Positions 1 to 64,000 of a stretch of 64,000 nucleotides of DNA are shown here, piece by piece. Location: assembly GCA_963713605.1 (NCBI GenBank), contig CAVQMO010000001.1, forward strand, positions 800,001 to 864,000. The letters are read 5' to 3'. The stretch is from an uncultured Nitrososphaerales archaeon (GTDB lineage Archaea; Thermoproteota; Nitrososphaeria; Nitrososphaerales; Nitrososphaeraceae). The notes beneath the pieces are model-generated. The model was not told where the DNA came from and ran no database searches. It worked only from the letters and a program-made list of their open reading frames with translations. Numbering within the stretch: position 1 is the stretch's first letter; the number at the start of each line of letters is the position of its first letter. A program made the translations under genes and the position numbers.

Positions 1-2
1 AT

Positions 3-362
3 CAGATTACAAGATCTAACGCAGGAAAGATAAAGGCAAAAATAGTTGCGGAAGCGGCAAATGGACCTACAACTCCAGATGCAGACGATATCTTGTTTGG
101 AAACAATGTGTTGGTTATTCCAGATATCCTAGCCAACGGAGGTGGAGTAACAGTTTCTTATTTTGAATGGTTGCAGAACTTACGAAGAGAGTATTGGAGT
201 GAGGAGGAAGTAAATACCAGGTTGGATTCTAACATATCGTCCGCATTCAATGATGTGTATAGCAATCACAAAGAATTCAACGTCAATATGAGAAAGGCTA
301 GCACATTACTTGCAATAAATAGAGTGGTCGAAGCAATGAAAATTAGAGGGCTATGGCCGTAG
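3..362 (+). CDS. gdhA: Glutamate dehydrogenase, C-terminal part (5' end outside window)
   Basis: Frame open from the window edge: [17 protein letters not shown]...[22 protein letters not shown], the Glu/Leu/Phe/Val dehydrogenase C-terminal motifs. Confidence 0.93.
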
Positions 363-388
363 GATCTGTTTTTATTTAGTCGCACTTA

Positions 389-739
389 TCACTCAGTGCT
401 GAAAGAATGTCCACAAGAGCAACTCTTTGTGACATTAGGATTGTTTATTTTGAATCCTGATCCCATTAGACTTTCCACGTAATCAATATTGGCGCCATTC
501 AAATGCCTCTGGCTATAGGTATCTACCAAAACCTTGACCCCATTTTGCTCAATTACACTGTCATCATCATCAGGCTTTTCTTCGAAACCCATTCCATATG
601 ATAGACCAGAACATCCTCCACCTGACACATAAACGCGTAAGTAGAGATTAGTATTACCTTCCTGTTTCATAAATTCAGCTACCTTCTCTGCAGCTTTGTT
701 CGTTATAGTTACGTTTTGACTCTGTTGTGCACTTTCCAT
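389..739 (-). CDS. erpA: A-type iron-sulfur cluster carrier (HesB/IscA/ErpA family)
   Basis: LRVYVSGGGCSGLSY and NPN..KSCSCGHSF motifs. Confidence 0.92.
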   Translation of the reverse strand: MESAQQSQNVTITNKAAEKVAEFMKQEGNTNLYLRVYVSGGGCSGLSYGMGFEEKPDDDDSVIEQNGVKVLVDTYSQRHLNGANIDYVESLMGSGFKINNPNVTKSCSCGHSFSTE

Positions 740-837
740 ACTATCACGTACGGTAGAATAAATATAATAACTTTTGCTTGAAAATAAGAAGAATTTTTTA
801 TAGATGAATCGTCACTGGGTTACCAAATGTTGTCTGA

Positions 838-2955
838 TTAGGTAGATCGCACAAGTTGCCATTTTGCAAGGCTTCCCGCAGCCGTAGACCAAGTTGAAAC
901 AAAGTCGTACACTGGTATATTTTTAGTCTCTATCTCTGCAGCTATTTTTCGAGTAAATGGACCCCCCATCGCCCCTACCAGAATGGGTTTCTTCTTCAAC
1001 TTCTGAAACCCTGCGAGGACATCTACAATTGTCTCCTCTAGAGGGTCGTCTTGGAACACGAACCACGGCATTATGATATCTACATTCGGGTCGTCCATAA
1101 AGGCCTGAATAGCGAACTTGTAGTCATCCGCGTTAGCAGAGCCAGTTACGTCTAACGGGTTTCCTAGTACATAAGTTGCAGGGTAATGTTGCTTAAACGA
1201 ATTCATAGTTTCCTCAGAGAGAGTGGCTAGCTTTAATCCAAGATCTTCAAAACGGTCTATAGCCGCTATAATTGGCCCGGCTCCATTTGTAACCATGGCA
1301 ACCCTGTTCCCGGTGGGAACAGGCTGCCACGCCAAAGCCTTAAGTGATCCAGTAAGCTCCTCGTAACTATCGACGGATACTATGCCAGATTGTTGGAATG
1401 CTCCTTTGACGACTCCAAAGGAACCTCCCAATGAACCGGTGTGGGATGCGGCCTGAACTGCTCCTCTTGTAGACCGGCCATTCTTGAAGACCACTACGGG
1501 CTTTTTGTGTTCAGAAATCACCCTTTTTGCAGTAGTTACAAATTTTCTGCCGTCTCCTAATCCTTCGACGTACAAACCAATTACATCCGTATTGGGATCT
1601 TGGGCTAGGTACCATATCATATCTGCTTCGTCAACATCCGATCGGTTACCGTAAGAAATCATCTTGCTTGTTCCGAAGGTATCTGATGTCTCCATAAAAG
1701 CTATCCCAACTGTCCCACTCTGAGACAAGAAGGACACCTTCCCATTTTTGGGACGAACCATTCTTGCGTGACCCTGGAAGGCACAGTCTAAACGATTTTC
1801 GCCGTTGAACACTCCTATGCAGTTAGGGCCTATGATCCTTATACCAAGGTCCTGAGAAAGTTGCTTTATTTCTTGTTCTATCTCGGCCCTTTCTCCTCCA
1901 AGTTCTTTACCACCTCCTGAGATAATGACCATGTTGTGAATTCCCTTCATTCCGCAGGTCTTAAGCAACGCTGGAACAAACTTAAGATCAACCGTAACTA
2001 TAACGAGGTCAACCGATTCTTGGATCTCATCCAGGCCCTTGTATGCCTTTAAGCCCATTATTTCAGGATACCCTTTCGCGTTTACTGGAAAAATCTTGCC
2101 TCTGTACTCGTGTTTAGAAAGACTCTCGAGAACCGAATTTCCAATTTTCCCTTTCTCAGGAGACGCTCCAATCAAAGCGATTGATTTCGCATTAAAGAAA
2201 ACATCCATGTAGTTGGAATTGGGCTGAGCGTTTGAAATAACACTGGTATTCGGTTTGTCTTTAAGTAGAATTTTCGCATCAACTATATAGTAATTGTCTG
2301 GATATACGGTCATTGGGTTGAAATCTACGCTTTCAAAGAAGGGGGCTATGTCGACTCCTAAGTTCCCAATCTTTACCAAAGCCTCTGCCACCATCTCCAG
2401 GTCGACTGGTCGACTGCCTCTAAAGCCATGTAGAATTTGCTTTCCTTTTAGTCCCTCCAACATCTCCAGCGCATCCTGTTTGCCAATCGGCAGGACCCTA
2501 AAACTTACATCCTTAAATAACTCTGTATACACGCCACCTAGTCCACACATTATTACTGGCCCAAATTGAGGGTCGTTTTGTAAACCCACTATTAATTCCA
2601 CACCTGGAGGCACCATCTTTTCAAGTAAGATCCCTCGTATCTCAAAGTCCTTCCTTAGTCTGTCGTACATGTCATTGAATGCATTCACTACTTCGCCCTC
2701 CGAAGCAAGACCTGTTTTTACGCCTTGGACTTCCGTCTTGTGTAGTATCGAAGGGGAGACGACCTTTGCGACCAGCGGGAACCCAATGGTCGCACTTTCC
2801 TTGGCTGCCTGCTGGGAGCTGTTTACTATAACATAAGGGGGAACTTGAAGCCCGTACGCGGATAGGATCTGCTTTGCAAGATCCTCTGTGACTACTTTAT
2901 GCGGACCGGCTATTACCTCTGAAATAACACTTTGAACATCTTTCTTATCGTTCAT
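838..2955 (-). CDS. ADP-forming acyl-CoA synthetase (ATP-grasp domain first, then CoA-binding/ligase domains); likely 3-hydroxypropionyl-CoA synthetase of the thaumarchaeal HP/HB cycle
   Basis: ILHKTEVQGV, IIGPNCIG, SQSG and AASHTGSL (phospho-His) motifs; beta-alpha domain order and PWFVFQDDPLEET match my recollection of the Nitrosopumilus 3-HP-CoA ligase. Confidence 0.85.
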   Translation of the reverse strand: MNDKKDVQSVISEVIAGPHKVVTEDLAKQILSAYGLQVPPYVIVNSSQQAAKESATIGFPLVAKVVSPSILHKTEVQGVKTGLASEGEVVNAFNDMYDRLRKDFEIRGILLEKMVPPGVELIVGLQNDPQFGPVIMCGLGGVYTELFKDVSFRVLPIGKQDALEMLEGLKGKQILHGFRGSRPVDLEMVAEALVKIGNLGVDIAPFFESVDFNPMTVYPDNYYIVDAKILLKDKPNTSVISNAQPNSNYMDVFFNAKSIALIGASPEKGKIGNSVLESLSKHEYRGKIFPVNAKGYPEIMGLKAYKGLDEIQESVDLVIVTVDLKFVPALLKTCGMKGIHNMVIISGGGKELGGERAEIEQEIKQLSQDLGIRIIGPNCIGVFNGENRLDCAFQGHARMVRPKNGKVSFLSQSGTVGIAFMETSDTFGTSKMISYGNRSDVDEADMIWYLAQDPNTDVIGLYVEGLGDGRKFVTTAKRVISEHKKPVVVFKNGRSTRGAVQAASHTGSLGGSFGVVKGAFQQSGIVSVDSYEELTGSLKALAWQPVPTGNRVAMVTNGAGPIIAAIDRFEDLGLKLATLSEETMNSFKQHYPATYVLGNPLDVTGSANADDYKFAIQAFMDDPNVDIIMPWFVFQDDPLEETIVDVLAGFQKLKKKPILVGAMGGPFTRKIAAEIETKNIPVYDFVSTWSTAAGSLAKWQLVRST

Positions 2956-3143
2956 GGGTTAAAATAAAAAACTTTGTGGCTTCTAATTAACTTTACTTGG
3001 ACAAGCATGAAGAGATTGAACATATCGGTAAACATAATCACTACCAAATGAATCATGCAAATTAATATTAAATTCCAAGAGGATTCATGATTCTTTTCGC
3101 TAGAATAATGTGAAAGATTACGTTATTGCAGCTGTACTAAGGG

Positions 3144-3860
3144 TTACTTTATTGCAGCTACAATTACTGCTCCTCCTAACATATACTTCCTAAACTGGAC
3201 CTCTGAAAACTCTTTTTCTAGCATCTTCTTAAGTTCTGAATTCTTTGGCCATCGTTTATAAGTTCCATATAATGCCCTAAAGCCTAGTCCCTTACTGCCG
3301 GCTACCGCGAATGCAAGAAAACCTAACACATATCTCAGATACATACTAACTAGAGCATCCAAAAAGACCTGATCCGGCTTACCAAGATCTACAATCAACA
3401 ATCTTCCGTTAGGCTTCAGAATGCGGTGAAATTCTCCTATAGCATCTCTAAGATGAATAGCATCCCTTAATGAATATCCACATAATACCGCATCAAAAAT
3501 ATTGCTTCTGAAGGGCAAATATTCAAAAATGCCTGAAGATAATTCAATACTCAAATCAGTTGTGTCGTCAAGAGATCTTCCAGTTCGAAGCATTTCGATA
3601 ATTGGGTCATACAGAATTACTTCCAAATTATCATGCATTTCAATTCTGGCCAACTTAGACATATTACCAAAACCAGAACCCGCATCCAATATTCTATCTC
3701 CAAATTTTAGTTGTTTGTTCAAACACATTCTCCTATAGTCGGCATCCTTGCCAAGTGAAATCACTCTATTTACTCTGTTGTAGATAGGAATAATGCCTCT
3801 TAGCGTCGAGATAATTTCTGGCCAGTATGTTTTGCCCAGACCGGACATGGTAACCTCCAA
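3144..3860 (-). CDS. UbiE/MenG-family class I SAM methyltransferase
   Basis: ILDAGSGFG SAM motif, LPFRSNIFDAV, EFHRILKPNGRLLIVD; N-terminal YNRVNRVISLG typical of UbiE. Confidence 0.78.
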   Translation of the reverse strand: MEVTMSGLGKTYWPEIISTLRGIIPIYNRVNRVISLGKDADYRRMCLNKQLKFGDRILDAGSGFGNMSKLARIEMHDNLEVILYDPIIEMLRTGRSLDDTTDLSIELSSGIFEYLPFRSNIFDAVLCGYSLRDAIHLRDAIGEFHRILKPNGRLLIVDLGKPDQVFLDALVSMYLRYVLGFLAFAVAGSKGLGFRALYGTYKRWPKNSELKKMLEKEFSEVQFRKYMLGGAVIVAAIK

Positions 3861-4000
3861 TCAGGGTATGAAGAATATTATCTTTCTTAGAAACTGACGT
3901 GGTACGATTGGAGACAATTCCCATGTTTAACTATTCATAGTAAACAGTTTTAGCTTTCAGAACGACAAACCGACCGCAGTTCTCCAGCTGAATCCACCAA

Positions 4001-4673
4001 ATGTTGATTAATGACGTGTCAGAATATAGATCTGTGTCAGTTACTACTAACGAATATGTCTGTGGAGATTGTGGATCTCTATTACTTCATGAGAACCCAA
4101 ATACGCTTCAGAGCATGATAGATGTGCACAATCAGTTGTGCCCAGTGAAAAGGCAAAAAACTTTGTCAGGTCTAATGGTATCATCAAAGCCCTCTCCTCC
4201 CTCCAAGGTTACAGTACAGCAACCAGCCTCTCCTTCCATTGCCGCTCCCCAACCGCAAGTAACCCAAACCCCAGAAACTAACGCTCCCGCGGTCGGGAGG
4301 CGGTGCCACAACTGTATCTTTAACAGGTAGCGGAACAAATTACTCTAAAGTCGAAGGTCCAATTGACCCTGATTTTAAATCAAAGCGTAGTGTTGTTGGC
4401 ACATTCCAAGACATAAAGGTCTGGGGTGAAGTGGATCCTCCTGGACGATTGGGTATCTGGGGTTCAGAAGTTACAGTAGATTTTGATATCTGTGTAGCAG
4501 ATGGAGCTTGTATTGAAGCATGTCCTGTAAATGTTTATGAATGGCTTGATACTCCAGGACATCCTGCCTCTGAAAAGAAACCATTTATGATAAGAGAAAA
4601 GGATTGTATATTCTGTATGGCATGCGAAAATGTCTGTCCTCCTCAGTGTGTAAAGATCTTCAATAAGGCTTAG
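4001..4673 (+). CDS. Dicluster ferredoxin (Sulfolobus Zfx-like core) with an N-terminal CxxC..H..C zinc-finger and a Pro/Gln/Thr linker; one apparent frameshift near 4295
   Basis: The 4431 ORF frame is open upstream ([35 protein letters not shown]). Cluster motifs are [12 protein letters not shown] and [12 protein letters not shown]. Removing one G at GTCGGGAGG joins it to ORF 4001. Confidence 0.8.
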
Positions 4674-4779
4674 AGATAATAATCAGATAATCGAAGTCGT
4701 TGACCGCTGCCTACTATTACTTGGAGACGAGTTCAAAAATCTTAAACTCGTCAATCTAGTGAAGTTTCTGATCGTCGAA

Positions 4780-5269
4780 ATGCCAGCAGAACAATTTGAT
4801 CTAGTAGCCACAGGAGGCACATTCGATGAAATCCATGCCGGGCATCGGGAATTGCTAACTATGGCGTTCAGTTTGGGAAAATCAGTGCTGATAGGGGTCT
4901 CAAGTGACAATTTTGTGGCAGCAAAGAAAGGCAAAAATAGAATAATTCACAGGTTCGAAACTAGAGTAGATACGATTAATTCAATTCATTAATGATGAGT
5001 TTGGAAATGTCAATTTCGAGATTAAAGAGTTAAATGACGATTTTGGACCTACAAGCACGGACAGAAATCTCCAAGCTCTTGTTGTCAGCGAAGAAACTGA
5101 ACAGAAGGGGCATGAAATTAATAGGATTCGGTCAAAGAAAGGATTTGCCCCTTTGGTAATCGTCACTGTCGCAATGTTAAAGGCAGAAGACGGTCGACCA
5201 CTCTCATCATCTCGAATTCGCTATGGAGAAATTGATAGGTACGGGAGAGTCTTAAGGAAGTGGAGTTGA
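4780..5269 (+). CDS. coaD: Archaeal phosphopantetheine adenylyltransferase (apparent frameshift ~4985)
   Basis: GGTFDEIHAGH (HxGH); the second frame gives LNDDFGP, ALVVSEET and AEDGRPLSSSRIRYGEID, with stop TGA at 5267-5269. Confidence 0.88.
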
Positions 5270-5450
5270 TAAGAGGAATATTCGATCTTACAACCGAAAC
5301 TTTTTCAGTCACCGCTAAATCTATGTATTAGATACTGATTTACTTGACTAGGAAGGTGTCAGTTTTGGGGATTAGAGTGGCCACCCAGCCATGCTAACGG
5401 GATGAGTTGGAGGGAGACTACAATTAAGGGCAGACATTTAAAATGAATAT

Positions 5451-5762
5451 TTATCCTATATCTATCTGGACGGTATTTCTATGTGTACGAATGGACAGGG
5501 GCTTTCTCCCCTCAAATAGCATCATATAGACAGTCTTTTGAAGCCTTACAGCGGATTCTTTGTCCGACATCATTATGCTATGCGAACTATCATCATCTAA
5601 AACTACTATCAGTTCCCTCTCGCCGACGGTAGATACATGTTTGAGGTTATGCTGTTCTCTATTTGGGGATAATATCCACATCAGTTTCTCAGCCTCGTAC
5701 TCGTCCTCACAAACGATATCTTGTGTGTTCCTGGTAGAGCTATTCAAAGGGATTTTCCTCAT
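5451..5762 (-). CDS. Hypothetical protein (~103 aa) downstream of trpS
   Basis: ORF from the ATG at 5762 (MRKIPL...) overlaps the trpS stop; protein-like composition. Confidence 0.55.
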   Translation of the reverse strand: MRKIPLNSSTRNTQDIVCEDEYEAEKLMWILSPNREQHNLKHVSTVGERELIVVLDDDSSHSIMMSDKESAVRLQKTVYMMLFEGRKPLSIRTHRNTVQIDIG

Positions 5763-6922
5763 AAAGAAACGAATCGATTTGATTCCTTGCTTGGTCTCTT
5801 CGCCTAGTAAACTCTGACATAAACAACTTTGTCTGAGTTGTAAGATCAGATTTACATTCCCCACATAATAGATTACCTGTTCTACATTTCAGAGATCGTT
5901 CAAAGGAATCCTTTCCGTCGTCAAAGAAATGGCTTAAGTACCAAAATACTGGACATGCATCTGGATCTCCTCCCAGTATCCTTTGGAGTCTAACCGACGG
6001 TTGCCCTCCAGTGTACGCGCCTGAAATCTTGCTTTCAATTGTTTCTGGGTCGTCGGTTGTAAAAATAGCACCGGTTGGGTTTGAAGATGACATCTTGCCA
6101 TTCATTTCAAGACTTGGTACAAACTTGCTGTGAATTTGTGCCGGTTTATGGTATCCCATCTTCTCTGCGATGTCTCTTGTAATCCTCCAGTAAGGGTCTT
6201 GATCAATTGGAGCAGGGATTAACACACGCGTGGGTTTCTTTTCGATCAACGACGGCAAAAAACAAGGGGCAGCCTGAATAGCGGGAAACCCTATCATCCC
6301 AATATTAGACGAAGGTTTATACCCAAATACGGCTTTTGCAGTAGAAAAGGTTATCTTTTTTGCGATCTCTAGATAGAGAGGATATAAAGTTTGTATGTTT
6401 CTTGTATTCACTATAATTCGAGTCAGCTTGGGGTCGAATCCAGTTGCTATGACATCGAGGATATTGTCGTACGCGTACTTCTCTACTTCTTGTAAGCTGA
6501 AGGTGTTGACTATAGAGGAATTTTTCGTCATCGGTAATCTGAAATAACAGCCTGGATCGAAATGTGTCTTGTAGATACTTCGTGAAAAACCAAGGCATTA
6601 AGTGACCCATATGAACATGGCCAGAAGGCCCTCTGCCGGTATAGAGGTAAAAATTTTCACCATTTCTATATGCGTCTAATACTACGTCAAAATCCCTGTG
6701 GGAAAAAAAGAAGCCACGTGCTAAGAGAGGATGAATGCTTCCGGAAAACATCTGCAATTTCTCGATAATTTCAGGAGTGATTAACCGGGTGCCGAAATCT
6801 TGGACAATCTTATTGTAGTCAACAACTCCATCGACTTGCCAAGGCGTAACGCTATACCCTCCTTCCAAATTACCAGCTTCATTACCTCCTGATTCTTCGA
6901 TTTCCTCGTCTCGTTCACCCAT
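5740..6922 (-). CDS. trpS: Tryptophanyl-tRNA synthetase (apparent frameshift ~6495)
   Basis: VTPW, LYTGRGPS, HMGH (HIGH) in ORF 6317..6922; IDQDPY and KMSSS in ORF 5740..6531. Confidence 0.95.
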
Positions 6923-6997
6923 ATTGAATTATTTCACGACCATAAGCTGATTAAACGTTTAAAAAGTGTTCTTCGCTGAGAAGAATAAAAACACATT

Positions 6998-8510
6998 ATG
7001 ACTTATAAAGTAACTGCATTACATCCTATCGAGAAAAAGATTCTCCAACTATTGGTTAAGAATGGCTCCCTCACAGTTGATGCCTTGTCAGAAAAAGTGC
7101 GGCTTGACCGTCGACCAGGTGAGGAGAGGAGTGGAACGGCTAAAATACAAGAAACTCATTCTGATCACTCAGGATTTATCTGTCCTCTATGAATTGGATG
7201 ACCGGGGCAAATCTGCTTTAGTCAAAGGATTACCTGAGAGGAGGCTGGTTAGTGCCATTCAGTTAGAACCCGATAAAGGGATTGCAATGCTCGCAAAAAC
7301 ACAGGTTTTTGAGAAGGATGAGCTGAGTGCGGCTATCCGGATTGCGAGAGATCAAAACCATTGGTTGCTTCAAGTTTCTGGCGATAAAAACAAAGGTAAT
7401 CTGAGAATTAGCCAGTCAGTATCAGAAACTTCGTCAGAAGAGCAAGTTATAGAGCGATTCAGAAGTGTCCAGCGTGTCTCTGAAAATGGATTAAATGACT
7501 TTGAAAAGAAGGGTGTTGAGCTTCTCTTAAGGAGACCAAATTATCTAAAAAAGATTCAGCAACAAACTGTTACTGCCTCGTTAACAGAGATTGGGAGGTC
7601 GGTGGCTGCAGAGATAACTGTACCCACATCCCCTCAGACAGAATTCGTTAGTTCAAAGGCTAGAGCAGGAGGTAGACCAGAAAGTTTTGCATTAGACCTT
7701 CAAGCTGCAGTTAAAGCAGCGGTGCCAGGGAAAACGCATCCATTAACGGATTTAATTGCAGAAATTAGAGATATTTTCGTGAGCATGGGCTTCGCAGAGA
7801 TAGAAGGTGACATCATCCAGACTTCCTTTTGGAACTTTGATGCATTGTTTACACTTCAGGATCATCCCGCTAGAGAAATGCATGATACATACTATCTCTC
7901 TGGGCACAGGAGGGTAGAGGAAATAGCAAGCAAGGAGCAGATCGCAAATGTTTCTAAAATACATAACAAGAATTCAATTAATGCTTGGGATATTCGGGAG
8001 TCTAACCGTCTAGTTCTACGTACTCATACGACTCCAATCACACTGAAGTATCTGGCAGACAACCAACCTAACGAGGCAAAGCTCTTCTCTGTGGGGACTG
8101 TGTTTCGAAATGAAAAAGTAACAAAAGGTCACCTCTCCGAATTTTTTCAAATTGAAGGCATAGTTACCAAACCGGACGCCTCCGTCAGGGATCTAATGGG
8201 ATTACAAACGGAATTCTACCACAAATTAGGAATACAAAAAGTAAAGTTTTGGCCTACATTTTTTCCGTACACTGAACCATCGTTACAATCGATGGTATAT
8301 ATCGAAAGTGTCAACAAATGGTTGGAACTCTTTGGGATGGGAATATTTAGGGATGAGGTTACCCTTCCCATGAAAATCAAGAATCCAGTTCTGGCTTGGG
8401 GAGGCGGGCTCGAGCGGTTGGCAATGGTACGATTTGGCATAGATGATATAAGAACACTTTACAGCAACAAGATCGAGTGGTTAAGGAGTGTTCCCAAATG
8501 CCAGTTGTAG
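6998..8510 (+). CDS. pheS: Phenylalanyl-tRNA synthetase alpha subunit (apparent frameshift ~7100)
   Basis: FWNFDALF.QDHPAREMHDT, LRTHTT, FRNE, FPYTEPS, AWGGGLERLAM; N-terminal part in ORF 6998. Confidence 0.95.
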
Positions 8511-10171
8511 AAGTACCACTAACTATCCTTACAAAGTCATTCCCCAACAACTCCATTGAAGATATCATCGCCTCCCTACCCTTCATAGGCCTCGATATAG
8601 AAGGTAGAAATGATAAGCTTATTAGATTAGAATATAACCCGAATCGGCCAGACTTTTCATCCTATATCGGAATAGTGCGTGCACTTAAGGGGTATCTTGG
8701 ATTAGAAACTGGACTTCCCAAATATAGAATAAATAATGATAAGAGGTTTCAGATCGAGATAAGTGGTTCTGTAAGATCAATCAGACCCTATATTAGGGCC
8801 TTAGTGGCAAAGAATATAGAATTAGATAGGGACCTTATCAAGATGCTAATAGGTATGCAAGAAGATTTGCATATGGGATTATGTAACAGGAGAAAGTCTG
8901 CATCAATAGGTCTACATAATCTCGAAAAGATTCGGTTTCCACTCTATTACTCGGCGGCTAGTTCCGAAATTTCATTCGTGCCTCTAGATTCCAGTCAAGC
9001 CCTTTCGCTCAATGAGATCTTGAGCTCAACGGATGTTGGTAAGAAGTATTCGTATTTGCTTGAAAAGAAAAGTGAGTTTCCTATTTTGCTGGATACCGAA
9101 AAGCAAGTTGTATCATTTCCGCCCATAGTGAATTCCAAGAATACCAGATTAGACCACCGATCGAAGGGAATATTTGTTGAGGTCACTGCAATCGACCCGA
9201 AAATAGCAGATCTTGTCTCAGCTATATACGCTGCAACATTGTACGATATGAACTTCCAGGTTTATCACGTTACATTGAATGAAACAAATGGTTCCTCAAT
9301 CAAATCGCCTGATATGAGTCCCTCGTCAGTATCAGCCAGCTTTATGGAAATTAATAGATCACTAGGAACCAAGTTTCCTCGAGGGGAGATCGTTAGAGCT
9401 GCAGCTCGTAGCCGGTTAGGCGCCAGAGATTCGGCACATGGTAAGCTCACATGTACTGTACCTAGGTACAGAAATGATGTTAGGCAAGTTAGAGACTTGA
9501 TTGAGGAGGTGATGATCGGGGTTGGAATATCTAAACTTTCCCCGACGTTACCACTGATTAATGTAACTGGAAGTAGGAACACAAACTCGGTTCTTATCGA
9601 TAAGATCAAAGAGGTATTGGTTGGGCTTGGGCTATTGGAGACCAGAAACTTTGTTATAGTTTCGAGGTTTCTGCAGTTTGATTCCATGGGTCTGAAGCCC
9701 GAAGAATCGTCAATTTTTAAGATTGAAAATTCTCTGGTTTCCGGACATGACATATTGCGCAATTCTCTACTTCCGTCGCTTGTCGATACCATTGGACACA
9801 ATATCCATAGCTCATATCCTCAGAATATCTTTGAGATTGGCATGGTATTTAAAAAAGGAGAACCTGAAACGGAAAAATGGCACCTTTGTGTAGCTCTTGC
9901 TTCTAATAGAGCTGACTACACTAGTATCAAATCGCTTTTGCAGGCTTTTCTGAAAGTCACTTTTGGTAAAGACGTTGCGACAAGACCGAACTCTTACAGC
10001 GAGGAATACGCCAATGGTCGTTCCGCGAATATTATAGTGGAAGGAAGCGAAGTGGGTAAAATAGGTGAAATTAGTGATTTCGTCAGGCAAAATCATAGGA
10101 TACGTGTGCCTGTGGCTGCCTATGAAATAGACCTTTCTCATTTTTTCAACTCATTTCGAAGATCAGTGTGA
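8498..10171 (+). CDS. pheT: Phenylalanyl-tRNA synthetase beta subunit
   Basis: MPVV start overlapping pheS; NPNRPD, QEDLH, SFPPIVN, VPRYRND, LRNSLLPSL. Confidence 0.95.
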   Translation: MPVVEVPLTILTKSFPNNSIEDIIASLPFIGLDIEGRNDKLIRLEYNPNRPDFSSYIGIVRALKGYLGLETGLPKYRINNDKRFQIEISGSVRSIRPYIRALVAKNIELDRDLIKMLIGMQEDLHMGLCNRRKSASIGLHNLEKIRFPLYYSAASSEISFVPLDSSQALSLNEILSSTDVGKKYSYLLEKKSEFPILLDTEKQVVSFPPIVNSKNTRLDHRSKGIFVEVTAIDPKIADLVSAIYAATLYDMNFQVYHVTLNETNGSSIKSPDMSPSSVSASFMEINRSLGTKFPRGEIVRAAARSRLGARDSAHGKLTCTVPRYRNDVRQVRDLIEEVMIGVGISKLSPTLPLINVTGSRNTNSVLIDKIKEVLVGLGLLETRNFVIVSRFLQFDSMGLKPEESSIFKIENSLVSGHDILRNSLLPSLVDTIGHNIHSSYPQNIFEIGMVFKKGEPETEKWHLCVALASNRADYTSIKSLLQAFLKVTFGKDVATRPNSYSEEYANGRSANIIVEGSEVGKIGEISDFVRQNHRIRVPVAAYEIDLSHFFNSFRRSV

Positions 10172-10694
10172 AATGTCCGTTATCTATGTGAACTACGAGC
10201 GTGATTAAGTGAGTATTTTTAGCGAAGTCATCATCGACGATTTCAATATCGTTGTAAATTTGAGCCTCAAGGGCTCCATCTACGCAGGTTGTAGTCGACT
10301 AGTTTTTATATTTGCGTGCACAATTACTGGAATTTTCAACCAGCTTTGTTAAATGCTTCTATGGTCTGACATAAATGAGAACTGGTATCGTACCCATTTG
10401 TTTCATCGTGCGGTCTTTCCAGAATACCAAAATCATGAGTACCTGTCTTTATAAGTAACGCTACATGTCAGCATAGGCCATTTAGTAAGGACTTTTGAAA
10501 TATTTTCTTGTTCAACATGGACCCATCGCTCAGACCGTAGTAGTATTATTCAAATATATACGTCTACAATCTCCCTTGTTATCCCCGTTAGAGAGTACGC
10601 TAGGAGGGAATACACATGAGTGTAACAGGCTACCAATGAATAGTAGTGGGTCAGAGGCGGGGGACATTTTATCAACATTTCGATTCACCTAAAA

Positions 10695-10868
10695 TCACCT
10701 AAAATCATCTATCACATTTTTTATAATAGACTTTGCTTCAGAAGAAATATCATAATCGGCTAGCACTTTGGTTGGTTCTGTAAGCAAGAGTCTTCTGAAA
10801 TTTGGTTCGCTAGCTGCCCTAAGAAGTATTTCGCCCACAATTTTAACATCCCCGTTTCTGATTCCCAA
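10695..10868 (-). CDS. 57-aa NHLP-clan (nitrile-hydratase-leader-like / Os1348-like) small protein; candidate RiPP precursor or leader
   Basis: My translation from TTG: MGIRNGDVKIVGEILLRAASEPNFRRLLLTEPTKVLADYDISSEAKSIIKNVIDDFR*. It has the pattern I..RA..(D/E)P.FR..LL.(D/E)P..L..Y and is divergent from ycaO. Confidence 0.68.
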   Translation of the reverse strand: MGIRNGDVKIVGEILLRAASEPNFRRLLLTEPTKVLADYDISSEAKSIIKNVIDDFR

Positions 10869-10966
10869 TCAGAATCATGCTATATATGGAATCTTAATTT
10901 GTGCCTTTCTACCTATAGTACACCACAAGAACATTATTATTCTGAAAATTTGATTCCGATTATGTA

Positions 10967-12273
10967 TTGCGACTAGTAGACCGCTTTAAATGGTCCGATA
11001 ATGGCACAAGTAGAATTCAACCTCCAGAAAAGACTCTTCTCACAGTGGAGGGGATCACAGGAAAGATTGGGGTGACTCGAATTGGCAACATTACTCATCT
11101 GGACAGACTTGGTATTCCTAATTATTCAGTTGTTCTGCCCGGTACCGAGGATTACATTTGGGTCTATAGCGGAAAGGGTTTCACCATGAAGCAAGCCAGG
11201 ACAAGCGGCCTTATGGAAGCTATAGAACGATACTCTTCTTTGCCTGGCAGCTATGAGCGTCAGTTAATCAGAGGTTCATATTTTGAACTATCAAAAAGAT
11301 ATAATATACTTAGTTCAGACGATGTTTGCGAACCACTCTCTGTTCCATATAGGGATGATATGATAATGGATTACATTGAAGGCTTAGACCTGGTTTCATA
11401 TGAACAAATTCTGGTACCTGCCGCCTTGGCTTTGTTTAGGTACACTCAGCACGGTAAGGCTGTCAATCCGTTCTCTTTCTCTCACACGAACGGACTCGCA
11501 TCAGGAAATGTCTTGGAGGAGGCAATCTGTCATGCCTTATGCGAAGTTATTGAGCGAGATGCATCAAGTCTAGCCGAATTACGTTCGAGTGCCTTTCCAT
11601 TTCATCTATTAAAGATCCTGACAAACAAGTTTAAGGAGAGCGGGTACGCAATTAATGAAATTGCTTCCGATGCTATGGTTGATGAACCAAACTTGTTTCC
11701 TATGCTCGATTTAGAAGGTAATATCTTCCATCCGGCAAGAAATTTAGTGGATAGATTTAAGGCCGCAAATATTTCCTTGATAATCAAGGAGATTACAAGT
11801 GACGTGGGAATATCAACATTCAACGCTGCAAGCGTTGAATGGCTGACTCAAAATTACGGTTATCTTGCTGAAGGAACGGGCACACACCCAGACGCTAGGA
11901 TTGCGCTTGTCAGGGCAATTACCGAACTTGCTCAGACTCGAGCGGCCAACATCCAAGGTGCTCGAGACGATCTTCGCAAAATTAATTACGTGGGTGAAAA
12001 TTCAGAGGACAAGAGGTCGTGGCAATTTTTGAATTCAGATCGAAAGGTTCGTCTCTCAGGGGTCAGAGCTACTACAATCAAAACATACTAGATGATATAA
12101 GGTTGATCCTCAACCAGCTTAGAGCCGTGGGACTAAAGAGAGCTATTGTGGTGGATCTAACGGTACCGTGGATAGGAATTCCTGTCGTAAGGGCCATCGT
12201 ACCAGGTTTGGAAACATTCAAGTTCACAAAATCTGTAGTAGGTCAAAGGGCAAGGAATTATTTCAAGGCATGA
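10967..12273 (+). CDS. ycaO: YcaO-family protein, TfuA-associated thioamide-synthetase type (apparent frameshift ~12062)
   Basis: GVTRIGNITHLDRLGIP, SGKG..A.TSGLMEAIERYS, TNGLASGN.LEEAI.HAL.EVIERDA, RAITELAQTR..IQGARDD; C-terminal VVRAIVPGLE in the second frame. Confidence 0.92.
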
Positions 12274-12929
12274 AAAACATAATTGTTTTTGTCGGTCCTA
12301 GTTTAGATACAGAAAAGGCACGAAAGGTGTTGGAAGCGGACTATAGACCTCCAGCAAAGAAAGGAGACTTGATCAGATTGGTCATGTCGTTGGACGACAA
12401 AGAGACTGTGGTAGGGCTAATAGATGGATATTTTTTGCTTGATTATCCTCCCACGCCTATTGAAGTTTATCAACTGATAGTTAGACACAATACTGTAGTG
12501 ATAGGATCATCAAGTATAGGGGCCCTAAGAGCAGTTGAGCTAGAGAAATTCGGAATGATCGGTGTGGGAAAGATATTCCAATTATTCAAGACAGGGAGAC
12601 TAGATGCGGACGACGAGGTAGCTGTGACTTTTTCTCAGGACTTGTACCACCTTCAGTCTGAAGCGATGATAGATATTCGATATAACCTATACCTATCGCT
12701 GAAGAAAGGGTTTATCGATAAGGAAACCAAATACGCTATCACTAAGGTAGCCAAGGATATCTATTTTCCATTTCGAACATACCAAAACATTGTTGAAGAA
12801 ACCATTAGGAGATATCCCATTCTGGACGATAAAGTGAGACGCTTCGAAGCCTACATTTTTAAAAATAGGAAGAGTCTAAAAGAGATGGATGCTTTGAAAC
12901 TTATTGAGTATATCAGAGATATGTTTTAG
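12270..12929 (+). CDS. tfuA: TfuA-like protein
   Basis: VFVGPSL, YRPPAKKGD, GLIDGYF, GSSSIGALRAVEL, DDEVAV; ATGA start/stop overlap with ycaO at 12270-12273. Confidence 0.92.
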   Translation: MKNIIVFVGPSLDTEKARKVLEADYRPPAKKGDLIRLVMSLDDKETVVGLIDGYFLLDYPPTPIEVYQLIVRHNTVVIGSSSIGALRAVELEKFGMIGVGKIFQLFKTGRLDADDEVAVTFSQDLYHLQSEAMIDIRYNLYLSLKKGFIDKETKYAITKVAKDIYFPFRTYQNIVEETIRRYPILDDKVRRFEAYIFKNRKSLKEMDALKLIEYIRDMF

Positions 12930-13074
12930 AAATGTTCAGATTAGAATTCTAATGACAGGACAAAAGGAAAACTTTCAAAGCCCACACGGAATGGTTTAAT
13001 TTTGTATGAATACATACTGCGGATTAGTCAGAAAGAAAGTACGTCTATATTCGTAGTCTAAATTATTGGTAAAT

Positions 13075-14263
13075 ATGCAGTCCATTGAACCTATAGCTCT
13101 TTCTATATTAGGTTTTATCATGTTCTCAGTCCTGCTCACTTGGGTACGCTTGTTAATGTATTGCAAAAGGTCATTGAAATATTCGCCGAAACTCGAAGAG
13201 GTCAGAACGCTCGACCCTAATCTTACACCTCGAGTCAGCATAATTGTACCTGCGTTGAATGAAGAAAAATACATAGGCAGGTGCTTACAAAGCCTTCTAG
13301 CTCAGGACTATCATAATCTTGAGATAATATCCATAGATGATGGTTCAATAGACAGTACTCTTCTGACGATGAAGTCAGTAGCATCAACAGACCAAAGACT
13401 TCGCGTAGTTGAAGCTGGGCAGAGGCCGGGCGGCTGGGTAGGGAAAAATTGGGCCTGCTTTATAGGCTATAACAATTCGACAGGAGACATTCTTATCTTT
13501 ACTGATGCGGATACTGTTCACTCCAAAAAGACTGTTACCTTAGCAGTAAACCATATGTTGCAAGAGAACCTCTCCGCGATTACGGCTATTCCAAAACTGT
13601 TGTCTGATGATTTCCTAACTAGCGTCACATTGCCCCTCCTCTCGGTTTTTTTGCAGACCAGGTTTTCTCCTCTGAAAGTAAACGATCCTGCAAACAAGTT
13701 GGGGTATTTTTTTGGAAGTTTCTTTGCTATTATTCGAGGCCACTATGAATCTATTGGGACTCACAGGGAAGTTCATACAGAAATAATTGAAGATGGAGCA
13801 ATTGGGTCGCTTGTAAAAAAAAAGAGGGATAAGGATGAAAATGTTTAGAGGAGAAAACTGCGTTGATGCATTGTGGGCGAGGGACAGACAAGGATTATGG
13901 AATGGGCTGTTACGACTCTTGATTCCTATGCACAGAGAACAGGGTAAGAAGACAGTTCCAATGGTGATTGCAATTGCCTTCCTAATGTTATTTCCATTCA
14001 TGGCTTTACCAGGAGGAATTTATTTTGCAAACCTGTTAGATTCAAGCTTTCTAGGCATTTTTCTTGCCGGCGCTGCACTGATTACTTTGTGCATTATGAT
14101 GATGACAACTATCCTTATCCTTTCTCAATCGATTAAGACTAGCAGGAAGTTGGCTCTCGGGTCACCGATAGGAGCAACCGTCATAACATTGTCCTTTGTT
14201 ATTTCCCTGCTCAGAGCCCACAAGCCTCGGTCCTTCGCCTGGAAAGGAAGAACGTACGTGTAG
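13075..14263 (+). CDS. Membrane-bound family 2 glycosyltransferase (apparent frameshift in the A9 run ~13815-13823)
   Basis: VSIIVPALNEE, IDDGSID, GWVGKNWAC, FTDAD, EIIED; N-terminal and C-terminal transmembrane segments. Confidence 0.85.
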
Positions 14264-14318
14264 AACTGAATTAAGAATAGTGTTTATTAGTCAAGGCGTA
14301 ACAGATAACGATGCATTG

Positions 14319-15506
14319 ATGCGATGTGATAACGGTCTGGAGCAAGTATCCAAAGTAATGGATGAAATAAAGCATTCTACTTATAATCTTGATAGTGAAC
14401 AGGCTCTATCGTTATTTCGTAGTGCTAGGTTAGAACAACTAATTGAGTGTTCTTCATATCTGCGCAATAAATTCAAGCCTTCAATCTTGACTTATTCTAG
14501 AAAGGTCTTTGTAAATCTTGTAAATCTGTGTCGCGATACATGTACTTATTGTACCTACAAAAAGGAGCCTGGGGACACAACAATTTCAATGCTAGATCCC
14601 GACAAAGTCTTGGCTATAGTAGAGTTTGCAAAGCGACTGAGATGTACCGAGGCCTTAATAGTCACAGGGGAGAGACCAGAAAATCGATACCCCGAAGTAC
14701 GAAGTTGGCTTCGAAAGATGGGATTCTCTACACTGTCTGAGTACGTAGGTGAAATATGTGAAATGATTATCAAGAAAACGGGATTATTGCCTCACACGAA
14801 TGCTGGCAGCCTCTCCAAAAAAGAGTTACTCACTCTACGGGAAAGCAATGCTAGTATGGGGTTAATGTTGGAATCCTCAAGTGTTAGATTATCTGGTCGA
14901 GGGATGCCTCACGAAAGGGCACCAAGCAAACATCCTAGAGTAAGAATAAAATCGCTGACTTCATGTGGTGAGTTAAATATCCCAACTACAACGGGACTAC
15001 TCATAGGTATAGGGGAGACACCTGAGGAAATCGTTGAATCACTATTTCTTATTAAATCGCTACACGAGTCTTTCGGGCATGTACAGGAAGTAATTATGCA
15101 GAACTTTTCACCGAAGGATGGAACGTCAATGTCTGATTATCCGGCCCCATCAAAGGAATATTTCATGAGAGCAGTAGCGGTAGCCCGGATTTTGATGCCT
15201 AATATGAACATTCAGGTGCCGCCAAACCTCAACGAATCCCTGGAAGACTATATTAGCGTGGGTATTAATGACTGGGGTGGAATATCGCCTGTTACCATCG
15301 ATTACGTCAATCCAGAACACCCTTGGCCCCCCATAGAACATGTAAATCGAGTGACTTCCCGGAAAGGATTTCTATTAAGAGCCCGACTGCCGGTATATCC
15401 AGAGTTTTTGAAAAATGGTCGGTCTTATATTTCTCACCGTGTTCGTCCTTCAATTGAAGCACTCTCAGACGACGAAGGTTTGGTAAAGGAGTCATACTTG
15501 TTTTGA
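14319..15506 (+). CDS. cofG: FO synthase subunit CofG (F420 biosynthesis, radical SAM)
   Basis: TYSRKVF, CRDTCTYC, LPHTNAG, SMGLMLE, IQVPPNL, GINDWGGISPVTIDYVNPE. Confidence 0.93.
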   Translation: MRCDNGLEQVSKVMDEIKHSTYNLDSEQALSLFRSARLEQLIECSSYLRNKFKPSILTYSRKVFVNLVNLCRDTCTYCTYKKEPGDTTISMLDPDKVLAIVEFAKRLRCTEALIVTGERPENRYPEVRSWLRKMGFSTLSEYVGEICEMIIKKTGLLPHTNAGSLSKKELLTLRESNASMGLMLESSSVRLSGRGMPHERAPSKHPRVRIKSLTSCGELNIPTTTGLLIGIGETPEEIVESLFLIKSLHESFGHVQEVIMQNFSPKDGTSMSDYPAPSKEYFMRAVAVARILMPNMNIQVPPNLNESLEDYISVGINDWGGISPVTIDYVNPEHPWPPIEHVNRVTSRKGFLLRARLPVYPEFLKNGRSYISHRVRPSIEALSDDEGLVKESYLF

Positions 15507-16765
15507 ATCTAGAAAGCATTCTCAAGACGGTCGACCCTCTTGTTTCAGAAGCTTTGAATTTAGCAATTGATGAAAAGGAAATAACTGTCAAGCAGGCAGT
15601 AGAATTGTTCGATACGAGTGGGATCGAAATGAACTTATTGACTTCGGTTGGAGATGAGCTGCGAAGAAGAGCATGTGGAAACGTTGTCACGTATGTTATC
15701 AACAGAAACGTCAATTTCACTAATGTGTGTATAAAGAGGTGTGGCTTTTGCGCATTTAGCCGTGATTTCAGACAGGAGGAAGGTTACTTCTTGCCTATCG
15801 AGGAAGTAGTTCGACGTGCAGTAGAAGCCCATCGGTTGGGTGCCACTGAGATCTGCATACAGGCAGGTCTACCCCCAAATATGGACGGTTCCCTTTATCC
15901 TGATATCTGTAAAGCGATTAAGCACGAAATACCGGAGATCCACATTCATGGGTTCTCCCCTGAAGAAGTGTTGTACGGAGCCAAGATGAGCAACAATAGC
16001 ATTAGGGATTTCTTATCTTGGCTCAAAGAGTCCGGTGTAGGAAGTCTACCAGGAACTTCCGCAGAGATACTAGATCAAGAGGTTAGAGACCTAATATCTC
16101 CAGGTCGAATATCTGTTAATGAATGGATAGATGTTATAAAGACAGCTCATAGTTTAGGTATTCCAACTACCTCAACTATAATGTACGGACATGTAGAGTC
16201 GAATTTCCACAAGGCTAACCACATCGACATTTTACGTAAGATCCAGAAGGAAACTGGTGGCATAACTGAGTTCGTCCCTCTCAGTTTCGTATACCAAGAA
16301 GCCCCTATGCACAGCCGGAGTACATTAGAAAATATGCGTGAGGCAGGAGCGGGGGCAATGGATATCGTAAAAATGTACTCCGTTTCTAGGTTGATGCTCC
16401 ATAACTATGTGAAGAATATACAGGTTTCGTGGGTAAAAGAAGGCTCCAAGATGTCTCAATTTCTTTTATGTGCTGGGGCAAACGATTTTGGTGGTACACT
16501 TATCAATGAAAGTATATCTACAGCCGCTGGTTCAATTCACGGTCAGCTCATGAGACCCAATGAAATAAGAGCCCAAATCAAAGGTTTGGGACGGATCCCT
16601 GCTCAACGCAATACATTATACGAGATCTTACGAATAAATTCAGGAGCCGACGAGGAATGCCAGACCGAACTTGATCATGTAAACCCCAATAATTTTGGCT
16701 CCTATGGAGAGCTTATCAAGCTTGACAAGTACAAGTATCAACATTCTTTACGGCATCATAATTAG
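15503..16765 (+). CDS. cofH: FO synthase subunit CofH (radical SAM)
   Basis: VTYVINRNVNFTNVCIKRCGFCAF, SLPGTSAEIL, TSTIMYGHVE, NIQVSWVK, GANDFGGT; overlaps the cofG stop. Confidence 0.93.
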   Translation: MNLESILKTVDPLVSEALNLAIDEKEITVKQAVELFDTSGIEMNLLTSVGDELRRRACGNVVTYVINRNVNFTNVCIKRCGFCAFSRDFRQEEGYFLPIEEVVRRAVEAHRLGATEICIQAGLPPNMDGSLYPDICKAIKHEIPEIHIHGFSPEEVLYGAKMSNNSIRDFLSWLKESGVGSLPGTSAEILDQEVRDLISPGRISVNEWIDVIKTAHSLGIPTTSTIMYGHVESNFHKANHIDILRKIQKETGGITEFVPLSFVYQEAPMHSRSTLENMREAGAGAMDIVKMYSVSRLMLHNYVKNIQVSWVKEGSKMSQFLLCAGANDFGGTLINESISTAAGSIHGQLMRPNEIRAQIKGLGRIPAQRNTLYEILRINSGADEECQTELDHVNPNNFGSYGELIKLDKYKYQHSLRHHN

Positions 16766-17016
16766 CTGAGGTTTGCTTTTTCCATAATCAGCATGGTAAG
16801 AGTAGATTTAACTCCATTCATCCGTCTGATTTTCAAGCTGATGAAGTCCTTTAGTCCTTCCATTGATTCCGCTTCTACCTTTAGCATAATATCATATACT
16901 CCGTAGATCGCGTAGGCCTCCTTAACTCCGGGTAGTTTTTTCATCTCCTCGGCCAACGGACCTTCATACCCTAATTCTGCATTCAGCAATACAAAAGCTC
17001 TTGGCATTATCCACAC
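16762..17016 (-). CDS. Lrp/AsnC ligand-binding-domain-only protein
   Basis: AFVLLN...GVKEAYAIYGVYDIMLKVEA...IRRMNGVKSTLT; probable start at MPRAF (17007). Confidence 0.85.
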   Translation of the reverse strand: MWIMPRAFVLLNAELGYEGPLAEEMKKLPGVKEAYAIYGVYDIMLKVEAESMEGLKDFISLKIRRMNGVKSTLTMLIMEKANLS

Positions 17017-17131
17017 GTTGGCTGTGATTATACTTTAATCTAACTGTTGACCTCGATTGACCTTCATTTGCAGAAAGCCTTGAGAGGCCTAAATTGGCTT
17101 TTGTTTCGGCTATGATCGGTAACGTTTAAGA

Positions 17132-18919
17132 GTGATACAAAAACCTTTAGGAAAGCAGATGGAGACGCAATTCAACCTGGCCCGCCTTAAATGGCAAACA
17201 TTGCAACATAATGGAATTGCATTTCCTCCAGAATTCAAACCGAGGGGCATCACTATTAGCATTCTTGGAGAGCAATATCTGTTGAATGCTGCCCAAGAAG
17301 AATTGATCTATGCCTGGTCCAAGAAGAAGGATACTCATTACGTCCATGATAAAGTGTTCGAATCAAATTTCATGATTGATCTCAGAAGTGTACTTCCTCC
17401 TAAGTTCGGATCCGTCAATAAAATCTCCGAATTAGATCTGTCGAATGCCTACCGCCTGGTAGAAGAAGAAAACAGATTGAAGGAAGAAGAAAAGGAGCGG
17501 ATTAGAAATCTACCCCGAGATGAAAGAAGGCTTATATCTCAATCCAAGAAAAATGAGCGAGAACGACTTCGATCGATTTATGGTTTGGCGACTGTTGATG
17601 GTGTGACAGTTGAAATAGCAAATTGGCTGGTGGAACCTCCGGGCCTATTCATGGGAAGAGGACAACATCCACTGCGAGGCCGATGGAAACCCAGGGTACA
17701 GTCGCAAGATGTAATTCTGAACATGGGTGAAAGCGCAGAAGTACCGGAAGGAAACTGGAAGGCAGTTGTTAATGATCATACCTCCACCTGGCTCGCGACA
17801 TGGATGGAAAAATTGACTGGCAAAAGAAAGTATATGTGGCTTCATGATTCATCCACCCTTCGTCAGAACAGTGATAAGGAAAAATACGATAGGGCTAATA
17901 TACTCGGGAAACATATCGACAAAGTTCACGAAAGGATAGTGACCAAGATGATTAATTCTAAAGATCTGAGCCAGAAGAAGTTATCCACTGTCTGCTATTT
18001 AATTAGTAAGCTCGCGATGAGAGTGGGAGATGAAAAAGATCCGGACGAGGCAGACACAGTAGGCGCGTCGACGTTACGGGTGGAGCATATTCGATTTCCA
18101 ATTCATCAAGGAGTAAAGAATATAGAGTTCAATTTTCTCGGAAAAGATAGCGTCCCATGGCAAAAAAGTTTGGAAATTAATTCGCAAGACACAGAAGCAC
18201 TATATATGAACATGGAATTATTTATGAAGGACAAGAAACTTACGGAGCAGATTTTCGATGGTATTACCTCTGCGAAGGTAAATTCATTTCTTAGAAAGAT
18301 TGATAAAAACAAAGTTCCCGGTTTGACTGCTAAGGTTTTCCGAACTTTCATAGCGACCCAAATTGTTAAGGAGGCTTTAGCTCATCCTCCAATCAAAGTA
18401 AATGAGGAGTCTTCAGAAATGGAAAAAGTATACGTCGCCAAAAAGGCGAATCTTGTAGCGGCTATTACCTGTAATCATAAAAAGGGAATTGATGCAAACA
18501 ATCCTACTAGCAAGCAAAGCCTTGAAAGGTTTCAAAAATCAGTGGAAAAGAAGGAAGAAGTTATTAGAAAAATTGAGAACGATATCGCCTCTCGTAAATG
18601 GAAGACAGATCTACAAAAGAAGAGATTGATGGATAGATTGGAAAAGGTCCAAATAACGTTGCGTCTGCAAAAGGAAACTCGTGATTATAACCTCGGGACT
18701 TCACTTCGAAACTATATAGACCCTCGTGTCTTGAAATCATGGATGAACTACGTAGATCTTGATGGGAAACGGCTCTTTACAGCAACTTTGCAACGCAAGT
18801 TTAGATGGGTTGAGACATATTCTAATGCCGAGCTGCGACAATTTCTTCCTGAAGTCGAGAAAACTGGACGCCAAAAATCTGAGGCGGTAATTCAAGAGGA
18901 AAGTCTGGCTAAAAGTTAA
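17132..18919 (+). CDS. top1: DNA topoisomerase IB (eukaryote-like)
   Basis: KWQTLQHNG, VEPPGLFMGRGQHP, MRVGDEKD, FLGKDS, LTAKVFRT, CNH, NYIDPR catalytic Tyr. Confidence 0.95.
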   Translation: MIQKPLGKQMETQFNLARLKWQTLQHNGIAFPPEFKPRGITISILGEQYLLNAAQEELIYAWSKKKDTHYVHDKVFESNFMIDLRSVLPPKFGSVNKISELDLSNAYRLVEEENRLKEEEKERIRNLPRDERRLISQSKKNERERLRSIYGLATVDGVTVEIANWLVEPPGLFMGRGQHPLRGRWKPRVQSQDVILNMGESAEVPEGNWKAVVNDHTSTWLATWMEKLTGKRKYMWLHDSSTLRQNSDKEKYDRANILGKHIDKVHERIVTKMINSKDLSQKKLSTVCYLISKLAMRVGDEKDPDEADTVGASTLRVEHIRFPIHQGVKNIEFNFLGKDSVPWQKSLEINSQDTEALYMNMELFMKDKKLTEQIFDGITSAKVNSFLRKIDKNKVPGLTAKVFRTFIATQIVKEALAHPPIKVNEESSEMEKVYVAKKANLVAAITCNHKKGIDANNPTSKQSLERFQKSVEKKEEVIRKIENDIASRKWKTDLQKKRLMDRLEKVQITLRLQKETRDYNLGTSLRNYIDPRVLKSWMNYVDLDGKRLFTATLQRKFRWVETYSNAELRQFLPEVEKTGRQKSEAVIQEESLAKS

Positions 18920-19086
18920 AAGCCTTTCGATATGCATTTTCACTGAAGTGCACAAGACCCTTTAACTTGAATGTTCAAGAACAACAATCCTAGTTCGCTA
19001 CCTTGAATTTTTCAAAATTTCAACATCCTTTCTGTGTTATTAAAATCATGCACCAAGTATAAATATTTGATCTCTTATTTTAGAAC

Positions 19087-19599
19087 ATGAATGAAAATTC
19101 AGCTGAACCTACGAGTATGTCCTTTTTGCTAATGTCCCCTGCCAGAAAACTCGCGGATTCGAATGTAGCAATGGCTGACTACAATGACTCTGCTGATAGG
19201 GCCATAAGGTTGATGAAAGATAAACAGACAAAGTGTGTATTGCTTTCCAGAGGGGGTGCGGCAATCGGAATCGTGACTAAGACAGATATTCTTTACAAGG
19301 TACTATCCCAAGGGAAGAATCCATCAAAGGTACGGCTTGAAGAAATTATGACTAGTCCTATATTAGCAGTGGACCCCGATTCCACCGTGCAGGAGGCATT
19401 GTCTATAATGGATAAACACGCTATTCGTCAAATCGTCGTCAGCACAAATTCATCTGTCCTGGGTATCATTTCAAGGGACGATCTATTTGAGAGAGAGCAA
19501 CTTGCAACAACGTCATCTGAAGAATCTGCTATACAAGGTACACCAGTCTGTATCATAAACCCAGAAGCTATTCTATTTAGCAAAGATAGTGAAGCCTAG
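19087..19599 (+). CDS. CBS-domain pair protein
   Basis: GIVTKTDIL, IMTSPILAVDP, GIISRDDL. Confidence 0.85.
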   Translation: MNENSAEPTSMSFLLMSPARKLADSNVAMADYNDSADRAIRLMKDKQTKCVLLSRGGAAIGIVTKTDILYKVLSQGKNPSKVRLEEIMTSPILAVDPDSTVQEALSIMDKHAIRQIVVSTNSSVLGIISRDDLFEREQLATTSSEESAIQGTPVCIINPEAILFSKDSEA

Positions 19600-19807
19600 A
19601 GGGATTTTTCCAAATTTCCTCAGCTTGGCGGAAATAGTCTCCACCTTATGACACTAGAGGAATCCAGATGAAATACAGATCAGTGTAACTCGGATTCCTA
19701 AAGTAGATCGGCGTATAGTGCTTGAAAAGTCGGAATAAGGTCCATAAGTCGTGCGGAGATATCTTTATTAAAGTAGGCCATCAATTGCTGAACGCAAAGC
19801 TGAGCTT

Positions 19808-19882
19808 GCCGGGGTAGCTCAGCTTGGTCAGAGCGTTCGACTCATAATCGAAAGGTCGCGGGCTCAAGTCCCGCCTCCGGCA
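19808..19882 (+). tRNA. tRNA-Met(CAT), probably elongator, intronless
   Basis: Cloverleaf: acceptor GCCGGGG/CTCCGGC, anticodon arm TTCGA-CTCATAA-TCGAA, T arm GCGGG-CTCAAGT-CCCGC. Confidence 0.92.
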
Positions 19883-20273
19883 CATTCTTAAAATTTCTTA
19901 TCATTCATAAGTTAAAATTATCATTCATAATTTGGCCACCCGACTAAAACTAAAATGCTTCATAAGTAAAATTGGGCAGCAGTGATACATGAAAATCGTG
20001 ACAAAGTAATTGGGATTTGCCCCTGAACGTGTTTGAATTTAAAGTGATGGCAAGGACTAATGAATTTGACGAGATAGATTGCTGTAACCCCCCGATTTTT
20101 AACCTAGTCAAATATCATTCGATAAGGAGGAGCCTATTTACTCTTGAAAGATTTTAATCATATACTGACCCAAATAAAGAACTGGTGCTTCAACTCTGAA
20201 TTGAACAGCAAGAACAATGACAGCGACGTAAGAGATGACGTAAACGCCATCAGTTATTTGAGTAGTATGTGAC

Positions 20274-20612
20274 ATGACAACAAATCCTGATTTTTATCGG
20301 ACTTTGAAGGTATCCAAGACATTTGAGGTTAGCAGACCCCACGACATAACTAATATCGTGACTCAGTTGGCAGACTTTGTTGAAAAGAGTGGTTCTATGG
20401 ACAATTTGAGCGTAAGAATACTTCTGCCAAGAGAGGCTGGGGTTGGTACGCGCGCGCAGAAATGGGGAGCATCTCTTCGATCTGGGTTGATTTTAGCCCT
20501 GAAGAGAAAAAGAATAGGCCTTAATCTAAGAGAAGTGAGGTATGTTCACGATGAATACCACTATGGATGGATATTGATTGAGCCCAGCATACTCGATAAT
20601 TTATCTGAATAA
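20274..20612 (+). CDS. Hypothetical protein
   Basis: 112-aa ATG ORF with protein-like composition between two tRNA genes; no recognised motif. Confidence 0.6.
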   Translation: MTTNPDFYRTLKVSKTFEVSRPHDITNIVTQLADFVEKSGSMDNLSVRILLPREAGVGTRAQKWGASLRSGLILALKRKRIGLNLREVRYVHDEYHYGWILIEPSILDNLSE

Positions 20613-20668
20613 TAATAATAAAGATATTGAAATGTGAGAAATTTGATTAGGAAGGTTGATGCACAAAG

Positions 20669-20772
20669 GGCCTTCGGAGGGATTTGAACCCTCCTCAAGC
20701 GGTTTCTGCCTTAAGCGATTACTGTATCTAGTCCACAGCCGCCTATACTGACCAGGCTATACTACGAAGGCC
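20669..20772 (-). tRNA. tRNA-His(GTG) with an encoded G-1 and a 29-nt intron at position 37/38 (20704..20732)
   Basis: Reverse complement G-GCCTTCG...GGCGG-CT-GTG-G[intron]A-CCGCT...GAGGG-TTCAAAT-CCCTC-CGAAGGC-C; bulge-helix-bulge with central CTGT/GCAG helix. Confidence 0.93.
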
Positions 20773-21060
20773 ACTTTATATCATGTGCAATTATAGTGGT
20801 ATATATAATTAAGTTGAGGTTTCTGATAAGTAGAGATTTTCTTTATCTCGTCACTTTTGGATTCGGAAGAAGTGATCCTCACTTACAGTAAATGATTTGT
20901 ATTAGTACGGCCTTTCCTCTAAATTTTTGCAAAATGTGTAAAATTATAAACATGTACAATCTATCATATTTGCCACAAAACTTGGTAAGAAATGTTCTTT
21001 TGAATTGATTCTCAGGATTCGACGTCTTCGATTTAAAGACTTAAATCTCGATGAATAGTC

Positions 21061-22107
21061 TTGATCGCACTTAGCATGAGCTGCTCAGGAGAGTACACTT
21101 CCCACTCCTCAGGTAATAACCTAATCCAGATCGATACAAACGCGAAATCTAAATTACTGAACGCAAAGTATGGTGTATACAACCATTCAGCAGTGGAACT
21201 ATGTCACTGGACTAAAAAATCTTTTGCCCACGAGGGAGATTGTTATAAACGAAAATTTTACGGAATTTCGACTCATAGATGCATGGAAATGACTCCCACA
21301 GCACTAAACTGCGAAAATCGATGCGTCTATTGCTGGCGACCTACTGAATTTTATGATACTCTCATGATGCCGGAAGACCTAGTGGATGAACCAGATGCAA
21401 TTGTAAATAATCTGATTGAAGAACGCAGAAGACTTTTGACGGGATTCTATGGTCATAAGAAGTATGACAAGAATAGACTAGACGAAGCGTTATTTCCCCA
21501 ACATTATGCAATCTCACTTTCTGGAGAACCCACAATGTACCCAAAATTGCCTGCACTAATCAGGTATCTTAGGAAACTACAAGCGACTAAATCGATATTT
21601 TTGGTTACTAACGGACAAGAACCTCGAATGTTGGATCGACTAGCAGCAGAAGACTCTCTTCCTACCCAGCTGTACTTGTCTACGAACGCTACGAACAGGC
21701 CTGGTTTTATTAGGATAAATAGACCAAGGCATCCTGATGCATGGGAAAGGTGGCTGACAAGTTTGCAGTTTCTTGCTAGGTGTGAAACGAGAACCGTAAT
21801 TAGAATTACCCTTGTTAGAAGTCACAATTTTAATCATGAAACAATAGCGCAGTTTTCTAAACTAATTCCTGAGGCAAATCCCCATTTTATCGAGATAAAA
21901 TCATATATGCATGTAGGCATGTCAACACAGCGATTGGAGAGGGAAAATATGCTCGAAATGGAAGAGGTTAGGGAATTTTCTGAAAAACTTTGCGAAAAGC
22001 TTCCAGGATTCAATGAGATGGACGAGAGTGAGATTTCTAGAATAGTAGTCTTGCAGAACAAGAACAGATACACTGACAGGTTCATCTCGTCGTACTTGCA
22101 TCAATGA
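21061..22107 (+). CDS. taw1: 4-demethylwyosine synthase (radical SAM, Taw1/TYW1)
   Basis: HSAVELCHWT, CYKRKFYGISTHRCMEMTP, CENRCVYCWR, AISLSGEPT, FLVTNG. Confidence 0.93.
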   Translation: MIALSMSCSGEYTSHSSGNNLIQIDTNAKSKLLNAKYGVYNHSAVELCHWTKKSFAHEGDCYKRKFYGISTHRCMEMTPTALNCENRCVYCWRPTEFYDTLMMPEDLVDEPDAIVNNLIEERRRLLTGFYGHKKYDKNRLDEALFPQHYAISLSGEPTMYPKLPALIRYLRKLQATKSIFLVTNGQEPRMLDRLAAEDSLPTQLYLSTNATNRPGFIRINRPRHPDAWERWLTSLQFLARCETRTVIRITLVRSHNFNHETIAQFSKLIPEANPHFIEIKSYMHVGMSTQRLERENMLEMEEVREFSEKLCEKLPGFNEMDESEISRIVVLQNKNRYTDRFISSYLHQ

Positions 22108-22309
22108 TGGAATAAATAAGGTTAATAGAAGCCCTACCAACTTTACGGAATTGCTTGTCCTTGCTCGCCGCCAAGGACTCGCCTTCAAGAAATTGAAGGC
22201 ACAAAATAATCAAGGAACAAAATGGTCAAGTTATTTTTGTTCTCTGCCAAAATCCGATTACATTTAGTTTTTTTATATGCCCCTCTAAATTGCTAGTAAG
22301 GTCCGCTAA

Positions 22310-24383
22310 TTGAAAGACTGCAATACTGTAGCACTTATTACCTTGAGTCTCTTCATTTCAGCCATTTTTTATAGTGCAGGTGATACTTATTCACAGCTCT
22401 ACAATCCACATGGTGTAAAGATCTTGTCTCCTGTCAAGGAACAAGAGGTGTCCATAAATATCCGAAATTTCACGGTTGAAGGAGTTTCCACGGACAATTC
22501 TACGAACAACTGCGACGTGTCACTTCTTCTTAATGGGATTACTCCATATGCCAAAGTTTCTTCTAAGGTACAAAATGGACCGAATGATTTCTCAGCTTGG
22601 GAACGAATATTCGACTCCAATTTACACTTGAATGTCGGAGAAAACAAGTTAACTGCTAGGTTACTCTGTCCCGATGATAAAAGCGGTCAGATAACCAAAT
22701 ATCACTCTGTTAACTTCACAGGAACAAACGAAACGAGTTCTGCTCCCATAACTAAGGAATTGAATTCGCTCTCAACAAGAGATAATATATCTCCAACCAA
22801 CATTAATGAAGTCGATGAAACCGAATCGACCTCATCAGAAAATGAAACGAGTTCTGCTCCCATAACTAAGGAATTGAATTCGCTCTCAACAAGAGATAAT
22901 ATATCTCCAACCAACATTAATGAAGTCGATGAAACCGAATCGACCTCATCAGATATTGACGATCAAACCGAAGTTACGAGCAGGGATCAAGTGTTTAGGA
23001 ATATAACTTCAGGTCCGGTAATAATCCCTCCTAGTGAGGATCAAGAGTCTGCCGTGTTTGATTCTTCATCTGTTAATGATTCTGTGATTATACCTAACGC
23101 AACCAACTCAGGTTTTGCTAAGGACAATGGAACCTCCCCATCTGTAATAATCCCTCCTAGTGAGGATCAAGAGTCTGCCGTGTTTGATTCTTCATCTGTT
23201 AATGATTCTGTGATTATACCTAACGCAACCAACTCAGGTTTTGCTAAGGACAATGGAACCTCCCCATCTGTAATAATCCCTCCTAGTGAGGATCAAGAAA
23301 CTTCAACTAACCATCTTGCACCTGTCAATAATCAGTCTTACAGCCGACCCAATCAAGTATCGAAGGAAATCATCGGGCACCAAGAGTCCCGGGGTGAAGA
23401 AAGCGACGATATTCCTCTAATATTTCCTACTCCGTCTCCTCGTGTCACATTCGATGATGATGGAGATAATTCTATTGTTGACAGTTCAGTTCAAGATTTG
23501 TCTCCTGTGATTAAAATTGAAAATAACAATACTGTGATTGAGGAGGGCTCACTCATGATGCTCAATTCAACCCAAAGTTATTCCCATGTTGGCCCGATCG
23601 TGTCGAATTCCTGGAAGCAACTGACAAACCATCCACTTGAGTACATTGAGGGTCTCAATCTGCCGATTCTGAAGTTTAGGGCCCCTTATGTTTCTCAAGA
23701 TACACCGCTTGAATTTGAAATTTCGGTTTCAGACTCGCATGGAAAGAGTAGCAGTGGAATAGCTCATGTTTTGGTGAGTGACGTTGCGAGCCTTGGATCA
23801 ACATCAAACACTTCCTCTGACATACTTAATCAGTCCATCTCGGATCCACATTCAGGGGGTATGACAACAAATGTAAGAATCCCTGACTCGTCCGAAACTA
23901 ATTTCTCGGGATCTCCAAGTGCATCCAACTCCTTCAGCTACACAGTCTAAGAACCAATCGCAAACAACAGTCGTTTCCAACTCCTCCGCGAGGGGAGATG
24001 AGAATGGCACTTCTGTGAGGGCCGTAGCTGGAGTTGATCAGATAGTAAACGAAGGTATGGAGGTTATTCTTAGTGGGGATTCTACTTCTACAAATAATAG
24101 TCAGTTATCATATGAATGGAAGCAGGTTGGTGGAGATGTCAAAGTATCTGCACCAGGACAGCAGAATGCAAAACAAATTAGCTTCCAGGCACCAGAGGTA
24201 AATAAGGATTCAAAATTAACCTTCAGGTTTATCGCGTCTGCTGATGGAAGACAAATCTCGTCGGACGAGGTTACCATTACCATAAATGATATCCTTCCGA
24301 ATCATGAGGAAAACGAATCAACGGATTCCCAGGATGGGGAAATAAGTGATAGCGAGGACGACGACAATGATGATGATAATTAG
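22310..24383 (+). CDS. Secreted/surface protein: signal peptide, Ig-like domain, Ser/Thr/Asn-rich tandem repeats, two PKD/REJ-like domains and an acidic tail (apparent frameshift ~23935)
   Basis: Hydrophobic N-terminus; SWKQL..FRAPYV..LEFEISVSD and AGVDQIVNEG..YEWKQVGG..FQAPEV..LTFRF motifs; many N-x-S/T sequons. Confidence 0.72.
22730..22953 (+). repeat. In-frame tandem duplication, 2 x 114 bp
   Basis: GAAACGAGTTCTGCTCCCATAACT... begins at 22730 and 22844; encodes ETSSAPITKELNSLSTRDNISPTNINEVDETESTSS twice. Confidence 0.95.
23018..23298 (+). repeat. In-frame tandem repeat, about 2.2 x 126 bp
   Basis: GTAATAATCCCTCCTAGTGAGGATCAAGA at 23018, 23144 and 23270. Confidence 0.95.
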
Positions 24384-24449
24384 TCCTTTTTTGATAACGC
24401 TTCTGAAATTGCTGGAAAACTAACCATGAAGTGATTCATGACCGAGGTC

Positions 24450-25070
24450 TCAAACTGAGTGGACTTCGACTCCGTAGTATGAGTGATTTCCATATTTAAT
24501 ACGAGTCTTAATGTACCATTTTGAAAATTTCTTAATAGACTTGTGGCGATGGGAGAAGACTGCTTTCCTATTTGATATGCTTAACTCTCCGTACGTCTTA
24601 GTGGTGTTTTCCGGGATAAAAATAGGATCAAAGCCCCAACCTCCATCAGTAGCTAATCTGCTTAGCATCCCTTGCGTCTTGCCAGTAAACATCTTTAAGG
24701 TTTGACCATCATTATATGCAATCACTGAAAGGAAGTGCGCTTTTCTGTTTGTTCTATTTTCCATTAGTTTCAATAGACCCTGGTTACCTAAGGTTTTGTA
24801 AACAAATGATGAATACTGTCCTGGGAAACCTTTCAACGAGCTTATGTAAAATCCATCATCTTCAATTATGACCGGCTTTTGGAGATATTCAAAGGCATTG
24901 GTCGATTTGGCCTTTGCTATTCGATGTACTGATTCGGATTGGATTTCCTGGAGTGACATCTTGACAAAGTGGGATTCTACTCCGTAATGACTCAGTATTT
25001 GCTCAATTTCTCTGTACTTATTAGAATTCGAACTTGCAAAATAAATTTCCTTGATATTCGTCTCTCCCAA
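24450..25070 (-). CDS. rdgB: Non-canonical purine NTP pyrophosphatase (RdgB/HAM1)
   Basis: FASSNSNKYRE, EIQS, IEDDG, GFPG.YS, GWGFDPIF, SHR. Confidence 0.93.
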   Translation of the reverse strand: MGETNIKEIYFASSNSNKYREIEQILSHYGVESHFVKMSLQEIQSESVHRIAKAKSTNAFEYLQKPVIIEDDGFYISSLKGFPGQYSSFVYKTLGNQGLLKLMENRTNRKAHFLSVIAYNDGQTLKMFTGKTQGMLSRLATDGGWGFDPIFIPENTTKTYGELSISNRKAVFSHRHKSIKKFSKWYIKTRIKYGNHSYYGVEVHSV

Positions 25071-25131
25071 ATTGATATGCTATAGTAGAATCAATTGGAG
25101 GTCATTATTATTTCAATACCATTAGTCGACA

Positions 25132-25812
25132 CTAATAGGAATTCATAATGCGTGAATATCTTCCTCTGGTCTGTATTTCGTCAACCTTTCGCAATACCCT
25201 CCTCCCTCTTTCGGAAGGGCTAAATGACGAATACGCCTCTGAGAAATTCGAGAAAGCTTCATCAAAAATATCACAGTGCACGCTATTTAGGACCTCCTTT
25301 AACATCCGCACCTCCGATGCCATGTCTTCCAATCTTTGAGAGAAGAAGGATAAACCAAAATCTATTATTGCGAGTTCCGTATAATTTTCCCGTGGGCGAC
25401 TTTCCAGAATAAAATTAGCAGTAGTTACGTCTCCGTGGATAATGTTCTTGGAATGAAGTTTTGCAATACACTCTCCTAATTTTAATGCGAGGTCGGCCGA
25501 AAAGACAGTTTTCAAATTTTCGCCTTTGATGTACTCCATAATTATTTCATTGCGGTGTATATCCAAGAAATATACGTATGGAGATCTAATCCCTGCTTCT
25601 TTGGCCTTCGAGAGCATCTCTGCCTCGCGAATTGTCCTTCTATGTCTCAGCTCCCTGTCTAGGACAGGATGTCGATAAGATCTCTCAGTTCTCAATTTTG
25701 ATAGCGCTCGCTTGTCATACCAACTAATTAGAAAAAGATCTGCCTCAGACCCTTTCTTGAGTAGACTCGGAAGCTTGTTCGACAACAATAATATAAATCG
25801 GAACAATATCAT
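25132..25812 (-). CDS. bud32: KEOPS complex kinase Bud32 (true start probably ~25785)
   Basis: KGSEA, YRHPVLD, RTIREA, IIHGDVTTAN, IDFGL. Confidence 0.92.
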   Translation of the reverse strand: MILFRFILLLSNKLPSLLKKGSEADLFLISWYDKRALSKLRTERSYRHPVLDRELRHRRTIREAEMLSKAKEAGIRSPYVYFLDIHRNEIIMEYIKGENLKTVFSADLALKLGECIAKLHSKNIIHGDVTTANFILESRPRENYTELAIIDFGLSFFSQRLEDMASEVRMLKEVLNSVHCDIFDEAFSNFSEAYSSFSPSERGRRVLRKVDEIQTRGRYSRIMNSY

Positions 25813-25818
25813 AAAAGT

Positions 25819-26148
25819 GTGAGCGGGGCTGAACCTAGACTAGGAGAAAAACTGATCATACAAGAAGACTGTGCAGAGGATAAATTGAGAAATGGAATAT
25901 TGACATTGACAAACCAACGACTCATTTTCGAAAAGACAGAAGGCAGGATGACAACATTGAGCAAGAAAACAGAGGAGGTACTGCTCGACATTCCATTGGA
26001 AAAGATTTCAGCATCAAAGTCAGAGGGCTTTATCATAGCAAAAGTCGTCGTAGAATTAAGTGATCGGACTTACAAGTTCGGCGTCCTAAATACAGGACAT
26101 TGGGCCAAAGAAATAATGACCCAGGTTAACAAAGTCAAAGGTAGTTAA
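25819..26148 (+). CDS. Small PH/GRAM-like fold protein (hypothetical)
   Basis: GILTLTNQRLIFEK...DIPLEKI...YKF...W helix pattern. Confidence 0.6.
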   Translation: MSGAEPRLGEKLIIQEDCAEDKLRNGILTLTNQRLIFEKTEGRMTTLSKKTEEVLLDIPLEKISASKSEGFIIAKVVVELSDRTYKFGVLNTGHWAKEIMTQVNKVKGS

Positions 26149-26158
26149 TTGGTCTTGA

Positions 26159-27171
26159 TTACCTCCATGTTACATTCACGGAGTCCAACCGCCAAGTTTG
26201 ATCGATAAACCCATTTTCTGGCGCTACACCAACTTTCGAATGCACATGATCAACTAGGCTTGTTAACGCAATTTGGACGCCGTTGTCTCCCGCATAACGG
26301 ATTGGACAGATATGCAGCCTAGTACCCGTGTCTTGCGCAAACATAATTTAACATGTCTGCTAGACGTCTATTAGCCGCTACTCCTCCAACTACTAGCACT
26401 TCTTCTTTGTTCGTAAATGAAATAGCTCTCTCTGTGGCCTCGGCCAAAATTGCAAACGCCGTTTCTTGTAAAGAGTAACATGTATTACCGATATCAAATC
26501 TCCCGCCCTTGGCACGTTTTATTGCGGCTGTAAGCAACCCACTGAATGAAACGTCGTTTCCCTTAATCGTGTATGGTATCAAGGAATACTCTTTTCTAGA
26601 ATTGCTTGCTAATCTTTCAATCATCGACCCACAAGGGGATGAAAAACCCAATGACCTGCCAAATTGATCAAGTAGTTGACCTATGGTGATGTCCAAGGTT
26701 TCTCCGAATATTCTCCATCTTTTATTCAAATGCAAGAGAATCATCGTGTGACCGCCTGAAACCAGAATGACCAAAGGATTCTTAGCACCTGTCAAACAAG
26801 CCCCCAGTTCAATATGAGCTAATGCATGATTGACAGGCACCAAAGGTTTTCTATAGTATGTGGACAGGAGGCGAGCTAGAACAGACTCCTATCCTTAGGC
26901 ATGGTCCCAGTCCGGGACCTCCAGAATAACCTATTATATCTATTTGTTCCATCTCTAAAGAAGAAAGGGCAACTGCTTCTTTCAAGATTCTGCTGCAAGC
27001 ATCCGCGTGGTGTCTGGATGCCTCTCTTGGGTGTATCCCGGAACCTTCTGGAGGCCTATAGGACGACCGTACATCTGACAGTATCCTAAAAGATCCTGTC
27101 CTCTTCCCTTTCATTTCTGCAATGGCACAACCGAAAGTATGAGCTGTACTTTCTATTCCTAAAGCTAACAA
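26159..27171 (-). CDS. kae1: tRNA N6-threonylcarbamoyltransferase Kae1 (two apparent frameshifts, ~26875 and ~26325)
   Basis: LGIESTAHT, GIHPREA, GPGLGPCL, VNHALAHIE, VSGGHT, ETLDI, GGVAAN and DNG spread over three ORFs. Confidence 0.93.
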
Positions 27172-27187
27172 ATAATGTTCCTATCTC

Positions 27188-28392
27188 CTATCTTCTACTG
27201 GTCGCTGAAACTATTTTGATCACATCTTTGTCCTTTAACTTGTACTCTGCTCCTACCCTCTGTTTAGATCTGACATCGATAGCGTAAAGGAAGCCTTTGC
27301 CCAATTGTTCGTGTACCTTTCCAGCAAGATCCTTCACAGTAGTGTCATTCGATAACAGATAAGCATCAGGAAGAACATTTCCCTTCTTATCCATTAGTCT
27401 GTTTTCATCCTCTACAGGGTAAACAACGATCATTCCAAGCAGTCCGAAGCATACCCTATTCAAAATCTGCTGAACACCTGTTGAACCATATCTAGTTAGA
27501 ACTGTGCGAACTTTCTCCAATGCCTTCATTTGGTCTTCCCGGAGTAACGCTTTTGGGTTGATGTCAAATGAACTATCACCAGGAAGGTACCGTAGCATAC
27601 CATTTTTTGATCCGAGCTTAAGCATAACTTCGGCCTCGGAAATACAGGGGATGATCTCGCTGTCGAGGCTCTTAAGTCTTAGTAAGTTCGATTCAGCTGT
27701 TAGGAAATCTGCCTTGTTAGGCAGCAACTATCATCGGTTTTGACAATTTCCTTAATGTTTGACAGAACAACAATAAATCATTGGGAGACCAGGAAGATAA
27801 CTTCTTATCACAAAGTCCTGTCTCATTCAACGAAGTAATTATCTGACTCTCCCTCACCGACAATCCTGAAAGTTGTCTTGATAATATCTTTGATATCTTA
27901 TCTGGAGCACCCTGCAAATCTCTTGAAGACCTTTCTAAGTTCTTCTTCAAATTTGTAACCAACCACAAGTCAAATTCTTCTAATACAAATTCTGCATCCT
28001 GTACTGGATCTCCTGTTCCAGGGCTTACCGCGCGGCCCTCCAAATCAGTACTTCCGGCTACGTCTACCACATGCACCAGCGCATCTGCCTCTCTCGCACT
28101 ATCTAGAAATTGGTTTCCTAGGCCTCTGCCAGTGTGGGCACCTGGAACAAGCCCTGCTATGTCCAGAATTCTTATAGGAATATATCTGCTACCGTCTATA
28201 CACATTGAATGCAATGGGTTATCCTTAACTTGGAATTCTCTGCATACGCACCTTGTCCTTACATATCCTATGCCAATGTTCGGCTCTATCGTTGTAAATG
28301 GAAAGTTAGCAGTTTGAACTCCTAGACTTGTAGGCAGCGTTGAAGAACGTAGACTTACCGACATTTGATTTACCAATAATCCCGATTAGCAA
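27188..28392 (-). CDS. ychF: YchF/Obg-family translation-associated ATPase/GTPase with C-terminal TGS domain (apparent frameshifts ~28332 and ~27725)
   Basis: TTG-LIGIIGKSNVGKSTFFNAA (P-loop, read directly), ANFPFTTIEPN, DIAGLVPGAH.GRGLGNQFL, NKAD, VLPD. Confidence 0.9.
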
Positions 28393-28546
28393 TTATGTCC
28401 AGATGTTATAGTATTATTATATATAGACATACTTCACATCCTGGAAAAATCCAACAAACTATGCCTCTGAACTATGTTGTCTTTAGTTCTGGCACTAAAC
28501 TTAAATAGCTATCCAGATCTTATGAAGCATTTTAGGAGAACTTGAT

Positions 28547-29920
28547 TTGGCCGGAATTGTGGCTGTTTCAGACGCTGAAACTGGAAGGGCAAAAAATGTT
28601 GTCTACATTCTGGCTCACTGTATGCGAATGCTCCAGCACAGAGGCAAGGCTTATTGGAAATTAATGGTAGGCAAGAATATCGCCGAAGGTGATGGCCCTT
28701 TGCCGTATGAAGAAAAGATTTTCAGAATTGTAAAGGAGCGTAAGCTTACCGGAAATGATGGGATTGGATTTCTATCCAAGCGGCGGCCGGAGTCGAGTGG
28801 CTTTAATCACAGTCAAATCGCCTTGGATGGATTTTTAGTGGATACCGAAAAACTATACCTACACCCCATGATAGGGGGGGCAAGGCAAAGCGATCCACTG
28901 TATCAAATCTATTGCATTTTCAAGATACTTCTGACCAAGAATTGTGATCCACCGAAGGCTAGCGACTTTCTAGACCGGCACTTGAGAGGAAATATGCTTG
29001 TACGGATGGATGGCAACATCTATGCTTATCGAAATAGCACGGGGTTCAAGCCTCTAGTATTAGGAAGTGACAAAAAAGAGTCATTGCACGTGATTGCGTC
29101 AGAAAATTCTTTACGGATTTCGTTAATAGATCTCACATTCAGAGATGTGGTTCCAGGGGAACTATTAAAACTTGACAGAAAATCTGGTCCTGTCACATTG
29201 ACGACCCAGTCATCACCCAATGTGGTAGCAGACCCTTTCGAATTTATCAGGGAATCGAATGTGGCATCCATCGTAAATGGCAAAAGCATTTATGAAATAA
29301 GGAAAAATATCGGAAGGGAGCAGTCAAAGTTTCTTTCTGGGAGATTCCGCATCGAATCGGCATTCGCTGAACCCGACTACACGAGACCTATGGGCTTGGG
29401 CTTTAGCTTGGAATATCAAAAAAATCATAAGATGTTTGAAATAGGTGAAGGTGTCATAAAGGATCGATATGACGATTCCGATCACATGATCGACTTTTCA
29501 GAGGAAGTAAGCAAGTACAAACTATTAACGACAAGTAAATCCTTGAAATTTGTTGTGGAGAATTTGGTCGCAGATAAGAGTATTGGAACAATCCAGGGTA
29601 CCATTCAGACCGGTGCCACGGTCAAGGAGACAATTCATTATCTGAAGAAAGCAGGAGCCAAACAGATTATTGTCATTGTTAGCTATCCACCAACGATTGA
29701 TGGTAGACAGGTCGGACTTTACACACAAAACCGAGATCTTGTCGCCAACAAGTATGTAGGTAAAGTGTCATCCATCGATGAAATCAATGTTCTAATGAGT
29801 CACGAAATAGGTGCTGACAGGGTCTATTATAATTCCCCTACTTCATTGGCTAAGGCTATTGGCATAGCCGAAGGAAACTTATGGTTTCCGGAGTGGATAC
29901 GGTTCTTGGAGTACCAGTGA
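28547..29920 (+). CDS. Divergent amidophosphoribosyltransferase (PurF)-like protein lacking catalytic residues
   Basis: MAGIV, LQHRG, GFKPLVLG, RDVVPGE, FE, SIYEIRKNIG, KAGAK, IGAD: PurF architecture with the key residues replaced. Confidence 0.78.
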   Translation: MAGIVAVSDAETGRAKNVVYILAHCMRMLQHRGKAYWKLMVGKNIAEGDGPLPYEEKIFRIVKERKLTGNDGIGFLSKRRPESSGFNHSQIALDGFLVDTEKLYLHPMIGGARQSDPLYQIYCIFKILLTKNCDPPKASDFLDRHLRGNMLVRMDGNIYAYRNSTGFKPLVLGSDKKESLHVIASENSLRISLIDLTFRDVVPGELLKLDRKSGPVTLTTQSSPNVVADPFEFIRESNVASIVNGKSIYEIRKNIGREQSKFLSGRFRIESAFAEPDYTRPMGLGFSLEYQKNHKMFEIGEGVIKDRYDDSDHMIDFSEEVSKYKLLTTSKSLKFVVENLVADKSIGTIQGTIQTGATVKETIHYLKKAGAKQIIVIVSYPPTIDGRQVGLYTQNRDLVANKYVGKVSSIDEINVLMSHEIGADRVYYNSPTSLAKAIGIAEGNLWFPEWIRFLEYQ

Positions 29921-30255
29921 TTGTTCTGGATATCAAGACAGATGTCGAAAGGCTCAGACTAGCAAATGCACCAATAAACAAAGTAGTGTTATTCGAAGGC
30001 GTTTTATTATCAGTCGAAAACATATCGATTGAAAGAGTAGAACTCAGGCATTACCGGGAAGGATTGGACAAGGAAAAGGGAATTTATTCACTAATAACGG
30101 TTTACCTTAAATCAACCAAAGGAGAGGTAGAACTTAAGTTCGATGAAGGGTTCAAAGGAAAAGATCCTCTCCCAGAGATTTCATTAATTCTGAAGAGATA
30201 CGTAGGTCTTGAGTCATTAATAAATCGACTCCTCATCGCGTTCAATGAAACGTAG
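29917..30255 (+). CDS. Hypothetical protein coupled to the PurF-like gene
   Basis: GTGA start/stop overlap at 29917-29920. Confidence 0.65.
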   Translation: MIVLDIKTDVERLRLANAPINKVVLFEGVLLSVENISIERVELRHYREGLDKEKGIYSLITVYLKSTKGEVELKFDEGFKGKDPLPEISLILKRYVGLESLINRLLIAFNET

Positions 30256-30337
30256 GGAGTTGAAATTAGCTTCTCATAGTTAATTGCAACATCATAGCGT
30301 CTGCCCGACAGCCTCCTAGAAGGATTAGGTAGTATCG

Positions 30338-30847
30338 TTATTTAAAATCCTCACGAACAGATTTTGCATGGTCACGAATATGTTTAACATTGTCTACTAT
30401 TCCTGCAATATCCGGATTCCCATCTGCACTTCCGATGGTATGCAACAGCTGTTTTATTTCTAATACCATTGAACTAATTTCTGAGATCAGATTTCTTGAT
30501 GCGCTAACCAATTCCTTAGTACTTCCCTCGCTGTTAAGGGTATCTAGTGCAAGTCTGCCTGCTCTTATAGTGCTCGAAATTTCATCCATTAGGCCTGAGT
30601 TCTGGGCCTCGCCACGCAGGCTATCTATTTTCGAAGAAATCCTTTCAATCGACTCCAATGCAAGCCTGAAATTTTCAATGTTTTTGACCATGGAAGGATC
30701 CTTGAAGGACTCGACTATCTCCTTAGTGGTACCTGCGATATCCTTCATTCTATTCAAAGATTCATGTACTTCGGGATTTTTGAGGTCTCGAATTATCTGT
30801 ATCGCATTCGAGGAAGTCTCTCGAATGTCATTTAGTTTCCCGCCCAT
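30338..30847 (-). CDS. Hypothetical amphipathic-helical / coiled-coil protein
   Basis: 169-aa ATG ORF, repeated helical pattern (LKNPEV..., FKDPSM...). Confidence 0.6.
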   Translation of the reverse strand: MGGKLNDIRETSSNAIQIIRDLKNPEVHESLNRMKDIAGTTKEIVESFKDPSMVKNIENFRLALESIERISSKIDSLRGEAQNSGLMDEISSTIRAGRLALDTLNSEGSTKELVSASRNLISEISSMVLEIKQLLHTIGSADGNPDIAGIVDNVKHIRDHAKSVREDFK

Positions 30848-31213
30848 AATTGTAATACATTCACTTAGTTAATAAAACTAAACTAGTGCAAACTATTCAT
30901 GGTGAGATAAGAGTGGGATGAAACGGTATATTGCAATTGGATATTGCCATGACCTGATTAGTCGAGTTGGCAGTAAGAGAAATCTATCTCGCTCATGAGA
31001 TACCAATTCACGAACTAATGTGACAATAGCCCCCTTTTGAGTAGCTTGAAAGAATTTAGACATTATCCGTGAGGCGTTTATACCAGTACCATGATATCAA
31101 ACCTTTATTCGTTAGAATCGGCAGAAGAAAACATTTACATTAATCTAAAAAAAAACAATACCATAATACTCAGTCGCGCCTCTTTTATTCTAGGTGATGG
31201 CGTATGCCAATAG

Positions 31214-31487
31214 ATGAAGCATAGGAATAGGTTAGAAATTATTGCGCTAATTCTCCAGAACGCATCGGATGAAAGTGGCGCATCTCAAAAAAAGATCATG
31301 TACAGGTCATTTTTGTCATATCACCATCTTAAAGACTATCTGACTCTATTATTGGTAAATGGCCTGATCGAGTTTTTGGATATTCAAAGAAAATATAAGA
31401 TTACAGTCGAAGGGCAAGAAATTTTTGCAAATATATAATGGACTTAATGAAGTAGTAGAATTAACAAATACGATTACCTCGAGATGA
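31214..31487 (+). CDS. Winged-helix transcriptional regulator (apparent frameshift ~31410)
   Basis: MKHRNRLEIIALIL...KIMYRSFLSY..LKDYL.LL..NGLI...YKIT.G; a second frame continues FLQIYNGLNEVVEL to TGA at 31485-31487. Confidence 0.78.
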
Positions 31488-31541
31488 ATTTAGAAGGCAC
31501 CTCTTACCTTATGCCAAACTCGTAGCTTTGTTTTTCCTACT

Positions 31542-32934
31542 TTACTCTCTTTTTCCAATCAGATTTGAACGTGAGAACACTCTTTCTACGTCTTCAGCCT
31601 TCATTAAGCCTTCTTCTATTACTATGTCCTTCACATTCCTGTTTGTTTCCAGTGCTCTCTTGTAAATTTCGGACGCCTTCGTATAGCCTATGTAGGGGTT
31701 TAAAAGAGTCACGAGTACCGGGCTTCTATATACATACTTAGAAAGCTTTTCTGCATTTGCTTGAATGCCCTCGATAAAATTGGCTGTGAATACCGGGAGA
31801 AACTTCCTGAGCATATCCATAGAATCTAGAACCCATTTCGACATCCCTGGGAGCATCACATTCAACTCAAACTGGCCCGCTTGTGATGCCATTGTAACCG
31901 CCAGATCATTACCAATAACGTTAAAGCAAATCATGTTGAGACATTCGGCCAAAGATGGATTAATCTTGCCTGGCATTATCGAAGAGCCTGCATGCACGGC
32001 TGGAATGACTATTTCGGCGAAACCCGCAGTAGGCCCGGACGCCATGAGCCTAACATCATTAGTCAGCTTAATTAATTCTATTGCGAGGTTTCTGATTGAC
32101 GATGAGTAACATGTGACGTCAAATCGACTCTGTAGTGCAAAGTAAAGATTTTCAGATGATTTCATGTTTAGCTGCGATATGTCTCTAAGATGGCGAATTG
32201 ATGCTTCCCGGTATCCAGCCGGTGAATTAGCGCCACTGCCCACGGCCGTACCTCCTAAGGCAACAGCATACAGGTTTTCCGATGCTTGCACTATTTTCTG
32301 TCTGGCACTTTCAATTGAAGAACAATATCCGCTAAATTCATCTCCTAATGTGATAGGAAGTGCATCCATCAAGTGGGTTCTCCCAATTTTCACAGTATCA
32401 TTAAATTCTATGCTCTTGTTATTCAGAGACTTGATTAACAGATCAATGGCCTGTAAGAAATTATTTAGACCCAATAGTATTGACAGATGCATTGCAGTGG
32501 GAAATGTATCGTTACTTGATTGAGACATGTTTACATGATCATTGGGGTTGATTATCTCATACTTGCCTCTCTCCTCGCCAATCGTTTCTAGTGCAATATT
32601 TGCGATTACCTCGTTAATATTCATGTTAAAGGCAGTTCCAGCACCTGAATTAATGGGCTCAATGATGATATGATCCAAGAACTCACCCGAAAGTAATCTA
32701 TCGCAAGCCTTTACGATTGCGCTGGAAACTTTCTCAGGAAGAACTCCCAGTTCGCAATTGGACAAAGCCGCACACTTTTTGATCATAGTGTATGCTCTAA
32801 TTAAATCCGGGTGTGATCTTTGCCCCGAAATATTATACTGATTGCTGGCTCTTACAGTAAAAGGGCCATAATATGCATCAAAAGGAACCTTAATCTCTCC
32901 TAGAGAGTCCTTGTCAATTCGAAAGGTGAGACAT
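31542..32934 (-). CDS. aspA: Aspartate ammonia-lyase / class II fumarase family (apparent frameshift just after the ATG at 32934)
   Basis: The frame extends upstream of the ORF as FRIDKDSLGEIKVP.DAYYG; GAGTAFNMN, NMSQSSND, KIGRTHLMDA, GSSIMPGKINP. Confidence 0.88.
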
Positions 32935-33954
32935 GGATCTCTGATGACTACGATGGTAGCATGTTAATAAATCCATCGAAGCCGTCTTCCATGCCCGCAT
33001 AGGCATGTAGCGACTCGAGGTCATTCCCTTTACAAAAGGCTAGATGTCACAAATTAAGGCTTAGGTTTGAATCTGGAACAATTATTTCTGACACTCAAGG
33101 TACTTACTTGTTGTGGTTGAATCTATCCCCCTATGGTTAAATCAAGTCGATATTGGTAATTTCTATTGCAAGGGGATGTCCAAATTCACGAGGAGAATAG
33201 CCCAAAACTCTATGACCTATTCCAACATTGATTCAAGGAGTATTTAGGTACATTATCAGCTTTATTGCTGCTGCTTAGCAACTACATTGAACTTTTGGAT
33301 ATTTATGTTGCTGATTCTGTTCATGGTTTGATGAGCGTTTTCACATCAGAAGAAGTGAGCAGGAAGCTCGCGGATTTTGGTATAATAATGAAATATATGC
33401 CATTCCTCCAGGAACATGGTTTCTCTGAATTTGGAAAAGGGCAATTGACAGGTAAAATGGAATTACTCAAAGAGGGCTTCTCGGATTCTACGACGAATCA
33501 TTCAGAGCAGCAACTTGATCGAATTAGCGCTGGTCGGGTTCATCTAAGTTCTCGTGATTACGAGGAACAAGTTGTGATAACGTCTAGTACCCCGTCTATT
33601 GGGGCCCCACCCATTTAGAGGACTCGAACAACAAGAGGCAGAATTTTAATGATGGAGAAAAAAATCCTATGGGCAGTAAGACAGCTGAGAGAACCGATGT
33701 TCAAAGTAAGGGGAGAAAATATCTACTTGAAAATAACAGATGGAATTTCAAGAACGACGATGAATCATCATGGGTAACGCGAATCAGAAAATTAGCTGAT
33801 ATGTAGTTCCTAATTTGTGTGCGTTTGAAACTTTCGACCAGCAAAAGAAGCGACAAAAATCTAACTACATGAATCATTATGCTAAATTGTGTAAAAAAAG
33901 TGGACAGCCATAGTATAATAAACGGGCCATTTCCTTGTTGTCTCAACTAGCTCA

Positions 33955-34308
33955 CTACAATAGCTTCAGATCCTTGGTTATTCGATCGATTAGTGGGGAT
34001 GGGGCAGGCCCAATTCCCAGACATGTTATGGTCCCTGCGGGAAGTTGTGTTAACCCCCTATCTTGTATCTGAACTACTGGAAGACCTGAAGTTTGTGCCT
34101 TCTGCTTAATGTTGTGTAAATCCTCAAGAGAAAGAACTTTAACGACCACTTTAGCCTGACCGGAGTTAAACCATTTCATAAACCATGAAGGATTACTCGT
34201 CATTACTTGCTCTGCTCCAGATACAGCTGCGTGAGCTACCTGGGCAGCTAACTTACCGATACCCATTCGAAGCTCCTTCCTTACCACGATTACCTGCTTG
34301 AATTCCAT
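33955..34308 (-). CDS. pth2: Peptidyl-tRNA hydrolase Pth2
   Basis: KQVIVVRKEL.MG.GKLAAQVAHA, GQAKVVVKV, IQDRGLTQ, GIGP. Confidence 0.95.
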   Translation of the reverse strand: MEFKQVIVVRKELRMGIGKLAAQVAHAAVSGAEQVMTSNPSWFMKWFNSGQAKVVVKVLSLEDLHNIKQKAQTSGLPVVQIQDRGLTQLPAGTITCLGIGPAPSPLIDRITKDLKLL

Positions 34309-34365
34309 TCTTGTACGACGTTAGCTTAGTTAATAAATCGAGTTATTTATTTCCAATACGAAGTA

Positions 34366-35566
34366 ATGAACAGAACCAAGTACGATGTGGTAGTAGTAGG
34401 TGGTAGTCTCTCTGGATTATTGACGGCTCGAGAGATTGGTTCAAATTCGTCAATCTCAGTCAAGGTCTTAGAAGCGGACCACGAAATTGGTACTCCCGAG
34501 CATTGTGGAGGGCTAGTGAGCCTCAGCGGTTTGCGGAAGTTGGGTATAGTCCCGTCTTCTAGAACGTTTAGAAACCATATTACAAGAGCCAAAATATGTT
34601 CAAGATATTCCTCCTTTGTAGTTGATGCGAAACTACAGGATGTGGTGGCCATCGATAGGAGGGAATTAGATAAGCAGATTGCTTTTCAAGCTCAAAAACT
34701 TGGCGTTGAAATAACAACGATGAATTCGATGAAGTCAGTCTCGACATGTCCTAAAATAGATGAGAATCTATCTCACAAAGTCGAAAATTGGTACACTTAT
34801 GCCGTGAACACTGCAGAAGGGACAGTTTATTGCAAGTATTTTGTGGATGCCAGAGGATTGGCGTCACTAATAAGAAGACATAGAACTGGGATATTGCCAT
34901 CAGCACAGTACGAAGTGTTCGCTCCGTGGATAGATCCTGATACTGTGGAGCTGTATTTTGACGCAGATAAATATCCAGGTTTTTTTGCTTGGATAATTCC
35001 TCTAGGAGAGAACAAGGCGAAAATAGGCGTAGCAGGTAAAGACATCAATATAGTAAATTCCATCAATTCATTTCTCGAATCAAAAGGTTCTTCATATTCG
35101 ATATCAAGAAAGATATTTGCCCCAATTTATGTATCAGGACCGATAAGGCGTTTTATCGATGGACACAGGTTCTTGATCGTAGGAGACGCTCGCTGGCCAA
35201 ACGAAACCTACAACGGCTGGGGGTATTCTAAGTTCAGGAACGGGGGGAGTGCTTGCTGGTCGGGCAATCGTTAAGGCGATAGAGCAAGAAGATGACTCAT
35301 TTCTGAAAAACTATCCTCGTGAATGGCACTCTATGTTTGGGTTCGAATTCAAAAAGTTGATCCTTGCTCGGAAGTTATTCGAACATTTGGACAACAAGGC
35401 CATCGATGAACTATTTTCATCGGTCTCCCAGCCAACTCTAGCTCGAATCTCTCAGGATGGGGAATTCGACTTTCATTCGGCTCCCCTTTCATTAATTCTT
35501 AATGCAAAGTCTACCTCGAGGATAGTTAAGGGTCTCTTGGAAAGCAGATTAAGGAGAGCCAAGTGA
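34366..35566 (+). CDS. Geranylgeranyl reductase-family FAD oxidoreductase (apparent frameshift ~35190)
   Basis: YDVVVVGG, P.HCGG, PGFFAWIIP, VGDA, then GQTKPTTAGG in the second frame. Confidence 0.85.
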
Positions 35567-35609
35567 GCAAGATATAAATCCCGTGGAGAAACCATACTAG
35601 AAGATATCA

Positions 35610-35789
35610 ATGCCAACTTCGTTACAATTGCCCGTATGCACGTCATGTGGTCGTCCTATAATGCCAAACGATGAGTGCGTTAAATTTTATTGTCCCAGTT
35701 GTGGTTATGTATTAGTTTGGAGATGTGAAAGCTGTAGAGAATTCGCTAGACTGTACAAGTGTGTAGGATGCGGATTCGAAGGACCTTAA
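35610..35789 (+). CDS. 59-aa multi-CxxC zinc-ribbon protein (DUF1610/HVO_2753 family), not in the ORF track
   Basis: MPTSLQLPVCTSCGRPIMPNDECVKFYCPSCGYVLVWRCESCREFARLYKCVGCGFEGP*; usual position upstream of EF-1beta. Confidence 0.92.
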   Translation: MPTSLQLPVCTSCGRPIMPNDECVKFYCPSCGYVLVWRCESCREFARLYKCVGCGFEGP

Positions 35790-35795
35790 TTAGAA

Positions 35796-36077
35796 ATGTC
35801 CAAACTAGTTGTCCGTGTCAAAATTTTACCATCTGATGCAGAAACAAATCTAGACGAGGTTTCAAAGTCACTCTCAGAAACAATTCCGTCGGGAATGATA
35901 TTGAATGCCGTTTCCAAAGAGCCGGTTGCATTTGGTTTATTCTCACTGTTAATTGATTTCATCCTCGATGATAGTGAGGGTCAGATGGATAAACTTGAGA
36001 ATTTTCTTGGCAGAACCGAAGGCGTTGGACAGTTTGAGGTTGTGGCTATGAGCAGAAGATCAGTGCAGATTAAGTAA
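35796..36077 (+). CDS. ef1b: Translation elongation factor 1-beta
   Basis: VRVKILPSD, EPVAFGL; 93 aa. Confidence 0.92.
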   Translation: MSKLVVRVKILPSDAETNLDEVSKSLSETIPSGMILNAVSKEPVAFGLFSLLIDFILDDSEGQMDKLENFLGRTEGVGQFEVVAMSRRSVQIK

Positions 36078-36469
36078 ATTTTGCACTTTGCATCCGTGTT
36101 TTAGCGGCTCATGATTCTTGTGAGCTGCTCAATTACAATCGAAGCGGTTTTGTTCTCCAATCTAGTCGAAACTCAAAAGAAAGGCAGATACTCTAACTCA
36201 ATAGAAGGCAAGGTCAATGGTGGAGACGTCCGTAGTTTTGAAACGTCGTAGATTTTCTGCTCGCCTTTTTATTTTCCTCTGAATAAAATAGATTTTTTTT
36301 GAGCCATGGAGGGGATCAGGAATATTCCTATCATGAACAGCCTTGGGCCCAATGACTAAGAAAACTATGAGGATTTTCAAGCAACGTATTGAAAAAGATG
36401 GCCTCGGCAAAGAAATGGAAAAAGAAATGCCGATTAAATTCGAGGTTTTCCAAAATCGAAATGTGTGAA

Positions 36470-37386
36470 TCAGAACCTTACATAGAATAGGGCGTCCAAA
36501 GCAATGCCGACAAATAGAATAACTAAGTAAGGCGCAGTAACTTTGTAGGCCTTCCAAGCAAATTCCGGGGTTGGCTCCTTCGCTAATTTATAATGGTAAA
36601 TTAGCATTAACGAACCAGCGATAGCTGCTATAATTGTATATAATACTCCTAGCCCAAAGAAATAGAGAGCTAATGAATAAGGCAGTAACAGTGCTGTATT
36701 GTAAAAAATGTATGTCGCAGTTTTCTGGTTTCCAACCAGTACAGGCAGCATCGGAACGTTTATTGTAACATACTCTTCCCGAGCCTTGATAGCCAAACAC
36801 CAAAAGTGTGCGGGCGTCCATAAGAATACCAATAGTCCTACCAAAAATCCCAGCAAGTCTATAGAACCTGTTGCAGCAGACCACCCAGCCCAAGAAGGCA
36901 GCGCTTCCTGCAAAACCGCCAATTACGATGTTGGATGGATTATTCCGCTTGAGCCAAATTGTATAAACTACTACGTAGATGAATATTCCTAATGCGATCA
37001 TAGCTCGCTGTCACCAAATTTAAAGTCAATACCGCAAGAGAGACCGAAACCGCACTTAGGAGAAGCCCGAAGAATAGCACCTTCTGCGGGAGTAACCTAC
37101 CCGAGGGAATTGGCCTTTTTGATGTTCGTTGCATAACTTTGTCAATATCCCTGTCGTAATAGTGGTTCAAGGCACTCGAGCCCATAGATGCCAAGGCTCC
37201 AGTTATAATCAAGAAAAGGAGGCTCCACATTGAGATATCCCAACCCACCTCGGGAGTATTATCAAACCTACTCGCCGCCAGCATAGAGGTTATTGCCGTA
37301 ATAACAAGAACTACTACAATTCTGGGCTTGGATACTTCCAGATACTCTCTCACAGCCACATTTTTGGACCTTAGATGAGCTCTCAC
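36470..37386 (-). CDS. cyoE: Protoheme IX farnesyltransferase (heme o synthase); two apparent frameshifts
   Basis: [53 protein letters not shown]. Confidence 0.92.
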
Positions 37387-37469
37387 TATTCTACCATTTA
37401 ACTCATTCGCCTATTTGAATGAGCCAGAATGCGAATATTCAGTGTGACCTCAAACTGCATTCCTTCGCA

Positions 37470-37761
37470 TTATTCCCTGATACTTTCAAGAGTAGAAACT
37501 ACTTGCCAGAGCATTGTCCGGATGTGTGATTCCATTTGTCTATTTTGAGTCAGTCCATCAAGCATACTTACGGCATTAGCTCGCCCTTACTGTGATAGTA
37601 CCAGATTTCTCATCCTTCAAAGTTGCCAAAACATCTTTTACAAGGTTTCTAGTATTCCTTTGTATATCCCTATTCTTAACTATGGCATCCAAACTCGAGA
37701 TGGTCTTTGTCAATTTTTCAAGGTTCACTCTCTCATTCTCTTCTTTTTTACGTGCGCTCAT
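37470..37761 (-). CDS. UPF0147-family protein (apparent frameshift ~37580)
   Basis: DIQRNTR...VRA then NAVSMLD..TQNRQMESHIRTMLWQVVSTLESIRE*. Confidence 0.8.
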
Positions 37762-37843
37762 ACAAGATTAATAAAATGTTCCCCATTATTTGCTTTAGCG
37801 CATAAGAAGGTTATTAGGCCGTTTATCCTAATGCTACAAAATA

Positions 37844-38482
37844 ATGGCTATAGCAGCTGAGAATGTAAAGGCAACATTAAAGAAAATCTCATCAGAGTTA
37901 GATGATGTCGAACATAGACGGGAGCTATTAATCAAAGGGACAAGGGGGGTGATCATGAAATGCAGCAAATCTATTATGGCATTACATAGAGGGAGGTTCG
38001 AGGATGCCGCCAAACTCCTTGAAGAGGCTCAGGCTGAATTAAGCTCTCTCAGGTCATACGTACGTGACGACCTTGAAAGGTATCTTATCAATGCTGAACA
38101 GGAGTTAGTCGAAGCATACCAACTCAAATGTGTGTATGAAAAGACCAGCCTTGCTGCGAAAGAGGATCTGAATGTCGCAACTTCGTCGTACCTTCTAGGT
38201 CTTTTGGACTCCATAGGTGAGATAAAGCGAATGATTTATGACAATTTACGAACTGAACGAACTTCGGATGCATTGAATTTGTTTGCTTTGATGGAAGAAC
38301 TATACAGCTCAATTTATCCTTTTTCAGTTTATGACAACATTGTCCCCGGAATTAAGAGGAAGTTGGATGTGGCAAAGCTGCTCATCGAAAATGCTAGATC
38401 AACGCTCACAGAGGAATCCAGTAGGAATTTGCTTATCAAAAAAATGGGTATTTTGGAGAAGCAATTAGGAACTTCAAACTAA
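37844..38482 (+). CDS. Translin-family protein
   Basis: RELLIK.TR, AEQELVEA, YLLGLLDSIGE.KR, KRKLDVA. Confidence 0.85.
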   Translation: MAIAAENVKATLKKISSELDDVEHRRELLIKGTRGVIMKCSKSIMALHRGRFEDAAKLLEEAQAELSSLRSYVRDDLERYLINAEQELVEAYQLKCVYEKTSLAAKEDLNVATSSYLLGLLDSIGEIKRMIYDNLRTERTSDALNLFALMEELYSSIYPFSVYDNIVPGIKRKLDVAKLLIENARSTLTEESSRNLLIKKMGILEKQLGTSN

Positions 38483-38546
38483 AATTATGCTTTTTGGTCT
38501 ATAGATATCCTTCACCACAGATCTTATAACTATCAGATAATCATAT

Positions 38547-39987
38547 CTAATATCCCATAATTTCCATCAGGCCATTTTGCCATTCGGTAAACCCATCGGG
38601 AGCACTAGGATAATCATTATAATGTTTGACAAGCAAAGCATTTACCTCTGCAGTTCGCTTCAAAGATGCCGCCAGCTTTTGATTCATTACACTTGCAAAT
38701 ACAAGTCCCATCTTTCCGACAAGGCCGAATTCTGGATGCTCACCATTAGTTATTTTTTCTACATCGAACTTTGAGATAAAATGCTTCATCCCATAATTAA
38801 TTTGCTCATTGGAAAGTCCTTGCAACATACGTCTAAACACCTCAAGACCGGCCGTCTTGTACCCGTATTCATCTATAAATTCCTTGTTATAGTCCCATAA
38901 ACCTGCCTCAGAGATATTTCCTCGCTGAATGGCATTCACTGCATGTTCTCCTGCAAGCGTAGCTGCGATTATGGCCGGACCAATCCCCCCCGCATCCAAG
39001 GGCTTTGGCATCCAAGCTGAATCCCCAACAAGCATATACCCATTTGCCACCATGCAGTCATTCTGCCTGCGAACTGAGACCTGCCAGGTCCCCCATGAAT
39101 TTCCGCTATCTTGATCCTCATCTGATAATCTAGGGTTGTGAACAGCAGGATTTGAATTTAGGTAATTGTCTATTAAATGCTTAAGATTGACGCTCTTACC
39201 ACTTTTTTTATTCATCTGATCTAATGCTTTTTGTTGGACTCCTAATCCGATATTTGCCTTCAAATTACCCTTAGGGAATACCCACGCGTATCCACCAGGA
39301 GCAATATTTTGGTCTAGATGTATTATACAATATTCTGGGTCAAAATATGTTTTGTCATCAATGCCAACATTGAATGTGCATATGTATCTCCCCGTTGCCT
39401 CCAAATCGTCTCTCTGTATCTTTCTCTGAATGTAGGAGTTAACCCCCAGGTTTGTTCTCAGGACCTGAGGTTACTCCTGTGCAATCAATGACAACTGAAG
39501 ATGTTTTCCTGAACGGAGCTCTCTCTTTCAAGTCATCGCCTTCAACTCCTATTACCGTATTTCCATCGGTAATTAGTCCTCTTAGCATAATGTTCCCTCT
39601 AAGGTCAACACCCCTAGATATGGCGTCTCTAGCTTGCCTCTGTGGCAGGAGCTTTCTATTCAAAATATAACCCTCTCCATCAAATGAAATTTTCGTTTCA
39701 TGATTGGGAGAGTAGGCGACAACTCCTTTTACTGGATGTTCAATTTCAGGATACTGCCAATTTATATTTATTCTATTATTCATGTAGTCGACGGGTTTCT
39801 TACCAACTGCATCACCGCAAATCCAACCCGTCAGTGTCTTTTTACCTAAAGATTCTATATCATTTCTGTCTACTACCAAGATTCTTAGCGTTTGTGATGA
39901 GTAATGAGCAGCTGAGCATGCAGCAATCATGCCAGACAAACCCCCGCCAGCGATTATGATGTCGTAATCTCTGTTAACAGCAGACAT
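38547..39987 (-). CDS. Digeranylgeranylglycerophospholipid reductase-family FAD oxidoreductase (apparent frameshift ~39460)
   Basis: YDIIIAGGGLSG, ICGDAV, APGGYAWVFPK, VGDSA..PKPLDAGGI. Confidence 0.87.
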
Positions 39988-40062
39988 GGTCCTATAGGCG
40001 TCAATTGCTGCATCTGTATTTAAAGTTAAGTTGACCTAAGATTCTGATTCCCCTGTAAGGTC

Positions 40063-41829
40063 CTATTTGACAGTCACTGATTTGGCGAGGTTTCTAGGAT
40101 AGTCTGGGTTTGTATTTTTCTCAAGTGCTAGATAATATGCAATCATTTGAAATGGTATTACCTCCAAAAGAGGACATAAAGTTTCATCCATTTCTGGAAT
40201 TGATATAAATTGATCATATACGTCACTTGGTGAACTTCCAATACCTATCAGCGATGCACCTCTTGCCTTTATTTCGTGAGCATTGGCCTTCACATCGTCG
40301 AAGGTAGAATCGTTTGGGTTCAGTACCAGAATACAGCTATTCTTGTCCATGAGTGCTAGGGGTCCATGCTTCAGCTCACCAGCCGGGATCCCTTCCGCAT
40401 GAACGTAGCTCAACTCCTTGATCTTCAGAGCTCCCTCAAGTGCAATGGGATAATGGATTGATCTGCCCAATACATAGATGTCTTTCGCGTCCTTAATTTC
40501 GTTAACGATTTGCTCAATCATGCTCTGATTATCGATTAATTCTTTCACTGCATTCTGCAATCTATCTCTCTGGTCTTCCAATCCGATAACTCCTCCGGAC
40601 AATTCATCTATTATGGAATAAAGTAACATCAACTGCGAAGTAAAACTCTTGGTCGCTGCTACTCCAATTTCTGGCCCGCAATTCATGTGAACAGAAATAT
40701 TACTCAACCGTGCCAGAGACGAGGTGGGAACATTCACTATCGAGACGATCTTTGAGCCTAGTAGCTTCGCCTTCTTTACAATCTCTAGAACATCTGCCGT
40801 TTCCCCACTCTGCGAAATGGCTACAATTACAGAGTCAGGCTCAATTTCATCAACTAGATATTGGAATTCACTTGACATGATGGCATCTGACTTTCTTCTT
40901 CCATACCTTGAAAGAAGGTTTTTTGCCACTAATGCACAATGATAACTTGTCCCACTCCCAGTAAAGTACACAAACGGAGCCGATTTCAGTAACTCACTGA
41001 CTTGCTCGATCATATTTTCTTGACCCCTCCCAGATTTAACAATGGTATCTGCCTGTTCATTGATCTCTTTGATGGTAAAATGAGCATAAGTCCCCTTGTC
41101 AATTCCCCCAAATTCCCAAGCCACTTGAGTGATTGGTCTCATGATAGGTGCACCGTCAAAACTAATCATTTCCATTTCCGAGCCCTTCAAGATGACAATA
41201 TCTCTATTGTCTAGGAAAATTGCTCTGTCTGTGTAATTTAAAAATCCTACAACATCGCTGCTTACATAATAACCGTCATTTGAAATACCCACAATTAGAG
41301 GTTCGTCGAATCTAACTCCAGCAATGGTCCCATCACTGAACGCTGCTATAAATGAAAACGCGCCAACCAATTTTTTAGCAGTATTCAGGACCGCTCCTTT
41401 CAGATTGCCAGAATGAACATAATCCTCTTCAAGCAGATGTGCAATGACTTCACTATCAGTTTGGCTACTAAAAATATGACCATTCATTACGAGCTTTGAT
41501 CTTAGCTCCGCGAAGTTCTGAATTATTCCATTATGCACAACTGCTATCTCTCCATTGCAAGATGTATGAGGATGGGCATTCTCCTCTGTGACCATTCCAT
41601 GCGTTGCCCATCTTGTATGACCTATTCCAATTCTGCCAGGCAGTATTCTCAAAAGTAAATTTGAATCCACATCTTCAACTCTACCTACCCCTTTTTTGAC
41701 GCTTACCTTGCCATCATTAATAGTCCCGATTCCTACGCTGTCGTAACCTCTGTACTCCATTTTCTGCAAGCACGTCACTAGAAGAGGAGCAGCTAGAGAC
41801 TTGCCTTTGTACCCGATAATTGAACACAC
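40063..41829 (-). CDS. glmS: Glutamine--fructose-6-phosphate transaminase (isomerizing)
   Basis: GTG-CSIIG (N-terminal Cys), EYRGYDS, GHTRWATHG, SQSGETAD, ELKHGP, PRNLAKSVTV. Confidence 0.96.
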   Translation of the reverse strand: MCSIIGYKGKSLAAPLLVTCLQKMEYRGYDSVGIGTINDGKVSVKKGVGRVEDVDSNLLLRILPGRIGIGHTRWATHGMVTEENAHPHTSCNGEIAVVHNGIIQNFAELRSKLVMNGHIFSSQTDSEVIAHLLEEDYVHSGNLKGAVLNTAKKLVGAFSFIAAFSDGTIAGVRFDEPLIVGISNDGYYVSSDVVGFLNYTDRAIFLDNRDIVILKGSEMEMISFDGAPIMRPITQVAWEFGGIDKGTYAHFTIKEINEQADTIVKSGRGQENMIEQVSELLKSAPFVYFTGSGTSYHCALVAKNLLSRYGRRKSDAIMSSEFQYLVDEIEPDSVIVAISQSGETADVLEIVKKAKLLGSKIVSIVNVPTSSLARLSNISVHMNCGPEIGVAATKSFTSQLMLLYSIIDELSGGVIGLEDQRDRLQNAVKELIDNQSMIEQIVNEIKDAKDIYVLGRSIHYPIALEGALKIKELSYVHAEGIPAGELKHGPLALMDKNSCILVLNPNDSTFDDVKANAHEIKARGASLIGIGSSPSDVYDQFISIPEMDETLCPLLEVIPFQMIAYYLALEKNTNPDYPRNLAKSVTVK

Positions 41830-42009
41830 ACGCATAATTATCTAATAACATAATTAAAAATAGCCAAAAGGACGAAATGACCACTACATTAATGCATTTA
41901 ATCTAGAATCCGTCTTCATTAACGATTTCCGACCCAACACGATAGGATAGAGCCCAAAGTTTTTTTGTACCTGTCATGATTTATATATAATCTTAGCCAA
42001 CGTCAGTCG

Positions 42010-42969
42010 TTGGAAAAGACCCTTCTTTATAATGTGGGCGACAAGATGTTGTCCAAACCGATAACCGTTTATCAAGATGTCAGTCATATGAATGTCCTTT
42101 CTAACCCGGTAGCCTGGAAGATTATGCAATTGCTTTCGTCTGAGCCAAAATATACTGCCCAAGTGGCAAGGGAGCTTAGGATTTATGAACAAAGTGCGTA
42201 TTACTACATGCAAAAACTAGTGCGCATAGGAGCTATCCAGCATTCCGGAACAAAAACAATCAGAGGAGGGACCGCTCGTCTTTTCAAAACGGTCAACCCG
42301 TCCTATGGTTTAGAAATGGACTGGGGAGAGTCTCAATTTAGTGTTCTGTCGAATAACAACCGTCAGGACTCTAGCAACTTAGTTTTCTTTAAAGAATTCA
42401 TAAAAGATAATCTTTTTAACGGACTCATTGTCGTAGGTGCTCCAGATCCACATGGTCCGTACAAATCGTCCGCGAGGGATGGGCATTATGCCATCCAGCT
42501 GGCATTTTCTCTAGGGAATTTGTGCAGTATCTCTGATGAATTCATAGTAAAACTCGATTCTGACGCGAGGGCAGAACGAGCCATTAATGGTCGCAATATC
42601 GTGAGTATAGGGGGCCCCGGAACAAACATAGTTACGGCAGAATTTAACAAATATCTCCCAATTAGGTTCAATGAATCAAACTTTTGGTCTGGCCTGGTCG
42701 CTGAGACAGGGGAGTTATATAATATGGACAATCACGGCTTGATTGCCAAGATACGAAATCCTTATGATGAGAAAAATACAGTAATCGTAGTGGCTGGGGT
42801 AAGGTCTATCGGTACCAAATCCGCCGTCTTAGGACTAACAAATTTTGCAAGCCAAATCTTGAGGAATTATACTGATGGACATGAGTTGGCCATAGTCGTG
42901 CAAGGCTTCGATATGAACGCAGATGGGAAAATCGACCATGTTGACATACTTAAGGAGATTTGCAAATAG
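42010..42969 (+). CDS. ArsR-like HTH transcriptional regulator with a C-terminal alpha/beta domain
   Basis: LSNPVAWKIMQLL..YTAQVARELRIYEQSAYYY HTH; C-terminal IGGPGTN...AG....GT. Confidence 0.72.
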   Translation: MEKTLLYNVGDKMLSKPITVYQDVSHMNVLSNPVAWKIMQLLSSEPKYTAQVARELRIYEQSAYYYMQKLVRIGAIQHSGTKTIRGGTARLFKTVNPSYGLEMDWGESQFSVLSNNNRQDSSNLVFFKEFIKDNLFNGLIVVGAPDPHGPYKSSARDGHYAIQLAFSLGNLCSISDEFIVKLDSDARAERAINGRNIVSIGGPGTNIVTAEFNKYLPIRFNESNFWSGLVAETGELYNMDNHGLIAKIRNPYDEKNTVIVVAGVRSIGTKSAVLGLTNFASQILRNYTDGHELAIVVQGFDMNADGKIDHVDILKEICK

Positions 42970-42986
42970 TCATGAGGAAATTTGAG

Positions 42987-43518
42987 TTATACATTACCTG
43001 ATGTAGATGATGATGGTGATGATGGGGATGTTGATGACTTTGAGAGTTCCAAATGGACAAGGAGCCTATTCTCTTCCTCTTTCCTAACTATGTGCCCTGG
43101 CAAGTTAACAAATCTATCTCCTATTGAAACATGCCCGTGAACAACTATCTGTCGCGCTGCATATGGTGATTTAGTGTCTATCTTTCTCATGATCATAGTT
43201 TGAAGTCTTCTTTCCAACAAGTGCTCTATTTTTAAGTTTAGAATATCATCTAATGAAGCTGTTTCATCTACTAGACCAAGCCGACTGAGGTACTCTGAGA
43301 AGCTTTATCTCCTGCTCATGTCTCTCTTCAGCCGGTAGCGCAAGCAGAGCCCTTGCCTGGTTTCTAAACCCAGCTACTTCAGTTTGAGCTCTCCATAATT
43401 CTCTCTTATTTCGAAGTCCGTATGATCCAATAATATAGAGCTCTGCACTGAGTTGATCAGATGTCCAAATTCTTCTGGGTCTGCTAAACGCTTTCCTTGG
43501 TCTTCGAGGATCTCCCAT
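42987..43518 (-). CDS. rps4: 30S ribosomal protein S4 (uS4), apparent frameshift ~43285
   Basis: MGDPRRPRK, YGLRNKRELWR, LERRLQT, ARQIVVHGH. Confidence 0.95.
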
Positions 43519-43543
43519 TACTCATCCATCCTAAAATTCTTTG

Positions 43544-44020
43544 TCATTTCGAAGTGGAGGCTGGGGCTACCTTACCACTCTTCTTCACGCCGACTGCGCT
43601 TCCCCTTCGCCCTGTTGTTCTAGTGTGTTGTCCCCTCACTCTTAATCCAAACATGTGCCTGTAACCACGCCAGCTCATCACGCTTTTTTCCCTATTTATG
43701 TCATTTGTGATGGCAAATTCTAGGTCAGATGTAATAAGATGAGTATCAGAACCAGTATCCATATCTGCCCGTCGATTCAGATACCACGAAGGCATCTTAA
43801 TTTTTGATGGATTTCTAACCGCATCCTCAATCTCTTGTATCTCATTTTCTGTGAGATATCCTACTCTTATCGACGGACTGATGTTAAGCGATTGTAACAG
43901 CACTTGAGAATAGTTATAACCCAATCCTCTGATGCTACTAAGCGCAACAATAGACTTTTTGCTACCATCTATGTCTTTCCCCGCAATTCTGAGTATGTAT
44001 TTGTATTCGCTACTCGACAA
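43544..44020 (-). CDS. rps13: 30S ribosomal protein S13 (uS13)
   Basis: YILRIAGKDIDG, WYLNRR.D, SWRGYRH..GLRVRGQHTRTTGR. Confidence 0.96.
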   Translation of the reverse strand: MSSSEYKYILRIAGKDIDGSKKSIVALSSIRGLGYNYSQVLLQSLNISPSIRVGYLTENEIQEIEDAVRNPSKIKMPSWYLNRRADMDTGSDTHLITSDLEFAITNDINREKSVMSWRGYRHMFGLRVRGQHTRTTGRRGSAVGVKKSGKVAPASTSK

Positions 44021-44119
44021 GCACTGAATGCGTATTCGTTCCTAAATAAAAACCATGCTAAGATCCTGTAAATGTGCGTTGGGATTAGCTGCCATGCGTC
44101 GAGATGAGATAAAGTTGTC

Positions 44120-45850
44120 ATGACTAGGCTGGTACGTTTCTTATATACCAGCCAATTGTATCAGAATTCGCGAATCGAATTGGATTCAAAGGAGAAAGTA
44201 AAGAAGGTTGTCCATCAATCCTACACTACAGCGCCTAGTTACACTGAAATTATGGCGGGACTGCCAGAGAATTTTAAGCAACTGACTAGATTGCGTGATT
44301 TATTGGAAATCAATTACAAGTACACTTCAATTCAGGACCAGATGAGGAAAAATTTGGTTGCAAGACTAAAGAATGGCATTGCTCCATTCCCTGGCATAAT
44401 TGGTTACGATCTAGACGTTGCTCCGTCATTGATTCGCGCCATCTTAGCAGGACACGACGTTCTGTTAATTGGGGAAATTGGCCAAGCTAAGACTCGGATT
44501 GCAGAAAGTGTTGCAAAACACTTGCTTTCTCCCATCCCGGTCGTTGAAGGATCGCTTATGCACGATATTCCTACAAGTATCTCGGAAGATCACCTCGTGG
44601 CAATGCTCTCCGACGAAGAGATCCTAAAAACTAGTCTTGATTTTTCTGTCTCACCTGAGTGCGAGAAGACCGTAAGAAATAACAAGTTTGAGACTCGCAT
44701 AAAATGGGTGGAAGGCATCCATCGCTACCGATACCTTCTCGCTACCCCTGACGTCTCAGTTAAGGATTTGGTAGGACAGATCGATGCAATGAGGATCGCA
44801 AAGAAAGGCATTGAAATCTACGACATAGAATCGTACACTCCAGGGTATCTTCTTCAAGCGAACCATGGGATGATGTGTATAGATGAGCTTCCAGTACTCG
44901 ATCCCAGAAAGCAGGTAGCACTGCTCAGCGTACTGCAAGAAGGAAAGTTTACAACAGGATCATATCCAATCACGTTTAGACCAGACGTCAGCATTTTTGC
45001 AACAGCTAACCCGACCGATTATACCCATTCTGGAAGGATTATTGAACCCCTTTCTGATCGTCTAAGAAGTCATGTAAAAACACACTACCCAGTTAGCCTG
45101 GAAGATGAGATCTTGATTATATTGCAGGAGACAAGGGGCCTAAATTCATCAATGGTTTTTGTTCCTATATTCATTCTCAGAACTCTAGCTTCAATAGTGC
45201 AGTATGCCAGATCTAGAAAAGAGATAAATCAAGAGAAAGGGGTAAGTGTTAGGATGGGCGTACACTCGATGGAGTTACTCATTAGCGAATCGGAAAGAAG
45301 CAGATCGCTTTTCCATGCTGTTATTAGTGTGCCTAGATATTGTGACTTTAGCAGTATCCTTCAAGCAGTAAAGTTTGAGCTTTCTGAAATAGACGACAAC
45401 TTTGAATCGAGGTCAAAGCTACTAGGGAACCTTATCGATGAAGCATTTAAAACAGTTTCATTAGAATATTTGGATACTGTTGATTCAAATGAACTTCAAC
45501 TTATACGTAAGGATTTTTCTAATGACAACAGATTTAACGTGTCGCAAAAAATGTTAGGCATTGATCCTTCTTCCACGAGTGACTATCAAATCCAGCTTAA
45601 GAAGTTCCCCCATCTGGAACAGTTAGTTGTTAGGACTCTAGATCGGGTATCGAATGAGCAGGAAGAGATCGTAGAAGAGCTGAGGAAACATGATGTGAAG
45701 AGTCATTTCGTTTCGATTCCTCCTAAGTTGGATGGAGAACTCATGGCCTCAGTAACTGAATTGGTATTGGAAGGGTTAACATGGACTGAACCGGTCGTAT
45801 TGGAAAAGAAGAGTCAGAGTGAATTTGGTCTACAACATTCAATTGAATGA
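44120..45850 (+). CDS. ChlI/MoxR-like AAA+ ATPase (annotation class 'magnesium chelatase')
   Basis: Walker A variant GEIGQAKT, LATPD.SVKDLVG.ID, IDELP, ATANPTDY.SGRII.PL.DR, THYP. Confidence 0.82.
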   Translation: MTRLVRFLYTSQLYQNSRIELDSKEKVKKVVHQSYTTAPSYTEIMAGLPENFKQLTRLRDLLEINYKYTSIQDQMRKNLVARLKNGIAPFPGIIGYDLDVAPSLIRAILAGHDVLLIGEIGQAKTRIAESVAKHLLSPIPVVEGSLMHDIPTSISEDHLVAMLSDEEILKTSLDFSVSPECEKTVRNNKFETRIKWVEGIHRYRYLLATPDVSVKDLVGQIDAMRIAKKGIEIYDIESYTPGYLLQANHGMMCIDELPVLDPRKQVALLSVLQEGKFTTGSYPITFRPDVSIFATANPTDYTHSGRIIEPLSDRLRSHVKTHYPVSLEDEILIILQETRGLNSSMVFVPIFILRTLASIVQYARSRKEINQEKGVSVRMGVHSMELLISESERSRSLFHAVISVPRYCDFSSILQAVKFELSEIDDNFESRSKLLGNLIDEAFKTVSLEYLDTVDSNELQLIRKDFSNDNRFNVSQKMLGIDPSSTSDYQIQLKKFPHLEQLVVRTLDRVSNEQEEIVEELRKHDVKSHFVSIPPKLDGELMASVTELVLEGLTWTEPVVLEKKSQSEFGLQHSIE

Positions 45851-47223
45851 TTCTGAAAAGAGCTACTTTTTTCAACTCTCACACACAGGGAGTGATTCTA
45901 AAGAATCCACGTTCTCAGAGAATATTGAAGGTCTGTCTAAAAAAGACATCGATCTCTTATTGAGTATAGTTGGGAGAGAAGCGTTACGAGAAAAGAGACC
46001 TAACCTTCAACAATTAGATCAAATAATAAAAAGTCTTTTAGAACTAGATAATGATACCGACAAGGAATCCCCAAATGGGCAAGATGCTAAAGATAATAGC
46101 CAAGAAGATAAGGTTTCTCGTGACCAGAGTACTCCATTTCCAATCATTAGAATGCTTCTTCAGGAAGGTTATTTAAAAGATGATGAAAAGTGGCTCACCT
46201 CTAGAGGATTTTCTAGGATTGGTAATCTGATTCTGGATGACGTGATGAAGGCTCTGAAGTTAGGTGAGGCAGGGGCCCATAGTACAAAAAAATATAGGAA
46301 TAGGATCTGTCGTATTGGATACCACTCGTAAATTTGAAGTTGGAAGCGACATGCGGCTGGTCAATATCCCAGTATCGTTACTCAACTGCGTTCTCCGAAT
46401 GCAAAAAGAGTTTGGCGAAATAAAGATTCCACTGCAATTGAAAATGGATGACCTGGAAGAATATGAGACCTTATCTGATGTCCGAGCCAGTGTAGTCTAC
46501 TGCATCGACTTGAGCTCGACAATGAAATATTCTAGAATGTTTGGCGATTTAAGCAGGATCGAAGCGGCAAAGAAGGCCTTGTGGAGTTTAGTGATGCTTA
46601 ACAAGAAGTACTTTCCCAACGATTCCATTTACGTTGTAGGCTTTGGTTCGCTTGCATCTCACGTAAAAATTTTAGATATTCCATATCTAAAAACATTCGA
46701 TGCTGGTTCCGATTTCTTGCATTACACCAATTATCAAGCAGCTTTTAGGCTATCAAAGAAAATATTGCTCAAAGAAGGCTCTGTAAATAAACGAATTATT
46801 CTCGTGACTGATGGTCATCCAAGTGCATGCTTTATCGATGACGCAAATCAGCAAGAAAAGATATTAAAAAGCAGACCGTACTCGCATTTTTATCAGCCTG
46901 ATGATTCAAGCCTGGATAGCGTCCAGGAGGATTATCATATGCGATTTGATATTTTAGCGGGAAATCTAGTTTATCTCTGCTATCGGTATAGGCAGGTCGA
47001 TAGTTACATTGCTGAACAAACAATAATTGAGGCAGAGAAGTGCCACAAGAAAGGGATACACATTGACACTCTAATGATCAGTGAAGAAGATTCGCTATTG
47101 GGCTTTGTCAACGATATGGAAAGACGAGTAAAAGGAAGATCTTATTATGTAAGCCCTGAAGCCTTGGAGACCGCCCTGCTTAGTGATTTCATTAGGAATA
47201 AGCAGTCCATTTTGCATGCCTAA
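45819..47223 (+). CDS. von Willebrand factor A domain protein (apparent frameshift in the A8 run ~46285)
   Basis: MIDAS DLSSTM, YTNYQ, IILVTDGHPS; N-terminal part in ORF 45819. Confidence 0.85.
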
Positions 47224-47234
47224 CATTACAGGTT

Positions 47235-48098
47235 GTGATATACCTTTTTAAGTCTACAAAACCGAAACTAGAATATCAGTGTTTATCATTGAGTCAATCA
47301 TCGTCACCCGTATATTTGGATTGGAACGACGCGTTGCCAGTTCTTAGAAAAGCCTATGATTTAGGGCTATTTACCATGATTATAGGGCCCAAAGGAACAG
47401 GCAAGACCACCCTAGTTAGAGCGTTCGGAGCAGAGATTAGCAGAACATTGTATCCTGTTAATTTTAGCCTCAGAACTCGAGAGTCTCATCTTATCGGAAC
47501 CAAGACTCTTGAAAATGGTGGCGTGGGATTTGTAGACGGCATTCTTGTGGAATCCATGAAGCTTGGGGGACTCTTGTACCTTGACGAGCTGAACGCTGCC
47601 GAGGCAGATGTGCTTTTGCGGCTGGATGAGGCTCTGGATGATAGGAGACAAGTCGTTCTAAAGGAATCAGAGGGTCAGACAGTAACTGCATCCAAAGGAT
47701 GGACAGTTATTGCTACAATCAATCCATTGTCACACGTAGGAACCAAGGAACTGCCGCCGCAACTATTAAGTAGATTTCCTGTCCGTCTCAGGTTGGAATA
47801 TCCTCCAGAAGAGGTAGAGATAGACATAATACGAAGACATACTTCGATTGAGAACTCTGCGTTGGCATTAGTAAGGATGGGAGTTAAACTAGCCAACAAG
47901 CTTCGTGAAGCCGCTGCAGTTGAAGAGCTCTACTATAGTCCTAGTATGAGAGAGACTATTGCCTTCTCCAAGCTTATAGAATCAGGAACTGAAGCAAAGT
48001 ATTCGGCACAATTGGTATTTGCAAACGTCTATGGTCAATGGGGGGATGTCGAGTATCGAAAAGTAATGGACATGATTACTTCTATTTTTGGAAACTAG
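47235..48098 (+). CDS. CbbQ/NirQ/NorQ-type MoxR AAA+ ATPase
   Basis: GPKGTGKT, FVDGILV, LYLDELN, LDDRR, ATINP, LSRF, PSMRE. Confidence 0.9.
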   Translation: MIYLFKSTKPKLEYQCLSLSQSSSPVYLDWNDALPVLRKAYDLGLFTMIIGPKGTGKTTLVRAFGAEISRTLYPVNFSLRTRESHLIGTKTLENGGVGFVDGILVESMKLGGLLYLDELNAAEADVLLRLDEALDDRRQVVLKESEGQTVTASKGWTVIATINPLSHVGTKELPPQLLSRFPVRLRLEYPPEEVEIDIIRRHTSIENSALALVRMGVKLANKLREAAAVEELYYSPSMRETIAFSKLIESGTEAKYSAQLVFANVYGQWGDVEYRKVMDMITSIFGN

Positions 48099-48145
48099 AT
48101 AGGTTTTTGAGTAGTGTCTCAGAATACAAGTATTAGATACTAAAC

Positions 48146-49738
48146 GTGAGCTACATATCTTCGTTGGAGGGCTTGACCGTCAGGGACGATGTTCTCATAG
48201 AAATAGCTACTTTCCTGTCACGCAGATGGTCTGACAAGCCTAAAGCACTTGTAACATTCACAGAAGATGCAAATCCTAAGACAAGCCCTGATAAGAGCCA
48301 AATCGCTCTTCCTCACCTTCGTGGCTATGCTGGGAATCGTTTTCAAAAATATCGCCAGTGGCGTGTATCTTTGTGGTACGAGTCGATGAGACTAAAGTAT
48401 TCAACTAAGGTCCTTAGTTACGACCATGCCTTTGGGTTCGTGTTTAATGCGCTCGAAAAAAAACGAATCGAATCGATAAGCCTTAATGAATGGCAGGGGA
48501 TGACGGATGAAATAATGTTTGTCGAAGGACTTTCCTGGTTAAATCGACCCCTCCTGAATTCGTTGTATGGTGTCCAAAAGTTACTAGAGGGTTTCGGGCA
48601 ACTATTCTTGACTGGTTATATCAAAGGCGAGCTATTCTCCTCTGAATATTACAGAGTGGCTAAAGCAGTCGAATTGGCTACGTCCGTGGTGCAGGAGGCT
48701 CTTGCCTCTGATTATCAGACAAAATGGATAGAAGCTCAAGTTCCGCGTATAATCAAGATCTTGGAGGTCGATCCCTTGGTCTTGGTGCCGTTTTCAACCA
48801 TCCGTTCGAGGTTTGGAGTTTCCATGAGTGAATCGGAATTATCCCGACAGATTGAAAAAATAGTCAAGAAAAAACGAACAACGGAGAAGAGCATTGAGAA
48901 GAGGGTCAACAACATCGTCCATGGCACAGATATTCTTCCGGAGTACAGACCTTAGTTCGAGAGAGCAAAAGGCTTGAGAATGAAGGGTACGAGAATTTAG
49001 AAAATATGGGAATCAGCATCCCGCATCGGCTTGATGTCAACGAAAGTACAGTTTACGACACTGACCTTATCCACAAGACTAAGGCAAAATTTAGGGAGTG
49101 GCGCACAGGCTGGATCGAAAGACATGATCGATTTGGAGACGAATTTGATTCAGAAGCATATGTCGAATCTATACCCACGCCATTCATTGTGGATCTGAAG
49201 CTTGCAATTAAGACGAAGGTAATGATACTTTTGGATCATTCTAGCAGCATTCAGGAAGTAGAGACTAAAATACAAACAAGTCACTAATGCACTCTGTGAA
49301 GCCCTTTCATTTTTGGGGATAAGATTCGCCGTATATGCATTTAGCACCGATGGCAAAGAGGTAAAATGTTGGTTGATAAAGCCGCCGAATTATCGGTGGT
49401 CTTCAGTTTGTACGAAGAGGTTGGCGCAGATCAGGGCAAGTGGGGGTACACCCCTAGCGGAGATTTACGGTTTGCTCGAGCCAATAGTAAGGTCTTTCAA
49501 ACCCGAAATCTTTTTTACCTTAACTGATGGCGAACCTTCTGATACAGACGCTGTTCGGCATATGGTGTTGTCATTTCGGAAAATTGGCAGTCACATGGTC
49601 GCTCTTGGATTGGGGAGAAATCTAGATGAAGCTATTGCAATCGGTCAAAATCTAAGGTATCTAGATTACGAGAGAAGCCTGGCCGTGAGTAGATTAGAAG
49701 ACCTTCCGAATAAAGTCATAGGATTATTGAAAAATTGA
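48146..49738 (+). CDS. NorD/CbbO-like VWA-domain protein (apparent frameshifts ~48950 and ~49265)
   Basis: GDEFD, LLDHSSSI (MIDAS), ASGGTPL and TLTDGEP across three ORFs; follows the CbbQ-like gene. Confidence 0.82.
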
Positions 49739-50280
49739 TTCCTCAGTTGGGCCGTTCTGTTTTGAAGTATTTTTTGTCTTGAAGCAGCAACTGAAGCAGA
49801 AGCAACTGAAGAAGACTAATTGAAATTATACGCAACGACCAGGAACAAGTACGTAAGTTATTATCATCGGACACCTTCAAGAAGAATTTGCTAGAGAAAG
49901 GTTAGAGTTAGCCTTACTGTAATTGTTTAACTTGGTTTTCTAAGTCCGTTGTCCTTAACATCAATTCCTGAATTATTTCTGGGAGGGCTTTTGATATGTG
50001 ATACTTTTCTACGCGATTCGCTAACTCAACTTCTTCACCTTCACATAAAAGACATTTCCCAGCCATATTTTCCCATTCCATTCAATTATACGTCGGAAAG
50101 GGTAGATCAAGAATTTATTCCAGCGGGTGATATACTAAATAGTATATGTCACAAGGGGTTTGCGGTGTATGTCAGAAAGTATGCGATAAGCAATGTGAAG
50201 TCTGCATGCAGTGTTTCTGTGATGTCCATATCATGGAGCATGCGTCCACGCATAGACAAGAGCAATAACCATATCGCGAT

Positions 50281-50413
50281 TCATAATTCGTCGTCCAACA
50301 CTAGTTTAACCTGTTTACCTTTCAAATGTTTGATCTTGTCATTATACTGTTTGGCACAATAACATGAAACTTATCTTCTGCCGTCCAAGCTTTGCAACGA
50401 AGACTATCTTCAA
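50281..50413 (-). pseudogene. Small AbrB/DUF2080-like protein remnant with two frameshifts
   Basis: Three frames join to LKIVFVAKLGR-AEDKFHVIVP-KQYNDKIKHLKGKQVKLVLDDEL*. Confidence 0.45.
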
Positions 50414-50610
50414 CTTTAGTTTAGTAGTATGGATTGCCAGGAATTTGCTCTGTTACAGAATATTCCCCTGGACCTATCGTAACATTCACAAGTCATGTCT
50501 AATAACCTAACGGACACGAATCTATATGTCGGAGCATGCCGCAATAGGTTTGGCGAAGGAAGGAATGACAGTCGTGATTATTCCCTACTGACTTCGTTTA
50601 ACTGGTTAGT

Positions 50611-50976
50611 CTAATCGATTTGAGACCACTTCCTCATCCATTGTAAAAGGCCTATTACAGATTCCACAAGTTCTTGTCCATTAATGGTCAGGCGATATTC
50701 AACCCGTGGCGGTATCTCATTATATGCTTTCCTTTCGAGGATCCCATTTCGTTCTAGTTGTTGGAGTCTATTGCTAGCGTTTTGCTACTAAATCCCTTCA
50801 TAGATCTTCTGAACTTTATCTATCGAACTGGGTCTGTTGTGCAACAAAGCGGTATTAGAATTTCAAGCGTTCCCCTTTTGGTAATCAATTCCATGAGTTT
50901 TTTGGTTTCAGTCATTAGTGTATCAGCATCATAACCCTCAAAACTGCAAGATTCTTCAAAAATGGGATGGGTCCAT
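50611..50976 (-). pseudogene. HxlR-family winged-helix regulator, disrupted
   Basis: LITKRGTLEILIPLCC..PVR*IKFRRSMKGFSSKTLA / RLQQLERNGILERKAYNEIPPRVEYRLT..GQEL; in-frame TAG plus frameshifts. Confidence 0.8.
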
Positions 50977-51671
50977 AATTACACTTACTTTACCTGACTT
51001 CTCTTGATGACTTAAATAGTTTCCCAGGTAAACATTTAACGATGACTAGTTTACAAAAAGCAAAACAAAAGAAAAAGACAGGTCAGATAGACGACCCATG
51101 TTGTGACAACTCCTGTTTTGGTGGTCTTTCAGCCAGGTTCCAAAGTGAAGGAGGAAGGTGCTGCTAAGGAGGAACCTCTAGACTCGCCTATTTGAAACTG
51201 TAATATTCCTTCAATTTTTTGTATAAATCATCTCCACATACCTACGACTCTTTTTAATACTGTCTATTTATTGCGTTTACCGTGGTAGAATGAGGAGACG
51301 GAACATTAGATAAGGGAGCAACATCACATGATGACCTGTTTGATGCCTTCCCCATGAGTCTACAATTCCCTATGATATGATTTGACTAACTAAATCAGGT
51401 AAATAAAATGTTGTCTAAGAAAGGCCCATGGATGACAACAGGTCTTTGGCAACGAAAGCACAGCAGGTAAGGACAGAAGAACAGGCCCGTCAAGTCATAG
51501 CCAAGTTTCATAGCCTAAGCAAAAACTGAAGCCTCCAAACGATACCCATTAACTACTTTAAATAGATCGAAGCAATCAACCGAGCTCAGACTGATCTCAA
51601 ATCCAAAGTATGCCGCAGTCACTATAGAAAGTATATCTACGTTCACTGGACCATACTGTAATTAGTTCAGT

Positions 51672-51700
51672 TAATTTTAGCTCAAGTCGAGCTAAAATTA
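51672..51700. repeat. Perfect 12-bp inverted repeat (hairpin or operator)
   Basis: TAATTTTAGCTC-AAGTC-GAGCTAAAATTA. Confidence 0.7.
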
Positions 51701-51849
51701 CTGATATCGTCGTGTCCTTGGACGGGTCCTATATGCGATTTAAAGCTTAAAGCTTTGGGCTTCGGTGCTCGTATCATTTTATTTGCATGATGGAATGGGT
51801 CATACCAGTGAGGTTGATATCTTATTATGAAAGATATGTTGCAAGCAAA

Positions 51850-52515
51850 TTATTTTATTAACCTTGGAGACTCATTCCTAGTCTTTTCCCAGTCAGAAAG
51901 AAACGCTTCCAATCCTTTTTCTGTAAGCGGATGTTTCATCATCTTGCCAAGAATATCAGGCGGAAGGGTAACGACATCTGCTCCAATTTCTGCAGCCTGG
52001 ACAACATGATCGGGGTGACGTATGCTCGCCACTAAAACCTGGGTTTTGATCTGATAGTTTCTGAAAATGCTTACTATACTTTTCACAATTACCATTCCAT
52101 TATGTCCGATATCGTCGAGTCTCCCAATGAACGGACTTACATACGTAGCCCCTGCTTTAGCTGCCAGTAGTGCTTGATTGGCAGAAAACACTAACGTGAC
52201 ATTCGTGGATATGCCCTCGCTGGATAAGGTCCTTACGGCCTTCAAACCTTCAGGGATCATTGGGACCTTTACTACAACATTCTGCCCATATTTTTTCAGG
52301 TGATGAGCTTCTTCAAGCATTTGTCCTGATTCTGTCCCTATCACCTCTAGACTTACAGGACCGCTCACCATGCCTACAATTGTTTTCATTATATCTCCCG
52401 GTAAACCCTGTTCCTTTGACAACAGTGTTGGGTTGGTTGTAATTCCATCCAACACACCCATGTCATTGTACTTTCTAATGGATTCAATATTCGCAGTATC
52501 TAGAAAAATCTTCAC
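51850..52515 (-). CDS. tal: Transaldolase / fructose-6-phosphate aldolase
   Basis: IFLDTAN, GITTNPT, VVKVPM, TNVTLVFS, YVSPFIGRLDD, ASIRHP. Confidence 0.93.
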   Translation of the reverse strand: MKIFLDTANIESIRKYNDMGVLDGITTNPTLLSKEQGLPGDIMKTIVGMVSGPVSLEVIGTESGQMLEEAHHLKKYGQNVVVKVPMIPEGLKAVRTLSSEGISTNVTLVFSANQALLAAKAGATYVSPFIGRLDDIGHNGMVIVKSIVSIFRNYQIKTQVLVASIRHPDHVVQAAEIGADVVTLPPDILGKMMKHPLTEKGLEAFLSDWEKTRNESPRLIK

Positions 52516-52522
52516 TCTCTCT

Positions 52523-53494
52523 TCACTTCCTCTTCTTTACTGCCTCAGCGACCTTTTTTGCTACATTTGGAGGACTTAATCCATAAACATCTAGGAGCAA
52601 TTCTAATTCTTCGTCTCTAGCTGATTCACCGAACACATCCGAGACGCCAATCCTTTCAATTGGTACTGGATATCGAGAAGTAACAGATTCAGCGACTGCT
52701 CCCCCAAGACCTCCCAAGATATTATGTTCCTCAACGGAGACTAATAATCCAGTCTCCTTGGCTGCCTTCTCAAGCAATTCATCATCAATAGGTTTTACAG
52801 TAAACATGTCAATTACACGACAATTTATAGAGTGCTCCTCTTTTAAAATTTCTGCTGCTTTTAATGAAGCTGAAACCATTAGACCACACCCAACTAAGGT
52901 TGCGTCATCACCATCGCGAAGAACATTTCCCTTGCCTATTCCAAATTCAGCTGTGCTGTCATCATACAAGACCTCACTGGGAGGACGTGCGAGTCTCACA
53001 TAGACAGGTCCTCTCGTACGCACAGAAGCACTAATAATCCTCTTAACTGAAATCGCATCGGAAGGCACAATCACCTTCATATTAGGAATTGCTCGCATCG
53101 TGGCAAGGTCCTCTATTTGTTGGTGAGATGCACCATCTGGACCAACTGTCAATCCAGCATGAGAAACGACAAGTTTTACATCTAGGTTAGGAAAACATAT
53201 TGCATTACGAATTTGGTCGAGGCATCTACCCGGTAGAAATGCGGCGTATGTGCTTGCAAAGGCGATCTTCCCTGCCATGGCAAGACCAGCAGCAACAGAG
53301 ACTAGATTTGCTTCTGCAATTCCCACGTTGAAAAATCTTTCAGGAAACTTATTTCCAAAGTTCTTGGTCTTAAGTGAATCAGTGGTATCTGCACCCACAC
53401 AAACTATCTCTGGATACCTCAACCCAGCTTCTACGAGACTGTCGCCGTACGCACTCCGCATGTCAAGACTCGTCTTTCCTTTACTTAAGAGCAT
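52523..53494 (-). CDS. tkt: Transketolase C-terminal subunit
   Basis: FPERFFNVGIAEAN, GPDGASHQ, GPVYVRL, VEEH..GGLG. Confidence 0.93.
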   Translation of the reverse strand: MLLSKGKTSLDMRSAYGDSLVEAGLRYPEIVCVGADTTDSLKTKNFGNKFPERFFNVGIAEANLVSVAAGLAMAGKIAFASTYAAFLPGRCLDQIRNAICFPNLDVKLVVSHAGLTVGPDGASHQQIEDLATMRAIPNMKVIVPSDAISVKRIISASVRTRGPVYVRLARPPSEVLYDDSTAEFGIGKGNVLRDGDDATLVGCGLMVSASLKAAEILKEEHSINCRVIDMFTVKPIDDELLEKAAKETGLLVSVEEHNILGGLGGAVAESVTSRYPVPIERIGVSDVFGESARDEELELLLDVYGLSPPNVAKKVAEAVKKRK

Positions 53495-55145
53495 GAATTT
53501 CTTCCTCTATTTCCAATTCGTTTGCGAATGGAATCAATATATGTTTACGGGTTTTAAGCCAATCATTACGAATCCCAATGTTAGTCGATAGATTAAGAAG
53601 TTTTTTTTCCAAGACTACGTTTGCTGTATGTTTCAATTGTAGTATAGCCCCTTGAATGTCTGTGGTTCCATACACTGCGTTGCCTGTGACAAGAATTCTG
53701 GCCCCTGCTTGATAAACTAGTGGAAGAGTTATCGAGTCTATTCCACCATCTGCCTCAACATAGCCTTTGTATCCATTTCTTCTAAGTTCCTTCACTGCAC
53801 TGATCATTTTTGGAAGAACCGTAGGAATGAATTTCTGTCCTGGAAATCCAGGATTTACAGATAATATATTTACGACATCTATCGAATCTAGATAGTTCCA
53901 AATCCAGTCCGGTAATGTTGAATTCGGATTAATTGCTATTCCGGGACTTATCCCATTTGAAATAAGCTTGCTATTAATTTCCGAAAATTCATCCTGTTTG
54001 CATGCTTCAGCATGGACAGTGATTACATCACATCGAGCTGCTATATATTCATCGATCACTGTTGCTGGGCTTTCTATCATCAGATGAGCATCGAATGGCA
54101 TCGAAGTGATTTTTCTTAATTTGTGTATGGTATCCGCGAGAAAAGTATGGTTAGGAACGAATCTTCCATCCATTACATCCAAGTGGATGATGTCCGCTCC
54201 TCCTCTTTCTGCCATTCTAATTTTCTCTTCATAATTCTCCTTTCCGCCAGCTATTATCGAAGGGGCAATTAAAAACTCACAGTCAAGTTCTTCAAGTAGT
54301 ATGGGTGTCTGCTTCCTAGGTGGAGCCTTACCGTGCCATTGTGGATTATTGGTCATATGTTTGATGCCATAGCCTTTGACAGTATTAGCTATTATGATCG
54401 TAGGCTTGTCCTTCACTTCCAACGACTTGTTAACTGCATCTATAAGTTGCTCTACTCTATGTCCATCTATTTCAATGACGTTCCAGTTGAAGGCAACCCA
54501 CTTGTCACGGACAGGATCAAGTGGCATTATGTCTTCAGTAAATCCATCTTGCTGAATTCTGTTGCGATCGAGTATTGCAGTCAAATTATCCAGTCTATAT
54601 TTGGACGCTGACATTGCCGCTTCCCACACCTGACCTTCATTTGACTCTCCATCTCCAATTAGAGTAAATATGTGATTAGCATTTCCATCTAAACGATTAG
54701 CCAGCGCAAGTCCCACAGACACTGATAGTCCTATCCCTTCCGATCCTCCAGAATACTCGATCCCAGGTACACTCCACCTCTGTTGCTCTTCAGAATAACG
54801 TACTGGATGACCTTGCAGACGGGATCCAAACCCCCGGAGTGACTTGATCTCTTCGATTGGGAAATAGCCGGAAACAGCCAGTGTGGCATAAAATCCAGGA
54901 GCAGAATGTCCTTTAGAATTTATGAAATAGTCTCTCCCTTTCCAGAAGGGATCAAATTGATTATGTACTAATTTCCTGAAGTAAAGTGCACCCATTATTT
55001 CGGCGGCCGAGAAGGAAGCCCCAGGATGACCCGAACCCGCTTCGGCAATTCCTTCAATAGCGAGCATTCTGACGGCTCGGATCTTTGTCTTGAGGTCTAA
55101 ATACCGCATTCTCAAAGTCATATTAAACCCCATACCCCCGAGCAA
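53481..55145 (-). CDS. Transketolase N-terminal (TPP-binding) domain fused to ribulose-phosphate 3-epimerase
   Basis: SGHPG, SKGH, LQGHP, GDGESNEG.VWEA followed in frame by IAPSI, HLDVMDGRFVPN, DAHLMI, SVNPGF.GQKF, DGGI. Confidence 0.92.
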   Translation of the reverse strand: MLGGMGFNMTLRMRYLDLKTKIRAVRMLAIEGIAEAGSGHPGASFSAAEIMGALYFRKLVHNQFDPFWKGRDYFINSKGHSAPGFYATLAVSGYFPIEEIKSLRGFGSRLQGHPVRYSEEQQRWSVPGIEYSGGSEGIGLSVSVGLALANRLDGNANHIFTLIGDGESNEGQVWEAAMSASKYRLDNLTAILDRNRIQQDGFTEDIMPLDPVRDKWVAFNWNVIEIDGHRVEQLIDAVNKSLEVKDKPTIIIANTVKGYGIKHMTNNPQWHGKAPPRKQTPILLEELDCEFLIAPSIIAGGKENYEEKIRMAERGGADIIHLDVMDGRFVPNHTFLADTIHKLRKITSMPFDAHLMIESPATVIDEYIAARCDVITVHAEACKQDEFSEINSKLISNGISPGIAINPNSTLPDWIWNYLDSIDVVNILSVNPGFPGQKFIPTVLPKMISAVKELRRNGYKGYVEADGGIDSITLPLVYQAGARILVTGNAVYGTTDIQGAILQLKHTANVVLEKKLLNLSTNIGIRNDWLKTRKHILIPFANELEIEEEIHALK

Positions 55146-55550
55146 CGATCCAATTCTTGTTCAATTAGATTGCGAAGTGATCGAAAATAAAAACATTAGG
55201 TTTATCCTGACCATCCCTATGAATGGGAAGCTTCATTACAATATGCCAGCTATTTTGAATAATTATGCTCCCGGTACAATTTTCACTCCCTGTTGTTTCC
55301 CCATAATTCTTTCGCAATAGTTGTTTTGGATAAGTGTCTCACTAGCTTTATGTCAGAATGGTAAAGGCATCTTGAAGTTAGAAGCTATTCAAAATGATTT
55401 GCCTTGTCAGTCATCGTTCAAGGAACCGTTCAGTGTAGTTCCATCAATATGGAGAAAAAACCATAGAACTTGGCACCTCTTAAATTGTGAAAAAAACTGG
55501 GACCAAATGTATGATATACCTTAAAATAAAGCCCTAATAATGAGCAGTTC

Positions 55551-57074
55551 ATGGTCAAACTTGTTGCCGAGCAGATTTCTGCTGCAGCTAAACAAACGCC
55601 GCTATTGGTTTTAGGTGTATTCGAGGATGAGGTTGAAGGTATAATGGATGAATTGGATGGGATTAACACAATGATTGTAGAACTGGTAGAACGAGTAGTA
55701 AAGGAAAAAGAGCATACCGGATCGTTTGGAACTAGCTGCATTGTCCATAGTTCCACGGGTCCTATGCATAGAATCATGCTGTTGGGCTTGGGACAGAAGA
55801 AAAGTCTTGACAAGGAAAAAGTTAGAGTTCTTGCAGGAAAGGTCGCTGCTAAAGCAATGGAGATTAATGTTAGTGAATATAGCATCAAACCCTTTACTCA
55901 ATTAACCAAAGACTTCACGGAAGCCATTTGTGAGGGGACATGCTTATCGCTTTACAAGTTCGATCAATATCAATCACAAAAATTTGGTGAATCATCGGCT
56001 AGTCCCTCATTACCGTCGACAATCAGCTTACTTGTAGATGGTGACCGAGAAGAATGGCAGAGGGTGTTGGATACTACAAAAATAATAATCGACGCCGTTA
56101 ATTTCGGAAGAGACTTAGCAAATCTACCTCCGAATGTGTGTTCGCCAGAGTATCTGGCTCGTGTAGCGTTAGATCTTTCTTCAAAACATCATCGAATCTC
56201 AACTCGTATATTGGAACGTTACGAGATGGAATCTCTCGGTTTGAATGGAATTGTCGCAGTGGGCATGGGAAGTAACAAGCCTCCCAAGCTTGTTATTGTA
56301 GAATATAAGGGAAACGAAGATAGTAGCACAACTGTACCATATCTCTTTGTCGGAAAGGCGGTTACCTTCGATACAGGCGGAATATCCATCAAGCCGTCGG
56401 ATCGAATGGAAGAAATGAAATTTGACAAATCAGGTGGATGTGATGTCCTAGCAATAATGAGCGGTCTGGCAACCCTTGAGGCGAAGGCAAACGTGATAGG
56501 GATTATTCCATGCGTAGAGAACATGCCATCAAGTTCAGCATATAGGCCAGGAGATATAGTGAGGATGTACAATGGGAAAACCGTAGAGGTTATTAATACT
56601 GATGCTGAAGGGAGACTTATTCTAGCGGATAGTATCGCATACGGAATAGAAAAATACAATCCCGATTCCATCATTGATTTGGCTACTTTGACTGGAGCGT
56701 GTATTGTAGCGCTTGGTTCTAATATTGCGGGGGCACTCAGCAATAGCCATGAATTGTTCGATAAGCTGAGGCAGATTAGTGAAGAAACCAACGAAAAATT
56801 TTGGGAACTACCGCTCTATCATGAATTTAATGAGCAAATCAAGAGTAAATTTGCCGATATAAAAAACATTGGCGGCCGTGCGGGAGGGACTATTACAGCG
56901 GCAATTTTCCTTTCTAACTTTGTACACGATACTCCTTGGATACACCTTGATATAGCAGGAACGGCATGGACTCAGGAGGGAACTTGGGATAAAAGTTACA
57001 ATCCCAAAGGAGCAACGGGCTTTGGCATTCGCTCACTGATTAGGTTGGTCCTAAACGAGTCAGGTTCAAGGTGA
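55551..57074 (+). CDS. pepA: Leucyl aminopeptidase (M17)
   Basis: VGKAVTFDTGG, MKFDKSG, NTDAEGRLILAD, DLATLTGA, HLDIAG. Confidence 0.95.
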   Translation: MVKLVAEQISAAAKQTPLLVLGVFEDEVEGIMDELDGINTMIVELVERVVKEKEHTGSFGTSCIVHSSTGPMHRIMLLGLGQKKSLDKEKVRVLAGKVAAKAMEINVSEYSIKPFTQLTKDFTEAICEGTCLSLYKFDQYQSQKFGESSASPSLPSTISLLVDGDREEWQRVLDTTKIIIDAVNFGRDLANLPPNVCSPEYLARVALDLSSKHHRISTRILERYEMESLGLNGIVAVGMGSNKPPKLVIVEYKGNEDSSTTVPYLFVGKAVTFDTGGISIKPSDRMEEMKFDKSGGCDVLAIMSGLATLEAKANVIGIIPCVENMPSSSAYRPGDIVRMYNGKTVEVINTDAEGRLILADSIAYGIEKYNPDSIIDLATLTGACIVALGSNIAGALSNSHELFDKLRQISEETNEKFWELPLYHEFNEQIKSKFADIKNIGGRAGGTITAAIFLSNFVHDTPWIHLDIAGTAWTQEGTWDKSYNPKGATGFGIRSLIRLVLNESGSR

Positions 57075-57840
57075 AGGGTAATTATCCTATCAATTAGTTA
57101 CTCTTCACAAGAACCGACATGAAGATAGATCGAGCTTAACCAGAAATAGGATCGACCGCAATAACTCCCTTCAGGATATATGGCTGTCCAGAAGTCATAA
57201 TCTCTGTCAATGGTGATCGTGCATACCAATTTTCCAGATAGATTCGCTAATTGATGGGTTGACGAATACCGGAGTAAAATGTAGAAGAGGGATATTGGGC
57301 TCCGACGTAGAGAAGATATTACAACCCTATTACGAACGTTGGCTCTGCAACCGAGACGGATTTGTTAAGTCTTGACTGCTCCTCCATAGATTACATAGGG
57401 ATAGAGGATGTAATGAGAATGGGGCCTTTCTTCGACATTTTTTGTCTGCTAAAAAACACGAGCATTATTGATTCAGATCGAAATGCTCACGAGCTTGTTT
57501 CGTGCTATCCTCAGTTCCTTTTTAGAAGTGGAAAGATAGTATCTCTGGGTTGGACAGGAGGATTGTTGGCTCACTATCTGGCAAAAGATAATGCTATATC
57601 CGAGTCAATTGCTAGCATACCTCCTGGAGAAGAATTTGCAAAATTATTCGTTAGAGCCTGCTGATTTCTGCTGCATAATTCAGACTCAGGTCTGGGAACC
57701 ATTAGGTTTTGTAGCAGTTTATCCATTGATAAGTCAGATAGGAAAAAATATTAAGAATCTCTTAAAACTTGTTCACCTTGGCGAGACGACCGAAGTCTAG
57801 TTGGTAAATAGGACCGGTCCCAAACATGACAACTAAGTGA

Positions 57841-57958
57841 AACGCCAGCACTGCTGCTTCCCAACCGCTCTCGCAGGTCAGTATTCAGGCAGCAACGAAT
57901 GGTTTGACTTCCGGGTTCGGAATGGGTCCGGGTCGCTCCCTTTCGCTATGGCCGGCTA
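57841..57958 (-). rRNA. rrf: 5S rRNA (stand-alone)
   Basis: Reverse complement GCCGGCCATAGCG...ACCCGGACCCATTCCGAACCCGGAAGTCAAA...GTGCTGGC; about 118 nt with paired ends. Confidence 0.93.
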
Positions 57959-58191
57959 AGGATTAGCCAGGGGGAAGGGTAAATTTAACGTTCCTATTGC
58001 CTTGTGTTCCACTCTTGTTTTTGACTATAGGGTGGTTTGTAAAGGTAATTTACTTGTGTGTTGATTCTCACAATGCAATTGTCATAAATTTCTTGTGAGC
58101 GGAGGAAACGTCACGGGTCTTTTGAAGCGTCATTTTTTCTCGGTCACAAGGCATATAATACATTAAGTAGAAGCAAAAGGGCAATAAAAAG

Positions 58192-59999
58192 TTGGGCGAT
58201 CAAACACAGAATACTCACAGAGTTGCAGTCTTGGATCAAGAACTATGTCAACCTAGAAAATGTGGCTTGGAATGCATAGTATACTGTCCTGTAAACAAGA
58301 CTGGCGGTGAGTGCATAATTCAGAGGCCATCAGATGGTAAGGCGCTTATATCCGAAGACCTTTGTACGGGTTGCGGTATATGCATAAAAAAGTGCCCTTT
58401 TGACGCCATAGTGATTGTTAATTTAGCAAGCGAGTTGGGTCAGGAAAAAATACATCAGTATGGAGTAAATTCTTTTAGATTCTATAGGATCCCTACGTTG
58501 AAGAAGGGCTCAGTAGTGGGTTTGTTAGGTCGAAATGGGATGGGAAAGTCTACAATTGTAAATATATTGTCAGGCAATCTTAAACCCAATTTTGGCAAAT
58601 ACGAGTCAGAACCTACGTGGAGGGAAGTAATCGAAAACTTTCAGGGGACAGAAATGAAGGCTCATTTTGAAAAGCTTGCATCGGGTGAAATTAAGTCTTC
58701 CATCAAACCTCAGTTGGTGTACTTAATACCAAAGGCATTCAAAGGAAAAGTTCGTGACCTCATCGAAAAGTATGATGAGCGTAAGGTCGCTGAGAGACTA
58801 ATTCCAAGGCTTGGCTTGGAGAGCGCAGTAAGCAGAAATGTCGACGAACTGAGTGGTGGAGAGTTACAGCGACTCGCTGTGATGATTGCGGTTTCCAAAG
58901 ACGCAGATTATTACTTTTTTGATGAGCCTTCTTCATATAATGATGTTTATCAAAGATTGAGCGTTTCCAGAGTTATACAAGAGTTGGCAGGAGAAGGTAA
59001 AAGTGTAATGGTGGTCGAGCACGATCTAACTCTCCTCGATTATTTGTCAGATAACGTTCATGTCCTTTATGGGGAGCCTGGGGCATATGGAATAACTTCG
59101 TCCCTTAGAAGCACAAAAATAGGCATAAATAACTTTCTTGATGGGTATCTCCCCAATGAAAACGTTAGATTCAGGGAAAAATCTTACAAATTTGACAAGA
59201 CCAGCTCCGTCCAGGATTTGCTTATGGACGTGGCCGCAACTAGCTGATTCTAACCTGACCAAGTCTGTACTATTCATCATTCACGTTGACTGTTGCAAGT
59301 GGATCGTTGAGGAAAGGTGAGATAATCGGTCTGGTGGGAGCGAACGCATTGGGAAAAACAACGTTTATGAAAATGATTTCAGGCATGGAGAAGCCTGATT
59401 CGGGATCCATAAATACCGATGTAAAGATCTCTTACAAACCACAATATTTGACTCAGGAATATGAGGGAGACGTAAGATCTGTCCTTACTGCGTCGTACGG
59501 TAACGAGATTGTGGGATCACCTTTGGAAGAACAGATAGTTTTGCCTCTTGGTATTAAGAAACTATACGAAAAAAGTATCCGACACCTCAGTGGAGGAGAA
59601 CTTCAAAAGATTGCAGTCGCAGCTTCACTGATGAGACCGGCAGATGTTTATGCCCTTGATGAGCCGTCTGCATTTTTAGATGTTGAAGACAGAATTGCTT
59701 TGGCTAAATTTTTGCAGAGGTTCGTTAGAGCATATGGGAAGTCAGCAATGGTAATTGACCATGACGTCCAACTTATCGACCTAGTTTCAGACAGTCTGGT
59801 TATATTTCAGGGGGTACCTGGCATAAGTGGATATGCAACTGAGCCTCTCGCTAAGGAATTAGGTATGAACAAATTTTTAGAGTCACTTAGCATCACATAC
59901 AGACGTGATCAGGAAACAGGACGTCCACGAGTAAATAAGGAAGGTAGCAGGCTGGATCGCAACCAAAAAGATAGTGGTAATTACTATTATATTGAATAA
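58192..59999 (+). CDS. abce1: Ribosome recycling ATPase ABCE1/RLI (apparent frameshift(s) ~59240-59280)
   Basis: N-terminal Fe-S Cys motifs, GRNGMGKST, LSGGELQ twice, GANALGKTT, TYRRD..TGRPRVNK. Confidence 0.95.
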
Positions 60000-60033
60000 T
60001 CTCCATTAGTGTTACTAATGATGGAAACCTTTC

Positions 60034-60900
60034 ATGTCTACCTTTCTGAAACGAGTAATGAGGAACATACTTGAAGAATCTGAGGTTTCTAAGCTCACTT
60101 CTTCTTTCGATACTATAGGCAGGATTGTTATCTTGAGAATCCCTGAGACACTGGTTGATAAAAGGCACATGGTAGGGAACGCAATTTTGGACAATATCAA
60201 ATCAGTGAGATCGGTCTATATGCAAACTTCTCCTATAGCCGGTGAGCACAGAACGAGGAAACTGGAATTAATTGCAGGAGATGATAACCCGGTCACTCTC
60301 TACAAGGAATATGGTTGTCGATTTAAGGTTGATGTAGAACAAACCTACTTTTCACCTAGGCTTTCTACTGAGAGATTTAGGATTGCAAACCTTACTTCTG
60401 AAAATGAGGTCGTCACAAACATGTTCGCCGGTGTAGGAACATTTTCAATAATCATTTGCAAGTATCGAAATGTAAGAAAGGTTTACAATGTGGATATTAA
60501 CCAAGCTGCTCACGAACTCTCAGTATTCAATTCTAGGTTGAACAAAATGGAAGAAAAAATCGAGAGCCTATGCGGGGATGCAAAGGAGATAGTAACCACT
60601 CCCATTAATGGAAAGTCCAATAGGGTGTTGATGCCCCTTCCCGAAAAGGCAAGATATTTTGTCGATACAGCAGTAAAATGTTTGAAAGAAGAACAAGGCA
60701 TTATTCATTATTTTCTACATGTAAGAGCAGATTCTAAGAAATCGGCCTTGGAAATTGGAAGGGCCGAGACTGAAGACGCCTTCAGCCAATACCCGCACGA
60801 CATAAAGTTCTTGCATGTGGTAAGGGAGGTAGGGCCATGCTTTTACCAATTGGTTTCGGATGTCTTGATCAAAAAGGAAATGAATACTACTACTAAATAG
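60034..60900 (+). CDS. Trm5/TYW2-family tRNA methyltransferase
   Basis: FDTIG, YKEYGCRFKVD, YFSPRLSTER, NMFAGVGTF, DIN, RVLMPLP. Confidence 0.88.
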   Translation: MSTFLKRVMRNILEESEVSKLTSSFDTIGRIVILRIPETLVDKRHMVGNAILDNIKSVRSVYMQTSPIAGEHRTRKLELIAGDDNPVTLYKEYGCRFKVDVEQTYFSPRLSTERFRIANLTSENEVVTNMFAGVGTFSIIICKYRNVRKVYNVDINQAAHELSVFNSRLNKMEEKIESLCGDAKEIVTTPINGKSNRVLMPLPEKARYFVDTAVKCLKEEQGIIHYFLHVRADSKKSALEIGRAETEDAFSQYPHDIKFLHVVREVGPCFYQLVSDVLIKKEMNTTTK

Positions 60901-60913
60901 TACTAAATATCTA

Positions 60914-61147
60914 TTACTTGTCTGCTTTTCCTTCTCCGGTACCTTCCAGTGAAACTGCGGTTGCCATTGTGTATCCCATCCAAGCTATGACGCCCACTAT
61001 CGCTGCAACGAAGCACAGGAGTGTGAGCTTGAGCACCAAAATATCATAACTTGACAAAAGCAATAGGTATGCATAGCAAACAAATCCTATCAAAGAGATT
61101 AGCAAGATAATTACTCCTAATCGATGTGAACTCGACAACTTTTTCAT
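60914..61147 (-). CDS. Small two-TM membrane protein
   Basis: Two hydrophobic helices ending in AWMGYTMAT. Confidence 0.72.
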   Translation of the reverse strand: MKKLSSSHRLGVIILLISLIGFVCYAYLLLLSSYDILVLKLTLLCFVAAIVGVIAWMGYTMATAVSLEGTGEGKADK

Positions 61148-61192
61148 CGCTAGACGTCGCTCACTCAGGGCTTAATTTACTTTTCATCAGAT

Positions 61193-61690
61193 TCAGTCCA
61201 ATTCTAATGCCATGAGGAAGGCATCTTCTCCGTCACGATAGTATGATCTTAGCCTTGATTTTTTGAAAAAATCTAGTCTCTCATACATGATTATAGCACT
61301 CTCATTGCTAACTCGCACTTCAAGGTATATTTCGTCGCCTCTGCGGCTTATCACCCCGTTGATTCCTTCAAGCATCAATGCCTTTCCCACGCCCTTTCCT
61401 CTATGCTCTTCAAGTACTCCAACTGATACAACGTGTCCTTTCTTTACAAATCCAAGCTTCTTAAAGTTTGAAAAACCAAACTCGATTTTGCACATGATAT
61501 ATCCAACTACACGTCTATTCAGTTCTGCAACAACAAATGATTCGGGCAATTCCTTCAAGATAGATTCAAAGAAATAATCCGAATAATGTTCTGGCAAGGT
61601 TGATAAGTTTACACCAATCACCTCACTAAGGTCCTCGCTTTGACAGCGGCGAATGATGTAGTCTCCTACCTGTCGCAGAGCTGATTGCAA
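61193..61690 (-). CDS. rimI: Ard1/RimI-type N-terminal acetyltransferase (GNAT)
   Basis: LPEHY, VGYIM, GHVVSVGV..EHRGKGVG, YLEVRVSN, YYRDGEDA. Confidence 0.92.
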   Translation of the reverse strand: MQSALRQVGDYIIRRCQSEDLSEVIGVNLSTLPEHYSDYFFESILKELPESFVVAELNRRVVGYIMCKIEFGFSNFKKLGFVKKGHVVSVGVLEEHRGKGVGKALMLEGINGVISRRGDEIYLEVRVSNESAIIMYERLDFFKKSRLRSYYRDGEDAFLMALELD

Positions 61691-61896
61691 TTCGTTAATC
61701 TGATCACTGCACAAATTATTTAACCTTATCAAAAAGGAAAATCCATAGATGAATTTACACAGGCCAATTCTCGAAATTAGCAGATGGTAAACCTCATCGC
61801 TCTTATGCCCAAATTAACGCTTTAAGGGAACAACAATTTGCAGGAAAAGAAATAAAATTTATCACGCGTTAGTGAACGCAATTCTATCTTCGTTCT

Positions 61897-62592
61897 TTAT
61901 GTGGACTTGACGATCGAACCCTCTCTTTCAAGGTGCATAATGTTACTCATGATAATCGATACGATCAAGCCGAAGAGAAAGCCGCCAATTGCGTCTGTAA
62001 CATAGTGTTGAATTAATAAAATTCTAGTTAAAGCAATAATAAAAGGGAAGATCCAAATCAACCAGCCGATTGTCCTGGATTTCTTGTTTAGAACATAACC
62101 AACTATAAATGCGAATGCAGTTGAAATCGCAACATGATTGGATGGATAGGAATAATCTCTGGACAGAGGAGAAAGGGTATCCCCTTCTATCACAAATCCC
62201 TTGGAGTTATTTGATAACATGAATGGAGACGGATAATCAGGATTGTCCCTAGCCACAATTGGCTTGATATAGGTCAATAGTATAACGGTCAAGAGAATTG
62301 TGATTAGGAGAATGAGTCCCTGTCTTCTGGTCCTTCTTATAATGCTAAGCACAATAGAGACTATGACTAGGGTCACTACGTCTCCAAGGGACGTAACACC
62401 TACTGTCAACTTGGAAATCAAATCTGAACCTGGCGGAATACTGGATACGTAAAGACTGATTACCAGATCCATATCCACGGTCAGCTGTGTCGCCACAAAT
62501 GTAGTCAGAATAACGAAAAGTAGTATTATGATAACGAATTGAGGGGATTTAAGTTTAGGCACCCAAGTGGGCCACAGGTGTGCTAAATGCAA
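61897..62592 (-). CDS. PAP2-family membrane phosphatase
   Basis: K..VAR..P, SYPSNH, TR....HY.TD motifs with several TM segments; start uncertain. Confidence 0.85.
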   Translation of the reverse strand: MHLAHLWPTWVPKLKSPQFVIIILLFVILTTFVATQLTVDMDLVISLYVSSIPPGSDLISKLTVGVTSLGDVVTLVIVSIVLSIIRRTRRQGLILLITILLTVILLTYIKPIVARDNPDYPSPFMLSNNSKGFVIEGDTLSPLSRDYSYPSNHVAISTAFAFIVGYVLNKKSRTIGWLIWIFPFIIALTRILLIQHYVTDAIGGFLFGLIVSIIMSNIMHLEREGSIVKST

Positions 62593-62833
62593 AATGTGAC
62601 ATTAATGATGATGTAAGACCAATCTATTTTTTTCTTTCAGAGTATCGAAGAAGGGGATTGGCCAAACAATTGGGGATAGCTGGGAATGCTGGCTCGATTA
62701 ATCTCCTGGGTGTCGGTGGTAATCAAATCAGCTCACTCTCGCTAATGTTAGCATGCAGATAGAGAATCAGCCACCTTTCTAAACTCGTGTAGCTATTTCG
62801 AATTATAACTTTAATTTGCTCTCGAAGGTTGAT

Positions 62834-63045
62834 ATGACTAAGGTATATGATGTAATCATTAGCTCGGGGAGTACAAAAGCTTAAGACCCAAAGCACTCAC
62901 AGCGGTTAATACTATTAAAGATGTATTGCCTACTCCTCCTATACAAGTACAACCAGCTTTTGAATTGACTCCAGAGATGGCTAAGTATGCGGTTATTGCT
63001 GTTGTGTTTTTGACGATATTAAGTACTTCTTACTTAATTAGTTAA
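62834..63045 (+). CDS. Putative ~70-aa protein with a C-terminal membrane anchor (needs one extra base in the G4 run at ~62866)
   Basis: GAAGGTTGAT SD-like motif before the ATG; MTKVYDVIISS / GEYKSLRPKALTAVNTIKDVLPTPPIQVQPAFELTPEMAKYAVIAVVFLTILSTSYLIS*. Confidence 0.4.
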
Positions 63046-63468
63046 AACGGGTACATCTTGGTCCAGAAGGGTAAACGGGGTTTTTCCTGCCTCTGATCGT
63101 GTTCCCAAAATCTGTTAGCGTTTACGAGCTGCCAGAGTCTTTATCAGTCCTAGACCAGGTTTTGAGAAAAATCCTTAAAATCCTACCCATAGGCACAGAA
63201 CCGTTTTCTATGGGTATATACATGATGTGATAAGCATATGATGCGATAGGTATATGCATGATGCGATTAATATAAGAGTTGGGGTTTGCTGTATAGAGCC
63301 AGCCGTCTGCTGGCAAAACCCCAAGATCATTTTGAACATCTTTTGACGTGTCAAGATGTCTTAAGGTACCCTAGCTGAGGGGTGTACCCAATTCTCTTAG
63401 TATCCTCTAGTATTTCGTAGTGTTATCATTCCTAGTATGTTGAGATAAGAAAAATGTTGTATAACAAT

Positions 63469-63714
63469 ATGTCAGGTTCAAATACAACTGTCAAATCTAA
63501 AACAATTGCGTTCAGAGTGACAGAAACGGATTTTCAAACACTCTCAGAATTAGTGAACAGACTCAGGCAAATGGGTCAGATAAACCACAATAACCCTCAT
63601 GTCCTTGCCAAGGAGTATACCTTTGCTTTTGCCAATATCATTCGTGATTATTATTCGTTATCGATTCAAGTTTCTAAATGCTTTTCATTTTCTACGCCTT
63701 ATCTGCATAAATAA
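63469..63714 (+). CDS. Small ribbon-helix-helix (CopG-like) DNA-binding protein
   Basis: KSKTIAFRVTETDFQTLSELV: a beta strand followed by a helix. Confidence 0.55.
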   Translation: MSGSNTTVKSKTIAFRVTETDFQTLSELVNRLRQMGQINHNNPHVLAKEYTFAFANIIRDYYSLSIQVSKCFSFSTPYLHK

Positions 63715-63756
63715 ATTCAGGGAAAAATCGAAATGCGTGTCCTCATATTGGGCCAT

Positions 63757-64000
63757 CTAATAGAGCCTAGAGCCCTCACGGACTTCCTGAGCGGATTCAG
63801 GGTCTTTTGAGGCATAGTATTCTACCATACCCATCTTGAGTACCTTCAGAGAGAGTAGCGCACACTTTATTCTTGCTGGCCCTAAGTTCATCAGGCCGAT
63901 ATTTTCAAGAATGTCGTTCTTACCTAATTCCTTAACAGATGTCAGCGACTTGTTCATCACCATCTCGGTGAGCATTGATGCACTAGCCTGACTTATTGCG
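63757..64000 (-). CDS. iscU: IscU/SufU/NifU-type Fe-S scaffold, C-terminal part (5' end outside window)
   Basis: ISQASASMLTE...LGPARIKCALL. Confidence 0.9.
   Translation of the reverse strand, partial: AISQASASMLTEMVMNKSLTSVKELGKNDILENIGLMNLGPARIKCALLSLKVLKMGMVEYYASKDPESAQEVREGSRLY

What the first reader, a model, noticed from the sequence alone, without database searches (positions are those of the whole stretch)
10695..12929. Hidden NHLP-clan small protein head-to-head with a coupled ycaO-tfuA pair: candidate archaeal thioamide RiPP/protein-modification system
Seen: a 57-codon minus-strand ORF (10868 to 10695, below the ORF-track cutoff) reads MGIRNGDVKIVGEILLRAASEPNFRRLLLTEPTKVLADYDISSEAKSIIKNVIDDFR. 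It starts 98 bp from the ycaO start, and ycaO and tfuA overlap by ATGA. Known: I..RA..DP.FR..LL.DP..L is the signature of nitrile-hydratase-like leader peptides (NHLP clan), which are RiPP precursors or leaders. YcaO plus TfuA install backbone thioamides on methanogen McrA and on thioviridamide-type RiPPs. Inference: an ammonia oxidiser has no MCR, so the pair needs another substrate, and this peptide is the obvious substrate or adaptor. It has no double-glycine site or Cys/Ser/Gly-rich core, so it may be a leader-only factor acting in trans rather than a classical precursor.
Basis: partly seen in the sequence, partly recalled or inferred. Interest (0 to 1): 0.85.

Follow-up and report, generated by a model that had tools for sequence, protein, structure and literature searches.

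The report
Core-less leader protein docks on YcaO
Ammonia-oxidising archaea keep a tiny helical protein beside an enzyme pair that swaps oxygen for sulfur in protein backbones; it is predicted to clamp onto a loop that only their version of the enzyme has, so it is probably a partner subunit, and the real target protein is still unknown.

Summary
The 57-codon ORF (10868-10695, TTG start) is a real gene: dN/dS 0.18, four helices, with NHLP motif 1 but no Gly-Gly site and no core. YcaO, TfuA and this gene occur in the same 26 of 201 class genomes; 19 of the 26 keep it divergent from ycaO. It was not found in 28 other TfuA genomes of the phylum; 4 of 4 tested carry McrA. These YcaOs carry a 34-residue insertion missing from MCR-type YcaOs. 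A complex prediction with a relative's orthologues docks the protein on it: score 0.76, best control 0.00 (mark reached by 116 of 157 solved, 2 of 215 mismatched pairs). 22 of 25 contacts lie in the insertion, none at catalytic residues. Best reading (0.55): an accessory subunit of a thioamide enzyme with an unknown protein target; the protein as substrate is a rival (0.2). The scan noted this module before on other genomes (five notes). Ten paper searches found no account of the partner.

The parts
10695..10868 (-). 57-aa core-less NHLP/LigA-like helical protein (TTG start); predicted YcaO-binding accessory subunit
10869..10966 (.). 98-base divergent intergenic region with two conserved AT-rich blocks, likely back-to-back promoters (inference)
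   Evidence: gap 87-106 bases in 31 of 33 linked loci
10967..12091 (+). ycaO, N-terminal frame (true YcaO sequence up to about 12064, then out of frame)
   Evidence: PF02624 E 1.8e-55; TIGR03266
11600..11701 (+). YcaO insertion (residues 212-245) missing from MCR-type YcaOs; predicted docking site of the small protein
12060..12065 (+). one-base frameshift in ycaO, probably an assembly error
12019..12273 (+). ORF holding the ycaO C-terminal 68 residues (from about 12065); stop overlaps the tfuA start (ATGA)
   Evidence: PF02624 E 3.1e-11
12270..12929 (+). tfuA, 219 aa
   Evidence: PF07812 E 2.5e-33; NF033432 207 of 235 bits; 6xp8 E 3.5e-43

Best explanation
A three-part protein-thioamidation module of three families of ammonia-oxidising archaea. 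TfuA releases sulfide from a thiocarboxylated ThiS-type carrier and YcaO uses ATP to activate a backbone amide and install the thioamide (known chemistry of the family; inferred for this copy). The 57-aa protein is a RiPP-leader-like helical bundle that has no core and serves as a dedicated accessory subunit: helices 1, 2 and 4 wrap around a lineage-specific insertion of YcaO (predicted, not measured). The composite surface probably stabilises or switches on YcaO, or recruits the folded target in place of the RRE that this YcaO lacks (inferred). The target is an unknown, conserved cellular protein, not McrA (inferred). Shown: gene reality, co-occurrence, linkage, insertion, lack of core. Predicted: binding and its site. 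Inferred: chemistry, role of binding, nature of the target.
For: (1) YcaO, TfuA and the small gene are in the same 26 of 201 class genomes: f1 16/16 plus G000, f9 6/6, f4 3/3, none in the other 175. The small gene is kept in the 7 genomes where it has moved away from ycaO. (2) It is the only neighbour shared across the three families in 41 wide loci; 37 of 39 relatives with the gene have it divergent from ycaO. (3) 28 TfuA genomes of other lineages show no hit; 4 of 4 tested have McrA and their YcaOs lack the insertion, as does solved 6pe3. (4) Complex prediction: 0.76 against a best control of 0.00; the mark was reached by 116 of 157 solved complexes and 2 of 215 mismatched pairs; runs agree in at least 91% of contacts; partner pLDDT at least 84; replacing YcaO gives 0.00. 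22 of 25 YcaO contacts lie in the insertion, which the solved YcaOs aligned lack, so recall of a solved complex is unlikely. Invariant YcaO D239 lies against invariant P22, and its neighbour 240 against invariant R25. (5) No invariant catalytic-motif residue (E84, E87, R88, N175-N181, E193, E196, R197, E320, Q323, R325) and no TfuA residue is in the contact list. (6) All-helical fold to the last residue; 0 of 33 have Gly-Gly and 18 of 33 have no Gly. (7) Precedent: the 55-residue SonA binding domain alone binds SonM, and such domains cap dioxygenases in cis or trans (PMC8429565); NHLP helix 1 contacts a YcaO enzyme (PMC12455567); further protein substrates of YcaO are expected (PMC13063428).
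Against: No experiment and no expression data for the small gene. The complex score is model confidence; the job used my own alignments, three chains and a relative's orthologues (G003), so the calibration counts hold only roughly, and the tool text says 7 of 44 blind neighbours passed. Contact residues are not significantly more conserved than the rest (small protein p=0.058; insertion p=0.99). Co-occurrence rests on three related families, that is about one gain and one loss, and the profile was built partly from those genomes. Linkage is lost in one large group: 43 of 80 YcaO loci had no small gene in the fetched flank. No target was found. In f4 and f9, two ABC-permease-like genes follow tfuA (8 of 8 loci; identity read from sequence, not scanned), which could point to peptide transport.
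Confidence: 0.55

Rival explanations
1. The small protein is itself the substrate. It binds the insertion through its helical bundle, a terminus or an unwound helix reaches the active site and gets a thioamide, and the uncut modified mini-protein is the product.
For: It is the only conserved neighbour and is predicted to bind YcaO. In SonA a helix of the binding domain unwinds to feed the active site (PMC8429565). Thioamides are not limited to Gly (uL16 Met82; PMC13063428). Cyanobacterial TfuA-YcaO clusters carry Nif11-type precursors or NHLP transport genes (PMC8120280 supplement).
Against: There is no tail beyond the last helix; both ends vary between lineages; no conserved Gly; contacts avoid the catalytic motifs. 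The four invariant residues belong to the motif shared with NHase and NHLP leaders, not to a core.
Confidence: 0.2
2. It is a leader-mimic inhibitor or regulator that holds YcaO inactive, or tunes it, rather than a helper.
For: The SonA binding domain without core inhibits SonM, Ki 3.9 uM (PMC8429565). It is transcribed divergently and can sit elsewhere in the genome, so its level can be set apart from ycaO-tfuA. The insertion follows directly on the catalytic helix 183-207.
Against: It is kept wherever the enzymes are (26 of 26), and no cognate precursor exists to compete with (only one NF038399 hit in the genome).
Confidence: 0.1
3. The linkage is historical and the protein has another job, such as a homo-oligomer or the cap subunit of a different enzyme; the predicted interface is false.
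For: Os1348 forms a homodimer (PMC7726476). The best fold match is the C-terminal region of gallate dioxygenase DesB. The gene is unlinked in 7 of 26 genomes. Many genes could share this three-family range.
Against: Divergent linkage persists across three families while all other neighbours change, even for a 33%-identical variant (L201). Complex score 0.76 against 0.00, on an insertion whose range matches the protein's.
Confidence: 0.08
4. The partnership is real but the chemistry is not protein thioamidation, for example a small-molecule or cofactor amide, an amidine, or a RiPP precursor encoded elsewhere.
For: Both enzymes fall under the equivalog cut-offs of the McrA system (289 of 365; 209 of 235 bits), and the lineage has its own invariant patches (G59-Y67, W292-G303). 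No McrA-like motif stands above background in the genome.
Against: TfuA is coupled to ycaO; the nearest solved relatives are the McrA-modifying YcaO and a TfuA; ThiS-family carriers ending in Gly-Gly and a ThiF-family enzyme are in the genome. True azole RiPP clusters in these archaea are patchy, 2 of 26 genomes.
Confidence: 0.07

Closest known systems
McrA thioglycine YcaO-TfuA of methanogens (TIGR03266 / NF033432; solved 6pe3, 6peu, 6ci7, 6xp8)
   Same: Adjacent ycaO-tfuA, stand-alone YcaO without RRE, conserved catalytic motifs, best sequence and fold match, universal retention within its families. PMC5589413 places the YcaO of ammonia oxidisers in the methanogen clade.
   Different: No McrA, scores under both cut-offs, a 34-residue insertion, and a third small gene not found in MCR-type genomes.
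NHLP (proteusin) precursors, TIGR03793, and the MprE7-MprC leader/YcaO pair
   Same: Motif 1 (RA..[DE]P.FR..LL..P) and an N-terminal helical bundle whose helix 1 contacts a YcaO enzyme (PMC12455567; helix 1 is in the interface).
   Different: No motif 2, no Gly-Gly, no core, no conserved export system; the partner YcaO has no RRE and offers a new insertion instead.
Os1348/PosA family (NF038399; 6lk7)
   Same: Best family hit; NHLP-like fold without a double-glycine site.
   Different: PosA has a modified C-terminal core and HEXXH-type maturases (PMC12636437); this protein ends with the bundle and scores 21 of 40 bits.
Borosin binding domain of SonA and LigA-like caps of LigAB / DesB dioxygenases
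   Same: Helical bundle of about 55 residues that wraps a protruding part of its enzyme, in cis or trans (PMC8429565). Fold matches: 3wku rmsd 1.1 over 42 columns; 1b4u, 7twm, 9cgw at Z 4.7-5.3.
   Different: Matches are weak (Foldseek E 0.35; Z tied with unrelated bundles). The partner is a YcaO, and there is no core as in SonA.
E. coli YcaO acting on ribosomal protein uL16
   Same: Housekeeping protein thioamidation; an extra domain may help to recognise a folded target (PMC13063428).
   Different: No TfuA there, the extra domain is fused, and it is a distant subfamily (NF040716 26 of 700 bits).

Membership tests
NHLP RiPP precursor (TIGR03793) | NHase-like motif 1 | tested here: met
   A18, P22, F24, R25 invariant in 40 rows; profile hits NHase alpha chains at E 2.5e-8 and NHLP 9cjx at E 5.6e-4; motif as defined in PMC2887384
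NHLP RiPP precursor (TIGR03793) | score over the curated cut-off | tested here: not met
   14.1 of 50.9 bits; 27 of 54 members hit at E<=0.01, best E 4.7e-5
NHLP RiPP precursor (TIGR03793) | motif 2 with Gly-Gly cleavage site | tested here: not met
   0 of 33 orthologues have GG
NHLP RiPP precursor (TIGR03793) | hypervariable Cys/Ser/Thr/Gly-rich core | tested here: not met
   57-62 aa, helical to the end; the 3 longer forms found are single sequences that look like read-through or upstream mis-starts (that search is weak)
NHLP RiPP precursor (TIGR03793) | clustering with a peptidase-ABC export system | tested here: inconclusive
   No transporter is conserved across families; two ABC-permease-like genes follow tfuA in 8 f4/f9 loci only, not scanned against a family library
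Os1348 family (NF038399) | score over 40 bits | tested here: not met
   21.3 bits; 43 of 54 members hit at E<=0.01
Os1348 family (NF038399) | same fold as 6lk7 | tested here: inconclusive
   Z 4.5, rmsd 3.1 over 54; Foldseek E 5.6
McrA thioamidation system (TIGR03266 / NF033432) | coupled ycaO and tfuA with intact catalytic motifs | tested here: met
   the role of the single residues is recalled, not from a call; the window's ycaO is frameshifted, relatives are intact
McrA thioamidation system (TIGR03266 / NF033432) | equivalog cut-offs | tested here: not met
   intact orthologue 289 of 365 bits, TfuA 209 of 235; MCR-type controls pass with 469, 527 and 270
McrA thioamidation system (TIGR03266 / NF033432) | McrA substrate in the genome | tested here: not met
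   none in G000 (87% complete) or G044 (one contig, 99%)
McrA thioamidation system (TIGR03266 / NF033432) | ThiS/ThiF sulfur relay available | tested here: met
   3 ThiS-family hits, two ORFs ending in GG, and a ThiF-family gene elsewhere in the genome; their link to TfuA is not shown
McrA thioamidation system (TIGR03266 / NF033432) | thioamide-forming activity | not testable with these tools
   needs reconstitution or proteomics
RRE-dependent YcaO (TOMM C/D) | RRE / leader-binding domain, fused or adjacent | tested here: not met
   no TIGR03882 or TIGR03603 hit on the intact YcaO, whereas the TOMM clusters L198 and L199 hit both
LigA / borosin-binding-domain-like cap | helical-bundle fold | tested here: inconclusive
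   DesB region rmsd 1.1 over 42, prob 0.99, E 0.35; profile E 0.005; Z 4.7-5.3, tied with unrelated bundles

The most novel reading that the evidence does not exclude
These archaea have turned a RiPP leader into a permanent, core-less subunit of YcaO. It docks on a newly gained insertion in place of an RRE and steers YcaO-TfuA to a conserved folded protein. That would be a third natural protein thioamide after McrA and uL16, kept in every sampled genome of three families of ammonia oxidisers and not found in the largest family of the order.
Probability: 0.35. Interest if true: 0.85.

Novelty: new variant of a known kind. Interest (0 to 1): 0.68.

Why it matters
Only two proteins with a backbone thioamide are characterised (McrA and uL16; PMC13063428). 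The YcaO of ammonia oxidisers has been known as an unexplained branch of the methanogen clade since PMC5589413. This work adds a third component with a specific, testable docking site. If it is an obligate subunit, it explains how to reconstitute the enzyme, gives a bait for finding the target in soil nitrifiers, and shows a leader peptide working in trans as an enzyme subunit, a design of use for engineering leader-free thioamidation.

Tried and rejected
Search for an McrA-like 11-mer in the six-frame genome: best 32 against self-scores of 63-67, 15 hits against 8-21 in three shuffles, so background. Nitrile hydratase alpha and further NHLP-clan genes in G000: none. RNA evidence: three metatranscriptome runs with small word shares gave short contigs on ycaO and tfuA but none on the small ORF; contigs at depth 2-4 show neither expression nor its absence. 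Conservation of contact versus non-contact residues: not significant. Fold search beyond DesB: Z 5.4 or less, uninformative. Protein atlas: first hit is the protein's own archaeal cluster; Os1348-like and Franean1_4349 clusters at 0.80-0.83 are leads only. Deep variants: P0055 gave one unrelated locus, P0060 gave a bacterial NHLP precursor and an unrelated locus, so their contexts stay unknown. Four weak phylum hits (E 5e-4 to 8e-4, in longer frames of TfuA-negative genomes; L082-L085) were not examined. A DNA-binding regulator was considered because of the divergent layout; no family or convincing fold match supports it. A classical RiPP precursor was rejected for lack of core and cleavage site. 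A true ycaO pseudogene was judged unlikely. Two papers on YcaO peptide binding and TfuA chemistry were not held, so those points are recalled. PMC9635834 had nothing on this pair.

Full report
Observation. The minus-strand ORF 10868-10695 reads as quoted, from a TTG start. It begins 98 bases from the ycaO TTG at 10967, and ycaO and tfuA overlap by ATGA at 12270-12273. Against three relatives the window is one base short at about 12060-12065. A 166-base contig of run X6, otherwise identical, has the extra base, and so does a more distant contig. trpS, pheS and a glycosyltransferase gene of the window are split as well. I take the break as an assembly error, on one clean contig at depth 4.4.

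The small gene is real. The protein search returned 37 homologues among 37 candidates, 31 of them 57 aa long; those with an organism name are Nitrososphaeraceae. Across 11 genus genomes dN/dS is 0.176, against 0.10 for tfuA and ycaO; the other five frames hold stops in 9 to 11 of 11. AlphaFold gives four helices, 2-20, 22-30, 32-36 and 43-56, mean pLDDT 89. Expression was not shown: RNA contigs touched only ycaO, tfuA and flanking genes, at low depth.

Family. Hits to NF038399, TIGR04351, TIGR03793 and PF14407 are all under the cut-offs, but 43 of 54 members hit NF038399 and 27 hit TIGR03793 at E<=0.01. The profile finds nitrile hydratase alpha chains, a solved NHLP and gallate dioxygenase. 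The invariant residues A18, P22, F24 and R25 are motif 1 of PMC2887384 (passages). Motif 2, Gly-Gly and the core are missing: 0 of 33 orthologues have GG and 18 have no Gly. More remote hits of the full-library search include proteins with the same bundle followed by tails. Fold matches point weakly to the DesB C-terminal region, LigA, borosin domains and Os1348. So it works like an enzyme-binding leader domain, but it is not a member of the precursor families.

Distribution. Of 60 relatives, 40 have tfuA. The small gene was found in 38 of these and in G017 by a local search. The 40th, G002, has a contig that ends inside ycaO. None of the 20 tfuA-negative genomes has a hit better than E 0.04. 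37 of the 39 have the gene divergent from ycaO within about 3 kb; the copy in G001 is itself split. These tallies include G013, an unpublished genome; no other claim rests on it. In a class sample of 201, TfuA, YcaO and the small gene mark the same 26 genomes: f1, f9 and f4 fully, 0 of 127 in f13 and 0 of 48 others. Nineteen are linked and seven unlinked (g14, g4, g57). Family names are not given for handles; that f13 is the mainly marine family is my inference. Among 80 named YcaO loci, 33 have the gene upstream and divergent, 43 do not within 570-4000 bases (33 of these are titled Nitrososphaera sp.), and 4 are too short. Over 41 wide loci no other neighbour is shared by all three families (both outputs were cut in part). 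Trees of YcaO and of the small protein recover most genus groups alike (Spearman 0.62 on pair identities, 33 genomes); shared descent explains this. Kin are not independent: the pattern amounts to about one gain and one loss. In a phylum sample of 301, 28 further genomes have TfuA and none has the small gene; 4 of 4 tested have McrA. G000 and G044 have none.

The enzyme. The nearest solved relative is the McrA-modifying YcaO of M. jannaschii. Yet an intact orthologue scores 289 of 365 bits on TIGR03266 and TfuA 209 of 235 on NF033432, while MCR-type controls pass. Catalytic motifs are invariant in 36 sequences (their roles are recalled). Residues 212-245 are gapped in all four MCR-type YcaOs and absent from the 6pe3 and 7u58 alignments; the model folds them as a helix (210-224) and a loop. 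No leader-binding domain is present. ThiS- and ThiF-family genes lie elsewhere in the genome.

Predicted complex. YcaO, TfuA and the small protein of G003 (88%, 93% and 79% identical to the window's) were folded together. Score 0.76, best of three controls 0.00; the mark was reached by 116 of 157 solved complexes and 2 of 215 mismatched pairs. These counts hold only roughly, as my own alignments and three chains were used. Runs agree in at least 91% of contacts, partner pLDDT is at least 84, and replacing YcaO abolishes the score. The YcaO side is residues 211-242 and 433-434; 22 of 25 lie in the insertion. No TfuA or catalytic-motif residue is listed, though unlisted residues are uncertain rather than excluded. 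The range of the insertion matches the range of the small gene in everything I sampled. Against this, contact residues are not significantly more conserved (p=0.058 and 0.99), and the score is not a measurement.

Mechanism. Most likely (0.55) the protein is an accessory subunit clamped on the insertion, stabilising or activating YcaO or helping it to grip a folded target, which then receives a TfuA-supplied sulfur. Precedents: SonA's 55-residue domain binds its enzyme alone, and related domains cap dioxygenases in trans (PMC8429565, passages); NHLP helix 1 contacts MprC (PMC12455567, parts 1-2 of 3); EcYcaO modifies folded uL16 (PMC13063428, passages and Discussion). Universal retention fits a cellular target, whereas azole RiPP clusters occur in 2 of the 26 genomes. 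Rivals: the protein is the substrate (0.2), an inhibitor (0.1), unrelated (0.08), or the chemistry differs (0.07). A scan for an McrA-like site found only background, so the target is open.

What is in print. PMC5589413 (one passage) notes YcaO of ammonia oxidisers in the methanogen clade. PMC8120280 (passages; supplement PDF part 3) lists eight Thaumarchaeota TfuA clusters; its Figure S11 key shows a hypothetical gene beside YcaO in Nitrosocosmicus with no precursor labelled. I could not see its figures or supplementary tables, and RiPPER may have listed this peptide there, as the key of Figure S15 includes Thaumarchaeota. PMC7726476 and PMC12636437 (passages) cover Os1348/PosA. Ten searches showed no paper on this partner or the insertion; the library lacks most subscription journals. 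Five earlier notes of this scan describe the same module on other genomes; they are not independent support.

Verdict. A real, conserved three-gene module; a new variant of YcaO-TfuA thioamidation with a core-less leader-like partner and a specific predicted docking site. Interest 0.68.

Noticed in passing
window 5740-6922, 6998-8510, 13066-14263: trpS, pheS and a GT2 glycosyltransferase gene are each split by a frameshift against relatives; the ThiF-family gene on C1 near 284,600 is split too. The assembly seems to carry many indel errors.
   Followed up: partly
L198 687-4319 (G017): A second YcaO: an 821-aa fused SagC/SagD-type cyclodehydratase beside a SagB dehydrogenase, an azole RiPP cluster in an ammonia oxidiser; no precursor seen on the 5.5-kb contig.
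   Followed up: partly
L199 1988-5662 (G217): SagB, SagC-like and SagD genes behind an 88-aa ORF with a Cys/Ser/Thr-rich tail, a candidate archaeal azole RiPP precursor.
   Followed up: partly
L061 3862-6315 and seven more f4/f9 loci: Two ABC-permease-like genes follow tfuA on the same strand in f4 and f9 but not in f1; identity read from sequence only.
   Followed up: no
L073 121-294, L074 73-246: G028 and G035 carry a second, unlinked copy of the small gene on short contigs; paralogue or strain mixture not decided.
   Followed up: no
L069 6248-6427, L071 6190-6363: In genus g5 the small protein has diverged strongly (27-32% to the window's), and its YcaO insertion lacks otherwise near-invariant H213 and R206; possible joint change.
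   Followed up: no
window 14196-16765: cofG and cofH (F420 biosynthesis) lie two genes downstream of tfuA; not conserved as neighbours beyond some f1 genera.
   Followed up: no
L075 7002-7670 (G027): tfuA is broken by stops and frame changes in this genome, while ycaO and the small gene are intact.
   Followed up: no
L202 3959-6723: Bacterial cluster with three NHLP-type precursors (leader, Gly-Gly, tail) and a short peptide beside a 389-aa ORF.
   Followed up: no
window 17132-18919: Type IB topoisomerase gene, known from this archaeal group (recalled).
   Followed up: no
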